A stretch of 64,000 nucleotides of DNA from Roseibacillus sp. (GTDB lineage Bacteria > Verrucomicrobiota > Verrucomicrobiia > Verrucomicrobiales > Akkermansiaceae), in assembly GCA_051251855.1 (NCBI GenBank), contig JBPOGI010000002.1, positions 96,001 to 160,000 of the forward strand, written 5' to 3'. A program made the position numbers and the translations under genes. Each line of letters opens with the position of its first letter. Position 1 is the stretch's first letter. This document shows positions 1-64,000 of this stretch, piece after piece. The notes under the pieces were generated by a model, which worked only from the letters and a program-made list of their open reading frames with translations, searched no databases and was not told the DNA's origin.

Positions 1-255
1 AAGAGGGTTTTGAGCGGGGCCCTTTCCTCGACTTTACGGTGTTAAGTTAGACACGAGAGCGAGAGGCTGGCTATCCTCATTTTATAGGACGTTCGCTCGT
101 AAGTTGTTAAATCTTAATGGTTAATATTAATTTAATTTCCATGGAATTTCTTTAAAATAGTTTGCGTTTTTTTTGGCTCAGATGACCCCAACCCTCTTGT
201 AATAGGCGCCTCCCATAGCCTTGAAGAAGGATGTGTTTTTCAATAAGAACAGCGC

Positions 256-1554
256 TTACTCCACTTTTCTGGCTTCTAGTCGTGATGGAGGCGAGGAGTT
301 GGATTCGCGTTCATCTCGGAGCATTTTTCCTCCTTCTCCGGTGAGCCAGAGATAGTGATCAGAAGGGAGACCTTCGTAGGTAAGAAAGGGGGTGGGCCCG
401 ACGGGCGGGTTGTTGCTGCATTTGAAGATGGCAGTGCCTTCGTCGACTTCGTCGAACATGGCGATGTATATCATCTGGGCTCCCGCTTCTTTGAGGCCGG
501 CAAACTGGGACCAGAGGAACTTTCCTTTGAGCCGAGGGATACTGTTGAAAGGTGCATCGGGGTACATGTTTTGCCAACTGAAGCCGGGGAAACAGACAGG
601 GAGAAAGTCGAGGCTGCGCTGCTCGCACCAAGCAATGTCTTTGGGATAGAGGTTTTGAGCGTGGCGGGTTGCCTCGTCGGGAGTGCGATAGCGACCCGGG
701 GTCCATGGGCTGATAACGTCGGCGAGAGCGAGGATGTCGTGGAGGCTGGGGTCGTCTGTAGAGTCACGGGTTTGTTCGCGCCAATAGGTGGGAACGCCGA
801 GCATGACGGAGCACCCTTGGGCTTTGAAGAATTCGATGAGGGTGCGGCATTCGGCGAGGGAGTATTTGCGGTCGTCGCTGAAGCCGATGCCCCAAATGGC
901 GACGAGGGGTTTGCCTTCGTGGTGGAGATAGGCGGGGTCTTTTCCCATCTGCATTTTTTCTTGCAGCATGGTCCAGTCTTCGGAGACGGCGGTGGTTTCG
1001 CCGGACTTGAGGCCAGAGAGATCATACATGACAGCGTAGGTGCGGCCTTCGCGATTGGCTCCTTCGCGGCAGCTAGAGAGGACTTGGTCTTTGTGATTTC
1101 GGAGGGACTCGTTTCGTAAGCCGTTGGCGAATCGTTGCACGAAGGCTCCGTCAATTTCGTATTCACGCATCCACTGGAAGTGTCGCAGAACGGTAGTGCG
1201 GTTGTGGGAGCTGAAGACCATGGCGGGGTCTCCGTTGGCGAGCTTGAACCCGGTGGGCGCGAGTTCAGAGGGAGTGGCTTCGGAAACATCGGGCCAAAGT
1301 TCGACCCCGACGTTATCAGGTCCAAAGGGTTTGGAGGCTTTGCGCGCCCAGTGAGTCCAGCCTAGGCCAGCTCCGTCGTCGGGGGTGTTGAACCAACCTT
1401 GGTAGCCGGCCATCACTTTGCCCGTGAGGGTTGTGGTGTCGACGCCTTTGACGGAGGGGCCGGTGTAGGGTTGTAGGAGGCTTTCTGGGTTAGCGGAGAG
1501 GAGTGCTGTTTGAAGTATGAAGGATAGAAAGGTCAGGGATGGGAGCAGGTTCAT
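256..1554 (-). CDS. Secreted glycoside hydrolase, GH71/GH99-like
   Basis: Signal peptide; VMAGYQGWF, IDGAFVQRF, YLHHEGKP and AMFDEVDEGTAIFK motifs typical of GH99/71-like proteins. Confidence 0.8.
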   Translation of the reverse strand: MNLLPSLTFLSFILQTALLSANPESLLQPYTGPSVKGVDTTTLTGKVMAGYQGWFNTPDDGAGLGWTHWARKASKPFGPDNVGVELWPDVSEATPSELAPTGFKLANGDPAMVFSSHNRTTVLRHFQWMREYEIDGAFVQRFANGLRNESLRNHKDQVLSSCREGANREGRTYAVMYDLSGLKSGETTAVSEDWTMLQEKMQMGKDPAYLHHEGKPLVAIWGIGFSDDRKYSLAECRTLIEFFKAQGCSVMLGVPTYWREQTRDSTDDPSLHDILALADVISPWTPGRYRTPDEATRHAQNLYPKDIAWCEQRSLDFLPVCFPGFSWQNMYPDAPFNSIPRLKGKFLWSQFAGLKEAGAQMIYIAMFDEVDEGTAIFKCSNNPPVGPTPFLTYEGLPSDHYLWLTGEGGKMLRDERESNSSPPSRLEARKVE

Positions 1555-1811
1555 GAGAGAGTGAGAGAGTGGGTGAGTTTACGGGGGCTGAACCTTGGTT
1601 CTAACGTGAAGAGTGGTCTAAATGAGAGGAGGCCATGGCGTTTCTTCTTGTGGGAGTGAAGGCTGTCGTCATGTTCAAGATTGAGAAACGGTTTGGTAAC
1701 GATATGATGGGTGGGAAATTTGGTGGAAAAAGCGATGGGTTCATCAGCTGAATTTGAGGAGGCTAAAATGTTGATTGGCTGCGTTTACACCAGTTCAAGG
1801 AACCTACAATT

Positions 1812-4800
1812 ATGACCACTCATACTGATTGCCCCGCCTTTTCGATTGCGAAGAGAATTGGCCTGACACTTTTGCATAGCATTTGGCTAATGACCTTTGT
1901 GGTTGTCTCATTCGGGTTTGTGCTGATGAGCAGTGGTCAGGACTTGGGTGGGAATCGAGATAGCTCGGAGGAAATCAGTGAGACGAAATCGGAAGAAGAG
2001 CTCGGGGAGAAGATTTCTGCGGTATCTCCGGTTCGAAGTTACGATAGGCTCACCCAGATAGAAAGAGAGGTTAAAGAATTCCTGAAGTCAGACCTCATCG
2101 CAGAGGCGGAGAAACGAATTTTGGAAGAGCTTCCGGCCATGAGTCAATTATGGTTGAGTGAGAGCTATTTGTCACTGGATGGTGCGGCCGCAGATAGTTT
2201 GCAAAAGGCCATTGCTCAGGAGCCAAGGCTCTTGCCCATTTTGGTAGCGGCTATTCTGGATCTTGAAGAGTCAGAGGCGATTAAGGCGGGTATGTTAGAC
2301 GTTGTTGGTGCGGAAAAGGAGGCAAGTCTTCTGTATGGAAAGATTCTTGCCTCTGATCCTAAGGGTTCTTCAGTGATTCGATTGCATCAGATTCGTCTGT
2401 TAGGTGGAGCGGAACCAAACAAGTTGATTAGCCTTTTGAGTGGTAAGACGAATCCTCAGAAGATTCGGGATGCGATCGGTTCCGCATTTCGTGCGACGAA
2501 GAGTTTCGAGCAGAGTATCGCCTTCATGAATGCTCTATCGGAGTATTTGGAGACGGTGGCCATTGCTCCTGAGGTGCGCTTTGATTGGGTGTCTGGCATG
2601 AGCTATGCCTTTGGAAGCGATCACTACCGCAGAAATCGCCTTTTTGGTGGCTATCAATTGCCTTCTGTGTGGGAGCCACAGGCTCCACACGATCATCAAA
2701 TGAGAGGGAAGGAGAACAATGCGGAGCACGTCAAGGTTCGGCATCAGGCATATCGACGTTATTGTCGGGCGAGCCTTCGTCTCCCTGACCAAGCAGCTTG
2801 GGGGTTTTCTCACCTGGTGGCATTGGCTGACCTCGAAGGGAAGTTTGACACTCATCCAGTATTGGTGGAGCAGGCTCGAACGGCTCTCAAGGCAAGCGGT
2901 CAGCCGACGAGGCTGGGGCTCTTTGCAACCGCCAAGAAGTCACCTCGCTTTTTCTCGCCGGAGCTTTATTTGGCCTATTCTCGTTGGAAAGGGAAGAGGG
3001 TTGAGCTTTCTGAACTATCAGAACCGATTGTGGCGCAGATAGAGCGTCTCGAGAGTTTGTTGCAAGTGAAACCTGCTGACTTTGCGGCGCTGTCACAAGC
3101 GCTCATAGAAGATGCGACCCTGAAGGAAGTTCCTATCTACTACCCTTCTGGTGGAGTAGGGGTGACAGAGGGACTGACTGGGGCCGTCGCTACGCGCCGA
3201 TTACATGAGGTGCTGTTGATTTGGAATGCGAGACAGAACGATGCGGAGATAGAGAGCCTCATTCTGAGCTGTGCTCAAAAGGGAAAGGAAGATGCTTCCT
3301 CGAGTGATGTCGCCAAAGGTCTGGTCAATTACTTGCGGGTCGTCGAGTCTGCCAAAGGACCTGACCAGGTAAGAGACCTTCTCGAACAATTAACGACGAT
3401 TTATCTCGGCCCGCCTCCCGAGCGTGCTAAGGCACTCGAAACCTTGGCTCCTCTCAATGTCATCTGCCGATTGGGCGTTCGTGAGTACCCTGCGGAGAGA
3501 TATCTCGCTGTTCTCAAGCTCATGCTTAAGGAGCCTTCCCTCATCTTTCTCGCGCTGGAGAAGGCCGCTGAGTTAGACCTACTGGAGCGGATGGAGATTC
3601 GTGATTGGATTGAGGATGACGACTTCCGGTCGAAGCCTGAGGAGGTCATCGCTCGTCTGGGTTATTCTCCTTTGGTGGAGAATGTGGAGGGGTTTCATGC
3701 TATTTTTCGGAGTAGTGGGCTGAGTTTTGCGAGCAATTTTCCTAAAGAGCAGACGCTTCTTGAATGGGTGGTTGCGGAGATTGAAAAACTGGATGAGGTC
3801 AGTCAAAAGCCCATTCTCTCTTATTTAGAAGAAAAGAAGACCTTTGGGGCCGAGGTGATGGTGGCTCTTTTAAGTGAGCAGTCCCAATCGAAGGTGGCTG
3901 AGGTTCTAAGAAAAAGGGCAGACGTGATATCCGAACTTTCCGATGAAGGTAAGAGAAGAATCGCGACCTTTGTGATTCCTCAATTGTCGCAAGATGCCAA
4001 GGACGTCAGGAAGTTCTTTGAGGAGGTTCTGGTGGATGAAAATGAAGTTCAATTGAAGGTGTTTAAAGAGAGTTTGATGCCTAAGGATGACGACTCTAGG
4101 ACGAGGAGGGAAAATGCGCCGGGGGAAGTTTTTTTGAGATTTTATCAGCAGGGACCAGGCTTGGCGTTGTTGGCCTTGCGAGAGGTTCAGGGCGTGCAAG
4201 AGGAAGGGGCGGGAAAGGTGGCTTTGTTTTCGGGTGTCAGCGCGCGAGTTCATGAATCCATGGCTAGTGAGTTGTTAGAGAGAATTAACTACGGAGTGTA
4301 TCCTCCGTCAGAGGGGCGTAAGGAAACAGAGTTTTATCTTCGGGTCCTTGCTGATGAACAGTTAGGGCCTCATCTCATTCTTAATCCGCAGCTACTTACC
4401 CCGAGGTTTTCGGATGCGAAAACGGATGAGCAGCGACTCGATGGGATGAAAAATGCTTTGGCTTGGATTGCTGAAGTATACCCTGAGAACCTTGCGAAGG
4501 AGTATTTCTTCATTGCGACGATTGAGCGTGGGGGCTGGCTTTCTTATAGCGCTCAGCGGGCGGCGAAGAACGCGGAGTATCAGCAAGAAGTGTTGTCTGC
4601 TCTACCACCTTCTTTCCGCACTCTCGCAGATGCGGCGCTGGAGTTGGGATCGGTGAGTGACGGGTGGATTTATCAAGAGCCCGTGAAGCCCAAATGGAGT
4701 GAGCCGAAGGTGGCCGAGGCTTTCAAAGTGGTCGCTGAGTTGCTTGCTGATGAGGGTTTGCCGCTGAGTCTGCGCATAGCGGTGGCAACTTCGGTTTGTA

Positions 4801-6194
4801 AGAGTTGTCGGGTTCAGACTGCCCCGAAGGTAGCTCGCCAGTGTGCTGGATTGCTTGCGGATGCTTGGGAAGCCCGCATTCCTGTGGGGGACTTTCAAGC
4901 TGAGGAGATTCTGCGGGTATTTTCCTATCAGGAGATGAGTGAGCCTGACTTGCAGGTTGCGGATCGCTTGGTCAAGGCATGGGAGCGGCGCCTGACACAG
5001 AAGGAATTGGAGGCGGGTGAGGTGGTCCGGATTTCTCATACGGAAATTTGGCTCGCTGGCTTGTGGGCGGTCTTGGGGGACGATGCGTCTTTTACCAATG
5101 CGATGAACAAACGCTATCTAGATTTGTCGGGCTACCAAGCTTTACAGCTCTTACCTCTCTTGGTGCGAGCGGGGAAGGCTGAGGCGGCAGCTGGGATGGT
5201 GAAGAGCTGTGCCCTTGAGCTGGCAAGAAGAACAAGTTCTGATCAGCGAACCTATTATGATCAAGCGATTGAGAAGAATCTCCCTGCACTACTAGTCCAA
5301 CTGGGAGCTCCCGAGGAGCAAGTTCTGGTTGAAGCTCATTTGAAGGGGTTGAGGAACTGGCCCTTTGCGACGGAACTGTCAACGCGAGAGGAGCGTATGA
5401 TGGGGATTGCTGAGAGGGCTTGCAAAATGAGCTTTGAGCATAGCGATATTCGAAAAGGGGTTTATCGTCTTTGTTTTCAAGAGAGGGCTTCCGCGAAGTA
5501 TTTGGCGGAGGGATATATTGAGATGGTGGAGTTGGAGCGACTTGAGAGCACAATGGAAGCCTCGTCGCGCTCTGGGTGGGGGCGTTTGGCGGAAGAGATG
5601 ATTCATTGTGTGTTGAGCGCTGGGGAGGTCGAGAAGGCGATGGAGGTTTTGAAAGTGATGGAGGAGAAGTCGCGAGGAGGCGGGAAGAATTACAAGACGG
5701 TGTGGGAGGCGATGTCGAAGGGGATTTCGAGTGCGGTGAGCACGCATCAAAATCACCCTGAGTTGTTAGAGAAGATGTTGCCAGCGACGCGGTTTATGGC
5801 GGCGTCTTCGGCTGAATGGGGTCTGAGTGATCGTGACCGAGTGGGGGACTATGCGCGCAATATTTTTTGCCATGCGAAGCTGAATCGGATGGGTGCGTGG
5901 AGAGAGTGGCGAGAGGGCTTGGAATCGGAGCTTGGGGAGGAGTTGGATGCGCTTTGGTTTCCGAAGAATGGAAGGATGATTTGGTTGGTTGAAAGTCGGA
6001 TGCGGAAGGATGTTCCGTTGGCCGAGAGGCTTGCGGTGATGAAGAATATTCTGAGTGAACCTCAAGTGGTGGGGACTTCAGGCAAGCTTCATGATGATGC
6101 GATTGGGATGCTGCGGAAACAGGGGTGTTTTACCGCTGAAGAGCTTCTGGAGGTCGAGGAAGAGTTGGTGGAGGTGATGCGGTTGAAGAAATAG
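1812..6194 (+). CDS. Large hypothetical helical protein (1460 aa) with N-terminal hydrophobic anchor/signal
   Basis: 4.4 kb uninterrupted ORF, Leu/Glu/Ala-rich, no catalytic motif recognised; start uncertain. Confidence 0.7.
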   Translation: MTTHTDCPAFSIAKRIGLTLLHSIWLMTFVVVSFGFVLMSSGQDLGGNRDSSEEISETKSEEELGEKISAVSPVRSYDRLTQIEREVKEFLKSDLIAEAEKRILEELPAMSQLWLSESYLSLDGAAADSLQKAIAQEPRLLPILVAAILDLEESEAIKAGMLDVVGAEKEASLLYGKILASDPKGSSVIRLHQIRLLGGAEPNKLISLLSGKTNPQKIRDAIGSAFRATKSFEQSIAFMNALSEYLETVAIAPEVRFDWVSGMSYAFGSDHYRRNRLFGGYQLPSVWEPQAPHDHQMRGKENNAEHVKVRHQAYRRYCRASLRLPDQAAWGFSHLVALADLEGKFDTHPVLVEQARTALKASGQPTRLGLFATAKKSPRFFSPELYLAYSRWKGKRVELSELSEPIVAQIERLESLLQVKPADFAALSQALIEDATLKEVPIYYPSGGVGVTEGLTGAVATRRLHEVLLIWNARQNDAEIESLILSCAQKGKEDASSSDVAKGLVNYLRVVESAKGPDQVRDLLEQLTTIYLGPPPERAKALETLAPLNVICRLGVREYPAERYLAVLKLMLKEPSLIFLALEKAAELDLLERMEIRDWIEDDDFRSKPEEVIARLGYSPLVENVEGFHAIFRSSGLSFASNFPKEQTLLEWVVAEIEKLDEVSQKPILSYLEEKKTFGAEVMVALLSEQSQSKVAEVLRKRADVISELSDEGKRRIATFVIPQLSQDAKDVRKFFEEVLVDENEVQLKVFKESLMPKDDDSRTRRENAPGEVFLRFYQQGPGLALLALREVQGVQEEGAGKVALFSGVSARVHESMASELLERINYGVYPPSEGRKETEFYLRVLADEQLGPHLILNPQLLTPRFSDAKTDEQRLDGMKNALAWIAEVYPENLAKEYFFIATIERGGWLSYSAQRAAKNAEYQQEVLSALPPSFRTLADAALELGSVSDGWIYQEPVKPKWSEPKVAEAFKVVAELLADEGLPLSLRIAVATSVCKSCRVQTAPKVARQCAGLLADAWEARIPVGDFQAEEILRVFSYQEMSEPDLQVADRLVKAWERRLTQKELEAGEVVRISHTEIWLAGLWAVLGDDASFTNAMNKRYLDLSGYQALQLLPLLVRAGKAEAAAGMVKSCALELARRTSSDQRTYYDQAIEKNLPALLVQLGAPEEQVLVEAHLKGLRNWPFATELSTREERMMGIAERACKMSFEHSDIRKGVYRLCFQERASAKYLAEGYIEMVELERLESTMEASSRSGWGRLAEEMIHCVLSAGEVEKAMEVLKVMEEKSRGGGKNYKTVWEAMSKGISSAVSTHQNHPELLEKMLPATRFMAASSAEWGLSDRDRVGDYARNIFCHAKLNRMGAWREWREGLESELGEELDALWFPKNGRMIWLVESRMRKDVPLAERLAVMKNILSEPQVVGTSGKLHDDAIGMLRKQGCFTAEELLEVEEELVEVMRLKK

Positions 6195-6340
6195 GAGCGT
6201 GGTCTTTTTAAGCCGCTCACTTGAGTTGTCGCGAGTTGGGGGGGTAGGCCTGTATACTTTCGAATTCCTGAAGTTGCGGTTTGCAATCTATCTATTCGAG
6301 AAGCGGTCAATCTCAGCGGCTTACAAAGCCACTCTCCTAT
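6191..6340 (+). repeat. ~150 bp REP-doublet/MITE-like element, copy 1
   Basis: Inverted ends ATAGGAGCGTGGTCTTTTTAAGCCGC ... GCGGCTTACAAAGCCACTCTCCTAT; internal GGGTAGGCCTG..TTTCGAAT shared with three other copies. Confidence 0.85.
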
Positions 6341-6437
6341 GCCTGCGGTCTCTGCCACGATAGCTTCTTCCGTCAAAATTTTGAGAAGAGGTCTTTAGAC
6401 TCGTCCTGACGATTTGATTCCTTATGCTGACCGTAAT

Positions 6438-7022
6438 ATGGAACGTCGGGAATTGATGAAGATGATTGCGACTGTGGCCGGGGGGAGCATTGCTCTGCCG
6501 GAGGCGGTTTTTGCGCGGATGGGGGAATCGATTCAGTCGGAAGACTTGAACTTTTTTCGGCCGGCTCAGCGAGCGCAAGTGGCGATGATAGCGGAGGCGA
6601 TCATTCCGAAGACAGATACTCCGGGAGCGATTGAGGCGGGAGTTCCTGCTTGGATCGAAGTGATTGTGAAGGACTGCTTTGATGAAGTAGACCAGGGCAT
6701 CATTGTCGAAGGCCTCGCGGACTTGGCTTTGCGATGCCAGAAGGCACACGGGAAGAGCATTGACCAACTGAGTGGTGAAGAGCAGGTGGCCTTTCTAACT
6801 CAAATGCACAAAGAGACTTTGGCTGAAAAACGGGCTCGGGAGAAGGATGAGGAAAAGGAGAAGCAACGACGAACGTTTCTCGAACAGTTTAAAGACCTGA
6901 CCAAGCTCTGCTATTGCAGTTCGGAAGTGGGAGCGACGGAGGCTTTCGACTATCAGTTGGTGCCTGGAAAATGGGTGGCCTCGATGCCTCTTGAACCCGG
7001 GCAAAAAGCGTGGGCGATCTAA
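6438..7022 (+). CDS. Gluconate 2-dehydrogenase subunit 3 family protein (Tat-exported partner of the GMC enzyme)
   Basis: MERRELMK twin-arginine start at ATG 6438; IIPKTDTPGA and YCSSEVGA motifs; directly upstream of a GMC gene. Confidence 0.85.
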   Translation: MERRELMKMIATVAGGSIALPEAVFARMGESIQSEDLNFFRPAQRAQVAMIAEAIIPKTDTPGAIEAGVPAWIEVIVKDCFDEVDQGIIVEGLADLALRCQKAHGKSIDQLSGEEQVAFLTQMHKETLAEKRAREKDEEKEKQRRTFLEQFKDLTKLCYCSSEVGATEAFDYQLVPGKWVASMPLEPGQKAWAI

Positions 7023-7042
7023 TTCTTACACAAACGAATCTC

Positions 7043-8752
7043 ATGAATGTTTCAACCAAAGGAAAAGCTGCCCACACCTTCGACGCGATTGTCGTTGGTT
7101 CTGGAATTTCGGGTGGATGGGCTGCCAAGGAGCTGACGGAGAAGGGTCTCAAGACTCTTGTTCTGGAGCGTGGGCATGACATCAAGCACATCGTCGATTA
7201 TAAGACGACGCACGCTGCGCCCTGGGAGCTCAATTATCTCAACAAGACGTCACGCCAGATGCTGAAGCAGCAGGAGAAGCAAGCGCGCACGGGTTACACG
7301 GTGCGTCCTGATGCGAGCTACCTTTTTGTGGATGACGAGGACCATCCCTATGAGGAGAAGAAGCGCTTTGATTGGATGCGTGGTTATCATACCGGGGGGC
7401 GTTCCTTGATGTGGGGCAAGCAGAGTTATCGCTTGAGCCCTCTCGATATGGAAGCGAATGCGAAGGATGGAATTTCGATTCCGTGGCCGATTTCTTACGA
7501 GGAGCTGGCTCCTTGGTATTCTTATGTCGAGAGGTTTGCAGGGATTTCGGGTTCGTTGGAGGGGCTTTCTCAACTTCCGGATGGGGAGTTTCAGCCTGCG
7601 ATGGATCTGACTCCTGCCGAGTTGGATTTGAAGGCGGCGATTGAAGGAAAGTGGCAAGGGCGCAATCTGATTCCTGGGCGAGTGGCGCATTTGACCGCTC
7701 CCACGGAAGAGCAGATGGCGCTCGGTCGAGGGACTTGTCTTTATCGTAACATGTGTCGTCGTGGTTGCCCCTTTGGTGCTTACTTTTCGAGTCAAGCGGC
7801 GACTTTAAAGGCGGCAGAGCAGACGGGGAATATGACCCTTCGTTCTCACTCCATTGTGCATTCTGTGATTTATGATGATAAGGCGGAGAAAGCGATCGGG
7901 GTTCGTCTCATTGATGAGGTGACGATGGAGACGATTGAGTATTACGCTCGGGTGATTTTTCTGAATGCTTCCACGGTTGCGTCTACCGCTATTCTTCAGA
8001 ACTCTCAGTCGGAGCGGTTTCCGGAAGGGATGGATGAGAGTGGTTCTCTGGGTGGCTATTTGATGGACCATCATTTGGGAGTGGGTGCTGGGGGAGAGTT
8101 AGAGACTCACCAGGATAAGATTCACTATGGGCGTCGTCCCAATGGGTTTTATATCCCGCGCTATCGAAATCTTCATGAAGACGCGCAGAGTGATTATGTG
8201 CGTGGATTTGGTTATCAGGGTAAAGGAATGCGCCAGGGGTGGACGCGTGGGATTGATGGCTTCGGTGCCGATTTTAAGAAGGAACTCACCTCTTTTGGTC
8301 CTTGGAGGGTGAGTATGGGTGGTTTCGGGGAATGCCTTCCTTATGAAAATAATCGGATTTTCCTCAGTAAGGACAAGACTGACAAGTGGGGCCTGCCTCT
8401 CGTCGTGGCCGATGCTGAGTTTCAGGAGAACGAGGTGAACATGCGGGTGGACATGATGAATGATGCCGCCGAAATGCTTGAAGCAATGGGTGCCAAAAAC
8501 ATCAGGACGAATAATAAGGAGCCATCGATTGGGCTGGGGATTCATGAGATGGGGACGGCCCGGATGGGGAGTTCGCCTCAGGAGTCGGTGCTGAATGCGC
8601 ACAATCAGGTCTGGGGTGCCAAGAACGTCTTTTGCACTGATGGGGCTGCGATGGTGTCGGCGGGATGTACGAATCCGTCTTTGACTTACATGGCTTTGAC
8701 CGCTCGGGCTGCGGACTTTGCGGTGTCGGAGATGAAGAAGGGGAATTTGTAG
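7043..8752 (+). CDS. GMC family FAD oxidoreductase (glycoside 3-dehydrogenase-like large subunit)
   Basis: DAIVVGSGISGGWAAKEL, GGRSLMWG, CLYRNMCRRGCP cysteine cluster, IHEMGTARMG, NPSLTYMALTARA. Confidence 0.9.
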   Translation: MNVSTKGKAAHTFDAIVVGSGISGGWAAKELTEKGLKTLVLERGHDIKHIVDYKTTHAAPWELNYLNKTSRQMLKQQEKQARTGYTVRPDASYLFVDDEDHPYEEKKRFDWMRGYHTGGRSLMWGKQSYRLSPLDMEANAKDGISIPWPISYEELAPWYSYVERFAGISGSLEGLSQLPDGEFQPAMDLTPAELDLKAAIEGKWQGRNLIPGRVAHLTAPTEEQMALGRGTCLYRNMCRRGCPFGAYFSSQAATLKAAEQTGNMTLRSHSIVHSVIYDDKAEKAIGVRLIDEVTMETIEYYARVIFLNASTVASTAILQNSQSERFPEGMDESGSLGGYLMDHHLGVGAGGELETHQDKIHYGRRPNGFYIPRYRNLHEDAQSDYVRGFGYQGKGMRQGWTRGIDGFGADFKKELTSFGPWRVSMGGFGECLPYENNRIFLSKDKTDKWGLPLVVADAEFQENEVNMRVDMMNDAAEMLEAMGAKNIRTNNKEPSIGLGIHEMGTARMGSSPQESVLNAHNQVWGAKNVFCTDGAAMVSAGCTNPSLTYMALTARAADFAVSEMKKGNL

Positions 8753-8757
8753 GGGAG

Positions 8758-8904
8758 TGGGAGAGTGGTCTTTATAAGCCGCTACCTTGGATAGCCTATC
8801 GTGAGGGGTAGGCCTGCTCGCTTTCGAATCCTTGGAATCGGGGTGTGTGAACCCTCTCTCTGTGAAGCGCTCAATCTCCGTGGCTTACAAAGCCACGCTC
8901 CTAT
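8758..8904 (+). repeat. ~150 bp REP-doublet/MITE-like element, copy 2
   Basis: GGGAGAGTGGTCTTTATAAGCCGC ... GTGGCTTACAAAGCCACGCTCCTA, lying between convergent genes. Confidence 0.85.
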
Positions 8905-8911
8905 TCCTTTG

Positions 8912-10386
<1,475 letters not shown>

Positions 10387-10390
<4 letters not shown>

Positions 10391-13300
10391 CGTTTCCAAA
10401 TGGTGGCGTCGAGGTTGAGAATGGTTTGGCAAATCACGGTAGTGGCGGCGAGTTGCGGGGCGGGAAGGTCTTTGTTGGCTGGGGTCTCACCAAGGGCGAT
10501 GAGCTTTTGGGCGGCATCGGGTTCGCTTTGGAAGCGGTCGAGTTGTTCTTGGTAAAGTTCTAACAGGACTTTTTCTTCTTCGGCGGAGGCGGGGCGACCG
10601 GCGAGGCGGATGAAGGCTTGGGCGATTTGTTCGGTAGGCTCTTGGTTGAGAATTTCCTCGGCGAGGTGGCGGGCCGCTTCGACGAATTGGACATCGTTGA
10701 GGAGGACGAGGGCTTGCAGGGGAGTGTTGGTGCGAGAGCGGGCGACGGCGCAGACTTCGCGGGTGCCGGCGTCGAAGGCGAGCATGTTCGGGAGGGGGGC
10801 GGTGCGCTTCCAGACGGAGTAGAGGGAGCGGCGGTGAAGGGATTGGCCAACGGATTGTTGGTAGGGAGGGGACATGCCGTTGGACTCGGTCCAGAGGTCT
10901 TCGCCGGGTTGGTAGGGGGAGACGGGCGGGCCACCGGCTTCGGGATTGAGGAGGCCGGAAGAGGCGAGGGCGAGGTCGCGGATTTGTTCGGCAGAAAGGC
11001 GGTGGGCGGGTCCGCGTGCGAGGAGACGGTTTTCAGGGTCGCGCTCGACGAGGTCGGGGCGGTGGCGGGAGTCTTGACCGTAGGTGGAGGAGAGGACGAT
11101 TTTTTTGCAGAGGGCCTTGATGTCCCATCCGCTGTTGACGAAGTCGCGTGAGAGCCAGTCGAGGAGTTCGGGATGACTGGGGAGGGCTCCTTGGAGACCG
11201 AAGTTCTCAGGAGTATCGATGAGTCCGACCCCAATGAAGCCTGCCCAAATACGGTTGACGAAGACGCGGGCGGTGAGGGGGTTGTCGGGGTGGACCGTCC
11301 ATTGCGCGAGTCCGGCACGGTCGCGGGGAGCGTCGGCGGGGAAGGGCATGAGTTCGGCAGGGGTGTTGCGGGTGACGAGTTTGTCGGGAGTCTTGGGAGC
11401 GCTGTATTCGCCGCGGTCGAGGATGTAGGCGGGGAGGGGTTTGGGGAGTTCTTCCATCACGGGGATTTCGGTGATGGGTTCTTCGGTTTGCACGAAGGCG
11501 TGGAGAGCTTTGTGAGCATGGGCGAGCGCGATGCGGGAGGGTTCGTGGAAGTGGTGGGTGAAGTATTCCTGGTAGTGGGCCTCGGTGGGAACGGGTGGAG
11601 GGGTTTCGGTGCAGAGTTCGGCAAGTTTGCTGATTTCGATCTGAGTGAGTGCGCGGTCGTAGTAGGCGAAGCTGTTGATGCGGCCTCCGGCGAGGCCGCG
11701 GTCGCGCCAGCGGGAACCGAGGCCGAATTTGCCGCCATGTTGGGTGGCGACGTTGGCGGACTTGACCTTGTTGTCGCGCAGGACTTTGGTGGCGAGTTCG
11801 ACGCCGTCGAGGTAGAGCTTGAGTCCGTTGGCTTGGTCGGAGGCGTCCCAAGTGGCGGTGAGGTGTTGGATGGTGCCGGTGGGCAAAGGTTCGAGGGTGC
11901 GCACACCCATGCCGTTGCCGGGCCAGACGCGGTAAAGGCGAGATTCGAGGTAGCCGTCTTCGAGGGTGAGGTCCCAACCATTGAAGCCGGCATCGGTGCC
12001 GCGGCTGTGGTGGGCGAGGACGGCTCGGGGGCCGGAAGTCTGGGTCTGATGGAGGGCGATTCCGATGGTGAAAGGGGTCCAGCGGTCGAAGGAGGGGATG
12101 CCGTGAAAGCTGAGGTAACGGTCGCCATCGAGGGCTACGGCGAGTTCGTCAGGTTTGGCAGGGTGGAAGTTTTCGAAGGGGAGAGGGGCGGCATTCCCGT
12201 GGTCTCCTTCGGAGAATTTTGCGACTTTGCTGTCGAGTTTTCCCTGGGTGAAGTCGAGGCCGACTTTGGGCATTTCCAATCCCACCTTTTGATAGATGGG
12301 AGTGTCGTTGTTGAGCCAGTTTTCAAATTCTTCGGCGCTGGCGGTGAGAGTGTCTTGATAGGTCTTTTGCGCTTGTTCGAAATTTTTCTTAGCTTGAGCG
12401 AGAGTGGATTCTTCTTCGCGAGTGGGCAGAAGGAGAGTAGGAGAGGGAACGCGGGCGGTGCGGTCATACATTCCGTTCTCGTCGATGGAATTGAAGAAGG
12501 CGAAGAGGGAGTAGTAATCCGTCATGGTGAGCGGATCGTATTTGTGGTCGTGGCAGCGGGTGCACTCGAAGGTGAGGCCGAGGACGGCGGTTCCGAAGGT
12601 GTGCACGCGGTCGGCGATGTTTTCAGTGCGCCACTCTTCGAAGATGGCGCCGCCTTCGTTGTTGAGGCGGTGGAGTCGGTTGAAGGCGGTGGCGAGTTTT
12701 TGCTCTCGAGTGGCTTCAGGCAGGAGGTCGCCGGCGATGTTCCAGGTGAGGAAATCGTTGTAGGGAAGGTTGTCGTTGAGAGCTTGCACGACCCAGTCGC
12801 GGTAAGGCCATTGGGTGTTGAGCTTGTCGGATTGAAGGCCGTAGGAGTCGGCATAGCGAGCGGCATCCAGCCAGCCGACGGCCATGTGTTCGCCATAGGC
12901 GGAAGAGTCTAACAGAAGGTCGACGGTGTCTTCTTTCGCTTTTTCGAAATCAGCGGAGGCGGCGTCGGAGAAGCGGGCGACCTCTTCTTCGGTGGGAGGA
13001 AGTCCGGTGAGGTCGAAGGTGACGCGGCGGAGCCAGCGGAGTGGGTCAGCGGTGGGAGAGGGGGTGACTTCCTCTTCCTCGAGGGTGGCGAGGATGAAGT
13101 TGTCGATGGAATTGTAGGGCCAGTCGTTGTCACTGACAGTTGGGACGTCGACTTTGGCGGGGAGGTTGTCGAAGGCCCAGTGCTTTTCGTAGGGAGCGCC
13201 TTGTTCGATCCATTGGCGGATGACTTCTTTCTCGTCGTCGGTCATGGCGAGGTGGGAGTCGGGTGGGGGCATCACTTCGTCGGGGTCGTCGGATTGGATG

Positions 13301-13539
13301 CGCTGCCAGGCGACGGATTGTTCAGCATCTCCAGCGACGATAGCGAAGCCGTCAGACTCGGTGAGGGCGGCGAAAGCGGAGGCAGCGTTGTCGAGCCGGA
13401 GACCGGCTCCATTTTCCTTTTCGTCAGGTCCGTGGCACAGGAAGCAATTGTCCGAGAGGATAGGACGGACGTCGTAGTTGTAGCTGACCTCGGCGGAGAG
13501 GAGTGGCAGGAACAGGAAGGGGAGAAGGGTGAGGCGCAT
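10387..13539 (-). CDS. PSD1/PSCyt2 (DUF1553/DUF1549) planctomycete cytochrome c protein with LamG-like insert
   Basis: VRPILSDNCFLCHGPD, WLDAARYADS, CTRCHDHKYDP, PSHPELLDWL, TNTPLQALVLLND. Confidence 0.92.
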
Positions 13540-13593
13540 GGTGGTGAAGTTGTCCGAGGGTTTTAGATACGGTCGTGTTTAGAGTGTTTTTTC

Positions 13594-13687
13594 GGACAGG
13601 ATGAACAGGATGAACAGGATTTTGCAGGATTTTGCAGGATTACGGTTCGGTGCTTTTTTGGGACGGAATTTACAGAATTAGGCAGAA
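13594..13687 (+). repeat. Short imperfect tandem repeat with CAGGAT core
   Basis: GGACAGGATGAACAGGATGAACAGGATTTTGCAGGATTTTGCAGGATTAC followed by GGACGGAATTTACAGAATTAGGCAGAA. Confidence 0.8.
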
Positions 13688-15670
13688 CTATTTTTGGCTG
13701 AATGGGCGTTGAGCGCGGATGGTGGCGGTGCCGATTTTGCCTGGGGTGCCTTCGGCGAGGGAGACTTCGATGGTGTTGTCAGCTTTGAGGTATTTGGGGT
13801 CGAGGGGAAAGACGCGGGTGGTGGCGTAGCCCCCTTTGGGGTTGGAGTTGCGGGTGATGCTGTCTGGAAGGTGGTCGGGGAGGAGCTTGCCGTTGATTTT
13901 TACGAGGAGGGACTTGTCGGCTTCGTGGGGGGTGGTGAATCCGATGCGTAGGGTGGCGGTGAGGATTTGGTCGGTGTTGGGGGTGGGGATTTGGATGGGG
14001 GTTCCGGAGTCGACGATGACTTGGTCGCCGTAGTGGACGGTTTCGTTGTGATGAGATTTTTCTTGGATGGGAGAAGCGTAGTCGGCGATGAAGATGAGGG
14101 TTTCGAGGGGGGCGAGAGGGGTGCTAGTAGATTCGGAGGGTTGTTCGCTGTAGTTGAGGGTGAGGTCGGGGTTGCGCCCGAGGCGGCGGAGGGTGAGTTT
14201 TTCGGGTTGGGGGAGTTCGAGGGAGAGGGTTTCGCTTTTCTCGGAAAAGTTGTGGGCGATGATGAAGAGTTGGTCGTCTTTGACGAAGCTGCGGCAGGCG
14301 ATGTCGGGGTCGTCGGAATGGGATAGTACGCGACGGCCATCGACTCCGGCGAAGAGGCGGTAGAAGTTTTGAAGTTCGGTGGGGACGAGCTTGCCGTCTT
14401 TCTGAAAGTCTTGGGGGGCGCAGAGGACGGCATAGTAGTAGGGGTCCCAGGCGGCAGCGTTGTGGAGGAGGAAGGGGACGGCCTTGAGGACGGTGTGGGG
14501 GTGCTCCATGTAGGTGACGATGTTGCCGATGATGGAGTTGAGGTGAATGAAGTCGTGCATGGAGCGGGCACGGAGGGCGTAGTCAAAGTCGCTTTCGTTT
14601 TCGCGAGGAAGGACGCGGCCTTGGGCGGCTTTCATGATGAGTTTGTGATTGCTATCGCCGTTGCCTCCGTTGGCGTAACCGCCTTGTTCGCTGATGACGA
14701 TTTGGCAGGGTTGGTCTTGGGTGAGGTGGGCGTAGTTGGGGACGAGGTCGAGGACGCCGTCGAGGGGGGCTCCGCTGAGGTGGTTGCCTTTGAATTGGTC
14801 GTCTTCCCAGCGGTAGTAGTCGTAGGTGTGGAAGGAGTAAAAGTCGAGTTGGTTGGCGGTGGCGTCCATGAAGGATTGGAGGCCGTTGAAGCTTTGGTAA
14901 TTGTTGCGGTAGAAGTAGCCGACGGCATTGCAGGGGCCGCCGACGAGGACTTCGGGGGTGGCGGCTTTGATGGCGTCTCGAACGGCGAGATGCCATTGGG
15001 CGGTTTGGTTGGATTGGGTGAGGAAGGACCAGTGGGGTTCGTTGATGGGTTCGAAGAAGCGGGGGCGGGTGAGGTCGGTGTAATTGTATTGGAAGACGGC
15101 GGCGGCGAGTTCGGCGGAGGCGGCGTGGTTGGCGGGGATGACTTTGGGGTGTTTGTTGGACTTCTCTTTTTTGACGGTATCGGTCATCCATTGCCCCATG
15201 AATTTGGGGTAAGCACCCGGGGAGCCGTGGGCGGCGACGTTGAGGTTGGGGGCGAAGTCTTGGGCGAGAGTAGGGTCGTCAGGTTGGGCCTTTTTGGCTA
15301 TTTGTTGTTTGAAATAGTCGAGGTCGATGAAGCCGGGACGGTTGAGGTCTTGGCGGACGGCTCGGGAGTAGTTGACGACGCTGCGGATGGGGCCGATTTC
15401 GCGTCCGAAGGAGATGTCGAGTTCGTTGACGAGGTGGTGGTAGTGCTCTTCGTCGACGCGTTTTGCGAAGCCTTTTCCGCTTTCGGCGAGGGCGAAGTAG
15501 CGTTGGCGTTCAAGTTGGCTATGGCCCTCGATGCTACGGGTGATTTCGGGGTTGATGGTGAGGAGCACGGTGGCGGAGGCTTTTGTGGTGGGAGCGGCGG
15601 TGGCGTCTTCCTGGCAGGAGGAGAGGGCAGCGGTGAGCAGCAGGCAAGCGAGGAAGAAGAGTGGTTTCAT
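13688..15670 (-). CDS. Lipoprotein clan GH-A glycoside hydrolase, beta-porphyranase/agarase (GH86)-like
   Basis: Lipobox LSSC; EPINEP (acid/base), LDFYSFHTYD, ISEQGG (nucleophile); C-terminal beta-sandwich; next to a sulfatase. Confidence 0.65.
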   Translation of the reverse strand: MKPLFFLACLLLTAALSSCQEDATAAPTTKASATVLLTINPEITRSIEGHSQLERQRYFALAESGKGFAKRVDEEHYHHLVNELDISFGREIGPIRSVVNYSRAVRQDLNRPGFIDLDYFKQQIAKKAQPDDPTLAQDFAPNLNVAAHGSPGAYPKFMGQWMTDTVKKEKSNKHPKVIPANHAASAELAAAVFQYNYTDLTRPRFFEPINEPHWSFLTQSNQTAQWHLAVRDAIKAATPEVLVGGPCNAVGYFYRNNYQSFNGLQSFMDATANQLDFYSFHTYDYYRWEDDQFKGNHLSGAPLDGVLDLVPNYAHLTQDQPCQIVISEQGGYANGGNGDSNHKLIMKAAQGRVLPRENESDFDYALRARSMHDFIHLNSIIGNIVTYMEHPHTVLKAVPFLLHNAAAWDPYYYAVLCAPQDFQKDGKLVPTELQNFYRLFAGVDGRRVLSHSDDPDIACRSFVKDDQLFIIAHNFSEKSETLSLELPQPEKLTLRRLGRNPDLTLNYSEQPSESTSTPLAPLETLIFIADYASPIQEKSHHNETVHYGDQVIVDSGTPIQIPTPNTDQILTATLRIGFTTPHEADKSLLVKINGKLLPDHLPDSITRNSNPKGGYATTRVFPLDPKYLKADNTIEVSLAEGTPGKIGTATIRAQRPFSQK

Positions 15671-15692
15671 GGTGGGTTGTTGGGGATGCCCA

Positions 15693-17303
15693 CTAGAGAC
15701 TGGATTCCCATTCGCCGAAGGTGCCGGGGAGGGTGTTGAGGGTCTCGCCGAGAAGGGTTTTCATTTCGGTGAGTTTCTCTGCGTGTTCGGTTTTGTTAGC
15801 GAGATTGGTGGTTTCGGTGGGGTCGTTAGTGAGGTGGTAGAGTTGGTCGGGGTCGAAGTAGTTGGGGAGGTAGGGAGGCTTGGCGGCCATGGTGAGGCGG
15901 ATGAGGAAGTTGCCGCCGGGAGGGCCTCCGACGTGGGAGGTTTTGGCAGAGGGATCGAACTTCCATTTGACCCAGGCGTGGTCGGCTTTGATTTTGGCGA
16001 GGGTTTCCTTTTGTTGGCGATGGCCTTCTTCGAGGGAGGGCACTTGGCTGGGAGGGAGGCGAAAGGCGAGGTATTTCCAGTCTTTGGTGACGATGGCACG
16101 GGTGAAGCCGATTTCGGCGTAGATAGCTTTACGCCATTCGATTTGTTCGCCGCGGAGGAGGGGGAGATAGCTTTGGCCGTCGAGGGGCATGTCGGGAAGG
16201 GGCTCGGCTTGGGCGGCGTCGAGGAAGGTGGGTGCGATGTCGACGTTGGAGATGAGTTCGTCGCAAACTTGGGGTTTGATGGTGCCGGGCCAGTAGGCGG
16301 AGGAGGGGGTGCGGAGAGCGCCTTGGTAGAGGGAGCTTTTGCTGGCGAGCTCCATGCCGTGGTCGTTGAAGTGGATGATGAGGGTGTCTTCGGCGAGGTC
16401 GAGGGATTCGATTTTTTGGATGATGGATCCGATGCCGGCGTCGAGCCAGCTGGCACCGGCGCTGTCGCGGGTGAGTCCGGCGGCTTCGGCTTGGGCGAAG
16501 AGGGTTTCGCGGGTGGGCATTTCGGCGTTGGGAGGTTCGGAGAGGAGGCCGAGGGGGGTGCTGCGGATGTCGGCTTCCATGCCTTCGACGGGGTCGGGGG
16601 AATGAGGGAGGGTGGTGGAAAAGTAGAGGAAGAAGGGGTTCTCTTGATTGGCTTCGATGAATTCAAGAGCGCCTTCGGTGACCCACTCCATGTTGTGATG
16701 GGCGAGGCCGGTGGCTTTGAGTTCTTTGGAGTCGAGGGGGTTGCCGGCGTAAGCGCGGGAGACGTGATCGAATCCGTGTTCGGCGAGTCCTTGGCAGAGG
16801 GCGGTTTGGTTGGCGGCGAGGATTTGGGCGATGGCGGGGTCGGTGGGATCGGAGCCTTTGGGGATGCTTTGCATTTTGCCATAGGAGCCGATGTGCCATT
16901 TGCCGATGAGGCCAGTGGTGTAGCCGGCGGCTTGGAGGGCTTTGGGGAGGTTGGGTCGCTCGGTTTCGAGGTGGGTATTGAAGTAGACGGGGCGGAGGCC
17001 TTCGGGGGTGATGTCGCGCAGGAGGGCGGGGGAGGTGCCGCGGCTGGGGTAGCGTCCGGTGATGCAGGCGTAGCGGCTGGGGGTGCAAACGGTGGTGCAG
17101 GTGTAGCTGTTGGCGAAGCGCGCGCCTTCGGTGGCCATGCGATCGAGGTGGGGAGTGAGCGCTTTTTGGCCGAGGTAGCCGAGGTCCTCGATGCGCTGAT
17201 CGTCGGTGATGATGAAGATCAGGTTGGGCTTGCGATCGACTGCAGAGAGGGGCAGCAGGGAGAGCAAGGTGAGGGCGAGAACTGTCAGGGTGGGGTGCGG
17301 CAT
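15693..17303 (-). CDS. Secreted S1 sulfatase
   Basis: KPNLIFIITDD, CTPSR formylglycine motif, GYTTGLIGKWH, FNDHG, QLYHLTNDPTETTNLA; ATG 17303 starts the signal peptide. Confidence 0.93.
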   Translation of the reverse strand: MPHPTLTVLALTLLSLLPLSAVDRKPNLIFIITDDQRIEDLGYLGQKALTPHLDRMATEGARFANSYTCTTVCTPSRYACITGRYPSRGTSPALLRDITPEGLRPVYFNTHLETERPNLPKALQAAGYTTGLIGKWHIGSYGKMQSIPKGSDPTDPAIAQILAANQTALCQGLAEHGFDHVSRAYAGNPLDSKELKATGLAHHNMEWVTEGALEFIEANQENPFFLYFSTTLPHSPDPVEGMEADIRSTPLGLLSEPPNAEMPTRETLFAQAEAAGLTRDSAGASWLDAGIGSIIQKIESLDLAEDTLIIHFNDHGMELASKSSLYQGALRTPSSAYWPGTIKPQVCDELISNVDIAPTFLDAAQAEPLPDMPLDGQSYLPLLRGEQIEWRKAIYAEIGFTRAIVTKDWKYLAFRLPPSQVPSLEEGHRQQKETLAKIKADHAWVKWKFDPSAKTSHVGGPPGGNFLIRLTMAAKPPYLPNYFDPDQLYHLTNDPTETTNLANKTEHAEKLTEMKTLLGETLNTLPGTFGEWESSL

Positions 17304-17434
17304 TCGTACTGGGAATGTATCGCGGGAGCGGGTTTTTCCCAGAAAAGGGGGAGAAAATCTTGTTGAGGTCCGTCCGTTGAGTGAGGAAGACAAGATTGTT
17401 GCGAGGAATGTTAAGTTTCGGCGTGGCGTCGGGG

Positions 17435-18493
17435 CTACTTGCGTTCGGTGGCCATCTTGAATTTGACGACGGCTTCGGCGACTGAGAAGGCGAGGCGGTC
17501 TTGGTAGTCGGGGCGCTTGATGAGGGCTCCCTCGGCTCGGTTGGAGAGGAAGCCGCCTTCGAGGAGGATGGCGGGGTGTTTGACGCCAGTGATGACGGAG
17601 TAGCGTGCGCGGCGAATACCTCGATCGCGTCTTCCAGTGTTCTTGATGACGGTGGAGTGGACGGCGGTGGCAAGGGCGATGTTGGCGCCGTCGTTGCTGT
17701 TGCCGGGTTTATCGAGAAGGTCGTCTAATTTGAGGCCGCGGCCATAATGGGCGACTCCTTTGGGAGAGAGGGTGAAGGTTTCGATGCCGTCGGCACGACC
17801 GCCGCCGCCGGAGTTGAAGTGGAGGGAGATGAAGATGGCGTTGGGGTATTGATTTGCGAAGTCGACGCGCTGTTGGAGGGTGAGATATTTGTCTTCGTCG
17901 CGAGTGAGGCCCACTTTGAAACCGCGTTTGCGGAGTTGGGTGGAGAGTTTGAGGGCGAGGCTGAGGGCGTGGTCTTTTTCGCGGCCGTTGCCGTGGGGGC
18001 TGGCGGCGCCGGGGTCGTGGCCGCCGTGACCAGCGTCGATGATGACGGTGTCGATGGGGGAGGGACTTTTGATGCGGTGAGGGCGGAGGACGGGGTCGAG
18101 GAGTTTAACGAGATCGATGCGGTGGACGAGGTAGCGGTCTCCGGAGCGTTTGATGGGAAAGGAGAAGACGAATTTGATTTCGTTCATCCAGACGTCTCGC
18201 TGGTCAATGAGGAACTCGAGGCGGACGTTGCTTTTTTCAAGAATGAGCTTGGTGCCCGAGGTTCGCATGGTGTCGAACTCGTAGAACTTTTTGATACTGC
18301 GGAGGGTGACGTAGTGTTCGCCGTCGATTTCTATGTTTTCCCAAGTGAACTGAGGCTCTTGAGTAGTCTCCTCTTTTTGAGTTGGCTTAACGGGCGTGTT
18401 GCGAGATTTTTGGTCTTGGCCATAGAAGAGGCCGAAGAGAAGTGAGCCGATTGCGAGGATTGCGAGAAGGGTGAGTTTGAGCGGCTTGTTCAT
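17435..18493 (-). CDS. N-acetylmuramoyl-L-alanine amidase (Amidase_3), paralog B
   Basis: IIDAGHGGHDPGA, GREKD, FISLHFNS, PAILLEGGFLSN zinc-amidase motifs. Confidence 0.92.
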   Translation of the reverse strand: MNKPLKLTLLAILAIGSLLFGLFYGQDQKSRNTPVKPTQKEETTQEPQFTWENIEIDGEHYVTLRSIKKFYEFDTMRTSGTKLILEKSNVRLEFLIDQRDVWMNEIKFVFSFPIKRSGDRYLVHRIDLVKLLDPVLRPHRIKSPSPIDTVIIDAGHGGHDPGAASPHGNGREKDHALSLALKLSTQLRKRGFKVGLTRDEDKYLTLQQRVDFANQYPNAIFISLHFNSGGGGRADGIETFTLSPKGVAHYGRGLKLDDLLDKPGNSNDGANIALATAVHSTVIKNTGRRDRGIRRARYSVITGVKHPAILLEGGFLSNRAEGALIKRPDYQDRLAFSVAEAVVKFKMATERK

Positions 18494-18553
18494 GGTGATT
18501 CGGCCGGTTCGGTGGGGCCGGTCACAGACCAGCGCTCCCAGTGACGGTCCCCG

Positions 18554-19549
18554 TTATTTACGCGGTGCGCGTTCGGTGGCCATCTTGTATTTGACGACGG
18601 CTTCGGCAATGGAGAAGGCGAGACGATCTTGGTAGTCGGAGCGCTTGATGTAGGCCCCTTCTGTTCGGTGGGAAAGGAAGCCGCCTTCGAGAAGGATGGC
18701 AGGGTGCTTGACGTTGGTGATGACGGAGTAGCGGGCCCGGCGGACGCCTCGGTCGCGACGGGCGGTGTTTTTGATGACGGTGGAGTGGATGGCGGTGGCA
18801 AGGGCGATGTTGGCGGAGTCGTTATTGTTACCGGGCTTTTCGCGAAAGTCGGAGGCTTTGAGCCCGCGTCCGTAGTGGGCGACGCCTTTGGGGGAGAGGG
18901 TGAAGGTCTCGATACCGTCGGCACGACCGCCGCCACCGGAGTTAAAGTGGAGGGAGATGAAGACGGCGTTGGGGTATTGGTTGGCGAAGTCGACGCGCTG
19001 CTGAAGGGTGAGATATTTGTCGGTGCTGCGAGTGAGGCCGACTTTGAAGCCGCGCTTGCGGAGTTGGGTGGAGAGCTTTTTAGCGAGGCTGAGGGTGTGG
19101 TCCTTTTCGCGTCCGTTGCCGTGAGGGCTGGTGGTGCCGGGGTCGTGTCCGCCGTGACCGGGGTCGATGATGACGGTGTCGATGCGGGCGGGGGTGCGAC
19201 CGATGTTGTGGGGCCTCATCACGGGGTCGAGAAGCTTGACGAGGTCGACGCGGTGCACGAGGTAGCGGCCGCCGGAGCGCTTGATGGGGAAGGAGAAAAC
19301 GAATTTGATCTTATTCATCCAAACGTCTTGTTGTCCGACGAGGAATTCGACGCGGACGTTGCTCTTTTCGAGGATGAGCTTGGAGCCGGAGGTGCGCATG
19401 GTGGAGAAGCCATAGAACTTCTTGATGCTGCGAACGGTGACGTAGTTTTCCTTGCCGACGACAACATTTTCCCAAGCTTCGGTGCTCTGCGCGGGTGAGA
19501 GGGGCGCGAGGAGTAGAAGTAAGAAAAGGGGGAGGAAACGGCGAATCAT
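18554..19549 (-). CDS. N-acetylmuramoyl-L-alanine amidase (Amidase_3), paralog A
   Basis: IIDPGHGGHDPG, FISLHFNS, PAILLEGGFLS; signal peptide from ATG 19549. Confidence 0.92.
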   Translation of the reverse strand: MIRRFLPLFLLLLLAPLSPAQSTEAWENVVVGKENYVTVRSIKKFYGFSTMRTSGSKLILEKSNVRVEFLVGQQDVWMNKIKFVFSFPIKRSGGRYLVHRVDLVKLLDPVMRPHNIGRTPARIDTVIIDPGHGGHDPGTTSPHGNGREKDHTLSLAKKLSTQLRKRGFKVGLTRSTDKYLTLQQRVDFANQYPNAVFISLHFNSGGGGRADGIETFTLSPKGVAHYGRGLKASDFREKPGNNNDSANIALATAIHSTVIKNTARRDRGVRRARYSVITNVKHPAILLEGGFLSHRTEGAYIKRSDYQDRLAFSIAEAVVKYKMATERAPRK

Positions 19550-19661
19550 GGTGATCAGGTGAGCGGAGCTTATCAATAAGCTGACAGAGTTCAATTTCAG
19601 AATCGGTCAGGAAGGGAGTTTTGGGATTTGTCGGCGGGAGCTGGAAGGGTTAGCAGAGGGG

Positions 19662-20513
19662 ATGGAAATTTCATTGGCTGGAGAGTATAAGGCAACATGG
19701 GGTGAAGGGCCGATTTGGTGGCAGGGTGTTCTCTATTATGTCGATATTGAGGGGCATTGCGTGATTCGGTTCGATCCGAAGTCGGGTGAGGAGACGATTT
19801 TGGCCGTGGGAGAGCGCGTGGGCACGGTGGTTCCGCGCTTGCGGGGTGGGTTGGTGATTGCGGGGGACACGGGTTTTCACCTCCTTGATGAAGATGGGAC
19901 GATGAAGCCGGTGGTGGATCCGGAGATGGAGAAGGGAGATAATCGTTTCAATGATGGCAAGTGTTCGCCAGATGGACGGTTTTTTGCGGGGACGATTTCT
20001 TTGGTCAAGAAAGAGGGGGACGCTTCGTTGTATGAGCTGAAGCCGGGACTGGGAGTGCGGGAGGTCTTTGGAGGGGTGACGAATTCGAATGGAATCGCGT
20101 GGAGCCCGGATGGGACGCGGGTTTACTATATCGATACGCCGAGGAAAGAGATTTGGGGCTTTGACTATGATGCGGAGACGGGGGATTGGAGCAATCGAGC
20201 GGTAGTGGTGAGCACGGCGCATATTGATTCGTCACCAGATGGAATGACGATGGATGCGGAGGGCAAGGTGTGGGTGGCGTTTTGCCATGGAGGTTGCGTG
20301 GCGCGCTTCGATGTCGAGACGGGTGAGGAGTTGCAACGCGTGGGGTTGCCATGTGTGGAGACGACGGCTTGCGCGTGGGGCGGGGAGAATTTGGATGAGC
20401 TGTATGTGACGACGGGGGTCCACAAGAGCATTGTTGAGGAAGATGCGGGGAGGCTGTTTGTGGTGAAGGGTTTGGGAGTGAAGGGGCTTCCTGCGAATGG
20501 GTTTGGGGGGTGA
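19662..20513 (+). CDS. SMP-30/gluconolactonase/LRE family protein
   Basis: WGEGPIW, RFNDGKCSPDGR, SNGIAWSPDG, PDGMTMDAEG, CAWGG..LYVTT. Confidence 0.93.
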   Translation: MEISLAGEYKATWGEGPIWWQGVLYYVDIEGHCVIRFDPKSGEETILAVGERVGTVVPRLRGGLVIAGDTGFHLLDEDGTMKPVVDPEMEKGDNRFNDGKCSPDGRFFAGTISLVKKEGDASLYELKPGLGVREVFGGVTNSNGIAWSPDGTRVYYIDTPRKEIWGFDYDAETGDWSNRAVVVSTAHIDSSPDGMTMDAEGKVWVAFCHGGCVARFDVETGEELQRVGLPCVETTACAWGGENLDELYVTTGVHKSIVEEDAGRLFVVKGLGVKGLPANGFGG

Positions 20514-20545
20514 TTCGAGGGCTCTGGGGTCGAGGGAGGATCTGC

Positions 20546-20782
20546 GAGGCCTTGAAAAACTGAATGTTCAAAAACTGAAAAATCAAAGAAGAAACCTCGA
20601 TTTCAGAGTTTCAGCCTTGTTTCTCAGTCTTCGCTGACTCTGCGGCTTCACTTTTTTACAATTCGACGTTTCTTAGCTGAAGACGACGCGACTATTTTTT
20701 GCGGCCAACCAAGCAACCCCTCTTACTTCGAATGCTCAATTTTGGTTTTTGAGTTCTTGGATATTCAGTTTTTCAAGGTCTC
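20546..20782. mobile_element. MITE-like element with 42 bp imperfect terminal inverted repeats
   Basis: 20546-20587 matches the reverse complement of 20741-20782 at 36/42 positions (hand count). Confidence 0.7.
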
Positions 20783-20832
20783 AGCGACTCACCCTTTGCT
20801 CGATGGCGTGGATTGTTGATGAGGGCTTTGGG

Positions 20833-22305
20833 TTAGGCTTTGCCGGGGAGGGTGTTGGCGGTGTAATAGAAGAGGCGATTCTGGATGGTTTCGCCGCTTT
20901 TGCTTTTAAGGGCGGGGAGGTTGAGTTGGTAGACTTTTCCAGGAACGAAATCTTGGAGCTGAAGGGAAATCGTCTGTGGGTCGAGTTGTTTGTGCTGGGT
21001 GACGGGGTGGATGAGTTTGTTTTCCTGAGGGGAGCCATAGGTCCACTTGGATTGGTAGGTGAAGGATTGGAACTGGAAGGTGGATGAATTGAGTGTTTCG
21101 GGTAGTTCTTGGGTAAAAGTGAGTTTGAAGCCATTGGGAGTGATTTCGAATTTTTCGATGTCGAAGGGTTGTTCGCTTTTCTTGGCGGTGAGGCGTTGGA
21201 TGCCTTCGGCGGGGGCTCCCCAACCGCGCACGGTTTGGCCAATATAGAGCTGCTGGCCGTCGGGTGAGAAGCGGACACGGTGGTTGCCGGAGCGGAGTCC
21301 ACCGCCATCGAGAAAGTGGGTGCAGGCACCTTGCCATTGTCCATTGACCTTCTCTAACATGATGCGGGTGATGCGGGTGCTGTTGTTGTCTGGCAGAAGC
21401 ATTTGTCCTGGGAAGTGGGGGAAGGTGTCGGGTATGATGAAAGGCTCGCCGGCTGAGCGGTTCATTTCTTTGTGAGGGATTTGGACGGCGGGGAGGGTGC
21501 GGTGTTGGTTGTAGGCTTCGAGGTCGTCGCGAAAAGTGGCGAGGGGGTCTTTGTCGGCAGGCCAGCTAGGGTCCCAGACGAGGCTGTTGGGGTGACCGTA
21601 AAATTTGTTTTTCTCGAGAAAATAGAGAGGGGTGGTAGCGCGCCAGTCGCCCTGGTTATCTCCGCACCAGAGGTTGCCTTCGGGGTCGCGGTGGATGCCA
21701 TTGTGCATGCGGAAGCCATAACAGAAGGGGGTGAGGTTTCCTTGGGCGTCGCAGTGGAGGGTGGTGCCTTTCCATTTCACGGCGGCGAAGTTGCGACCAC
21801 GGCGTCCGAATTCGGAGTATTCGCCGAGAGTGTGTTCGGCGGTGGGGCCGTTGTGGGACGCGGTGCCGATGGCGAGGTAGTAGCCGCCGTTGCCGTCGTC
21901 GGTGATGGCGTTGGTTTCATGGTAGTTGCCGGAGAGTCCCCAGCCGGAGGCGAAGGCGCGATATTGGTCGGCGGTTCCGTCTTGATTGGTGTCGGTAGCC
22001 TCGGTGAATTCAGCCATTTGGGTGACGCGTATTTTGTCACGAGAAAGGGCGTCGATGCCGCAGCCGTTGTGGAAGCCAGTGGCAAAGTGCTGCCAATCCC
22101 ACTTTGTGGAGTCGGGTTGTGGGGTGGCGCGGAAGACGTCGCCACGGCGAAGAACGACGAAGAAGGTGCCGTCGGGAGCGAAGTCGATGGCTCCCACTTC
22201 GGGAGGGCAGGACTCGGGGAGAGCGATGTTTTCGACGCGGTAGGGGGAGGCGAGGAGAGCTTGGATTTGGAAGGTGAAGAGAGCTAAGGCCGCAAAAGTT
22301 TTCAT
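20833..22305 (-). CDS. Secreted beta-propeller protein (sorbosone/glucose dehydrogenase-like partner of adjacent cytochrome c)
   Basis: Signal peptide; EVGAIDFAPDG, DTNQDGTAD, GFRMHNG, GDNQGDW, FYGHP. Confidence 0.65.
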   Translation of the reverse strand: MKTFAALALFTFQIQALLASPYRVENIALPESCPPEVGAIDFAPDGTFFVVLRRGDVFRATPQPDSTKWDWQHFATGFHNGCGIDALSRDKIRVTQMAEFTEATDTNQDGTADQYRAFASGWGLSGNYHETNAITDDGNGGYYLAIGTASHNGPTAEHTLGEYSEFGRRGRNFAAVKWKGTTLHCDAQGNLTPFCYGFRMHNGIHRDPEGNLWCGDNQGDWRATTPLYFLEKNKFYGHPNSLVWDPSWPADKDPLATFRDDLEAYNQHRTLPAVQIPHKEMNRSAGEPFIIPDTFPHFPGQMLLPDNNSTRITRIMLEKVNGQWQGACTHFLDGGGLRSGNHRVRFSPDGQQLYIGQTVRGWGAPAEGIQRLTAKKSEQPFDIEKFEITPNGFKLTFTQELPETLNSSTFQFQSFTYQSKWTYGSPQENKLIHPVTQHKQLDPQTISLQLQDFVPGKVYQLNLPALKSKSGETIQNRLFYYTANTLPGKA

Positions 22306-22314
22306 GATGTTGTT

Positions 22315-23280
22315 CTACTCGGCAGAGGGGTTGGGGAGGGACTTGATGTAAAGGATGAGGGACTGGAGTTCTTTGTCCTTGAGTTGGTAGGGAGGCATGT
22401 AATTGGGGGGGAAGCCTTTGGCTGTTTTGGCGTTGGGGCTGAGGATGGATTCTTTAAGATAGGATTCGTCGGCGAGGATGGGTTCGCCATTTTCAATTTC
22501 GCGGGTTTGGCCAAAGAGTCCAGCGAGAGAGGGACCGTGGCCAAGGCTACCGTCGACGGAATGGCAAGCGATGCATCCATAGGCGAGGAAGACTTTTTCA
22601 CCGGATTCGGCGTCGGCGGTTTCAATCTTGATGGTGCGGTCGAAGCCGGAATGGCGGGAGATGATTTTGCCGGTCACGACTTGGACGTCTTTGCTGCCAT
22701 CAGTGGTGATGGTGTTGTGAAAGCTCAGGGGTTCTTCGGAAGGGGAGAGGGTTTGGGAGAGTTTTTTTTCTCCAAGTTGATAGTGAAAGGTGGGAGAGCC
22801 AGAGGGGGAGAGGTCGTAGCCGATGAATTTTGGTGCTTCACGTTCTTCGGGTTGAGCGAGGTAGAAGAGGTTTCCAACGAGGCGAGGGACATAATCGAAA
22901 GAGCGGCGGCCGCCTTTCTCAATGTCGCCCCAGTAAGGATACATGTCGAGAAAGCCACCTTGCCAAGCGTAGAGGACGCGGCACTCGGTGGTGTCGAAGA
23001 CGTAGGAGAGCGCGGGGCCATGGTTGACTGCGATGGCGGCGGGGATGGTTTTGAGCATCTCATACTCGCCTTTGACATCGCGTCCTTTGCCAGGGTTGTA
23101 TTTGGGGGATTTGGAGGCTTCGTAATGGTGGCTGAGGACGGCGGGGTCGAGGCCGGGGTCGGGAAGGTATGTGCGAAGGATGAGGGGGCTATCGATAGAG
23201 CCCAGGGGAGTGGAGTCGTAGGTGAGGGGCTCGGCGGCGAGAGTACCGGCTAGAATGAAAGAAAGGAGGAGTCGCATCAC
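22315..23280 (-). CDS. Secreted protein with C-terminal class I cytochrome c domain
   Basis: GCIACHSVDG..GPSLAG, YLKESILSP, MPPY (Met ligand); start may be ATG 23277. Confidence 0.85.
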   Translation of the reverse strand: MMRLLLSFILAGTLAAEPLTYDSTPLGSIDSPLILRTYLPDPGLDPAVLSHHYEASKSPKYNPGKGRDVKGEYEMLKTIPAAIAVNHGPALSYVFDTTECRVLYAWQGGFLDMYPYWGDIEKGGRRSFDYVPRLVGNLFYLAQPEEREAPKFIGYDLSPSGSPTFHYQLGEKKLSQTLSPSEEPLSFHNTITTDGSKDVQVVTGKIISRHSGFDRTIKIETADAESGEKVFLAYGCIACHSVDGSLGHGPSLAGLFGQTREIENGEPILADESYLKESILSPNAKTAKGFPPNYMPPYQLKDKELQSLILYIKSLPNPSAE

Positions 23281-23390
23281 GTGTGAAGGTTACTTGGTTG
23301 AGAAGGGTGGTCCTGCATTTTTTTTGTCGCTAAACGAGGTGAAGGAGTTTTTTCGCTTTGGTCCTTCCGGTTTGGCCTTAGGTTGCGGCC

Positions 23391-24266
23391 TTGAACTGGA
23401 TATTGAGTGGGGCGGTGCTTTTGCCGTTGTTGGGCGCGCTCTTGCACCCTCCTTTGGGTTGGCTGATCCAGAAAGGGGAAGGGGAAGGCGTGCCGATGTC
23501 GGTCACGGTGGCGGTGGCCAATTTGGCGACGGTGCTCCTTTTTGCGCTTTATCTTAGGCCTGATTGGAGTTTGCCGTGGGGCGCAATGGATGCGTTTGCG
23601 CTTCTCAATGGGGTCTTCTTTTTTGGGGGCTTTTGGTTTTCGGTGCAAGCGGTCAAGGCTGGGGACTTGGTGGTCCATACTTCGGCCCTTGGGGTTAAGC
23701 TTCTCATTGTGGCGGTGCTGTCGATCGCGATTGGCTTGGAGCAAGGGAGTCTTGCTTTGGTGGGGGCCGTGGTGCTGGCGGCGGTGGCAATTTTCCTGCT
23801 CGCGGGGGGAAACCTCAAGGGATGGCAGAAGCACCGTGCGACGCTGGGTTGGACTTTGGTGGGAACCACTCTGTTTGGGCTGAGCGATATTTTTTCGGCT
23901 TGGAAGGCATCGGAAATCGGAGCCCCAAGGTGGCTAATGTTGATGATTTCGGGGAGCGGCCTTTGCTCGGTGTTGGCTTTGATTCCGAAGGCCAAGTTGG
24001 TGCGGCGAGCGGTTGAGCGACCAAAGGTGCGCTGGATTCTCTGCGGCTTGGGTCTCCTGATGGGGGTGCAGGCGATTCTGGTGAATACGGCCTTTACGGT
24101 CTATCGGGAGCCGATGGTGACGAATGTTGTCTTTGCGAGCAGAGGGTTGATGACGATTCCCTTCCTGATGCTAGTGCATCGGAGTTGGCGGGGAGTCGTT
24201 GATTTCAAGACACTCGGCGGAGCTGTCTTGATGCTGGTGGCGATTGGGATGGCCGTCTGGGAATAG
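23391..24266 (+). CDS. DMT/EamA-like membrane protein
   Basis: About 10 hydrophobic segments in two similar halves, 291 aa. Confidence 0.65.
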   Translation: MNWILSGAVLLPLLGALLHPPLGWLIQKGEGEGVPMSVTVAVANLATVLLFALYLRPDWSLPWGAMDAFALLNGVFFFGGFWFSVQAVKAGDLVVHTSALGVKLLIVAVLSIAIGLEQGSLALVGAVVLAAVAIFLLAGGNLKGWQKHRATLGWTLVGTTLFGLSDIFSAWKASEIGAPRWLMLMISGSGLCSVLALIPKAKLVRRAVERPKVRWILCGLGLLMGVQAILVNTAFTVYREPMVTNVVFASRGLMTIPFLMLVHRSWRGVVDFKTLGGAVLMLVAIGMAVWE

Positions 24267-24282
24267 AGGCTGTCGCTGTGCT

Positions 24283-24975
24283 CTATTCGATTCCAATGCT
24301 CTGGTCGATTGGCTGCACGTTTCCGGTGGGTGCTGGGATGGCGCCGCCCGAATCAGGGGTGAGCATGGGAGTGGGCCGATCGACGGGAGTGGTAGGGATA
24401 AGAATCTCGGTGGGCTTTCTCTCGGGTGAGGCCGGGGTAATAGCGCTGGGCGCCGTAGTAGTGGTGTTTGATGGAGGAGGGATGAGAGATGAGCCACTCG
24501 ATTCGAGAGGGACTTCAGGGATGCTTGCGGGGGCGAAGTCGTCGGTGCTGCGCTGCAGAGGAGCGCTGGGTGGGGGTGGCAGGAAGGGGGTCGAATCCAT
24601 AGCGCTCGACTGCTCAGCGACCATGATGGTTGGGACGTAGCCGACGGTTCCGCCTTCAAGCTCGACTTTTAGGTAAGAGCCCTTTGTGGAGATGACTTTA
24701 AGGGGAGATCCTTTGCTGAGCACTTGGTCGGCAGAAGCGCTGCCACGTGGGATTTTGTAGAAAAAGGTGGAGTTAGGCATGGCTGTTTCCACCCATTCTC
24801 CGGGATTGTAGGTCGGCCCAGTGGGCTGAAACCCTTGGCTCCGCGAGGTCGAGACGCTTGGTCCATCAAGTGGATTGTAGTCACTCGTGATAGGCTCTTG
24901 GAGTGTGGAAGCAATCTGCGCGCAACTTGCGAGAGAGAAGGTTGCGGCGAGGGGAAGCAATCTGCTGCTTTTCAT
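24283..24975 (-). CDS. Lipoprotein with SH3-like domain and Pro-rich tail
   Basis: Lipobox LASC; LSKGSPLKVISTKGSYLKVELEGGTVGYVP. Confidence 0.7.
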   Translation of the reverse strand: MKSSRLLPLAATFSLASCAQIASTLQEPITSDYNPLDGPSVSTSRSQGFQPTGPTYNPGEWVETAMPNSTFFYKIPRGSASADQVLSKGSPLKVISTKGSYLKVELEGGTVGYVPTIMVAEQSSAMDSTPFLPPPPSAPLQRSTDDFAPASIPEVPLESSGSSLIPPPSNTTTTAPSAITPASPERKPTEILIPTTPVDRPTPMLTPDSGGAIPAPTGNVQPIDQSIGIE

Positions 24976-25062
24976 GCCGCAAAGATGACTAGCGCAGTCG
25001 ATGTGGTCAATGTGATTTACTGGGGAGGAGGAACTCTTTTTTGTTCTCTGCTCGATTTGGTA

Positions 25063-25926
25063 TCAAGTCAACTCATCGACCCGTTCCCGCAAAGCAACTT
25101 GCCAGTCCTTCATGGGAAACCCCAGCGCTAGGAGGCGAGTGGGGGACATGGCGGTATGAATAGGGCGATTGGCTCGCAGGGCAGGAATGTCGTTCAGGCT
25201 GCGAGCGGTGACGGAGAGAGGCGCGGGAGTGAGGCCGGATTGGTGGGCTGCGTCTGCGACGGCGACGGCATAGCTATGCCAACTGACGGGTTCGTCGGCG
25301 GTATGGGTGATGTGGAAAAGCCCAGTCTCGGAGCGGGCGAGGAGGAAGTCGAGGGCGCGAGCCATTTCCCTTGCGGAGGTCGGCATGGAGTATTTGTCGG
25401 CCACTCCTTCGAGGGCGGTTCCTTCTTTGATTTGGCGAAGGACTTTCTCGAGAAAACTCTCTCCGTTGGAGCCAAAGACCCAAGAAACACGTGCGACCAG
25501 AGCGGCCGGGTGCCGATCGAGAACGGTTTGTTCACCCGAGAGCTTGGTCTTTCCATAAATATTGTTGGGATAGCAGTCGGCGGTCTCGTCCTTGAAGCCT
25601 GAGACCTGACCATCGAGGACGTAGTCGGTTGAGAAATGAATCAAGGGGCGTTCTTTATGAGCGCAGACTTCTGCCATTGTCGCGGGGGCATGGACGTTGA
25701 CTTGGTTCGCGAGGTCTGGGTTGTTCTCACAGCCTTCGGGGGTTGAAATGGCGGCGGGATTGACGAGAAGGTCGAAGTCGGTTTTCTGAAGAAAACTTTC
25801 TAATGCATTGGTGTCCGTCAGATCGACGACCTTTCGGGTGAGGGAGATGACCTCGTGGTTGTCTTGCCAATAGCGGGCGAGAAAGCCTCCCACCTTGCCT
25901 GTAGTTCCGGTCAAGAGAATGCGCAT
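25063..25926 (-). CDS. rfbD: dTDP-4-dehydrorhamnose reductase
   Basis: ILLTGTTGKVG, HFSTDYVLDG, YGKTKLSGE, RVSWVFG. Confidence 0.85.
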   Translation of the reverse strand: MRILLTGTTGKVGGFLARYWQDNHEVISLTRKVVDLTDTNALESFLQKTDFDLLVNPAAISTPEGCENNPDLANQVNVHAPATMAEVCAHKERPLIHFSTDYVLDGQVSGFKDETADCYPNNIYGKTKLSGEQTVLDRHPAALVARVSWVFGSNGESFLEKVLRQIKEGTALEGVADKYSMPTSAREMARALDFLLARSETGLFHITHTADEPVSWHSYAVAVADAAHQSGLTPAPLSVTARSLNDIPALRANRPIHTAMSPTRLLALGFPMKDWQVALRERVDELT

Positions 25927-26001
25927 GGCTGAAGTCTAGCGCCCTATTGAAAAACTCAACCAAAACTCGTCTTTGGCTGCAATTCTGCTAGAGCTAGGGG
26001 T

Positions 26002-27318
26002 ATGTTACCTCAAGAAATTATTCGTAAAAAGAGAGATGGAGAAGTCCTCGCCAAGGAGGAGATTTTGCTCTTTGCGAGTGGAATCGGTGATGGAACGATT
26101 TCGGAAGGACAGATTGCGGCCTTTGCGATGGCGGTGTTTTTCAAAGGGATGACCCTCGATGAGCGAGTGGCGCTGACGGAGGGGATGCGGGATTCCGGAT
26201 CTGTGCTGCGATGGGAGGGGATGGATGGTCCGGTGATCGACAAGCATTCGACAGGCGGAGTGGGGGACAATGTGTCGTTGATGTTGGGGCCGCTGGTGGC
26301 TGCTTGTGGAGGGTTCGTGCCGATGATTTCAGGCAGAGGATTGGGGCATACGGGGGGGACGCTGGATAAGCTGGATAGCATCCCGGGTTACAACACTTCG
26401 CCTGACGAAGCGGTATTGCGCAAGGTGGTCGCGGACTGTGGAGTGGCGATCATCGGGCAGACTGGGGAGTTGGCTCCGGCAGACAAGAGGTTCTATGCCA
26501 CTCGCGATGTCACCGCGACTGTGGAGTCCATTGACCTGATCACAGCTTCGATTCTATCGAAAAAGTTGGCGGCTGGCTTAGAGGCTTTGGTGATGGACGT
26601 TAAGACGGGAAATGGGGCCTTCATGGCGACCTACGAAGAGTCCCGTCAGTTAGCGGAAAGCATTGTGGGGGTGGCGAATGGCGCTGGGGTTAAGACGAGT
26701 GCGCTCATCACCGACATGAATGAACCCCTTTGCAGCGCAGCAGGGAACGCGGTGGAGGTAAGGGATGCGATTTCGTATCTTACCGGAGCAAATCAAAGGC
26801 CGCGATTGCACGAGGTTGTGATGGATTTGTCCGCGGAGTTGTTAGTGCTCGGTGGTCTCCATGAGGATAACAAAGCGGCTCGGGAAGCTCTGGAAGAAGC
26901 GCTTTCTTCGGGGCGGGCAGCTGAGGTTTTTGCCAAGATGGTGAGCGGACTCGGGGGACCTTCTGATTTGCTGGACAAAGTGGATGAGTATTTGCCCAAA
27001 GCTCCCGTCGTTTGCGAAGTGCCGGCCCCCAAGGCTGGTTTTGTGGGAGCGATGGATACGCGTGGGCTCGGCTTGGTCGTTGTGGAATTGGGAGGAGGGC
27101 GTCGGCGTGCGGAAGACAGTATCGACTATGCGGTTGGTTTGAGCGATTTTGTGGAGCAGGGGCAGCAAGTGGAAGTAGGACAAGCTCTTTGCCGTGTTCA
27201 TGCGCAGGACGAAGCCATAGCAAACCAAGTGGTGTCGCAAGTGCAGCAAGCGATGAAGATTGGTGAGGCCGCTGTTGAATCACGATCTGTGGTAAACGAA
27301 GTGGTTCGAGAGGGATAG
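26002..27318 (+). CDS. deoA: Thymidine phosphorylase
   Basis: [51 protein letters not shown]. Confidence 0.95.
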
Positions 27319-27366
27319 GCGAGTTCTTTTTGTTGCCGTTGAATTTCTTTCGAGCCATCATACTGA

Positions 27367-27915
27367 ATGAATTCGTCGGCGGGAAGTCCACTGCCAGCTA
27401 CCGATCCTCTCTATCCTCGCGCCAGCGGTGAAAAGCGGTTGCTTAACTTCGTCATTGATTCCATCACCTGCTTTGCGATTACGGTAGGGCTGGAGCTGGT
27501 CACAAACATATACGCTGGCTCCTTCAGCACCGGTCGATTCTGGAGCGTCTTCGAAACTTGGAGTCCTTTTGCGCTCGTACTGGTTGCGACGGCCTACTAC
27601 CTCTTCATGGAATTGTTTACACAGAGGACTTTGGGCAAGATTCTCACGAATACTCTTGTTGAAACTATCGCGGGAGAGAAGCCAACCCTAGGCCAATTCG
27701 TCACGAGAACCTTTGCTCGCTTTCTTCCTTTCGAGCTCTTCACCTTTCTCGGTCCATCGGGCGAAGGCCTTCATGACTCTCTCTCAGAGACACGCGTTAT
27801 TGATACCTCGAAGCCTCCGGTTTTCTTCAAGAAGAACAATCCGAACGAACAAAGAATCCGACCCTCTGAGGGAAAGCCTATTCCGATTGACCGGAGCGAG
27901 ATGGCGTCGTGGTAG
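27367..27915 (+). CDS. RDD family membrane protein
   Basis: KRLLNFVID, RTLGK, RTFARFLP, GLHDSLSETRV. Confidence 0.85.
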   Translation: MNSSAGSPLPATDPLYPRASGEKRLLNFVIDSITCFAITVGLELVTNIYAGSFSTGRFWSVFETWSPFALVLVATAYYLFMELFTQRTLGKILTNTLVETIAGEKPTLGQFVTRTFARFLPFELFTFLGPSGEGLHDSLSETRVIDTSKPPVFFKKNNPNEQRIRPSEGKPIPIDRSEMASW

Positions 27916-27980
27916 GCTCTAATCGATTGGGGACGACAGAAGTCGAGCCTCCTATCTGGAAAGAACGTTTTTTCCATTTT

Positions 27981-28184
27981 ATACCATTTGAGCAGTTAAA
28001 TTGGTGCAATGGTCGGAGTCAGGTTTTCCAAGACCAAGGCGCGCCGAGGGAGGAGTGCGAGCACTCTGACCGAGAAGCAACGCGGGTATTGGGAAACTTG
28101 GCCCGACTTTCTGAGTGCTCGCGCAGCGCTTTTCTTAGGACCAAAAATAAAACCATTACATCGATTTAACTGTGAGAATGGTAT
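27981..28184. mobile_element. ~204 bp MITE-like palindromic element with ATACC...GGTAT ends
   Basis: Left end ATACCATTTGAGCAGTTAAATTGGTGCAATGG; reverse complement of right end ATACCATTCTCACAGTTAAATCGATGTAATGG; lies between convergent genes. Confidence 0.75.
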
Positions 28185-28201
28185 TAGCGGAGCGCAGTTG
28201 A

Positions 28202-28603
28202 CTAGGCTTCTCTATCGCCTTCCATTGCCTTGAGCATAATTTCCAGAGCGCCGCCGCTCATGACGATTTCTTTAGTCAAGCAGGCGAGGGAGCCGGCCAT
28301 GAGGGCCAGACCGATAGTGAACGAGGTGATCGCGATGGTCTGAAGTTCTGCCACGACTGTGAGCATGGCAATGACGCAGAGCAGCAGGCTGATGGCCCCG
28401 AGGAGTTGCATCCAGCGAATAAGGATGAGCCGGCGACGGAGGTTTTCGATTTGCGCAAGGAGAAGCTCGTCTTTGTTTTCTTTCCAGCTGGAGTGAAGGC
28501 TGCGCACGAGGGCCGAGAGGTGAAGAAAGCGATTGGTGAAGGAGAGAAACAGCAGGCTGATGGCGGGAAACAGGAGGGCAGGGGTGGAGACTTCGAGGGT
28601 CAT
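28202..28603 (-). CDS. DUF2721-like membrane protein
   Basis: TPALLFPAISLLFLSFTNRF, QIENLRRRLILIRWMQ; three hydrophobic segments. Confidence 0.8.
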   Translation of the reverse strand: MTLEVSTPALLFPAISLLFLSFTNRFLHLSALVRSLHSSWKENKDELLLAQIENLRRRLILIRWMQLLGAISLLLCVIAMLTVVAELQTIAITSFTIGLALMAGSLACLTKEIVMSGGALEIMLKAMEGDREA

Positions 28604-28677
28604 AGGCAGAGGGAGAATAGCTGGGGTGACGCTAAATTTCGATTGCTGATTTTGAGAGAGCTGGCATTTTTCTGCCG

Positions 28678-29115
28678 ATGAAAATAATCACGATATTCAC
28701 TGTTGGCATTCTTACTTTCACTTTGAGCGCATGCCTCAAGGAGAGTTCTTCTGTTCAGTCGGCTGAGAAGGTTGAGGCTGAAAAGGAGTCGGTGACCGTT
28801 GTCACAGCTGAGGAGGCGAAGAAGCTGCTCGCGACAGAAGAGGCTCCTCAGGTGATTGATGTTCGGACGGCGGAGGAGTTTAAAGAGGGCCATATTGAAG
28901 GTGCGAAGCAGATCGACTTCAAGGGAGAGAATTTTCGAGAGGAGCTTGCGAAGCTGGACCCTAAGAAGAGCTACCTCTTTCATTGCCGAAGCGGTAGCCG
29001 GAGCACGAAGACTTTACCCGTTTGGAAGGAGCTTGGGTTTGAGAAGCTTTATCACTTGGATACCGGTATTCAGGGGTGGGAAAAGGCGAAGGGAGAGACG
29101 GTTCAAGGGGAGTGA
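28678..29115 (+). CDS. Rhodanese-domain lipoprotein
   Basis: Lipobox LSAC; IDVRTAEEFKEGHIEGA, HCRSGSRS. Confidence 0.9.
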   Translation: MKIITIFTVGILTFTLSACLKESSSVQSAEKVEAEKESVTVVTAEEAKKLLATEEAPQVIDVRTAEEFKEGHIEGAKQIDFKGENFREELAKLDPKKSYLFHCRSGSRSTKTLPVWKELGFEKLYHLDTGIQGWEKAKGETVQGE

Positions 29116-29178
29116 CTCAGCGGGGTCCTCGAAACTTCGGTTCTTGTGATTTGAGTCTAGCTGCGCTTTGAAGAGAGG

Positions 29179-30162
29179 GTGATTCTTCGTCTTTTGCTGT
29201 TTTCGCTTCTTACGGAAGTCTGCCTAGGGGCGGAAAAGCCCGTGGAGCGGTTGGTTTTTGTCTCCTGTTTCAAGGAGTCGAGGAAGTCGGTGGGAATGGA
29301 AACGATTGCGGGGCTGAAGCCCGATGTCTTTATCTGGATGGGGGATAATATCTATGGGGACAGTGAGGATATGGCTGTTCTTGGGAAAAAGTATCAGCAG
29401 GTTCTGGACAATGTAGAATACCTAAGAATTCGGGAGACAAGCCACATCCTCGCGACTTGGGATGACCACGATTTGGGAGGCAATGATGTGGGGAAGGAAT
29501 TTGGACCAAAGAAAGAGTCGCAGCAGGAGTTTCTCGATTTTTTGGGAGTCGAGAAAGACAGTCCCAGACGCAAAAGGGAAGGAGTCTACCATTTTGAAGA
29601 CTTGGGACCGAAGGGTCAGCAGGTGCGGGTGATTCTTCTAGATACTCGGTATCACCGGGATGAGTTAGGCAGTGACGGCACGATTTTGGGCGAAGAACAG
29701 TGGCGATGGTTGGAGAAGTCTCTGCAAGAGAGTGCGGCTGAGGTGAATCTTTTGGTATCGTCGATTCAGGTTCTTCCGACTCAGCATCGGTTCGAGAAGT
29801 GGAGTGATTTTCCCAAGGATCGAGCTCGGTTATTGGCTCTACTGGCAGAAGAGGGGGTGCCGCCCGTCATTCTTCTGAGCGGTGACCGCCATTTGGGCGA
29901 AATCTCGTTGGATGAGACGAGTTGTGGCTATCCGTTGTTCGAAATCACCTCCAGTAGTTTAAATAGTAGCTTCGGAGGAAAGCCGAAGGAGGTTAATCGC
30001 TTCAGACTGGGAAAGAATTACGGCAGAAATAATTTCGGAACCTTAACTTTCGACTGGAAAGGCGATTTTCCCCAGATCGAAGCGGCTGTTTGTGATGAAA
30101 ATGGCTTTATTCAGCTGAAGGCGGCTATTTCTGTGGCAAAGCGGGCTGAGAAAAGGGAGTGA
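29179..30162 (+). CDS. Alkaline phosphatase D (PhoD) family protein
   Basis: WMGDNIYGD, ATWDDHD, LLDTRY, LSGDRH, EITSS. Confidence 0.9.
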   Translation: MILRLLLFSLLTEVCLGAEKPVERLVFVSCFKESRKSVGMETIAGLKPDVFIWMGDNIYGDSEDMAVLGKKYQQVLDNVEYLRIRETSHILATWDDHDLGGNDVGKEFGPKKESQQEFLDFLGVEKDSPRRKREGVYHFEDLGPKGQQVRVILLDTRYHRDELGSDGTILGEEQWRWLEKSLQESAAEVNLLVSSIQVLPTQHRFEKWSDFPKDRARLLALLAEEGVPPVILLSGDRHLGEISLDETSCGYPLFEITSSSLNSSFGGKPKEVNRFRLGKNYGRNNFGTLTFDWKGDFPQIEAAVCDENGFIQLKAAISVAKRAEKRE

Positions 30163-30310
30163 TCTTGAATTATCCTAAATTTTCAATAAAAAGAAGACTG
30201 AGTTGGAGCTGGTCTTTTGGAAACTTAGGCGTAAGTTTTCGCCGTAGTCGCACGTTGTGCACTGCAAGCGTGAGAGTCTTCTCTCACGCACCAAAACAAC
30301 CTCTATTAAT

Positions 30311-31423
30311 ATGGCACTGAATATACCGTTTCATCGGGTCAATTGGGTTAACACAGTCTTTCTTCTTGGGATTAGCTTTCTGGCAGTCGTCGGAGCACCC
30401 ATCTATCTTATCGTCAATGGCGGGACGGACTGGGTAACAGCGGGTCTCTTTCTCTTCTATCTCGTGGCGACAGGCTTGAGCATTACTTTGGGATATCATC
30501 GCTTGTTCTCTCACCTTTCCTTTAAGGCGAAGTGGCCTGTGCGTCTCTTCACGCTCGTTTTTGGTTCCTGTGCGTTTGAGAACTCAGCTCTCAACTGGTG
30601 TTCCGACCACCGCCGCCATCACAAGCATGTCGACGATGATGACGATCCCTATAACATCAATAATGGGTTCCTTTGGGCGCACATGGGTTGGATTCTTTTC
30701 AAGGTGAATCCCGAGCCACCGCTCGACAACGTTGCCGACCTCCGCAAGGACAAGTTGGTGATGTGGCAGCACAAACACGACAAGGCTATTGCTGGGATCG
30801 TGGGTCTTCTTCTTCCTGCTGTCATTGGTTACTTTACCGGTAATGGATGGATGGGCGCCTTGGGTGGCCTCTTGATCGTGGGAGCTCTTCGGGTCTTTTT
30901 GGTTCAGCAAAGCACCTTCTTTATTAACAGTCTTTGTCACTGTGTGGGTAATCGTCCTTACTCAAGTCGTTGTAGTGCGCGGGACAGCTTCGTAATGTCT
31001 CTCTTCACTTATGGAGAAGGTTATCACAACTATCACCACGAGTTTCAGCATGACTATCGCAATGGAGTGAAGCCTTGGAATTATGACCCAACTAAGTGGG
31101 CGATTTGGGCTTTGACCAAGGTGGGCTTGGCCTCGAATCTTCGTCGTGTCTCTCAGACTCGAATTCTTTTGGCTGAGATGGCCGAGGCTCGTCGTCACAC
31201 CGAAAATAAACTGGCTTCTTTGGAGGCTTCCGGTGCTAAGATTTGCCAAACCACTTTGAAGGCAGTGAAGGAGATGCAAGAAAAGCTCACCACCGCTTAC
31301 CACGAAATCGAAGGACAGGCCTCTCAGCGTGCGGAAGCTTCCCGCGAAACAATCGCCCGCTGGCGTAGCGAGACTCAGAACCTGATGGATCGTCTGGCAC
31401 AGCTCCGTCCACTGCCCGCATAG
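30311..31423 (+). CDS. Delta-9 acyl-CoA/acyl-lipid desaturase with C-terminal coiled coil
   Basis: His boxes HRLFSH, HRRHH, HNYHH; ATG 30311 chosen as start. Confidence 0.93.
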   Translation: MALNIPFHRVNWVNTVFLLGISFLAVVGAPIYLIVNGGTDWVTAGLFLFYLVATGLSITLGYHRLFSHLSFKAKWPVRLFTLVFGSCAFENSALNWCSDHRRHHKHVDDDDDPYNINNGFLWAHMGWILFKVNPEPPLDNVADLRKDKLVMWQHKHDKAIAGIVGLLLPAVIGYFTGNGWMGALGGLLIVGALRVFLVQQSTFFINSLCHCVGNRPYSSRCSARDSFVMSLFTYGEGYHNYHHEFQHDYRNGVKPWNYDPTKWAIWALTKVGLASNLRRVSQTRILLAEMAEARRHTENKLASLEASGAKICQTTLKAVKEMQEKLTTAYHEIEGQASQRAEASRETIARWRSETQNLMDRLAQLRPLPA

Positions 31424-31453
31424 GGTAAGGGACTAATACCGTTCACTTTCCAG

Positions 31454-31483
31454 AAACCCGAGAGGCTTCCTCTCGGGTTTTTT
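31454..31483 (+). terminator. Rho-independent terminator
   Basis: AAACCCGAGAGG-CTT-CCTCTCGGGTTT followed by a T-run. Confidence 0.85.
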
Positions 31484-31639
31484 CTTTGGGAGGGGAGGGC
31501 TGATTGAAGGACGGCGGGCGCTGAATAGAAAACGAAGGGGCTTTTCGCTTGTTTTTAGGTCTGGATCTGTCACCACTGGCCTGTCGCCTCTGACTTTGGG
31601 GTCCCTTCGGACTCATGAAAGGAGGCGAGCACTGATATT

Positions 31640-31984
31640 ATGAAAATGTATGTGGGGAATATCCCCTTCTCGACCTCGGACGACGAATTGAAAGAACTCT
31701 TCGGCGAATTTGGTGAAGTCACTGACGTTCACATCCCTGAAGACCGCGAATCCGGGCGTCCCCGTGGCTTCGCATTTGTGACCATGGACACCAAAGATGC
31801 TATGGTAAGCGCTATCAAGGACCTTGATGGTGCTGAATTCGGAGGCCGCAATCTCCGTGTCAACGAAGCTAAGCCACGTGAAGACCGCGGAGGCGGTGGT
31901 GGTGGCGGTAGCCGTGGTGGCGACCGTGGTGGCCGTGGCGGAGACCGTGGCAATCGTGGCGGTGGCGGCGGTGATCGCTGGTAA
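31640..31984 (+). CDS. RRM RNA-binding protein with RGG tail
   Basis: MYVGNIPF (RNP2), RGFAFVTM (RNP1), Gly/Arg-rich tail. Confidence 0.95.
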
Positions 31985-32016
31985 GCTATTGCTCCAATAA
32001 ACAATCTCTTTAAGAC

Positions 32017-32049
32017 AGGCTGGCCTCCATTTCGGATGCCAGCCTTTTT
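32017..32049 (+). terminator. Rho-independent terminator
   Basis: AGGCTGGC ... GCCAGCCT followed by TTTT. Confidence 0.75.
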
Positions 32050-32161
32050 CGTGTTTGTTGGAGGGAGGATTCTTGAGTTGGTAGTGCTTTGGGGAAATTG
32101 TTCCATGGTAGAATGACCTACCGTGGAGGCGAAGAGGATCACCGAGTGTTTTTTAACTAAC

Positions 32162-32231
32162 GGAGCGCGGATCTTCAGTCCGCCCCACTGCCATCGTTCT
32201 ACTGGTGGGGCTGACTAAAGAGCCGCGCTCC
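32162..32231. repeat. GGAG-type REP doublet hairpin
   Basis: GGAGCGCGGATCTTCAGTCCGCCCCAC ... GTGGGGCTGACTAAAGAGCCGCGCTCC. Confidence 0.7.
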
Positions 32232-32359
32232 ATTTCTTGTCCAGTAGCACTATCACTGCCGGGCGAAAACGAATCTCGCTTGGCGTGATGTGGGTGTGCA
32301 TTTCCTATCCAGTTAGGATGTTCGGATTGACTCTCACCACCCAGAGGGCTGCGCTGCAA

Positions 32360-33268
32360 TTAAATCGCAGCAGTCTCGGCGAGGGTGTAGAGGACGGCCT
32401 TTTGGGCGTGGAGGCGGTTTTCGGCTTGTTGGAAGATGACGTCGGCGTGCTGTTCGAGGACTTCTTCGGTGATTTCTTTCTCGCGATAGGCGGGGAGGCA
32501 GTGGAGGACGATGTGTCCGTCGGCAGCTCCGCTGAGGAGCTGGCTGTTCACTTGGTAGGGGCCGAAGAGGGCTTCCTTTTCGGTTTGTCCTTCTTGGCCC
32601 ATGGAGAGCCAGACGTCGGTATTGATGACGTGGGCACCCTTGACCGCTGCTTGCACATCTGTGGAAGCGGTGATGTTAGGGGCGGCAAGTTTTTCCATAA
32701 ATTCAGCAGGGGGCAGGTGCTCGGCAGGGCCAGCGACCGCAAGCTCGAATCCGAGGTGCTTGGCAGCCCACATCCAGGAGATGGTCATGTTGGAGAAGCC
32801 ATCGCCTACGAAGGCGACTTTTTTCCCTTCCCAGGTGCCGAGGCGCTCACGGATGGTGAGGAGGTCAGCGAGAATTTGGCAGGGATGCTCGTCATCAGTG
32901 AGAGCATTGATAGTTGGAATTTTGCCGTAGTCAGCGAACTGGACGACATCGTCTTGGGCAAAGGTCCGGATGATGGCGCCGTGCACCATGCGACCGAGGA
33001 CACGGGCGGTGTCCTTGATGGGTTCGCCGCGGCCGAGTTGAATGTCGTTCTTAGAGAGGAACATGGCAGTGCCACCGAGCTCGCCAATCCCGACTTCGAA
33101 GGAGACGCGGGTTCGGGTGGAAGCTTTCGTGAAAATAAGGGCCCAAGTTTGTCCGGCAAGGGGTTGGAACTCGTGGTTGCCACGGCGCGTCTTCATGTTG
33201 ACGGCGCGATCGACCAGCATATTGAGTTCTTGAGGTGCGAGTTCTTCGATGGACAACAGATGTTTCAT
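32360..33268 (-). CDS. argF: Ornithine carbamoyltransferase
   Basis: STRTR, HPCQ, DVWLSMG, HCLP, QAENRLH; ATG 33268. Confidence 0.95.
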   Translation of the reverse strand: MKHLLSIEELAPQELNMLVDRAVNMKTRRGNHEFQPLAGQTWALIFTKASTRTRVSFEVGIGELGGTAMFLSKNDIQLGRGEPIKDTARVLGRMVHGAIIRTFAQDDVVQFADYGKIPTINALTDDEHPCQILADLLTIRERLGTWEGKKVAFVGDGFSNMTISWMWAAKHLGFELAVAGPAEHLPPAEFMEKLAAPNITASTDVQAAVKGAHVINTDVWLSMGQEGQTEKEALFGPYQVNSQLLSGAADGHIVLHCLPAYREKEITEEVLEQHADVIFQQAENRLHAQKAVLYTLAETAAI

Positions 33269-33372
33269 GAGGAGAAAAAGGGAAGCGGGGAGCATGGCCG
33301 AGTCGGGAGGAAGAAGCAAGATTTAGCGACAAAGGACTTTTCGGGGCTGATGGAGTCGGGGAGACTGCTGAG

Positions 33373-34200
33373 GTGGTTACACGTTTTGCTCCTTCGCCGA
33401 CAGGCCGGCTTCATCTTGGTCATGCTTATTCGGCGTGGCTGGCTTGGGAGAGGGCGCAGGAGGCGTGTGGGCGATTTTTGCTGAGGTTTGAGGACATTGA
33501 TCACACGCGAGTGCGACCGGAGTTCTATGAGGGGATTGAGGGGGATTTGCGTTGGTTGGGGATGGCCTGGGAGGGGGAGCCGATGCGTCAATTGAACCGT
33601 TTGGGAGCTTATGAAGGGGCGCTGGATTCTTTGCGAGAGATGGGGCTGCTTTATCGTTGTTTTTGCACGCGGAAAGATTTGGCGGCGACGGCTCCTCAGG
33701 AGGGGGATGGGTTATCGGTGTATCAGGGAACTTGTCGTCACTTAGTGAAGGAGGAGGCCGATAGGCGTGAGGGCAAGGGGGTGGGGTATTCTTGGCGACT
33801 GGATATGGTGGCGGCAGCTGAGAGGGTGGGAGAGTTGACTTTTGAAGATGAGAGATCTGGACAGGTGAAGGTTGAGCCGCTGTTGTTGGGAGATCCCGTT
33901 TTGGCACGGAAGGATATCGCGACTTCGTATCATCTAGCGGTGGTGGTGGATGATGCTACGCAAGGAGTGACGGAGGTGACGCGAGGGGAAGATTTATTAG
34001 AGTCAACGCATATTCATCGCGTTTTGCAGGAGTTGTTAGGCTTTCCCGAGCCGAGGTATTTTCATCATCGATTGGTTGCGGACTCGGATGGAAAGCGACT
34101 GGCCAAGCGGCATGATTCACTTGCGATTGCGACGCTGCGTGATGAGGGGTGGAAGCCTGAGCAGGTGATTGCGGAGGCCAAGAAGTTGGGTGATTTGTAG
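33373..34200 (+). CDS. gluQ: tRNA glutamyl-Q(34) synthetase GluQ-RS
   Basis: RFAPSPTGRLHLGH, CFCTR, YHLAVVVDD, RGEDL, RLAKR; no anticodon-binding domain. Confidence 0.9.
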   Translation: MVTRFAPSPTGRLHLGHAYSAWLAWERAQEACGRFLLRFEDIDHTRVRPEFYEGIEGDLRWLGMAWEGEPMRQLNRLGAYEGALDSLREMGLLYRCFCTRKDLAATAPQEGDGLSVYQGTCRHLVKEEADRREGKGVGYSWRLDMVAAAERVGELTFEDERSGQVKVEPLLLGDPVLARKDIATSYHLAVVVDDATQGVTEVTRGEDLLESTHIHRVLQELLGFPEPRYFHHRLVADSDGKRLAKRHDSLAIATLRDEGWKPEQVIAEAKKLGDL

Positions 34201-34331
34201 CCGCTTTGGTGACAAAGCAGGCAGGGAGCGAGTAGTGAGTTCTCTCCTGTCCGAGTGGTCACCAACTTAGATCCGATAAGGAAAGGGTGGGGTCAGGTCT
34301 GTACCGCCCGAGTTGTTACCAACTCAGCTAC
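34197..34331. repeat. GTAG-type REP cluster
   Basis: GTAGCCGCTTTGGTGACAAAGC at the left, inverted GTAGCTGAGTTGGTAACAACTCGG at the right, a degenerate unit between. Confidence 0.7.
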
Positions 34332-34339
34332 GAAAAAGG

Positions 34340-35179
34340 TTAGCGGTCGGAGAAGCGGGCGCGGAGTCCGTGGACGACGAGGGTGGCGAGCTTGCGCGCT
34401 TTGGTGAGCTTGTAGCGGCGGTCGAAGACTCGGAATTGGTCGTCCTCCATCTTTTCTAACAGTCGCTGATAGAGGGACCGCATGATTTCTGCTGCCATGA
34501 GAGGTTGGCGGTCGGAGAGAGGGAGTGCTTCGAGAGCTTCAGAAAAGAGGTGGTTAGCGCGCTCCGCTTGGTATCTCATCATGGCTGTGAAGCGGTCGTC
34601 GTAGATGCGGGCAACCAAGTCTGCCTCGGTGTAGTTGAAGCGGGCGAGATCTTCGAGAGGGAGGTAGATGCGGTTGCCATTATCGAGATCTTCGCCGACA
34701 TCACGTAGAATATTGGTGAGCTGCAGAGCGTGCCCTAATTTTTCGGCGTAGGGTCCGGCATCAGGATGCTTGGCTCCAAAGAGGGGCAGGCAAACGAGCC
34801 CAACGGTGGAGGCGACACGATGGGTGTAGGTTTGGAGTTCTTCCCAAGTTTGAAAGCGCTGGGGCTCCAAGTCCATGCGGCATCCCTCGATGAGGTCGAG
34901 AAAGTGTTGGCTGGAGATATCGTGCTTATCGCGGAGCGCGAGGACGGCGGATTCGAGAGGCGGTGGGTCGCTTATCTTGCCGAGAAAGAGGTTTTCCCAA
35001 TGTTCGAGACCTTGTGATTTTACTTCAGGAGAGGTGTCGAGATCGTCGGCGATGTCGTCAATCACGCGACAGAAGGCATAAAAGATAGTGACGTCGTCCC
35101 GGTTTTCTTTGGGGAGGCTAAGGAGGGCGAAGGCTAAGTTAGACTTCGCTTTGCGTGTGATTTCTTGAGCTTCAGACAA
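34340..35179 (-). CDS. Squalene/phytoene synthase family (HpnD-like)
   Basis: YAFCRVIDDIAD, RVASTVG, LQLTNILRDVGED..RIYLP. Confidence 0.88.
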   Translation of the reverse strand: MSEAQEITRKAKSNLAFALLSLPKENRDDVTIFYAFCRVIDDIADDLDTSPEVKSQGLEHWENLFLGKISDPPPLESAVLALRDKHDISSQHFLDLIEGCRMDLEPQRFQTWEELQTYTHRVASTVGLVCLPLFGAKHPDAGPYAEKLGHALQLTNILRDVGEDLDNGNRIYLPLEDLARFNYTEADLVARIYDDRFTAMMRYQAERANHLFSEALEALPLSDRQPLMAAEIMRSLYQRLLEKMEDDQFRVFDRRYKLTKARKLATLVVHGLRARFSDR

Positions 35180-35233
35180 AAGGAAACGGAGAATTTGGAG
35201 TTCTAGCTAAACAGGCGGAGAGAAGGAGCTTCG

Positions 35234-36496
35234 TTAGCGAATGAATCCGAAATTTTCGAAGGGCCAGAGAGTGAAGAGGCCCGGGCCGACGAGGAGATAC
35301 TCGTCAATGGTGCCCCAGTATCGGGAGTCGGATGAGTTCGCGGAGTTGTCTCCCATTGCAAAGTAAAGATCGTCACCCAAGGTCAAGGTCTCTCGAGGAT
35401 TACGCAAGAAATTGCCACCACTGGGATGGAAGTAGCCATCGTAGTCTCCTTTTTTGGAAGCCACATTTTTGAATCCCGATTCGACGGCGAGTTTGCCGTT
35501 GTGCCAAAGGAAGGGGGCTTCGAGGCGCAGCTCATCACCTGGCACACCAGCGAGACGCTTGATGTAGTGGGAGCCGGCTTCCTGGTCCCTCATGCGTGCT
35601 TCGGATTGAATCTGCTTAATACCTCTGGTTTCAAAGACGAAGACTTCGCCACGTTTGGGGGTGCGGAAGTGATAGGAGAACTTGTCGACGAGGACGAGGT
35701 CTCCGGTATCAACCCATCCTTGAGCGAGAATCTGGCCTTTTTTGACAGGGAATTTCTTGGGTGCTCGCACGCCTTGCTGCCTGGCTTGGTCGGAGTTCAA
35801 GAACATATAGTGGACTCCGTGCGCTCCTTGGTTGGAGTAGAAGTCGAGGTTTTTTCCAAGACCTAAGCCGTTGACGATGGCGTTTTGAGAGCCGTTGAGG
35901 GTGATCTTGTCCCCGCTCGAGAGGACGATGTCTGTCTTGGTAAAAAACCACATCCAGCGTCGTTCTTGCACCGCGACGATTTCGGCGTCGGCAGGGGCGA
36001 CGGCTTTGACGTAGGTGCGTCCTTGGGTGACTTTCTTAAAGCCTTGGGTGATGATGTTAGGCTTTTTCCACTCTTTATCGAGAGGCTCTTGATGGCCGAC
36101 GATCCCGTTGAGGGTGGGCTGCATGGAGCCAGTGGGAATGCGGAAGGGCTGAATGTAGTAAGCGCGAATACCGAGTGCGACGGCGATGGCGACGAAGAAG
36201 ACTTCCAAGTTGTCAGCGAGGGCGTCAGGTGGGCGATAAGATTTGAGGGAGTGCTCGCAGGTGCCTTGCAGCTGCTTGCATGCTTCTTTAACTCCGCCTT
36301 GGTCGCGCTTGGCGATGACTTCTTTGAGGTCCTTGATGCGAGAGGTAATCTCGTCGACACGGTCGGTCTCGAGGAGATCGCGCTTGTAGTGAAGAAATTT
36401 CTGACCGCCCTTGAGGGTGCCGAGGGCTTCTTTCTTCCACTTGGGTTTCCAGAAAAAATCCGGAATCAGAGTGAGGATATCAACGACATTAATCAC
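35234..36496 (-). CDS. lepB: Signal peptidase I with N-terminal helical extension
   Basis: IPTGSMQPTL, GDLVLVDK, YIKRLAGVPGD, MGDNSANSSDSRYWG. Confidence 0.92.
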   Translation of the reverse strand: MINVVDILTLIPDFFWKPKWKKEALGTLKGGQKFLHYKRDLLETDRVDEITSRIKDLKEVIAKRDQGGVKEACKQLQGTCEHSLKSYRPPDALADNLEVFFVAIAVALGIRAYYIQPFRIPTGSMQPTLNGIVGHQEPLDKEWKKPNIITQGFKKVTQGRTYVKAVAPADAEIVAVQERRWMWFFTKTDIVLSSGDKITLNGSQNAIVNGLGLGKNLDFYSNQGAHGVHYMFLNSDQARQQGVRAPKKFPVKKGQILAQGWVDTGDLVLVDKFSYHFRTPKRGEVFVFETRGIKQIQSEARMRDQEAGSHYIKRLAGVPGDELRLEAPFLWHNGKLAVESGFKNVASKKGDYDGYFHPSGGNFLRNPRETLTLGDDLYFAMGDNSANSSDSRYWGTIDEYLLVGPGLFTLWPFENFGFIR

Positions 36497-36579
36497 GGGC
36501 TCTAGTTGAGCGTGAAGGGAGAAAGGAGCAAGGATTTTATGGCGCTGCCTATGTCGTCGAAATTGAGGGGGAAGTCGGC

Positions 36580-37938
36580 TTAACTCCCATAAATTCCGGG
36601 TTCAACTGCACCGCTGTCGTTGAACTCGGCTTGTCCTTTGATATTTACTCCTTTAGCAAAGGTGACTTGACCAGAAATGGCGAGGCTATCGGCTTCAATG
36701 AGAGAGGGTACGGTGCCGAGGAGTTCGAGCGAGTCGACGAGCTTGTATTCGCCGGAAAGCTTGACGACAGGCGGTTTTCCGGCGCGAGAAGGGACGAGGC
36801 CAACACTGCCGTCGGGGCGCTTTTCGTAGGCATCACTGCGGAGGGAAAAGAGGTCGGCGGTGGTTTTGACGGGGGCAAAGCGTGAGCGCGGGACTTCGAC
36901 TGCCATGGCGCCGTCGAAGCACTCGATGGCCGCACCCATCGCGGTTTCGAGTTGCCATACGGGGGTGGATTCCTTGTCGCGAGGGTCGACGGTTTTTGAA
37001 TTCTGAATAACGGGGAGGGGGAGAACGCCTTGGGAGGCATCGAGTGCTTCTTTGAGGGCGGGGAGATTGAGCCAGAGGTTGTTCGTGTTAAAGAACTGAT
37101 GTTGGTCGATGTTTTGGAAGGCATCGAGGTCGGCTTCGGGGCATTGGGCGACTTCGCGGAGGACGAGTCGGTCGTCACTTTTACGGATAGCGAGATGGCC
37201 ACCTTTTTTGTCGGCCTCGGTGCGGCGGGTGACTTCCATGACGAAGGGGGCACCGCTTTTTGCAAACCAGTTGAGGAGGCCGGCATCGAGGGTGGCTCCG
37301 AGATTGTCGCTGTTGGAAACGAAGGCGTATTTAATACCATCGGCTAGAAGACGGTCGAGCCAGCCGCTGCCAGCAAGGGCGGGGTAGAGGTCACCGTGAC
37401 CGGGTGGGCACCATTCATGGTCGGGATCGGATGCCCAAGTGACGGGGGCCATGGTGGCGGCGTCGATTTTGGGGACTTTGTTTTGAAGCATCTCGACATC
37501 TTCGCCATCGAGAGCGCCGCCTGAGAGTGCGGCCAAGGTGTCTTCGCTGGTGGAAAACGAGTTCATCAGGAGGAAGCGCACTTGAGCTCCGGTCTGAGTG
37601 CGCAGGGTGGCGATTTGCTGGGCAATGAGGTCGAGGAAGGTCTCGCCGTCTTTGACTTCGAGGAGACTTTTCGCTTTTTGAAGACCCATCCCAGTACCGA
37701 GTCCTCCGTTGAGTTTTAGGACCACGGTCTCGGCGAGGTGCTGAGCATTCCAGTCGGGGTGTTCACTGGCGACGCTTAAATAGTTGGGAACATTGGTTGC
37801 GGGCTGGAGGGTTTCTTCGTCCATGAGGCCCTTTTCGCCAGCACTGAGAAGGTTGAAGCCGCGTTCGAAGGCTCCAATGGCAGCTTCACCTAGGCCAGCA
37901 GCTTCCATCTTGTTACGAAAAGGAGAAAAGTCGTTCAT
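36580..37938 (-). CDS. UTP--glucose-1-phosphate uridylyltransferase, eukaryote-type (PF01704)
   Basis: LKLNGGLGTGMGLQKAKS, LLMNSFST, WCPPGHGD, SNSDNLGA, QLETAMG, RFAPVK. Confidence 0.92.
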   Translation of the reverse strand: MNDFSPFRNKMEAAGLGEAAIGAFERGFNLLSAGEKGLMDEETLQPATNVPNYLSVASEHPDWNAQHLAETVVLKLNGGLGTGMGLQKAKSLLEVKDGETFLDLIAQQIATLRTQTGAQVRFLLMNSFSTSEDTLAALSGGALDGEDVEMLQNKVPKIDAATMAPVTWASDPDHEWCPPGHGDLYPALAGSGWLDRLLADGIKYAFVSNSDNLGATLDAGLLNWFAKSGAPFVMEVTRRTEADKKGGHLAIRKSDDRLVLREVAQCPEADLDAFQNIDQHQFFNTNNLWLNLPALKEALDASQGVLPLPVIQNSKTVDPRDKESTPVWQLETAMGAAIECFDGAMAVEVPRSRFAPVKTTADLFSLRSDAYEKRPDGSVGLVPSRAGKPPVVKLSGEYKLVDSLELLGTVPSLIEADSLAISGQVTFAKGVNIKGQAEFNDSGAVEPGIYGS

Positions 37939-38072
37939 CGAGGATGGGAATAACAGTCTGGGACGAGGTTTCAAGGATCCTTAGGTCGGTATTTTTCGGA
38001 AGGGAATGTATTTCATGCGAAGGGTCATTTGGCGTTTGCCAATCGGGTTTTGAAAACAAAGACTGCGGCCCT

Positions 38073-38711
38073 ATGTCAGAGGAAGATAAAGCTCCGAAGA
38101 AGGCTGCTCGTAAGCGTGTGGTTAAGAAAGGAGTGCGTGGTACGCGGGCTCCGCGTAAGAAGACCATCGTCAAGAAGGAGGAGAGCTCTGTGGATACCAC
38201 TGAGATTGAGGGTGATGAGGCTTTCGACGATGAGAATGAGATTACCTATTCCTTGGAGACAGGGGAAGCTGCTGAGGCGGTGAAGGAAATTGAGGTGGTG
38301 AAAGAAGAGGAAGCCCCTCGGAAGAAGAAAGACTCTGAGAAGGGGAAGTCCGAGAAGGGTGAGCGCAAAAAGGACCGTCCACGCAAAGAGAAGTCTTCAG
38401 ACGATTCTAGAGAGGATGATTCTGAGGAAGACTCGGATGATGAGGGCGACGATCGGAAGGATGGCCGTAATCGCCGAGGTGGTCGCAACCGTCGAGGAGG
38501 TAATTCTCGCGAGCGCGAGGATTCGGGTTCGAAGCGGGCTCCCGTGGATAAAGAGGAAGCTGCGGCGAAGGCTTGGGAAATCTATCAAGGCGAGTTGGAA
38601 GAAGAGGGAGTGTCTCTCGTTGATCCACGTCGCGCTCGTGAAGTGGCACGCCGATGCTTGGAACTGGCTACTATTTTCTGCGAAGAGCGCGACCGCTATC
38701 TGGAGCGCTAA
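38073..38711 (+). CDS. Hypothetical highly charged low-complexity protein with helical C-terminus
   Basis: Open frame with alternating Lys/Arg and Asp/Glu blocks; ATG 38073 chosen as start. Confidence 0.7.
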   Translation: MSEEDKAPKKAARKRVVKKGVRGTRAPRKKTIVKKEESSVDTTEIEGDEAFDDENEITYSLETGEAAEAVKEIEVVKEEEAPRKKKDSEKGKSEKGERKKDRPRKEKSSDDSREDDSEEDSDDEGDDRKDGRNRRGGRNRRGGNSREREDSGSKRAPVDKEEAAAKAWEIYQGELEEEGVSLVDPRRAREVARRCLELATIFCEERDRYLER

Positions 38712-39195
38712 GCGATTTCCTAGTCTTGTCTCCCATTTCGAAGATTTTGATTTGGGTTGAATCTCTGGCTTCTGGTTTGCTAGTCAGGCTGGCGATTTGT
38801 GCCTTTATATTCGAACGAGGGCAACAGTGACGGCAGCGAAAAAGGCGCGTCTCAGCTTGTTACTGAAAGTTCGAGAGGGTGGAGACATCATGTTGTCTCT
38901 CAGGCCCAGATTTGATGTTTTTTGTAGGGGGCTCCCCTAAGAGCTCATGCAGAGAAGGTTAAGGGGCATTCTGAGTCAAAAATAGAATGACCGGAGGCCG
39001 CTCGACGAGTGGCCAACGCAGAAATACGTTAAAGATTTGAGGCTCTTTCATGGGTTTCTTGGTCTTTTATCATAGCCGAGACGGGAGAAACGCTCTACGA
39101 ATAGGGTCCTCAAAAGATAATTTTGACGCTGTAAAAGGAGGAGCCGACTCTCGTTTTTTCCCTTTGAGGCACTAAAAAACCACTGATAAGAAACC

Positions 39196-42100
39196 ATGAA
39201 AATAAAACCACTATCGCTGATTTGCGCTGCGGGAGGATTCCTCCCGTTTAGCCTATTAGCTCAATATGATGCCGACCTCCTTGGTTACTGGCAGTTCGAG
39301 GGAGACCTTACAGAAGATTCAGGAGCAGGTGTCCATGATGGAACGGCCTTCGGAACCGTCGCCTACGCGGCTGGACCAACGGCTGCCTTTGGACAATCTG
39401 TTTCATTTCCTGCCGCAGATGCAGCTGCCGTACCACCTGTCGATCCCAGTGGAGTGATCGTCGATAATACAAAAAGCAGTGAGCTCGGTTACGTCAATAC
39501 CTTCGATGATGGCATTTCTGATGCCCTTTCCATCTCCTTCTGGGCAAGTGGCCTTCCCGGCAACTGGTCTCCCTTTATTTCGAAAAGAGGAGAGGATAAT
39601 CTGGGCTACCAAGTCCGTAGGCATTCGACCACGCCCAACGCTACTTTTACCCTTAGGGGTACTGACGGGGAGGAAGATCCTCAGGGGTCAATTGACATCT
39701 CGACTGGGCAACCCGTTTGGACACACTACGCCGCTACTTGGAATGGTGTCACCGGCGAGCGCCGTCTTTATGTGAACGGAGTGGAAGATACCGCCGTTTC
39801 TCAGAGCGCAGATTTCATTTCCGGCACCGCTGGCCAAGGTCCTGATCTTGCCACAGACAATTGGCTCACCTTCGGTATGCGTCACCGAGAGCCCACCACT
39901 CCCACTGTTTTTCAAAACTTCTTTGCGGGAGATATGGATGACATTGCGATTTGGAATCGTGAAATCAGTAGTACTGAAGCCTTCCAACTTGCACAGGCTC
40001 CGCTTGACGACATTTTGCTCGAGACGGACGCGGACGGAGACGGCCTCTTCGCTTCTCAGGAGGCGGCCTTTGGTACCTCAGATGATCCAGCTGATGCCAA
40101 TTCCAACGATTTTGATGGCGATGGTGTGAGTGACTACGACGAATTCGTAAAAGGCGGCGATGGCGCCAATGACGATGACTTTGACATGGATGGTCTCACT
40201 AATCTTCAAGAGACTTCTGGCTCAGCCAACCCTTGGACTTCAGGCGTGAGTGGCGCAACACCAGGAGAGACTACTGACTGGTGTGTCGCGGACTCTGATG
40301 GCGATGGCATCGACGATGGTGAAGAGGTTGTTGCGGGTGTTGACGGTTTTGTGACCGATCCCAACAGCAGAGATACCGATGGCGATGGCTTTGCTGACGG
40401 TGCGGAGCTTGCGGAGGGTTCCGACCCCACAGATGCGAACTCTCTCCCTCCCATCACCACTGGACTGGTCGGCTATTGGGAATTTGAAAATGACCTCGTT
40501 GAAACATCAGGCGAGCATGCTCCAGGTACTCATGATGGTGCCACCACGGACGGATTCCCAGCGGAATTCGGCACAGGCCCCACTGTATTGGATGAAGGAG
40601 TCCTCGGCGATTTCGGAAGTTCCTTGAACACAGTCGCGGAGGGCACCAGCTATGGTGTCTACGTTCTTGGGTCCAATGCCCAAGAGACAGCAGGCTACGT
40701 CGATACTTTCGACGCTGGAATTGGCAACGAATTCACGGTGTCTCTCTGGGCGAAAGGCTGGCCTGGGGCTAACTGGGATCCGTTCATCTCCAAACGAGGA
40801 GAAACCAATCAAGGTTTTCAAATCCGGAGACGCGGAAATACCACTAATGCAACCTTCACCTTGCGCCAGACTTTAGGAGAGGATGACCCCAATGTCGGCA
40901 ACAACGCGGGAGGTGGCCAAACAGGCACAACCGGCGTTCCTGTCTGGAAGCACTACCTCGGGACTTGGAATGGCACTACGGGAGAAAGAAAGCTCTATGT
41001 GGATGGAGTTCTCTCCTTCACGATCACGGGTGACTTTGAGACTGGTGCTGGGGTGAGCGCTGCTACCAACTATTGGATGACCTTTGGAAGCCGCCACAAC
41101 AATGCCGACTTCACTCCTACTGAAGGGGACGTAAACGGTATTTTCAGTAACCTCTCATTCGAGGGTGAGCTCGATGACATCGCCTTCTGGCATCGCGAGT
41201 TGAAACCTACTGAGGCCGCTCAATTGAGCACCGCGCCTCTGTCCTTCATTCTCACTCAAACGGATGCGGATGCGGACGGACTCTTTGCTACTCAGGAAGC
41301 CGAGTTCGGCACCTCTGACAATGACTCTGATTCCGATGATGATGGCATTGATGATTTGGCAGAGTTCCTGAAGGGCAGTGACGGTGCCGTCGATGATGAC
41401 CCTGACATGGACGGCCTCCTGAACTCCCAAGAGAGTTCAGGTTCAGCGAACCCGTTTGTCGCTGGTGTCAATGTGGGGCTTCCTGGAACAGAGACCACCG
41501 ACTGGTGTGTTGCTGACTCGGATAACGACGGCATCAACGACGGCGATGAGGTTGGTTCTGTGAATGGCTTTGTGACCGACCCGAACAATGCAGACACTGA
41601 CGGTGACGGCTTCTCGGACGGCGCTGAGCTGGCTGCGACTCCTCCAACGGATCCACTGGATCCCCTGAGCAAAGGAACCGACTGGGAAAAAGGTCTCTGC
41701 GGTTACTGGCAGTTCGACGACGACCTCACTGATAGCGGGGTTCTCGGATTGGACGGTATCATGCAAGGTCTCGACACTACTGAAACCTATGCAACCGGTC
41801 AGTTTGGCAGCGCCATTGACTTCGACAAGCTCAACGAGCAGCGCGTGCAGATCACCGGAAATGAGAACCTCCTCGACGGCACTGGCAGCGACTTCACTGT
41901 TTCTGCTTGGGTTCAAATCGATGCCTTTGACCAGAACTGGCAGGCGATTATCTCCAAAGGAGACGAACCCACCGACTGGCGTCTAGCGAGATATAATAAT
42001 TCCAATGGACCTGCCTTTGTTGGCGGTAACGCAGATGTCCCGGGTAACGGGGATGGCGCGGCTAACACGGCAACTGCCAACCTACATCCCGTTAACGACG

Positions 42101-42645
42101 GCTCTTGGCATCACGTTGTTGGAGTGACGAAAAACGGTGTATCTTCCAGCCTTTGGGTGGATGGTATGTTAGTTGAGACTAAGTTAGGCGATACAACGGT
42201 TATTACTGATTCCGCGAATAGCGTTCTCATCGGAGGAAACCCAGATCATGCTGGAGATGGAGGCGGAGCCTACCGTTCTTGGGGTGGCAACATTGATGAT
42301 GTCGCAGTCTGGAAACGGGCTTTGACGGATAATGAAGTCACGACCCTCTTCTACGATGGTAATGACCTTCAGTATCTCATCGACAACGATGTCACTCCGA
42401 CCGATCCACCGATCCTCGCCGACGTCGCCATTGCTGATTGTTACTTCGATGGAGCCAACTTCAGCGTAGATGTGACCGGACTTGCTCCGACCGTCAACTA
42501 CGTGATGAAGCGGAGCTTGCTGTTGGATGGCACGGATTGGGCAGATGTGGGAACTCAGTTCACTGGGGGAGCCACTAACACCTTCGTTGATCCCGCTCCA
42601 GTAGCTAAGGCCTTCTACCAAATCTTCGAGGTAGCAGCGCCTTAA
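39196..42645 (+). CDS. Secreted surface protein: three LamG-like domains separated by DxDxDG (TSP3-like Ca-binding) repeats
   Basis: Three GYW(Q/E)F...DD(I/V)AxWxRxL modules; duplicated TDWCVADSDxDG..GFVTDPN..DTDGDGF linkers; signal peptide. Confidence 0.88.
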   Translation: MKIKPLSLICAAGGFLPFSLLAQYDADLLGYWQFEGDLTEDSGAGVHDGTAFGTVAYAAGPTAAFGQSVSFPAADAAAVPPVDPSGVIVDNTKSSELGYVNTFDDGISDALSISFWASGLPGNWSPFISKRGEDNLGYQVRRHSTTPNATFTLRGTDGEEDPQGSIDISTGQPVWTHYAATWNGVTGERRLYVNGVEDTAVSQSADFISGTAGQGPDLATDNWLTFGMRHREPTTPTVFQNFFAGDMDDIAIWNREISSTEAFQLAQAPLDDILLETDADGDGLFASQEAAFGTSDDPADANSNDFDGDGVSDYDEFVKGGDGANDDDFDMDGLTNLQETSGSANPWTSGVSGATPGETTDWCVADSDGDGIDDGEEVVAGVDGFVTDPNSRDTDGDGFADGAELAEGSDPTDANSLPPITTGLVGYWEFENDLVETSGEHAPGTHDGATTDGFPAEFGTGPTVLDEGVLGDFGSSLNTVAEGTSYGVYVLGSNAQETAGYVDTFDAGIGNEFTVSLWAKGWPGANWDPFISKRGETNQGFQIRRRGNTTNATFTLRQTLGEDDPNVGNNAGGGQTGTTGVPVWKHYLGTWNGTTGERKLYVDGVLSFTITGDFETGAGVSAATNYWMTFGSRHNNADFTPTEGDVNGIFSNLSFEGELDDIAFWHRELKPTEAAQLSTAPLSFILTQTDADADGLFATQEAEFGTSDNDSDSDDDGIDDLAEFLKGSDGAVDDDPDMDGLLNSQESSGSANPFVAGVNVGLPGTETTDWCVADSDNDGINDGDEVGSVNGFVTDPNNADTDGDGFSDGAELAATPPTDPLDPLSKGTDWEKGLCGYWQFDDDLTDSGVLGLDGIMQGLDTTETYATGQFGSAIDFDKLNEQRVQITGNENLLDGTGSDFTVSAWVQIDAFDQNWQAIISKGDEPTDWRLARYNNSNGPAFVGGNADVPGNGDGAANTATANLHPVNDGSWHHVVGVTKNGVSSSLWVDGMLVETKLGDTTVITDSANSVLIGGNPDHAGDGGGAYRSWGGNIDDVAVWKRALTDNEVTTLFYDGNDLQYLIDNDVTPTDPPILADVAIADCYFDGANFSVDVTGLAPTVNYVMKRSLLLDGTDWADVGTQFTGGATNTFVDPAPVAKAFYQIFEVAAP

Positions 42646-42676
42646 ACGGTTGCGTTAGCAAATTCTTAAACTAACA

Positions 42677-42709
42677 GCGCCGAGGCTTTATGAGCCTCGG
42701 CGTTTTTTT
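42677..42709 (+). terminator. Rho-independent terminator
   Basis: GCGCCGAGGCT-TTATG-AGCCTCGGCGT followed by a T-run. Confidence 0.88.
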
Positions 42710-42821
42710 GTGCTCTGATGTCATTTTCCTGAGCAAATGGAATGAGATGCTGGATGCGTTGGAACCCACACAACGGAAGTGGAATGAACCTGTGTTGAGC
42801 AGTTTTCTCGGAGAACTCCCA

Positions 42822-42953
42822 CGGTAGGGTCGTTTTGATAAAACGACCGCGAAACGTCTCAGAAAGATCGAGTCATGAGAGATTTGCTTGCACGGTCAAG
42901 CAAAGCGGTCGTCGAGAAACACTCGCAGACCATTTATCAAATGGTCCCTACCG
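42822..42953. repeat. GTAG-type REP doublet
   Basis: CGGTAGGGTCGTTTTGATAAAACGACC ... inverted CGGTAGGGACCATTTGATAAATGGTC. Confidence 0.75.
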
Positions 42954-43050
42954 ATGAAACCTCCTCCTAACACAATGCCATTCTACTGAAGTCGAATGGC
43001 ACTGTGATAGGCGAAAAATCGGGAGCTTACGAAAGCAGTGGCCGCAGGCT

Positions 43051-43198
43051 TGGGAGAGTGGCTTTTTAAGCCGCTGGGGTGGATCTCGCTAGTAAGAGAG
43101 CCGACGAATCACTACAGGAACAGCGGATTCGGAAACGAACAGGCCTACTCTCAACATTCTTTATTTTAAGGTGGCGGCTTGGAAAGACCACGCTCCCA
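43051..43198 (-). repeat. ~150 bp REP-doublet/MITE-like element, copy 3 (inverted)
   Basis: TGGGAGAGTGGCTTTTTAAGCCGC ... CAGGCCTACTC ... GCGGCTTGGAAAGACCACGCTCCCA. Confidence 0.85.
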
Positions 43199-43286
43199 TT
43201 TCCTTGCCCACGACACGACAAGGTGTCTTAGCGCCAAGCCATTCGACTGAAGTCGGCGCTCCTTTTTATCAAATCAGACGGAGAGC

Positions 43287-44726
43287 TTATTCTTCCGTAG
43301 GGACGAGGCGGATGACGGTGTTGGGTTTGTTGAGGACGACGTAGATGTTGCCGTCGTAGGGATTGGTGGCGACGTCGCGCACACGGCCGATGTCTTTGAG
43401 GATGATTTCGCGCTCGACCACGTTTTCGCCATCAAGCCGGATGCGAGTGATGGATTCGTGTCGGAGCCCACCAGCGAAGGCGTCGTTTTGCCAGTTGGGA
43501 AACTGGTCGCCGGAATAGAAGTCGAACCCGCAGGCGCCGATACTGGGGAGCCAGTAGTAGACGGGGTCGACGATTCCGTCGCGCTGGGTGACGGTGCCCT
43601 TCATGGGGGTTCCGCTGTAGTTCATCCCGTATGAGGTGTCGGACCATCCGTAGTTAAGGCCGGGGAGAATGATGTTGAGCTCATCTCCGCCGCGAGGGCC
43701 GTGCTCGGTGGACCAGACTTTGCCGGTGGCAGGGTGCAGGGCGAATCCTTGTGGGTTGCGATGGCCGATGGTGTAAATGCCTGGCAGAGCGTCGGGGCCG
43801 AAGTCGGGGTTATCGTCTGGAGTGCTGCCGTCGTCTTTGAGCCGGTAGGTTTTTCCGGTGGGTTCAGCGGGGTCTTGGGACTTCATTTTGCCGCCACGTT
43901 CGCCGACGGGGAAGAAAATGTCTCCATCCTTGAAGACGATGCGGGTGCCATAGTGGACGCCTGAAGAAGGGTAGAATTTCTTGTCGGCTTCCCAAATGAT
44001 TTCCTCGTCTACCCACTTGTTCTCCTTGATGCGGCCGCGCACGTAGCGGGTCATGGCATGGTTCTTTTTGCCTTTTTTGAAGCCGTCGGAATAGCCGAGG
44101 TAAATCCAGCCATTCTCTTCGTAATCTGGGTGAGGGGCGACTTCCATCATGCCGCCTTGTCCGTGATGGGTGACTTCGGGCGTGCCTTCGATGACGGTGA
44201 GTTTGCCGCCAGGGCTCATGAGGCGGATAGGACCGGGGCGCTCGGTGATGAGCTTGGAACCATCAGGGAGGAAGGCGATGGCCCAGGGGATATCGAGCTC
44301 GGCGTCTTCGTCGATGACCATTTCGATTTTGTAATCGTGGTGTTGAGTCTTCGATACTTCGCCGAGCTGCGGTTTGGGGAGGTCGATGCCTTCCGCGAGG
44401 GCACGGGCGTTCTTTTCCTGAATGAAGATGACGAGGCTGCGGATTTTTTCGGAGGAAAGAACGTTCTCGAAGGCGACCATGCCGAAGTCGGGATTGCCCT
44501 TGGCGATGTTCTTGGTGATGGCTTCGGTGGTGGAGCCGTGCTTCCACTCGTCATCGAGGAAGGAGGGACCAAGGCCGCCAGAAAGGTCTTCTGCGTGGCA
44601 GGAAGCGCAGAGCGTTTCATAGAGCTTCTCGACTTTGAGGTTATCAAGCTCAGAGGCGTCAAATTCCGCGAGGTCTTGAGCGGAGAGGGGTAGGGGTAAG
44701 AAAAGAGCGGCAAAAAGTGATTTCAC
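43287..44726 (-). CDS. PQQ-dependent sugar dehydrogenase (GSDH) with N-terminal cytochrome c
   Basis: CASCH; PWAIAFLPDG, GQGGMMEV, GHRNPQG, EHGPRGGDELN, GRVRDV. Confidence 0.9.
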   Translation of the reverse strand: MKSLFAALFLPLPLSAQDLAEFDASELDNLKVEKLYETLCASCHAEDLSGGLGPSFLDDEWKHGSTTEAITKNIAKGNPDFGMVAFENVLSSEKIRSLVIFIQEKNARALAEGIDLPKPQLGEVSKTQHHDYKIEMVIDEDAELDIPWAIAFLPDGSKLITERPGPIRLMSPGGKLTVIEGTPEVTHHGQGGMMEVAPHPDYEENGWIYLGYSDGFKKGKKNHAMTRYVRGRIKENKWVDEEIIWEADKKFYPSSGVHYGTRIVFKDGDIFFPVGERGGKMKSQDPAEPTGKTYRLKDDGSTPDDNPDFGPDALPGIYTIGHRNPQGFALHPATGKVWSTEHGPRGGDELNIILPGLNYGWSDTSYGMNYSGTPMKGTVTQRDGIVDPVYYWLPSIGACGFDFYSGDQFPNWQNDAFAGGLRHESITRIRLDGENVVEREIILKDIGRVRDVATNPYDGNIYVVLNKPNTVIRLVPTEE

Positions 44727-44865
44727 AGTTCTTGTGATAACATTGCCCTGCCGGTGGACAAGGGGAGAAGTGTCTAAAGAGTGGGCCTATCTATCGAGAG
44801 CTGAAACCTTCTCTAGCGCGAATGGCACGAGTTTAAGCGCATTGGTCGAGACATTGGGGAAGCAA

Positions 44866-45013
44866 TCGGGAGTGTGGTCTTTAAAAGCCGCTACCTCAGA
44901 TCTTGGTCAGTTGAGGGTAGGCCTGCTGACCTTCGAATCCTTGAATGAGTAGCCTTTGAACTAGCCTTTCGAATCGCGATCAACCCCAGCGGCTTACAAA
45001 GCCACTCTCCCGA
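44866..45013 (+). repeat. ~150 bp REP-doublet/MITE-like element, copy 4
   Basis: TCGGGAGTGTGGTCTTTAAAAGCCGC ... GGGTAGGCCTG ... GCGGCTTACAAAGCCACTCTCCCGA. Confidence 0.85.
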
Positions 45014-45144
45014 GCCCGCGGCCCTCACTTTCGATACAAACTCAAGCTTTGGACCAGTAAGTGTCCTAAGCGCGTGCCATTCTCTCTAGCCCGGATTTCT
45101 CTCGGGACATGAGAAATTCGCCCGCGGGGCCGACTGTGTCGGGG

Positions 45145-46164
45145 CTAGGGATTTTCAGTGATTTGTTGCTGAATGTAGGGCCCAAAGTCAGAGGGAAGCA
45201 AGATGGTGACTTTTTCGAGGCCATCGCCCATCGGTTCGGTCGTTCTATTTTCTTCCAAAGGGGTAAAGGGGAGCAGGTTGATGAGGTCCCCAGTTAGTAA
45301 TTGGTGGGTGATTCCAACGCGATCGGTGGCTTGTTGGTAGGAGTATTGGTAACCGTTGGTGACGGCCTGGAAATCTAACAAGGGCGTGGAGCTTGCTAAG
45401 TCTGGATGAGTTCCTGCGGCGAACTCGATTCCATTGGCCCAACCGTCGTCGTCGGCATCGTCTGCGAAGGCAACTTCGCTACTTGTGCTGAGATTTTCGG
45501 AGACCCAAGCGGCATAATCTGTCCCTGCGGGGGCGGGCTCTGCGACGTTAATGGCAGCCCGGATGAGATTGATGTTGGTGGTTCCCAAAGAGCCTGAAGA
45601 AAGTGGGACGTCGTTGTGTCGAGTCACCAGGTTGGAACCATCGGTTGCATCAACAACGACAATACGTCTCCGATTAGAGGAACCTAGAGAGCCTGGGGGG
45701 CTGCTGGCGGGAAAGCCGCTGAAGAGGCTGAAGCTTTCTCTTGGGAGGGTTCGATCAGCTGCAGCATCCAAGCCCCAGAGGGTGTAGTTATTATTAACGC
45801 TGAGGTTGATGATATTGCGGTCTTCTCCAACGGGTTCCAGCGAGAGGGCGATGTATTCGATCTCGATGCCATTGTCGTTTTTTCCTTGGTTAGCGCCGCG
45901 GCTGGAGCTCTCAAAGAAGTCGATGATGTTGTCTCCCAACTGAGAGACCATGGTTCCTCAGCTGGGTCACCAAGGGGTGAAGTAGACAATGACGGCCACT
46001 TTACCCTCGAGTTGAGAAAGGGAGGTGTCGGTGAGGTTTTGGAGGGTGTTTCCGCTGGTTGAGGAGCTGATGCTAAAGCTTTGGTCGGCGATGGAGTCGC
46101 CCGGATTGGGAACTGCGTTAGCAAAGGTAGTAGAGAGGAGGAGGCTGAGTAAAAGACGGTTCAT
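45145..46164 (-). CDS. Secreted TlpA/thioredoxin-like protein with two in-frame TGA codons at the CxxC site (putative UxxU selenoprotein, 339 aa)
   Basis: ORFs 45967-46164 and 45145-45951 share a frame; junction TGG TGA CCC AGC TGA GGA ACC ATG gives SLSQLEGKVAVIVYFTPW-U-PS-U-GTM; IEYIALSLE strand follows; C-terminal DYAAW..DADDDGWANGIEFAAGTHP module. Confidence 0.75.
45926..45951 (-). promoter_or_regulatory. Putative bacterial SECIS hairpin
   Basis: AUG-GUCUCUC-AGUU-GGGAGAC-AA-CAU: 7 bp stem plus 3 bp extension, G at loop position 2; loop begins 16 and 25 nt after the two UGAs. Confidence 0.55.
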
Positions 46165-46169
46165 GGACT

Positions 46170-47330
46170 CTAGAATTGATGGGAAATCGCAAGGCGGCTG
46201 ACCAAGAAGTGGCGGTCTTGATAGAGACCTGAGAAGAATTCATTGTCGGCGCCGAGGGCTCCGTAGTTGCTATCGAAGAAGCCGAAGGAAAGTCGAACCG
46301 ATGTTTCGGATCCTTTCCAGGCAAGGCTGGCGCTGATTTCAGAGGAGTCGAGTTCGGGAGCAGCAGTATTGAATCCAGCGGTGGTGAACTCGCCGGAGTC
46401 GTGGTAAATACGAGCGCCTAAGCCAGCGTGCCAACCGGAGGCGATTTCGTAGTTGAGATTGAGGCCCCCGTAGTAGGCTTCGAAGTTGGGGTTTTCGTAA
46501 GTGGCTCCGACTTGGCCTCTCAAGGTGAGCTTGTCGGTCATGGCCCATGCCCAATTGTTCTGCAGTTGATAGCGGACTTGACGATCGGTGGTTCCGGTCG
46601 CGCGGAAGATGAGCTGAGTTTTGAGATTTTCGTTAAGCGCTTGTTCCCAATTGAGGGAGCCCGAATAGGTGATGAAATCGCTGCGAGTGGGAACGGGCTC
46701 GGGTCGAAAGGTGATGGGGTTGGGGACCCGGCTCCAAGCGGGAACGATTTCGTCTTGGCCATAACTAAAACTGGCGGTGAGGCGTCCCCCCCGACGATAG
46801 TCCCACACGACTCCTAAGTCGTAGGCCCAGCCATAAGGTTCGGCGGCATCGTAGCCCGCCACGCTCCCTGCTCCGCCAACAAATTGGTCGTAGTATTCTG
46901 CAATCCAAATGGATTGGTAGTCTGCGAAGCCATCATAATAGCGACCTCCTCCGCTGACGGAGAGGGTGTCGGTGGCTTGGTAGGCGAGAGTGAGGCTGGT
47001 GCCCCAGGTGTTTTCTTGTCTCTCGATGGGTAAGGTGGCTCCAACGGGATCGGTGTAGTTGATATATTGCTCGGTGTAGTATCCGTTGACGGTGAGTGTG
47101 ATGTCATCGACCTCGTGCTCAAAGGTTTGGGAAGTTCGGCCAACCCAGATGTCTTCGTTGTAGAGGGCTTCGTATTCGGAGTCGAAGCGCTGGGAGCCGC
47201 TAAAGAGGGAAGTGAGCCAAGATGAGGTTTCTTCGCTACTTTCTGTAGCTTCATCATAGACATCGTTGCTGAGGTCTCCTGCGAAAAGAGATACAGGAGC
47301 AAGGAGGAAAGGAAGGAGTGAAAATTTCAT
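46170..47330 (-). CDS. Outer-membrane beta-barrel protein, DUF3570-like
   Basis: Signal peptide from ATG 47330, alternating aromatic beta-strands, C-terminal RLAISHQF; sits between the DUF4266-like and thioredoxin-like genes. Confidence 0.7.
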   Translation of the reverse strand: MKFSLLPFLLAPVSLFAGDLSNDVYDEATESSEETSSWLTSLFSGSQRFDSEYEALYNEDIWVGRTSQTFEHEVDDITLTVNGYYTEQYINYTDPVGATLPIERQENTWGTSLTLAYQATDTLSVSGGGRYYDGFADYQSIWIAEYYDQFVGGAGSVAGYDAAEPYGWAYDLGVVWDYRRGGRLTASFSYGQDEIVPAWSRVPNPITFRPEPVPTRSDFITYSGSLNWEQALNENLKTQLIFRATGTTDRQVRYQLQNNWAWAMTDKLTLRGQVGATYENPNFEAYYGGLNLNYEIASGWHAGLGARIYHDSGEFTTAGFNTAAPELDSSEISASLAWKGSETSVRLSFGFFDSNYGALGADNEFFSGLYQDRHFLVSRLAISHQF

Positions 47331-47350
47331 GGTCGTGAGTCTCAGAAATT

Positions 47351-47560
47351 TTAATGGCAAGAGGCACAGCCGCCGCCTGCGCTCTGGCCATTGGCGGAGC
47401 GGCCCCGCTCTACGAGGCTGACGAGACCACAATCCATGAGATCGGCTCCCTTTTGATTGAAGCTCATCTCAGTTCGACTGAGGCCAATTTCATCAACGAT
47501 CGAGATCGATTGGCAGGAGTTGAAAACGAGCGGAATCGAGAGGAAGAACAGGGTTTTCAT
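47351..47560 (-). CDS. Small lipoprotein, DUF4266-like, ending GGGCASCH
   Basis: Lipobox FNSC, 69 aa, Gly/Cys C-terminus resembling the DUF4266 GGGCGC tail; first gene of the operon. Confidence 0.7.
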   Translation of the reverse strand: MKTLFFLSIPLVFNSCQSISIVDEIGLSRTEMSFNQKGADLMDCGLVSLVERGRSANGQSAGGGCASCH

Positions 47561-47683
47561 GGCTGGTGCGTCTAGAGGGACGAATCATCCAAGCATGTAT
47601 TCCCTTCTTTTTTGAGGAAATTGTATGAGATTGGCTTTTTTCGCTCAGATAATGGGATGTTTAGCCGAACGATATGAAGTTCG

Positions 47684-48373
47684 TTATTTCATGTTCTGCC
47701 CGCGAGTTCTTCGTGGCTGGATTGGTCTTTGGCGCCGTTGGCCTCTTTGACGGTCTCGTCTTCGGGGGCTTCTTCGGTTTCGCCAATTGTTGTGAGCTGT
47801 TGCCTCACGAACCTCTTCGCCTTCGGCAACTTCCGCTGATGCTTTATCGGTTGCTGGGGCTTCGAGCCCGTATTTCTCGGGGTCGAGGAGTTGCTGTACT
47901 TCCTCCTGAATGCTCTCGACGTCGGCGAGGGCGATCTGGGGGTCTTTCACGATGAAGACGTCGCCGGTTTTGCGGTTTTCATAGATGCGAAGGAGACCGG
48001 TAGGGAGCTGCTGGGTGTCGGTCTCGCGGATGATTTTTTTGCGCTCCAGCATTGCGGCAAGAATGAAGCGGGCGTTCTCGGTGTGGGCCTCGTCGTCCTC
48101 AATGAGCTTAGCAAAAAGAGTTTGAGGGTCGTGGGGGGTGACTTGAGTCTCTTCTTCTTTAACGGGTGGCTTGTAGTGGGAACGCCAGAAAGAGAAGGGC
48201 TGAGTCTCGTCTTCGCGAGTGTCCCAAGCGGCGACGGAGTAGTCGAGGCGGATATACCCTGAGGCTTCGGTGTCAGGGAAGATGGCGGCGATGAAGGGCT
48301 GGTCTTCTTGGAAGGCTTCGCCGGTGAGGTGGCAGCAGTGGGACCGGGACTTGATGGAGTAGTTTTCGACCAT
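47684..48373 (-). CDS. Hypothetical protein (possible frameshift in the tail)
   Basis: Protein-like core (PFSFWRS, ARFILAAMLERKK, GDVFIVKDP); ATG 48373. Confidence 0.75.
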   Translation of the reverse strand: MVENYSIKSRSHCCHLTGEAFQEDQPFIAAIFPDTEASGYIRLDYSVAAWDTREDETQPFSFWRSHYKPPVKEEETQVTPHDPQTLFAKLIEDDEAHTENARFILAAMLERKKIIRETDTQQLPTGLLRIYENRKTGDVFIVKDPQIALADVESIQEEVQQLLDPEKYGLEAPATDKASAEVAEGEEVREATAHNNWRNRRSPRRRDRQRGQRRQRPIQPRRTRGQNMK

Positions 48374-48442
48374 GGGTGAGAGGAGAGAGAAGTGTTTGAT
48401 AGCCCCTTTGAAGCCTGCAATCAAAGAGTATTCTACGCTGCA

Positions 48443-49780
48443 TTAGTTGCCGCAGAGCCTGCGGATGGACTGGAAGATGGGGCGTCCTTTGAGGCGACGC
48501 TGAATGAGGATGAACGAAACGAGTAAAAAGATGCCGTTGGTTGCCCAAGCGGCCGGAATGGCGGGGATTTGGCCGGAGTCGCCGAAGGCGAGAAAGACTT
48601 CTGCGCAAAAGAGCATGAGGGCGGAGAGAATGACGGCGACAGCGACGGTCCCTCCTCGACCACGGCGAGCAAAGCTGATGCCAAGGGGGGCGGCGAGAAG
48701 GACGGTGACGAGGCAGAGGCAAGGTTGTGCCCAGCGATAATGAAGTTGTGTTTCAAAGGCCGGGGCTGCGAAAGAGTCGCGGCCGGGATTATGTTTGAGC
48801 CAGTCGGTGATACCAGGGATTCCTAGGTAGCGGGCGTCGAGGCCTTCTTGGATGAGCTGGGAGGGAGTTTCGGGCCACTCAGGCATGATGAGGGGGTCAG
48901 GGAGGCCTTTTTCGTATTCGGGAGTGGGTTCGCTTTGCACGAGGAGGCGGCTGGGTTTTGCGAAGCTCCAGTTTCCGGTTTCGCGGTTCCAGCTGACGCG
49001 CGGGGACTTCAGGCGGCTCAGGAGAGAGCCATCTGGGCTGATGGTGCTGATTTGGACATCGATGAGAGGGCTTTCTCCGCTGAGGTCGTAAGGAAAGCCG
49101 CCAATGTGCCAGAGCCGTTGGTCGCTCGCATTGTGGTGAATGACGTTAGAGGCCTGCGAGGTCTCGCCCTCACTAGCAGACTTTAGGAGGGCTTCGCGGT
49201 ATCCTCGGGCCCAAGGGGCCAAGTGGAAGTTGAGGAAGAAGGAGATGAGTGAAAGCAGGCAGCCGAGAACAACGAGGGGCCGGAGAAGACGGGAGATGCC
49301 GCGACCTGTCTGGGTGAAAGCGATGATTTCTCGAGAGGCTGAGAGCTGGCCTAGGGAGTAGAGGAGGCCAAGGAGAATGGTGAAGGGAAGCAGGAGGACG
49401 AGGGTTTGGGAAAGAAGGACGGCGTAATAGGTGGGGAGAAATTTGGAGGGGTCTTTGGCGCTGGTGAGGTCATCCATGGAGTCTTGGAAGTCCATGATGA
49501 CGAAGAGGAGGAGAAAGCCGAAGGTGGTGATGAGAAAGGCTGTGAGGGTCTTGCGGAAGAGGTAGCGGTCAAGAATGGAAGCGAAGGTGTACCAAAGGGC
49601 TCCCAGGGCAGGGACGAGGCAGAGAGCCTTGACGGCCCAAGGGCGAAGACCGTGGAGTTCTTCGTCAGCATCGGGGAAGCCAATGAGGTAGTTCCGTACG
49701 GATTCTTCCTCAAAGGGTGCGAGGAACCATCCTGCAGCTAAGCCGAGAATGAGAAGGATGATGAAAGGAAGGAGTCGCAC
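48443..49780 (-). CDS. LptF/LptG family LPS export permease
   Basis: ILDRYL, LSASREIIAFTQTG, central beta-rich domain, IPAIPAAWATN. Confidence 0.88.
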   Translation of the reverse strand: MRLLPFIILLILGLAAGWFLAPFEEESVRNYLIGFPDADEELHGLRPWAVKALCLVPALGALWYTFASILDRYLFRKTLTAFLITTFGFLLLFVIMDFQDSMDDLTSAKDPSKFLPTYYAVLLSQTLVLLLPFTILLGLLYSLGQLSASREIIAFTQTGRGISRLLRPLVVLGCLLSLISFFLNFHLAPWARGYREALLKSASEGETSQASNVIHHNASDQRLWHIGGFPYDLSGESPLIDVQISTISPDGSLLSRLKSPRVSWNRETGNWSFAKPSRLLVQSEPTPEYEKGLPDPLIMPEWPETPSQLIQEGLDARYLGIPGITDWLKHNPGRDSFAAPAFETQLHYRWAQPCLCLVTVLLAAPLGISFARRGRGGTVAVAVILSALMLFCAEVFLAFGDSGQIPAIPAAWATNGIFLLVSFILIQRRLKGRPIFQSIRRLCGN

Positions 49781-49973
49781 AGAGAACGGAAAGGATTTGA
49801 AAGGAGATTGCAGTCCTTGGGAAGAACTGAATTGGGCTGCTTAAATTTGTCAATCCTCTGGAACGCCTCGGGATTTTTGCCGTGGATGAAGCTAAGAGAA
49901 ATTTTAACAACGCACCTACCCATCGCGCTCGACGGTATCATTAGGCTGCTGTCGAGCGCGCTGTGCTGACTCC

Positions 49974-52436
49974 TTAGGCAAGAGTGCCTTCGGTGACGCC
50001 GAGTTTGGAGAGGACGGGGAGAGTTTCGAGGAGTTGGGTAGAGGACTGTTCGCCACGGAGGAAGCTTTGGTATTCGTGGATGAGGTCTTTGGACTCCAGT
50101 TCGTCCTGATCGAGAAGCTCGATGCGGTAGTGGGTGAGGCCGGTGCGGCGGAGCTTGTGGAAGAAGCTGGCTCCGGTTTGGGCGCGTCCGTTGAAGAGGG
50201 TGTTGCGGCAGCCGACGTCGGCGGTGAGACGGTGAAGCTGGCCCACGCGGTCGCGGAGATGGACGGTGTGCTTTTCGCAAGGGTAGCCGCAGTCCTTCTT
50301 GCTGGTTCCTTCGCTGAGGAAGGTGCAAAAGACGCAGTGCTCCATGTGGAAGAGGGGCATGTGTTGGTGCAGGGTGAGTTCGAGCCACTCGGGAGGGGTC
50401 TTTTCTAACAGGTCGAGGACTTGGCTGATATTGAGGTCGTAGGAAACGGTGAGGCGGTCGAGGTTGCCGGCTTCTTTGAGGGTGTGAGCGGTGATGGGGT
50501 TGGAGACGTTGAGGGAGAAGTCGCCGATGCGTAGGAGGTCGTCGCGGTCGCGGAAGAAATCGAGGGCGGCGAGGTTGCGGAGAAGGACGCCGTGGGGATT
50601 CATGCCGGCGATGTGTTTGAGGAAGCCGGTTTCGCCCGCCTTGATGATGCGCGGGGTGGCGAGGATGATTTTGGAGGCGGTGTCGGTGCCGAGGGCGACG
50701 GCGTCTTTGTAGCGACGCGGGTCTTCGAAGTCACAGTAGATGGTGTCGATGTGACAGGCGAGGGCGGCTTCGAGTTGGGGAAGGGTGCGGCAGAGGAGGG
50801 TGAGGGAAGGGGTGGGGCGGTCTTCGGTGCTTTCGTTAGCGAGGCGGAAGTTGGTTTGTGGGGTTGGGACGGGAGTCGAGGGTTGCGTGGTGCTGTTGTT
50901 AGATTGGGCGTCGAGTTGTTCGACGAGGGAGCGGCGCAGGTGGTTGAGTTGAGAGAGGGGGAAGTGGCATTGGCCTTCGAGTTGGTTATCGAGACTGGCG
51001 AGTTCGTAGGCGCTGGTGCCGAGGCGTCCGAGCTTTGCGGTTAGGGTCTCGGTGGTGAGGCCTTGGTTGTTGGCTTCTTCGAGTGGTTGTTCGGATTGGA
51101 CGGAGGCCTTTTCGTGAGAAATGGTGAGTGGGGTGCCGGGGGAACCAGTGACGGTGAGGTGGAGGGGTGACTTTTTCTCGGTGAGCTTTGCCTTTTGCCA
51201 GAACTTGCGAAGGTCGCGTTCGAGGGCAGGGTCGGCGGTTTTGTAGAGGGTGACGCCGGGTCGGATGCGGTCCCAGTTGATGCCGCTGAGTTCACTGTGG
51301 AAGATGATGCGGTCGTCTTGAATGCGCCAAATACTCGCGCCTTGTTCGAGGTCGCGGTTTTCGCCGGCGTCGAAGACGATGCCGTCGCCGGCCTTGAGTG
51401 CAGGGACTTGTTCGGCTGGCGGGGTGTCGAGGCGAATCCAGCCGTTCTGGGCTTCGATGATGGTGCCGAGGAAAGGGCCACGCTTTTTGCCAAAGCGTCC
51501 GTGGGTGAGATAGGGATGGTTGGTGCCGCCGAGCCAGCCGTTGGTGAGGCCGCGTGAGAAGGTCATCTCGAGGGAATACTTATCCTCTGGGGTGACGGCG
51601 GGGAGGGTGCTGATGGGTTCCGCTTGGGCTGCATCGAGGGCTTTGCGATAGACCTTGGTGACGGCGGTGACGTATTCGGGGGACTTGAGCCGGCCTTCGA
51701 TTTTGAAGGATTTGACACCGGCTTTGACGAGGTCGGGGATGAGGTCGACGGCGGCGAGGTCTTGAGGGGAGAGGAGGTAGCGGTGCTCGCCCATTTCCTT
51801 GAGCTCGCCGTCGATGATGAGCTCGTAGGGCATGCGGCAGGCTTGCGCGCATTCGCCACGATTGGCGGAACGCTGGCCAAGGGACTCAGAGGTGAGGCAT
51901 TGACCAGAGTAGGCGACGCATAGGGCCCCGTGGACAAAGACCTCGAGAGGGGTGTGTTCGCTTTTGCCGAACTTTTCGATTTCTTTGACCGAGAGTTCGC
52001 GGGCGAGGACGGCGCGTTCGAGGGGGAGGATGCTTTCGATGAAGCGGAGACCATCGGGAGAGGTGATGGTCATTTGGGTGGAGGCGTGAATCTCGACGTC
52101 GGGGGCGAGTTCGACGGCCATTTTGGCGAGTCCGATGTCTTGAATGATGAAGGCGTCGACCCCGCTTTCTTGTGCGAGGCGGAGCTGGTCGGCAGCGGCT
52201 TCGAGTTCACCAGTGAAGATGAGGGTGTTCATGGTGAGGAAGCCTTTGACCCCGTGCTTGTGGAGAAAGGCCATGAGCTCGGGAAGGTCCTCGTGGGTGA
52301 AGTTGTCAGCGCGCAGGCGGGCATTGAAGGCGGGGAGACCAAAGTAGATGGCGTCCGCACCAGCGGCGATGGCGGCGCGGGCGCAGTCCCAGTTGCCAGC
52401 TGGGGAGAGAAGTTCGGGTGTGAGGTCGGGTTGCAA
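49974..52436 (-). CDS. U32 family protein with C-terminal extension (RlhA/YdcP-like RNA hydroxylation factor)
   Basis: PELLSPAG, GADAIYFG..FNAR, EVFVHGALCVAYSGQC, SANRGECAQACR, KIEGRLK; TTG 52436 avoids overlap with the divergent gene. Confidence 0.88.
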   Translation of the reverse strand: MQPDLTPELLSPAGNWDCARAAIAAGADAIYFGLPAFNARLRADNFTHEDLPELMAFLHKHGVKGFLTMNTLIFTGELEAAADQLRLAQESGVDAFIIQDIGLAKMAVELAPDVEIHASTQMTITSPDGLRFIESILPLERAVLARELSVKEIEKFGKSEHTPLEVFVHGALCVAYSGQCLTSESLGQRSANRGECAQACRMPYELIIDGELKEMGEHRYLLSPQDLAAVDLIPDLVKAGVKSFKIEGRLKSPEYVTAVTKVYRKALDAAQAEPISTLPAVTPEDKYSLEMTFSRGLTNGWLGGTNHPYLTHGRFGKKRGPFLGTIIEAQNGWIRLDTPPAEQVPALKAGDGIVFDAGENRDLEQGASIWRIQDDRIIFHSELSGINWDRIRPGVTLYKTADPALERDLRKFWQKAKLTEKKSPLHLTVTGSPGTPLTISHEKASVQSEQPLEEANNQGLTTETLTAKLGRLGTSAYELASLDNQLEGQCHFPLSQLNHLRRSLVEQLDAQSNNSTTQPSTPVPTPQTNFRLANESTEDRPTPSLTLLCRTLPQLEAALACHIDTIYCDFEDPRRYKDAVALGTDTASKIILATPRIIKAGETGFLKHIAGMNPHGVLLRNLAALDFFRDRDDLLRIGDFSLNVSNPITAHTLKEAGNLDRLTVSYDLNISQVLDLLEKTPPEWLELTLHQHMPLFHMEHCVFCTFLSEGTSKKDCGYPCEKHTVHLRDRVGQLHRLTADVGCRNTLFNGRAQTGASFFHKLRRTGLTHYRIELLDQDELESKDLIHEYQSFLRGEQSSTQLLETLPVLSKLGVTEGTLA

Positions 52437-52529
52437 GGTGCGAAACCATAGCCGCGATTGGGGTTTGGGGGAAGACGCGCTGCAAAAAGTTGTCAGAGTG
52501 ATGCAACTTTCGCTGTAGTCTTGGGTTAG

Positions 52530-54020
52530 ATGAGTGTGATGGCGAAGGTTTCTGACAGTTGGACGATTTTCGAGGCAGCGCATTTGCTGAATCGGGCAGG
52601 CTTTGGCGGAAGTCCTGCCGAGATTAAGGAATTTCACGAGCGAGGGCGCCATGGGGCGGTGGATTGGCTATTGGAAGCTCAGGAAAGTGACCCTCCGGCG
52701 AAGCCAGCTTGGGCGGATTCAGAAGAGGGGCCGATGAGGAGGATGATGGGCAATGTGGCTGAGCTGGCAGGTTTGTCGAAAGAGGAGCGAGAGAAGAAGC
52801 GACGTGAGATGCAGCAAGCAATGCAGAAAGAGCGGCGTCAGGATGGCCTCACTTTGATGGCTTGGTGGGTGAATCGCATGAGGACTACGGATGCGCCTTT
52901 GCGGGAAAAGATGACTCTCTTCTGGCACGATCACTTTCCTTCGAGCACGCAGAAGGTGCGATTGCCCAAGTTCATGCTGCAACAGAATGAGTTGTTTCGC
53001 GAAGAGGCTCTGGGGGATTTTGGAAGGCTGACCAAGAAGATTACCAAGGACCCAGCGATGATGATTTATCTCGATTCGGTTCAGTCCAATAAGAGCAAGC
53101 CGAACGAGAACTTCGCGCGTGAGCTGTTAGAATTGTTCACGCTTGGAGAGGGGAATTATACTGAGGACGATGTCAAAGAGGCGGCGCGGGCTTTTACTGG
53201 GCTTCAGTTGAATCGCCGGAATGGAGAGGTGGATTTTGCCCAGCGCAGATGGGATGACGGGGAGAAGGAAATTTTGGGGCAGCGGGGTGCCTTTGATGCG
53301 AAAGGAGTGGTTGATTTGGTGTTGGCGAAGCCTGAGTGCGGCCGTCATGTGGCAGGGAAGATTTGGGAATTTTTTGCCTATGAAAATCCTGAGCCCGAGT
53401 TGGCGGCGCGTTTGGGGAAGGGCTTCTTTAAAGCGGGTTACAAGGTGAAGCCTCTTTTGCGGGAAATCTTTTTGAGTGAGGAGTTCTATTCCTCCCGCGC
53501 GATGCGATCTCAGATTAAGAGCCCGCTCGAGTTTGTGGTGATGATGAATCGTCAATTGGAAGTTGGTCCTTTGCAGGAGCGGGTATTGCTGGCCGTGTTG
53601 CAACAGTTGGGACAAGTGCCTTTTCTACCGCCCAACGTAGCGGGTTGGGATTGGGGGAAGGCGTGGGTGAATACGAATACTTTGCTGACTCGGTATCACT
53701 TTGCCGGTTTGGTGACCGGTGCAGGCGGGGATCCGAAAATGGTTACGGGTGGCAAGGGGGGAGCTTTTCTTGGGAGGAAGCTTCAGGAAGGATTGGCAAA
53801 GCCTGACTTGGAGGTGCTCGTGCCACGGGAGACGAGGGAGGATATTCCGAAGCTGGTTGCGGAGCTTGGCTTCCGGCTTTTTCAAGCGCCTCTCTCGGAG
53901 AAAGACCAAGTGGCTTTCGAGAGTTATGCCAAGGCCAAGAAGGGCGTCGTTTTTACCAATACCGAGGTGGCAGAACTGATGCACCTTATGATGTCGACGC
54001 CCAGTTATCAACTTACCTAA
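52530..54020 (+). CDS. DUF1800 domain protein
   Basis: AHLLNRAGFG, LREKMTLFWHDHF, PNENFARELLELFTLG, PPNVAGW. Confidence 0.92.
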   Translation: MSVMAKVSDSWTIFEAAHLLNRAGFGGSPAEIKEFHERGRHGAVDWLLEAQESDPPAKPAWADSEEGPMRRMMGNVAELAGLSKEEREKKRREMQQAMQKERRQDGLTLMAWWVNRMRTTDAPLREKMTLFWHDHFPSSTQKVRLPKFMLQQNELFREEALGDFGRLTKKITKDPAMMIYLDSVQSNKSKPNENFARELLELFTLGEGNYTEDDVKEAARAFTGLQLNRRNGEVDFAQRRWDDGEKEILGQRGAFDAKGVVDLVLAKPECGRHVAGKIWEFFAYENPEPELAARLGKGFFKAGYKVKPLLREIFLSEEFYSSRAMRSQIKSPLEFVVMMNRQLEVGPLQERVLLAVLQQLGQVPFLPPNVAGWDWGKAWVNTNTLLTRYHFAGLVTGAGGDPKMVTGGKGGAFLGRKLQEGLAKPDLEVLVPRETREDIPKLVAELGFRLFQAPLSEKDQVAFESYAKAKKGVVFTNTEVAELMHLMMSTPSYQLT

Positions 54021-54039
54021 AATCTAGTAGTAAAACAAT

Positions 54040-55356
54040 ATGAGTGACTTTTTCAAAACGCGCCGCGAGTTTCTTCGCACTGGTATCTGGGGGGCTTCAG
54101 CCACCTGGACGATGCCTCTTTTTCTGGAGCGGACCTTTGGTGAAATCGATGCCGCGGCCCGCGACTTGGCGGTGCAAGCAGCGAGCGGTAAGGACGATGA
54201 GATTCTCGTGGTGCTGCAAATGGCAGGGGGAAACGACGGTCTCAATACGGTGGTTCCTTATGCGGATGACGCCTACCAGAAGGCGCGGCCGACTCTAGCC
54301 AAGAAGCCCAAGGACCTAATTAAGTTGAAGGATGGCTTGGGTTTGAATGACAATTTGAAGAGCTTGGGAGGTCTTTATGATGAGGGAGAACTGGCGATTG
54401 TGCAGGGGGTGGGTTATCCCAATCCAAATCGTTCGCACTTTGTGTCCACTTCGGTCTGGGAGACGGCGGACCCGAACAATCGTTCGAACACAGGATGGTT
54501 GGGACGTTACTTTGACAATCAGTGCGAGGGTAGTGACCCTATGGTAGGAGTGAGTCTTCGCAAGACGCAGCCAGAGTCCTTTGGGGCTGAGCGGAACTCG
54601 GGAATTAGTCTTTCGGCACCTGAGTTGTATCGCTGGATTCACGGTGGTGACCAGTTGGCGGAAGCGGAGCAAGTTTTCGCCGGTTTGAATTCACCCGGGA
54701 TGGGGGAGATGAGCGATGTGGCAGCGGGCGACTCGATTAAAGAAGTGGGTGAGATGGGTGGAATCGTAGGAGAAGACAATGCCTCTTATCTCGAGCGAGT
54801 GGCGCTGAGTGCGCAGGTGAGTTCTGATGAGGTGGTGAAGTTGGCGCGCAAGCATAACCCTAAGACCAATTATCCCAGTTCGCAGCTAGGCCAGAGTTTG
54901 AGCTTGGTGGGGCGGATGATTGCGGGTGGGATGCCGACACGGGTTTATTATGTGAATCACGGTGGCTTTGATACTCATCGTCAGCAGGAGGGTCGGCATG
55001 ACCAGTTGCTGTCGCAGATGGATGCGGCTTTGAAGTCTTTCTTTACGGATATGAAGGCGCAGGGAAATTACAAGCGGGTGACGGTGATGACCTTTTCTGA
55101 ATTTGGTCGCCGGGTAGGGCAAAATGCGAGTGGTGGCACGGACCACGGGCAGGGCTCTTGTCTCTTTGTCGCTGGAGGAGGCGTGAAGGGGGGGCTTTAT
55201 GGCGAGTATCCCAGTTTGACGGATTTGAGTCGGGGAGATTTGAAGTTTACGACTGATTTCCGGAAGGTTTATGCGACGCTGTTAGATGATTGGTTGAAAA
55301 CGGATTCGAAGAAGATTCTTGGGAAGCAGTTTGGAGGATTGGGGTTTCTGGGGTAG
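54040..55356 (+). CDS. DUF1501 domain protein (Tat signal), partner of DUF1800
   Basis: TRREFL, GGNDGLN, NRSHF, GGFDTH, FSEFGRR..N..GTDHG. Confidence 0.92.
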   Translation: MSDFFKTRREFLRTGIWGASATWTMPLFLERTFGEIDAAARDLAVQAASGKDDEILVVLQMAGGNDGLNTVVPYADDAYQKARPTLAKKPKDLIKLKDGLGLNDNLKSLGGLYDEGELAIVQGVGYPNPNRSHFVSTSVWETADPNNRSNTGWLGRYFDNQCEGSDPMVGVSLRKTQPESFGAERNSGISLSAPELYRWIHGGDQLAEAEQVFAGLNSPGMGEMSDVAAGDSIKEVGEMGGIVGEDNASYLERVALSAQVSSDEVVKLARKHNPKTNYPSSQLGQSLSLVGRMIAGGMPTRVYYVNHGGFDTHRQQEGRHDQLLSQMDAALKSFFTDMKAQGNYKRVTVMTFSEFGRRVGQNASGGTDHGQGSCLFVAGGGVKGGLYGEYPSLTDLSRGDLKFTTDFRKVYATLLDDWLKTDSKKILGKQFGGLGFLG

Positions 55357-55420
55357 AGGCCGATAGAGTCATGAGGCTTTGATGTTGGCAGGAGAGCTGA
55401 ATTCGATCAGGCTTCGGGCC

Positions 55421-56425
55421 ATGAAAGTTTTGGAGCTGTCCCAACCTTCGGTGTTGAAGGTTTGTGAGCGAGAAGAGCCTACTCTGGGTGCGGGGGAGAT
55501 TCGTATTTCAGTGCGCGCTTGTGGGATTTGTGGGAGTGACTTGCATGGAATCGATGGCAGCACAGGGCGACGTATTCCGCCGATGGTGATGGGCCATGAG
55601 GCCAGTGGCGTGATTGAGTCGGTGGGTGAAGGGGTAGAGAATTTTGCGGTGGGAGAGCGGGTGACTTTTGATTCTACAGTGTGGTGTGGGGAGTGTGACT
55701 ATTGCCGTGAGGGCCGGGTGAATCTTTGTGATGACAGGCAGGTAGTGGGGGTGTCCTGCGAGGAGTTTCAGCGAGATGGAGCCTTTGCCGAGAAGCTGGT
55801 GGTGCCAGCTCGGATCGTTCATCGCTTGCCGGAGGGGTTGAGTTTTGAGGAGGCCGCTTTTGCGGAGCCTGTAGGGGTCGCGTTGCATGCGGTGTCACGG
55901 GTGAAGGCCGTGAAGGGTAAGAAAGTGGTAGTCGTGGGGGCAGGATTGATTGGTTTGTTAGTGATTCAAGCGTTGAAAAGAGCGGGGGCGGCTCAGGTGG
56001 TAGCAGTGGATTTGTGGGAGGAGCGATTGGCTTTGGCGAAGACTTTGGGGGCTGATGAGGTGGAACTGGCGGGATTTTTTAAGGGTGACGACTTTGATGT
56101 TGCGATGGAAGTGGTGGGAGCGGAGGCGTCGGTGCAGGCTGCGGTTCGTTCGGTGAAAAAAGGGGGGCAGGTAGTCTTGGTGGGGAACTTGTCGCCGGAG
56201 GTTCCGTTTCCGCTGCAAGCTGCGGTGACGCGAGAGTTGGATGTGCTGGGCAGTTGTGCCATTGCGGGCGAGTATCCAGATGCGTTGGAGGCGATTGCGA
56301 GTGGTGAGATTTTGGTGAAGCCGCTCATCTCGGCGAGCTTTCCGCTGGAAGAGGGGGCGCAAGCGTTTGTGGCGGCAGCGGAAAAGGGAGCGCTGAAGGT
56401 GATGGTGAAACCGAATGGAAAGTGA
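55421..56425 (+). CDS. Zn-dependent sugar/polyol dehydrogenase (MDR family)
   Basis: GICGSDLH, GHEASG, CGECDYC..C, GAGLIG. Confidence 0.9.
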   Translation: MKVLELSQPSVLKVCEREEPTLGAGEIRISVRACGICGSDLHGIDGSTGRRIPPMVMGHEASGVIESVGEGVENFAVGERVTFDSTVWCGECDYCREGRVNLCDDRQVVGVSCEEFQRDGAFAEKLVVPARIVHRLPEGLSFEEAAFAEPVGVALHAVSRVKAVKGKKVVVVGAGLIGLLVIQALKRAGAAQVVAVDLWEERLALAKTLGADEVELAGFFKGDDFDVAMEVVGAEASVQAAVRSVKKGGQVVLVGNLSPEVPFPLQAAVTRELDVLGSCAIAGEYPDALEAIASGEILVKPLISASFPLEEGAQAFVAAAEKGALKVMVKPNGK

Positions 56426-57211
56426 ATGATGAGTGATTTTAATCTAACTGGAAAAGTGGCTTTGGTCACGGGTGCGAGTCGTGGATTGGGGAAGGGCTTT
56501 GCGTTGGCATTGGCGAGAGCGGGAGCTGATGTGGTGGTGACGAGTCGCGACCTCACCGCTTTGGTAGAGACCGTTGTAGAAGTGGAAGCGCTGGGAAGGA
56601 AGGCGTGGCCGGTAGCGCTGGATGTGCGTGAGCAGGGAAGTATTGAAAAGTGTGTGGCGGAAGCTTGGGAAGTGAGTGGTGGCATTGATATCCTCGTGAA
56701 CAATGCAGGATGTAATGTGAGGAAGCCGGCCTTGGAAGTGACGTGGGAGGATTGGAATCTGATTCTGGAGACAAATTTGCGTGGGGTGTTTTTTGTAGCG
56801 CAGGCTTGTGCGCGACGGATGGTGGAGCGGAAGTATGGGCGTGTGATCAATATTGGTTCGGTGACGTCGGTGAATGGTTATGCCGGGTTGGCTCCGTATG
56901 GGGCGAGCCGTGGGGGGACCAAGCAGTTGACGATGAGTTTGGCTGATGATTGGGGGCCGCATGGCATTACGGTAAATTGTCTCGCGCCGGGTTGGTTTAA
57001 GACGGCGCAGAATGCGGTGATGTATGAAGATGAGGGCTGGGTGGAGTATCTGACGGACCGGATTCCACTGAAGAGACCAGGCGCGCCGGGGGATTTGGAT
57101 GGGGCGCTCGTTTTTCTAGCGAGCGATGCCAGTGCGTATATGACGGGGCAGACTTTATTGATTGATGGCGGGATTTCGGTGGGGGCGGTGAAGGCGGTGC
57201 CGAAGAAATGA
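56426..57211 (+). CDS. SDR oxidoreductase (gluconate 5-dehydrogenase/KduD-like)
   Basis: TGASRGLG, VNNAG, VNCLAPG; the YxxxK motif reads YGASR. Confidence 0.88.
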   Translation: MMSDFNLTGKVALVTGASRGLGKGFALALARAGADVVVTSRDLTALVETVVEVEALGRKAWPVALDVREQGSIEKCVAEAWEVSGGIDILVNNAGCNVRKPALEVTWEDWNLILETNLRGVFFVAQACARRMVERKYGRVINIGSVTSVNGYAGLAPYGASRGGTKQLTMSLADDWGPHGITVNCLAPGWFKTAQNAVMYEDEGWVEYLTDRIPLKRPGAPGDLDGALVFLASDASAYMTGQTLLIDGGISVGAVKAVPKK

Positions 57212-57227
57212 GCTTTTCGAGTGAGGT

Positions 57228-58742
57228 TTGATGGGACAGCTTAGGTTGATGGATGTTCTTTTGTTGAAAAATGCAGCGCTCGCTGGGGGCGAGGGTTTTG
57301 ATACCCAGTTGTTTTTTATTCTCTTTGGAATCTATATTCTGGGGATGGTGATTCTGGGGTGGTGGGTGTCGCGCGGACAGAAATCGGGGGATGACTTTCT
57401 GTTGAGTGGAAGAAGCGTGCCGCTGTTCTTGGTTTTGGGGACGACGGTGGCGACGATGGTGGGGACGGGGTCGAGCATGGGGGCGGTGGGTAAGGCTTAT
57501 ACCAATGGTTGGGCGGGGGCCTTGTTTGCGATTGGAGCAGGGACGGGGTTGTTGTTTTTAGCGCGGTTCTTTGCGGATGCGCGGAAGTATAACTTTATGA
57601 CCTTCTCGGAAGAGGTGTCGTTTTATTATGGAGGAAATCGGTTGATTAAAGGGATTGTGGGGGTAGCGATTTTCTTGGCTTCGGTGGGTTGGTTAGGTGC
57701 TCATATTATGGGAGGGAGCCTCTATCTGAACTGGATTGCGGGAATCGAGATGACGACTTGTAAAATCATCGTGGCCTCAGCTTTTACGATTTATGTGATT
57801 ATTGGGGGGTATACGGCCGTGATTTGGACCGATACCGTTCAGGCGGTGGTGCTTTTCGTGGGGTTCCTGATCATGGCCTTTGCGTGCTTGGGCCGGATTG
57901 ATGTCATGAACGATTCGAGCGCTTTGTTTGATGGCAAGTATTTTGCCTTTCTGGGCACGGGTGAGCTGATGGCGTCGCTGACGGTGGCGGTGAGCGTGTT
58001 TATCAGCACTGCGACGGTGCCGTCATTTCGGCAGCGGATCTACTCTTCCAAGGATGCGGGGACGGTGCGGAAGAGTTACTATTGGTCGGCAGGTTTGTAT
58101 TTGTTGTTTGCGCTTATTCCGGTGGTGATTGGAATTACCGCTTCGCAGTTGATTCCAGGGTTGGTGAATCAAGATCAGGCGTTTCCGGAGCTGTTGGTTA
58201 TGATTCTGCCGACGGGATTAGCGGTGATTGTTTTGATTGCGGGACTGAGCGCGGTGATTTCGTCAGCGAGCTCGGATGCCATTGCTGGAACCTCGATTCT
58301 TTTGCGGGACGTCTATATTCTCTTCACTGGAAAGATGCCGCCGAAGGAGAGGGTGATGATTTATTCGCGGGTGGGGGCAGCAGTGACTTCGGTGCTGGCG
58401 GTGATGTTCACGATGTTGTCGGACAATATTTTTGGCTATATCAAGAACATGGTGGGCTTGGTGATTAGCGGACTGTTTGTCTGCTGTGTATTAGGCCGTT
58501 TTTGGAAGAGGAGCACTTGGCAGGGTGGAGTGGCGTCGTTGGTGACCGGGACGGCGGTCGCGGTGGTTGTTTTTTTGATGCCGAGTTGGAATGAGTTCTT
58601 TGGGGGGGTCACTATTCCCGCTGTTTTCGCTTCCTTGGTGGCGGGAGTGACCGTGAGCCTGCTGACCCCGCCGTGCAAGATTACGGATGAAGAGGCGCTG
58701 CAGTCTTTAGAGAAAGAGCGGGAAGCCTTTCATGGCAGCTAG
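57228..58742 (+). CDS. Sodium:solute symporter
   Basis: DFLLSGRS, GGYTAVIWTDTVQ, many TM segments; start may be ATG 57249. Confidence 0.9.
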   Translation: MMGQLRLMDVLLLKNAALAGGEGFDTQLFFILFGIYILGMVILGWWVSRGQKSGDDFLLSGRSVPLFLVLGTTVATMVGTGSSMGAVGKAYTNGWAGALFAIGAGTGLLFLARFFADARKYNFMTFSEEVSFYYGGNRLIKGIVGVAIFLASVGWLGAHIMGGSLYLNWIAGIEMTTCKIIVASAFTIYVIIGGYTAVIWTDTVQAVVLFVGFLIMAFACLGRIDVMNDSSALFDGKYFAFLGTGELMASLTVAVSVFISTATVPSFRQRIYSSKDAGTVRKSYYWSAGLYLLFALIPVVIGITASQLIPGLVNQDQAFPELLVMILPTGLAVIVLIAGLSAVISSASSDAIAGTSILLRDVYILFTGKMPPKERVMIYSRVGAAVTSVLAVMFTMLSDNIFGYIKNMVGLVISGLFVCCVLGRFWKRSTWQGGVASLVTGTAVAVVVFLMPSWNEFFGGVTIPAVFASLVAGVTVSLLTPPCKITDEEALQSLEKEREAFHGS

Positions 58743-58756
58743 GGGGATAAACGCTC

Positions 58757-59524
58757 TTACTTTTCCAGCGGTTTCAATTCGATGTTTCGAAACCAGACAG
58801 GTTGTCCTTCGGCTTGGAGGGCGATGTGTCCGTGGCTGAGAAGGAGGGGCGCGCCGGCTGCGAGGAGGGCTTTGCTGTCGACGACGCGGCCTTCGGGATC
58901 GAGTTGAGGTTTTTGGTAGCGGAGGACTTCTACACCATTGACGCGGTGGATGACCTCGTCGCTGCCTCGGACTTCGACTTCGATTTGCACCCACTGGTCG
59001 GCGGGGAGGTTCTCGGCGGATGACTTGACGATGTGCTGGGTGGTGAGTTCGCCTTGGTATTCAATGTTGGTGCCGGGGGTGCAGACGTTGCCGGTGGGGC
59101 GGGGGCCTTTGCCTTCGTCGGCGAGGAATTGGAACTCGATGCTGACGGGGAAGCCTTGCTCAAGGGTCATGCTTTGCGGCGGTTGAGAATGAAGCATGAC
59201 GCCGCTGTTGAGGTTCACGTAGTGAGGAGCGTCGGCCATCATCTTGCCTTCGAACTTGTATTCCATGCGCAGGATGTAGTGCGAATAGGCGAGATTGCTG
59301 TAAAGATGGCCGAATTTTTTATCGAAGGAGGGGTATTTGTCGTAGCAGCACTTGAGGATGCCATCTTCGACGCGGAAAGTGTCGTGGGTGTTTTCGCCGA
59401 GGGGGTGTCCGGCGATTTTGGGAGTCCAACCGGTGAGGTCTTTGCCGTTGAAGAGGCTGACCCAGCCTTCTTCGGCGGGAAGGATGGAAGAGAGGCTCAG
59501 AGCGAGAAAGAGGGTGCGAATCAT
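58757..59524 (-). CDS. DUF1080 (3-keto-disaccharide hydrolase family) secreted protein
   Basis: WVSLFNGKDLTGW, NSGV, GHIALQAEG..FRNI. Confidence 0.9.
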   Translation of the reverse strand: MIRTLFLALSLSSILPAEEGWVSLFNGKDLTGWTPKIAGHPLGENTHDTFRVEDGILKCCYDKYPSFDKKFGHLYSNLAYSHYILRMEYKFEGKMMADAPHYVNLNSGVMLHSQPPQSMTLEQGFPVSIEFQFLADEGKGPRPTGNVCTPGTNIEYQGELTTQHIVKSSAENLPADQWVQIEVEVRGSDEVIHRVNGVEVLRYQKPQLDPEGRVVDSKALLAAGAPLLLSHGHIALQAEGQPVWFRNIELKPLEK

Positions 59525-59622
59525 GATTCCTAGATAGATAGCGAAAGCGATGGGAGAGGTAAACCCTTGTAGTTGAGTCGTGACCTTTTGGCTGTTTTCG
59601 CGTATGAGGCCGCTTCCTTTCT

Positions 59623-60969
59623 ATGAAACTCTTTGGAACAGATGGTATTCGAGGCACTGCGAACGAATTTCCGATGACCCCCGAAATCGCGATGCAGGTG
59701 GGTCGCGCGATTGCACGTATTCTTTCGGCGCAAGAACCCGGGAAGCATCGGGTGGTGCTTGGAAAGGATACTCGCGTCTCGGGTCAGATGCTGGAGTCGG
59801 CGCTGACGGCGGGTCTGATGAGTGAAGGGGCGACGGTCTTGGTGGCGGGGGTCTTGCCGACTCCGGCGGTGGCACATTTGACGCAGAGTCTCTCGTGCGA
59901 TGCGGGGATTATGCTGACCGCTTCACACAATCCGTTCCAAGATAACGGGATTAAGATTTTTGGGCCAGATGGTTTCAAGTTGGGTGATGAGCTGGAGGCG
60001 ACCATTGAGTCTCTCATTGAGGGAGAAACTTTGAAGGAGCCCGCTGCCGGAGCTCAGGTGGGTGAGGTGCAGTTAGTGGCGGATGCCGCGACGCAGTATG
60101 TTGATTTTGCGAAGAATGCGCTGGGTTCCACTCGGTTGGATGGAATGAAAGTGGTGGTCGATTGCGCGAATGGAGCAGGTTACGAGGTCGGTCCGCGAAT
60201 TTTTGAAGAGCTCGGGGCAGAGGTGATTGCGGTGGGCGTTGAGCCTGATGGTCGCAATATCAATCATGAGGTTGGTTCGTTACATCCTGAGCTGGCGGCG
60301 GCGAAGGTGAAGGCGTCGGGTGCAGACCTTGGGGTTTGTCTCGATGGTGATGCGGACCGACTGGCGTTGATTGATGCTGCCGGAGCGATTATCGATGGTG
60401 ATTGTTTGCTCTGCCTTTCTGCATTGGCTCTTCAACGGCAAGGGAAGTTGGATGGCGATACTTTGGTGGCGACGGTGATGTCGAATTTGGGATTGAAGGA
60501 GGCTCTCGCAAAGAACGGCATCGGATTGGAGACGACGGCGGTGGGTGACCGTAATGTTTTAGAGCGGATGCGCGAGAAGGGTTACAGCTTGGGAGGTGAA
60601 AATTCGGGGCACGTGATTTTTGCGCATCATGCCACGACGGGGGACGGTATCATGGGGGCGTTGCAAATTCTGGGTGAGATGAATGCGACGGGGAAAGCTT
60701 TGGCTGAGCTGTCCGACTGTATGGAAATTTTTCCGCAGAAGTTGGTGAACCTGATGGTGACTTCGAAGCCGCCTTTGGAGGAGATTGCGGGGCTCAATGA
60801 GCTCATTGCCGAGGCGGAGTCTGGCATGGGTGAGAGTGGTCGAGTTTTGGTGCGCTATTCGGGGACGGAGAAGAAAATTCGAGTGATGGTGGAGGCGCGT
60901 GATGCGGCGGTGATGGAGAAGTGGTGTGGGGAATTGGTCGTGCTGGTCACGAAAGAAATCGGAGCTTAA
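59623..60969 (+). CDS. glmM: Phosphoglucosamine mutase
   Basis: FGTDGIRG, GKDTRVSG, TASHNP, DGDADR, GGENSGH, RYSGTE. Confidence 0.95.
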   Translation: MKLFGTDGIRGTANEFPMTPEIAMQVGRAIARILSAQEPGKHRVVLGKDTRVSGQMLESALTAGLMSEGATVLVAGVLPTPAVAHLTQSLSCDAGIMLTASHNPFQDNGIKIFGPDGFKLGDELEATIESLIEGETLKEPAAGAQVGEVQLVADAATQYVDFAKNALGSTRLDGMKVVVDCANGAGYEVGPRIFEELGAEVIAVGVEPDGRNINHEVGSLHPELAAAKVKASGADLGVCLDGDADRLALIDAAGAIIDGDCLLCLSALALQRQGKLDGDTLVATVMSNLGLKEALAKNGIGLETTAVGDRNVLERMREKGYSLGGENSGHVIFAHHATTGDGIMGALQILGEMNATGKALAELSDCMEIFPQKLVNLMVTSKPPLEEIAGLNELIAEAESGMGESGRVLVRYSGTEKKIRVMVEARDAAVMEKWCGELVVLVTKEIGA

Positions 60970-60980
60970 ATACGAAGAAT

Positions 60981-61655
60981 ATGAATCATTGGCCTCTTAC
61001 AGACGCTGTCGACACGCTGCCTATTGCAGGAAAGACTCTTACCGAGTGGGTGGCTAGTGGTGGCCTCACTCAAGCTGAGGTTGATGCGGTGCAATACCCT
61101 TGGGAGTTCCTCGATTTGCACGAGCGGCTTTTGGAAAGAGTCGCAGAAGAGGGTGTAGGGTACGCGGAGAGCGAGATTGCTCAGTTGGGGGAGGGCGCTC
61201 GTCTTTTGGTGGGAGAGGGAACTAAGGTTCTACCCGGAGTTTATGTGGAGGGACTTGTTATTGTTGGGGAGGGTTGTAAGATTGGGCCGAACCTTTACTT
61301 GAGAGGGCCCATTTCCATTGGCGACAACTGCCACATTGGGCAAGCGGTAGAGTTGAAGAACACGATTGTGGGTAATGGAACCAATGTGGGGCATCTGAGC
61401 TACATTGGTGACAGTGTGTTGGCGAACAAAGTGAATCTCGGTGCAGGCACGATCACGTCAAACTTAAGGCACGATGGGAAGAATCATCGTTCGGCAGTCG
61501 ATGGAGGAGTTATTGATACCGGTCGCCGAAAGTTCGGAACGATTGTGGGTGATGGGGTGCATACAGGTATTCATACGAGCCTCTATCCAGGCAGAAAGCT
61601 TGGGCCAGACACCACCACTTTGCCGGGTGAAGTGGTATCCAAGGACAAGCAGTAA
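60981..61655 (+). CDS. Stand-alone hexapeptide-repeat (LbH) acetyltransferase resembling the C-terminal half of archaeal-type GlmU
   Basis: YPWEFL, IGPNLYLRG, HLSYIGDS, NLGAGTITSNLRHD, TGRRKFG; directly after glmM. Confidence 0.8.
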   Translation: MNHWPLTDAVDTLPIAGKTLTEWVASGGLTQAEVDAVQYPWEFLDLHERLLERVAEEGVGYAESEIAQLGEGARLLVGEGTKVLPGVYVEGLVIVGEGCKIGPNLYLRGPISIGDNCHIGQAVELKNTIVGNGTNVGHLSYIGDSVLANKVNLGAGTITSNLRHDGKNHRSAVDGGVIDTGRRKFGTIVGDGVHTGIHTSLYPGRKLGPDTTTLPGEVVSKDKQ

Positions 61656-61961
61656 GGGCCATTGGGGTCGAGAATCCATCAACATGGAAGACTCTCACTT
61701 GCGATGCTGTTCACGAGGCACATTTGAATTTCATGGAGTTTCTCTCCCATGTGATGAGTGTTCCGAAGAACGCAATTCCGAACCAGATTCAGAAGAGGTC
61801 GGCGAAGGAGAAGGTGCGACTGTGAATGAAATCCCGCCTTCCTTTAGCAAAAAAGCTTGAAGGCTCTAACAAAACATACAATTCAACGGCAGCATCAAAG
61901 GGGCTGCTTCAGTTCCTGAGGGGAGATGCTGAATTTTAGGATCAGAAAGCGGCTTTCGGCT

Positions 61962-63311
61962 CTACTTGGCTGCGGTTTTTAATTTGGCGAAGCGTTGGCG
62001 CATTTCGGCGAGGACTTCGGCGTGTTCTGGATCGTCGATGAGGTCTTGCTCTTCGATGGGATCGGTTTTGAGGTGAAAGAGCTGCTCTACTTCTTGCTCG
62101 GGCCAGTAGAAGTATTTGTAGTCTTTTCGAACGAGGGCTTCGGAGGCGGGGATGAATTCGGCATTTCTCAAAGTGGGGTGCTCGTAGAAGAATTCGCTGC
62201 GCCACTCGGGAGATTTTTCTGAGAGGTAGAGGGGGGCGATGTCCTGCCCTTGCATGTTTTGAGGGGCTTCGATTCCAATGGCGGAGAGGATGGTGGGTGC
62301 GAGATCGACGTTGAGGGTGAAGTCATCATTGGTGGAGCCATGCTTCTCCTTGGGCATTCTTGGATCGTTGATGATGAGGGGGACTCGGATGCTTTCTTGA
62401 TGGGGGTACCACTTATCACCGAGTCCGTGCTCGGCGTGGTAGTAGCCGTTGTCGGTGGTGAAGATGACGAGGGTGTTGTCGAGGACGCCTTGTTGCTTGA
62501 GTTCCGCTATCACTTTTCCGCAAACTTCATCCACTTCGGTCGCGAGACGGTAGTAATTTTTCATCATGCGCTGGAATTTTTCGGGGGTGTCAAACCGCCA
62601 TCCCCAACGGTTGCGACCTTCATTCTTTTCGTCGAAGAACTTGGGGAGACGTTCCCAGGATTCTTGAGTGGCATTGACTGGAACGGGCACTTCGACATCC
62701 CGATAGAGTTTCATGCTGTGAGGTTGCGGGAGGAACTGATCGGGGTGGCTGTCCTCGGCGTGGGTGGCAAAGAAGGCGAGGGTGAGGCAAAAGGGTTTGT
62801 CTTCGGGGCGCTCGCTCAGAAACTGCATGGCGTCGTTTTCGTTGCGTTTGGTGACGTGGACTTTCTTGCCATCGACCTCATACCAGTGCTTTCCTGAATA
62901 AGAGCGGCTGAAGTCGTATTCTTTCGCTGGGAGCTTTCCATTGTGCCATTTACCAATATGTCCCACGTGGTAACCGTTAGAACGAAGGAGGCTGGGGTAG
63001 GTCTCGGCGAACGGGGTCTGAAACGCTTTGAAATCGCGGCAGCCGTGGCGGGACATCCATTGTCCGGTGAAGAGGGAAGCGCGGCTGACTCCGCAAATGG
63101 CGGTGGTCACGCAGTTCTCGGTGAAGCGGACTCCGGTGGAGGCGAGTTTGTCGATGTGGGGTGTTTTGACGACAGGGTTTCCAGCCACTCCCAGGGTATC
63201 GTGCCGCCAATCGTCGGCAAAAAGAACGACAATGTTCATGGGCTTCTCTGGTGCTGCGAAGAGACCATGAGTGGTGAAGGCGAGAAGGCTGATGGTGAGG
63301 AGCGTTTTCAT
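61962..63311 (-). CDS. Secreted S1 sulfatase
   Basis: [49 protein letters not shown] 63311. Confidence 0.92.
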
Positions 63312-63348
63312 TAGGAAATGGCTGAGTGGTAATTGCGAAAGTGTCCTT

Positions 63349-64000
63349 CTATTTAGCCGCAGGTCCGATGCTCTCGCGGGCGATGAAATGTGTCGGGAAT
63401 ACAACCTGCCGCGGTCCTGAGGTGGTTTCAGCGGAGTTTTTATCGAGGCGAGAAATCAGCATCTCAATCGCTGTTCGGCAAATTTTCTCATATCGCTGCC
63501 GAACGGAAGAAAGGGAAACATAAGAAAAAGAGGAAAAGGGAACGTCGTCGACCCCGACCACAGAGAGATCTTTAGGAACTTGGAGTCCGGCTTCCACTGC
63601 CGCTCGAATGCTTCCGAATGCCGAGAGGTCGTTCATTGCAATCAAAGCGGTGGGTCTGGGGGAAAGGTCTTTGGAGAGATGTTCCGCGAAAACTTGATGA
63701 GCAGAATCAATACTGGGCCCGCAGTTGAGAATGGTGACGTTCTTATCGGGGATTTCGGATTCAATCAGAAACTCACGTACGAGAGAGGAGCGGTCTCCAT
63801 CGGCAACTCCTTCCGAGATCGCGTGCAGGAAGACAAAGTGTTGATGTCCCAACTTGCGCAATTGTTTGATGGCCTCTTCCAACCCAAAGGAGAAATCGCT
63901 GAAAATGGAGTCCACAGGGAGCGGAAGCGTTGGAATGCCTGAACCGAGAGCGACCACTGGGTGAGCTGTTTGAGAGTGTCGCGTTAGCTCTTCACGGTAT
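63349..64000 (-). CDS. LacI family transcriptional regulator, C-terminal part (5' end lies outside the window)
   Basis: [41 protein letters not shown]. Confidence 0.88.

Follow-up and report, generated by a model that had tools for sequence, protein, structure and literature searches.

The window analysed here is a stretch of 64,000 nucleotides on contig C6 of a Roseibacillus sp. genome that is 4.96 Mb in size and 95% complete. Three of its genes, all on the minus strand and in the order lipoprotein, barrel, thioredoxin, are described below (Table 1). The thioredoxin frame comprises 340 codons and terminates with TAG; its only internal stops are two TGA codons, 66 and 69, in the context TGG TGA CCC AGC TGA GGA ACC ATG (V-Y-F-T-P-W-*-P-S-*-G-T-M). 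Open reading frames of 65 and 268 aa thus share one frame and are joined through both TGAs, as described in a first-pass annotation made from the sequence alone. Promoter, terminator and Rfam scans gave no signal above chance.

Two further genes of the window may be mentioned. A fusion of cytochrome c and PQQ glucose/sorbosone dehydrogenase is encoded downstream (44726-43287, minus strand); it also lies downstream in locus L027 and is not among the main recurrent neighbours. At 39196-42645 (plus strand) a secreted protein of 1149 aa with three LamG-like domains and TSP3 repeats is encoded.

Table 1. Features of the three-gene locus, in window coordinates
Feature	Position	Strand	Basis or remarks
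Lipoprotein, 69 aa	47560-47351	-	lipobox Cys16, conserved Cys44, tail GGG-C65-A-S-C68-H
Probable outer-membrane β-barrel, 386 aa	47330-46170	-	Atlas neighbours; no Pfam family
Full thioredoxin gene	46164-45145	-	339 aa if both TGA are read as Sec; full-length Cys and Sec homologs
Signal peptide, residues 1-17	46164-46114	-	hydrophobic core, A-N-A, no lipobox Cys; by eye
TlpA/ResA/Prx-like thioredoxin-fold domain, residues 18-212	46113-45529	-	AlphaFold, Foldseek, VIA-align
TGA codon 66, first redox position	45969-45967	-	TGA in 37 of 52 loci, TGC/TGT in 15 of 52
TGA codon 69, second redox position	45960-45958	-	TGA in 24 of 52 loci, TGC/TGT in 28 of 52
Putative SECIS hairpin	45948-45931	-	7-bp stem, loop AGUU, -10.3 kcal/mol
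C-terminal module, DxDxDG repeat and β-sandwich	45519-45148	-	AlphaFold; recurrent in the genome

TGA codons at the two redox positions

A reassigned genetic code is ruled out, because 364 of the 1595 frames that span 400 aa or more in the whole genome are closed by TGA, and in the homologs TGA aligns to Cys, not Trp. Within the window, the four TGAs that had been named as ordinary stops (10387, 20513, 29115 and 30162) indeed each close an open frame of 159-1063 aa. The reads also agree with the assembly: the deep data set X4 is free of any other letter across 45947-46846, although X4 is possibly the source of the window DNA and hence not independent. The best-covering sets are seawater metagenomes, which may likewise be the source, and none of the sets listed is RNA; contig X7 was left out of the check as both TGAs lie too close to its end.

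To place the gene in its family we searched related genomes. An initial search of 61 relatives yielded eight true homologs, four with two TGAs and four with one, and a profile search of 401 genomes of the family matched 51. A phylum-wide sample of 401 gave, apart from the window genome, two weak matches only. With three weak matches (G699, G701 and G717) dropped and two genomes of another family added, 52 loci were scored; the SCO-like L030 was likewise left out of the counts. Writing U for TGA, the redox motif is UxxU in 24 loci, UxxC in 13 (W-U in 12 and T-U in one, G651), CxxC in 15 and CxxU in none, while TAA or TAG stands at neither position in any of the 52. Full-length homologs with Cys or TGA at both sites, anticipated by the first-pass annotation, are thus found.

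The earlier caveat that the window holds no sel genes is answered by the genome, which encodes tRNA-Sec (UCA), selA, selB and selD, each above its curated cut-off, with an in-frame TGA in selD too. selA is present in 36 of the 37 TGA-bearing genomes, and the remaining one (G651, 72% complete) has selB; neither gene was seen in 11 of 13 Cys-only genomes (89-98% complete), and both are present in the other two. Overall, 125 of the 401 family genomes carry selA. As judged from these alignments the TGA pair is beyond chance, since 23 further genomes have it at the corresponding positions and the Cys homologs have TGC/TGT there. Two chance nonsense mutations are also unlikely, as had been argued, since every stop is a TGA that takes the place of a Cys codon in a Sec-positive genome.

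Both sides of the motif appear to be maintained in the family. In eight pairs of Sec-form relatives dN/dS amounts to 0.06-0.35 on both sides of the TGAs. For the window gene paired with its nearest relatives the ratio is saturated or carries no information, one pair giving 0.70 in the 5' half. The proposed pseudogene test by dN/dS therefore indicates purifying selection in the relatives and says little about the window copy itself. A separate start of the 3' half at ATG 45951, which is preceded by GAGGA at a distance of just 3 nt, had been considered possible, but such a start is not conserved: an ATG within four codons of the second site occurs in 7 of the 24 UxxU genes and is absent from 17. 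A 3' half started alone would moreover lack the signal peptide and the active site.

The prediction that annotation pipelines split the gene into two hypothetical genes is borne out. Sec forms are stored cut, as seven other database hits of 263-271 aa that begin past the motif and, in NCBI, as 59 + 212-aa pairs of 'hypothetical protein', while intact Cys alleles are named 'thioredoxin family protein' there. Many profile hits likewise begin downstream of the redox motif.

Sister loci can differ in state, as seen for L051 and L054 and for L058/L060 and L052/L053; in the latter case the UxxC loci L058/L060 are nearly identical to the intact CxxC alleles. When both redox columns are masked for tree building, 7 changes are required to explain the three states and 4 to explain the UxxU label; these counts do not distinguish gain of Sec from its loss. 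Sec loss or gain is possibly under way in L052/L053, which are CxxC although their genomes (G616, G489) are Sec-positive, and in L071 (G458), where the UGA is kept with a decayed hairpin (-1.5 kcal/mol, CAA codon).

A single hairpin downstream of both UGAs

The published model of the bacterial SECIS, as given in PMC13188914, comprises a loop of 3-9 nt, a stem of 4-16 bp, a spacing of 16-37 nt, a G within the first two loop positions and an MFE of -7.5 or lower. The hairpin of the window gene, with its loop 25 nt past UGA66 and 16 nt past UGA69, conforms to this model in every respect for both UGAs, UGA69 lying at the lower spacing limit. Of 2000 synonymous recodings only 24 fold as stably as the native hairpin, and the same holds for one of 333 in-frame segments taken along the gene. 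This is further supported by covariation across nine genes, in which 5 of the 7 pairs changed on both sides (0.607, compared to 0.227 for shuffled alignments, 0 of 500 as high, and at most 0.306 for slid registers); two of the nine, including the window gene, enter in a 4-nt loop register shifted by one. RNAalifold recovers the same helix unaided.

The hairpin, whose loop in the family reads AG[G/U]U, follows the presence of UGA. Its median energy is -8.4 in 36 Sec genes and -4.2 in 15 Cys genes, a comparison whose significance is overstated as kin are not independent. The pattern CAGnTnG is found in 22 of 24 UxxU, 10 of 12 UxxC and 1 of 15 CxxC genes. The Gln codon of the loop is CAG in 32 cases and CAA in one, versus 179 CAG and 206 CAA elsewhere in the same genes. 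Weak hairpins among the Sec genes include those of L022 and L039 (-3.7 each) and of L071.

The same loop lies downstream of the UGA in selD, in two unrelated thioredoxins with WUPPC and in further candidate genes from the window genome. In the two W-U-P-P-C thioredoxin-like frames, at genome positions C1:1584111 and C11:42440 (both plus strand), the hairpin again lies at 25 nt, and the second Cys remains Cys despite being within SECIS reach. In-frame TGAs with the lineage hairpin further occur at C11:191993 (-), C6:417091 (+), C6:711917 (+), C9:357797 (+), C1:1392628 (-) and C7:209947 (-); the contexts at these six sites are KTYG-U-QMN, which resembles the start of MiaB, DDL-U-SV in a large protein, GGG-U-GAA, PP-U-DC, GVF-U-PGY and T-U-GPC.

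Independent evidence comes from the lipoprotein gene. Its first tail Cys is replaced by TGA in 6 of the 40 loci in which the lipoprotein end is visible (L066, L069, L073, L074, L075 and L078), so that these forms end GGG-U-x-x-C. A CAGTTGG hairpin lies 23-24 nt past this UGA, at and behind the stop codon, in 5 of the 6 Sec forms, while the best hairpin carries a CAGTTGG loop in none of the 34 Cys forms. Because no protein constrains the RNA behind a stop codon, this argues that the hairpin is the SECIS of the lineage. Sec would thus have been recruited into two genes of the module, and the Sec-form lipoprotein is probably a second uncatalogued selenoprotein family.

In the naked window RNA an alternative helix of about -19.6 kcal/mol (MFE) pairs UGA69 with the 5' arm and loop of the SECIS. 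The helix is strong in the window copy but not conserved, with -4.7 to -15.6 in the remaining UxxU genes and comparable energies in the Cys forms, and a role as a conserved regulator that hides UGA69 is unsupported. It should melt once UGA66 is inside the ribosome.

The simplest reading is that a single hairpin would serve both UGAs, as has been suggested for UXXU hydrogenases in PMC13582414. With one shared hairpin, UxxC could become UxxU by a single base change. The double-UGA gene is very probably a UxxU selenoprotein by these comparisons, and we are confident, given the strong comparative support, that it would be decoded through the single hairpin to one 339-aa U-P-S-U protein. Machinery, homologs and hairpin all support the exported protein with U66 and U69 that the first-pass annotation had proposed; it had overlooked the hairpin, the three-gene module and the second selenoprotein.

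The predicted exported thioredoxin and its putative barrel and lipoprotein partners

N-termini similar to the putative signal peptide are found across the family. AlphaFold, run with a 9-sequence alignment (mean pLDDT 80.6), predicts that residues 18-212 adopt a TlpA/ResA/Prx-type fold, followed by a β-rich tail. The best matches in Foldseek and VIA-align are ResA, DipZ, DsbE-like proteins, AhpE/Bcp and TlpA, ranked close together (best VIA-align match: Z 14.4, rmsd 3.1, 147 aligned). The TlpA/ResA pattern recognised earlier from the sequence is thus also suggested by the predicted structure.

Sequence models hardly reach the family. PF00578 matches weakly (E 7e-4; 20.1-21 bits against a cut-off of 26), the window protein stays below the cut-offs of both PF00578 and PF08534 (20-21 vs 26 bits), and none of nine members attains any cut-off among the Pfam and NCBIfam models, selenoprotein models included. 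SelL-type and other selenoprotein models tested gave no match, and NF002854, NF047696 and TIGR00385 remain far under their cut-offs (best E 0.05-0.18). The peroxiredoxin motif PxxxTxxC/U, as listed in PMC13188914, is absent from the window protein, which reads F-T-P-W-U-P-S-U.

The C-terminal module recurs in 63 ORFs of the genome, in 48 of which no more than 40 aa separate it from the C-terminus; it ends in an aromatic-x-Arg strand, sits on many large proteins and has no Pfam hit. Relatives carry Ig-like or choice-of-anchor D tails in place of the DxDxDG module, which is probably a generic secretion or display module and a candidate for such a role in Verrucomicrobiota.

The Atlas neighbours of the barrel are porin-like barrels, with a recognition score under the mark of the tool. 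The barrel gene lies upstream of the thioredoxin gene in 48 of 51 loci, one miss being a contig end. A scan with the barrel alignment retrieved 80 loci with mostly Verrucomicrobiota titles, which probably overlap with the 52-locus set; the thioredoxin motif is directly downstream in 64 of them (UxxU 21, UxxC 9, CxxC 34), upstream in 9, cut in 3 and lacking in 4. Records titled Bifidobacterium, Bifidobacteriaceae or Akkermansia (L149, L173, L112 and L151) hold a Verrucomicrobiota-type module and may be mislabelled bins.

We then modelled the barrel together with the lipoprotein. The complex scores 0.86, compared to 0.00 for the best of three controls; 116 of 157 solved complexes attain the mark for this score, as against 2 of 215 mismatched pairs, counts that apply only roughly to our own alignments. 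The runs show at least 61% contact agreement and a partner pLDDT of at least 60, and on many strands of the barrel every second residue (i, i+2) is in contact. The model supports binding of the two proteins, though its score may stem from a resemblance to barrel-plug complexes already solved, and suggests that the lipoprotein could be a plug in the barrel lumen. The Cys residues of the lipoprotein tail lie outside the confident contacts. Heme binding by the CxxCH end of the lipoprotein is ruled out, since many members end in R, Q or N instead.

A related arrangement has been described. DUF4266, DUF3570, a thioredoxin-like protein and ApbE, with or without DsbD, form an extracytosolic redox module according to PMC8238504, and the DUF4266/DUF3570 module is also mentioned in bioRxiv 10.1101/2023.06.07.544157. 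PF12094 and PF14086 have no hit on the window genes. Profile comparison with hhalign gives P 2.5e-4 (probability 43%) for the lipoprotein with DUF4266 and a weak P 0.014-0.036 (above 30 and 20 shuffles) for the barrel with DUF3570; both profiles score above all column-shuffled controls. Among 11 distant homologs, three lipoproteins match DUF4266 below the cut-off (E 7e-4 to 0.045) and none gives a DUF3570 Pfam hit. Neither apbE nor dsbD was matched in the 80 loci, 45 of them with full 4-kb flanks, while positive-control loci were hit; the ApbE and DsbD genes of the genome are located elsewhere, and the flavinylation motif [ST]GA[ST] occurs in 3 of 46 barrels. The lipoprotein is probably, by profile similarity, a remote DUF4266 relative, and the trio is best read as a diverged version of the DUF4266/DUF3570/thioredoxin module in which ApbE is missing.

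Proposed role, alternatives and known systems

In the mechanism that we propose, SelB and Sec-tRNA(UCA) would bind the single hairpin and insert Sec at UGA66 and then at UGA69. The signal peptide would export the protein, and the C-terminal module would probably place it at the cell surface or envelope. The small lipoprotein, in or on the outer-membrane barrel, would bear a C-terminal CxxC (UxxC in some relatives), with which the thioredoxin domain may swap electrons via a diselenide/diselenol cycle. Diselenides are hard to reduce by thiol donors, which counts against such a cycle. Taken as a whole, UxxU decoding by a shared SECIS, export and a redox role in the three-gene module is the best explanation, and we regard it as likely. 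That the thioredoxin serves as the dedicated thiol/selenol-disulfide oxidoreductase of a module related to DUF4266/DUF3570, with the ApbE branch missing, seems somewhat better than an even guess. More speculatively, and rather doubtfully, the trio might constitute a relay of thiols and selenols across the Verrucomicrobiota outer membrane that uses neither flavin nor heme: the barrel-plugging lipoprotein would use its (U/C)xxC tail to pass electrons to the thioredoxin, which would be displayed at the surface and work through a catalytic diselenide, with selenium in two partners and one hairpin for two codons 9 nt apart.

Alternatively, both Sec may be inserted while UxxU serves as a site for a soft metal (Cu, Hg) or as a stable structural diselenide, in which case the module would handle metal or selenium species with no electron relay. 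SCO/SenC proteins score only about 2 Z below the top structural matches (Z 12.2 vs 14.4), three Cys besides that of the lipobox are conserved in the lipoprotein, and an invariant Arg165-Arg166 precedes the strand at which TlpA, ResA and CcmG have their cis-Pro loop. A metal-binding UxxU family, NF041115, is also part of the inventory in PMC13188914. On the other hand, the W-C-x-x-C opens helix 1, which is the thioredoxin arrangement, and the family alignment contains no invariant His, while the SCO motif is CxxxC plus His. Distant module members carry ordinary TlpA-like WFAxWCPFC proteins, and by eye no transporter or metal gene recurs in the largest neighbour clusters of the 80 loci. We therefore consider this explanation unlikely.

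A still smaller chance falls to decoding of one or both UGAs as Cys via tRNA-ReC (SelC*), which would make the product UxxC or CxxC. According to PMC13582414, which urges caution on this point, tRNA-ReC is found in about 56% of the genomes with UXXU hydrogenases. In the window genome, exactly one UCA tRNA, one selB and one cysS exceed their cut-offs, and 21 of the 23 other UxxU genomes have exactly one tRNA-Sec match; all 22 tRNA-Sec sequences read from them carry the UCA anticodon and discriminator G. Discriminator G is the serine-identity base, and the tRNA-ReC system comprises a second SelC-like tRNA with an extra SelB or CysRS. Neither was seen among the candidates scored in this genome by models not specific for tRNA-ReC, and the suggested check for a Cys-inserting UCA tRNA found none among the 117-150 candidate sites scored per genome, part of the total. 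Elsewhere in the window genome, ten tRNA genes lie within 1.5 kb at genome C10:114076-115599, possibly a mobile tRNA array, and a second tRNA-Trp(CCA) call of 87 nt, beside the 76-nt copy, lies at C1:686953-687039. Finally, a pseudogene, or two genes encoding a 65-aa peptide up to the first TGA and a 268-aa protein from ATG 45951, is hardly credible: for all the GAGGA motif and the database fragments, the stops are invariably TGA at Cys positions in Sec-positive genomes, both halves evolve under purifying selection, 17 of 24 UxxU genes miss the internal ATG and near-identical alleles exist as UxxC and intact CxxC.

The shared-SECIS selenoprotein reading adds two apparently uncatalogued families, an exported thioredoxin and a small lipoprotein, from a lineage whose genes are stored in databases as split hypothetical proteins. 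The natural allelic series CxxC/UxxC/UxxU with its sister pairs asks what a second Sec gains outside the cytoplasm. The gene, with spacings of 25 and 16 nt, also makes a compact system for asking if two UGAs can share a SECIS, a question of bacterial recoding raised in PMC13582414. The predicted complex of barrel and lipoprotein can be tested as a model of the module, and perhaps also of the unexplained DUF4266/DUF3570 system.

The rarity of UxxU, stressed in the first-pass annotation, was somewhat overrated. In SelL, a UxxU family, the motif forms a diselenide. The 2026 inventory of 119 families, PMC13188914, assigns UxxU to three bacterial families, namely the Prx-like thiol:disulfide oxidoreductases, one metal-binding protein and one protein of the FmdB family, and Group 4 hydrogenases are added by PMC13582414; UxxU/UxxC selenoproteins also appear in PMC9312934 and PMC2398784. 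Among the papers listed by literature searches none describes the family or Sec in the module, although supplements of the cited papers could list members. Among the accessible rows of PMC13188914 none names the window protein, a DUF4266-like lipoprotein or the operon, while its generic PF00578/PF08534 rows could cover the window protein as a class.

Compared with the Prx-like/SelL selenoproteins (PF00578, UxxC/UxxU, WP_010940744.1; PMC13188914 and PMC9312934), the window family shares a thioredoxin/Prx-like fold, UxxC or UxxU with one or two Sec and a weak PF00578 match. It differs in its signal peptide, the large C-terminal module, the fixed barrel/lipoprotein operon and a score below the PF00578 cut-off, a separation from SelL and WP_010940744.1 that is drawn from their descriptions. 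ResA, TlpA and CcmG (DsbE) are the best structural matches, likewise exported and with W-C-x-x-C at helix 1. Unlike these proteins, with which it shares 10-20% identity, the window protein has Sec at both positions, long insertions and a cleavable signal instead of a membrane anchor, and its gene does not lie beside cytochrome c maturation genes. As in the UXXU Group 4 [NiFeSe] hydrogenases (PMC13582414), two UGAs lie three codons apart with a proposed shared SECIS, in a mosaic of Sec and Cys types. In the hydrogenases, however, the motif is a metal ligand and tRNA-ReC is enriched, whereas none was seen here, and the intermediate state in our family is always UxxC and never CxxU. The DUF4266/DUF3570 module similarly combines a small secreted protein with C-terminal Cys, a partner of about 400 aa and an adjacent thioredoxin, but its tail is CxC, in contrast to CxxC/UxxC here, and the present module uses Sec. 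Thus, while motif class and fold are known, the family itself is apparently uncatalogued and belongs to a distinct barrel-lipoprotein-thioredoxin module.
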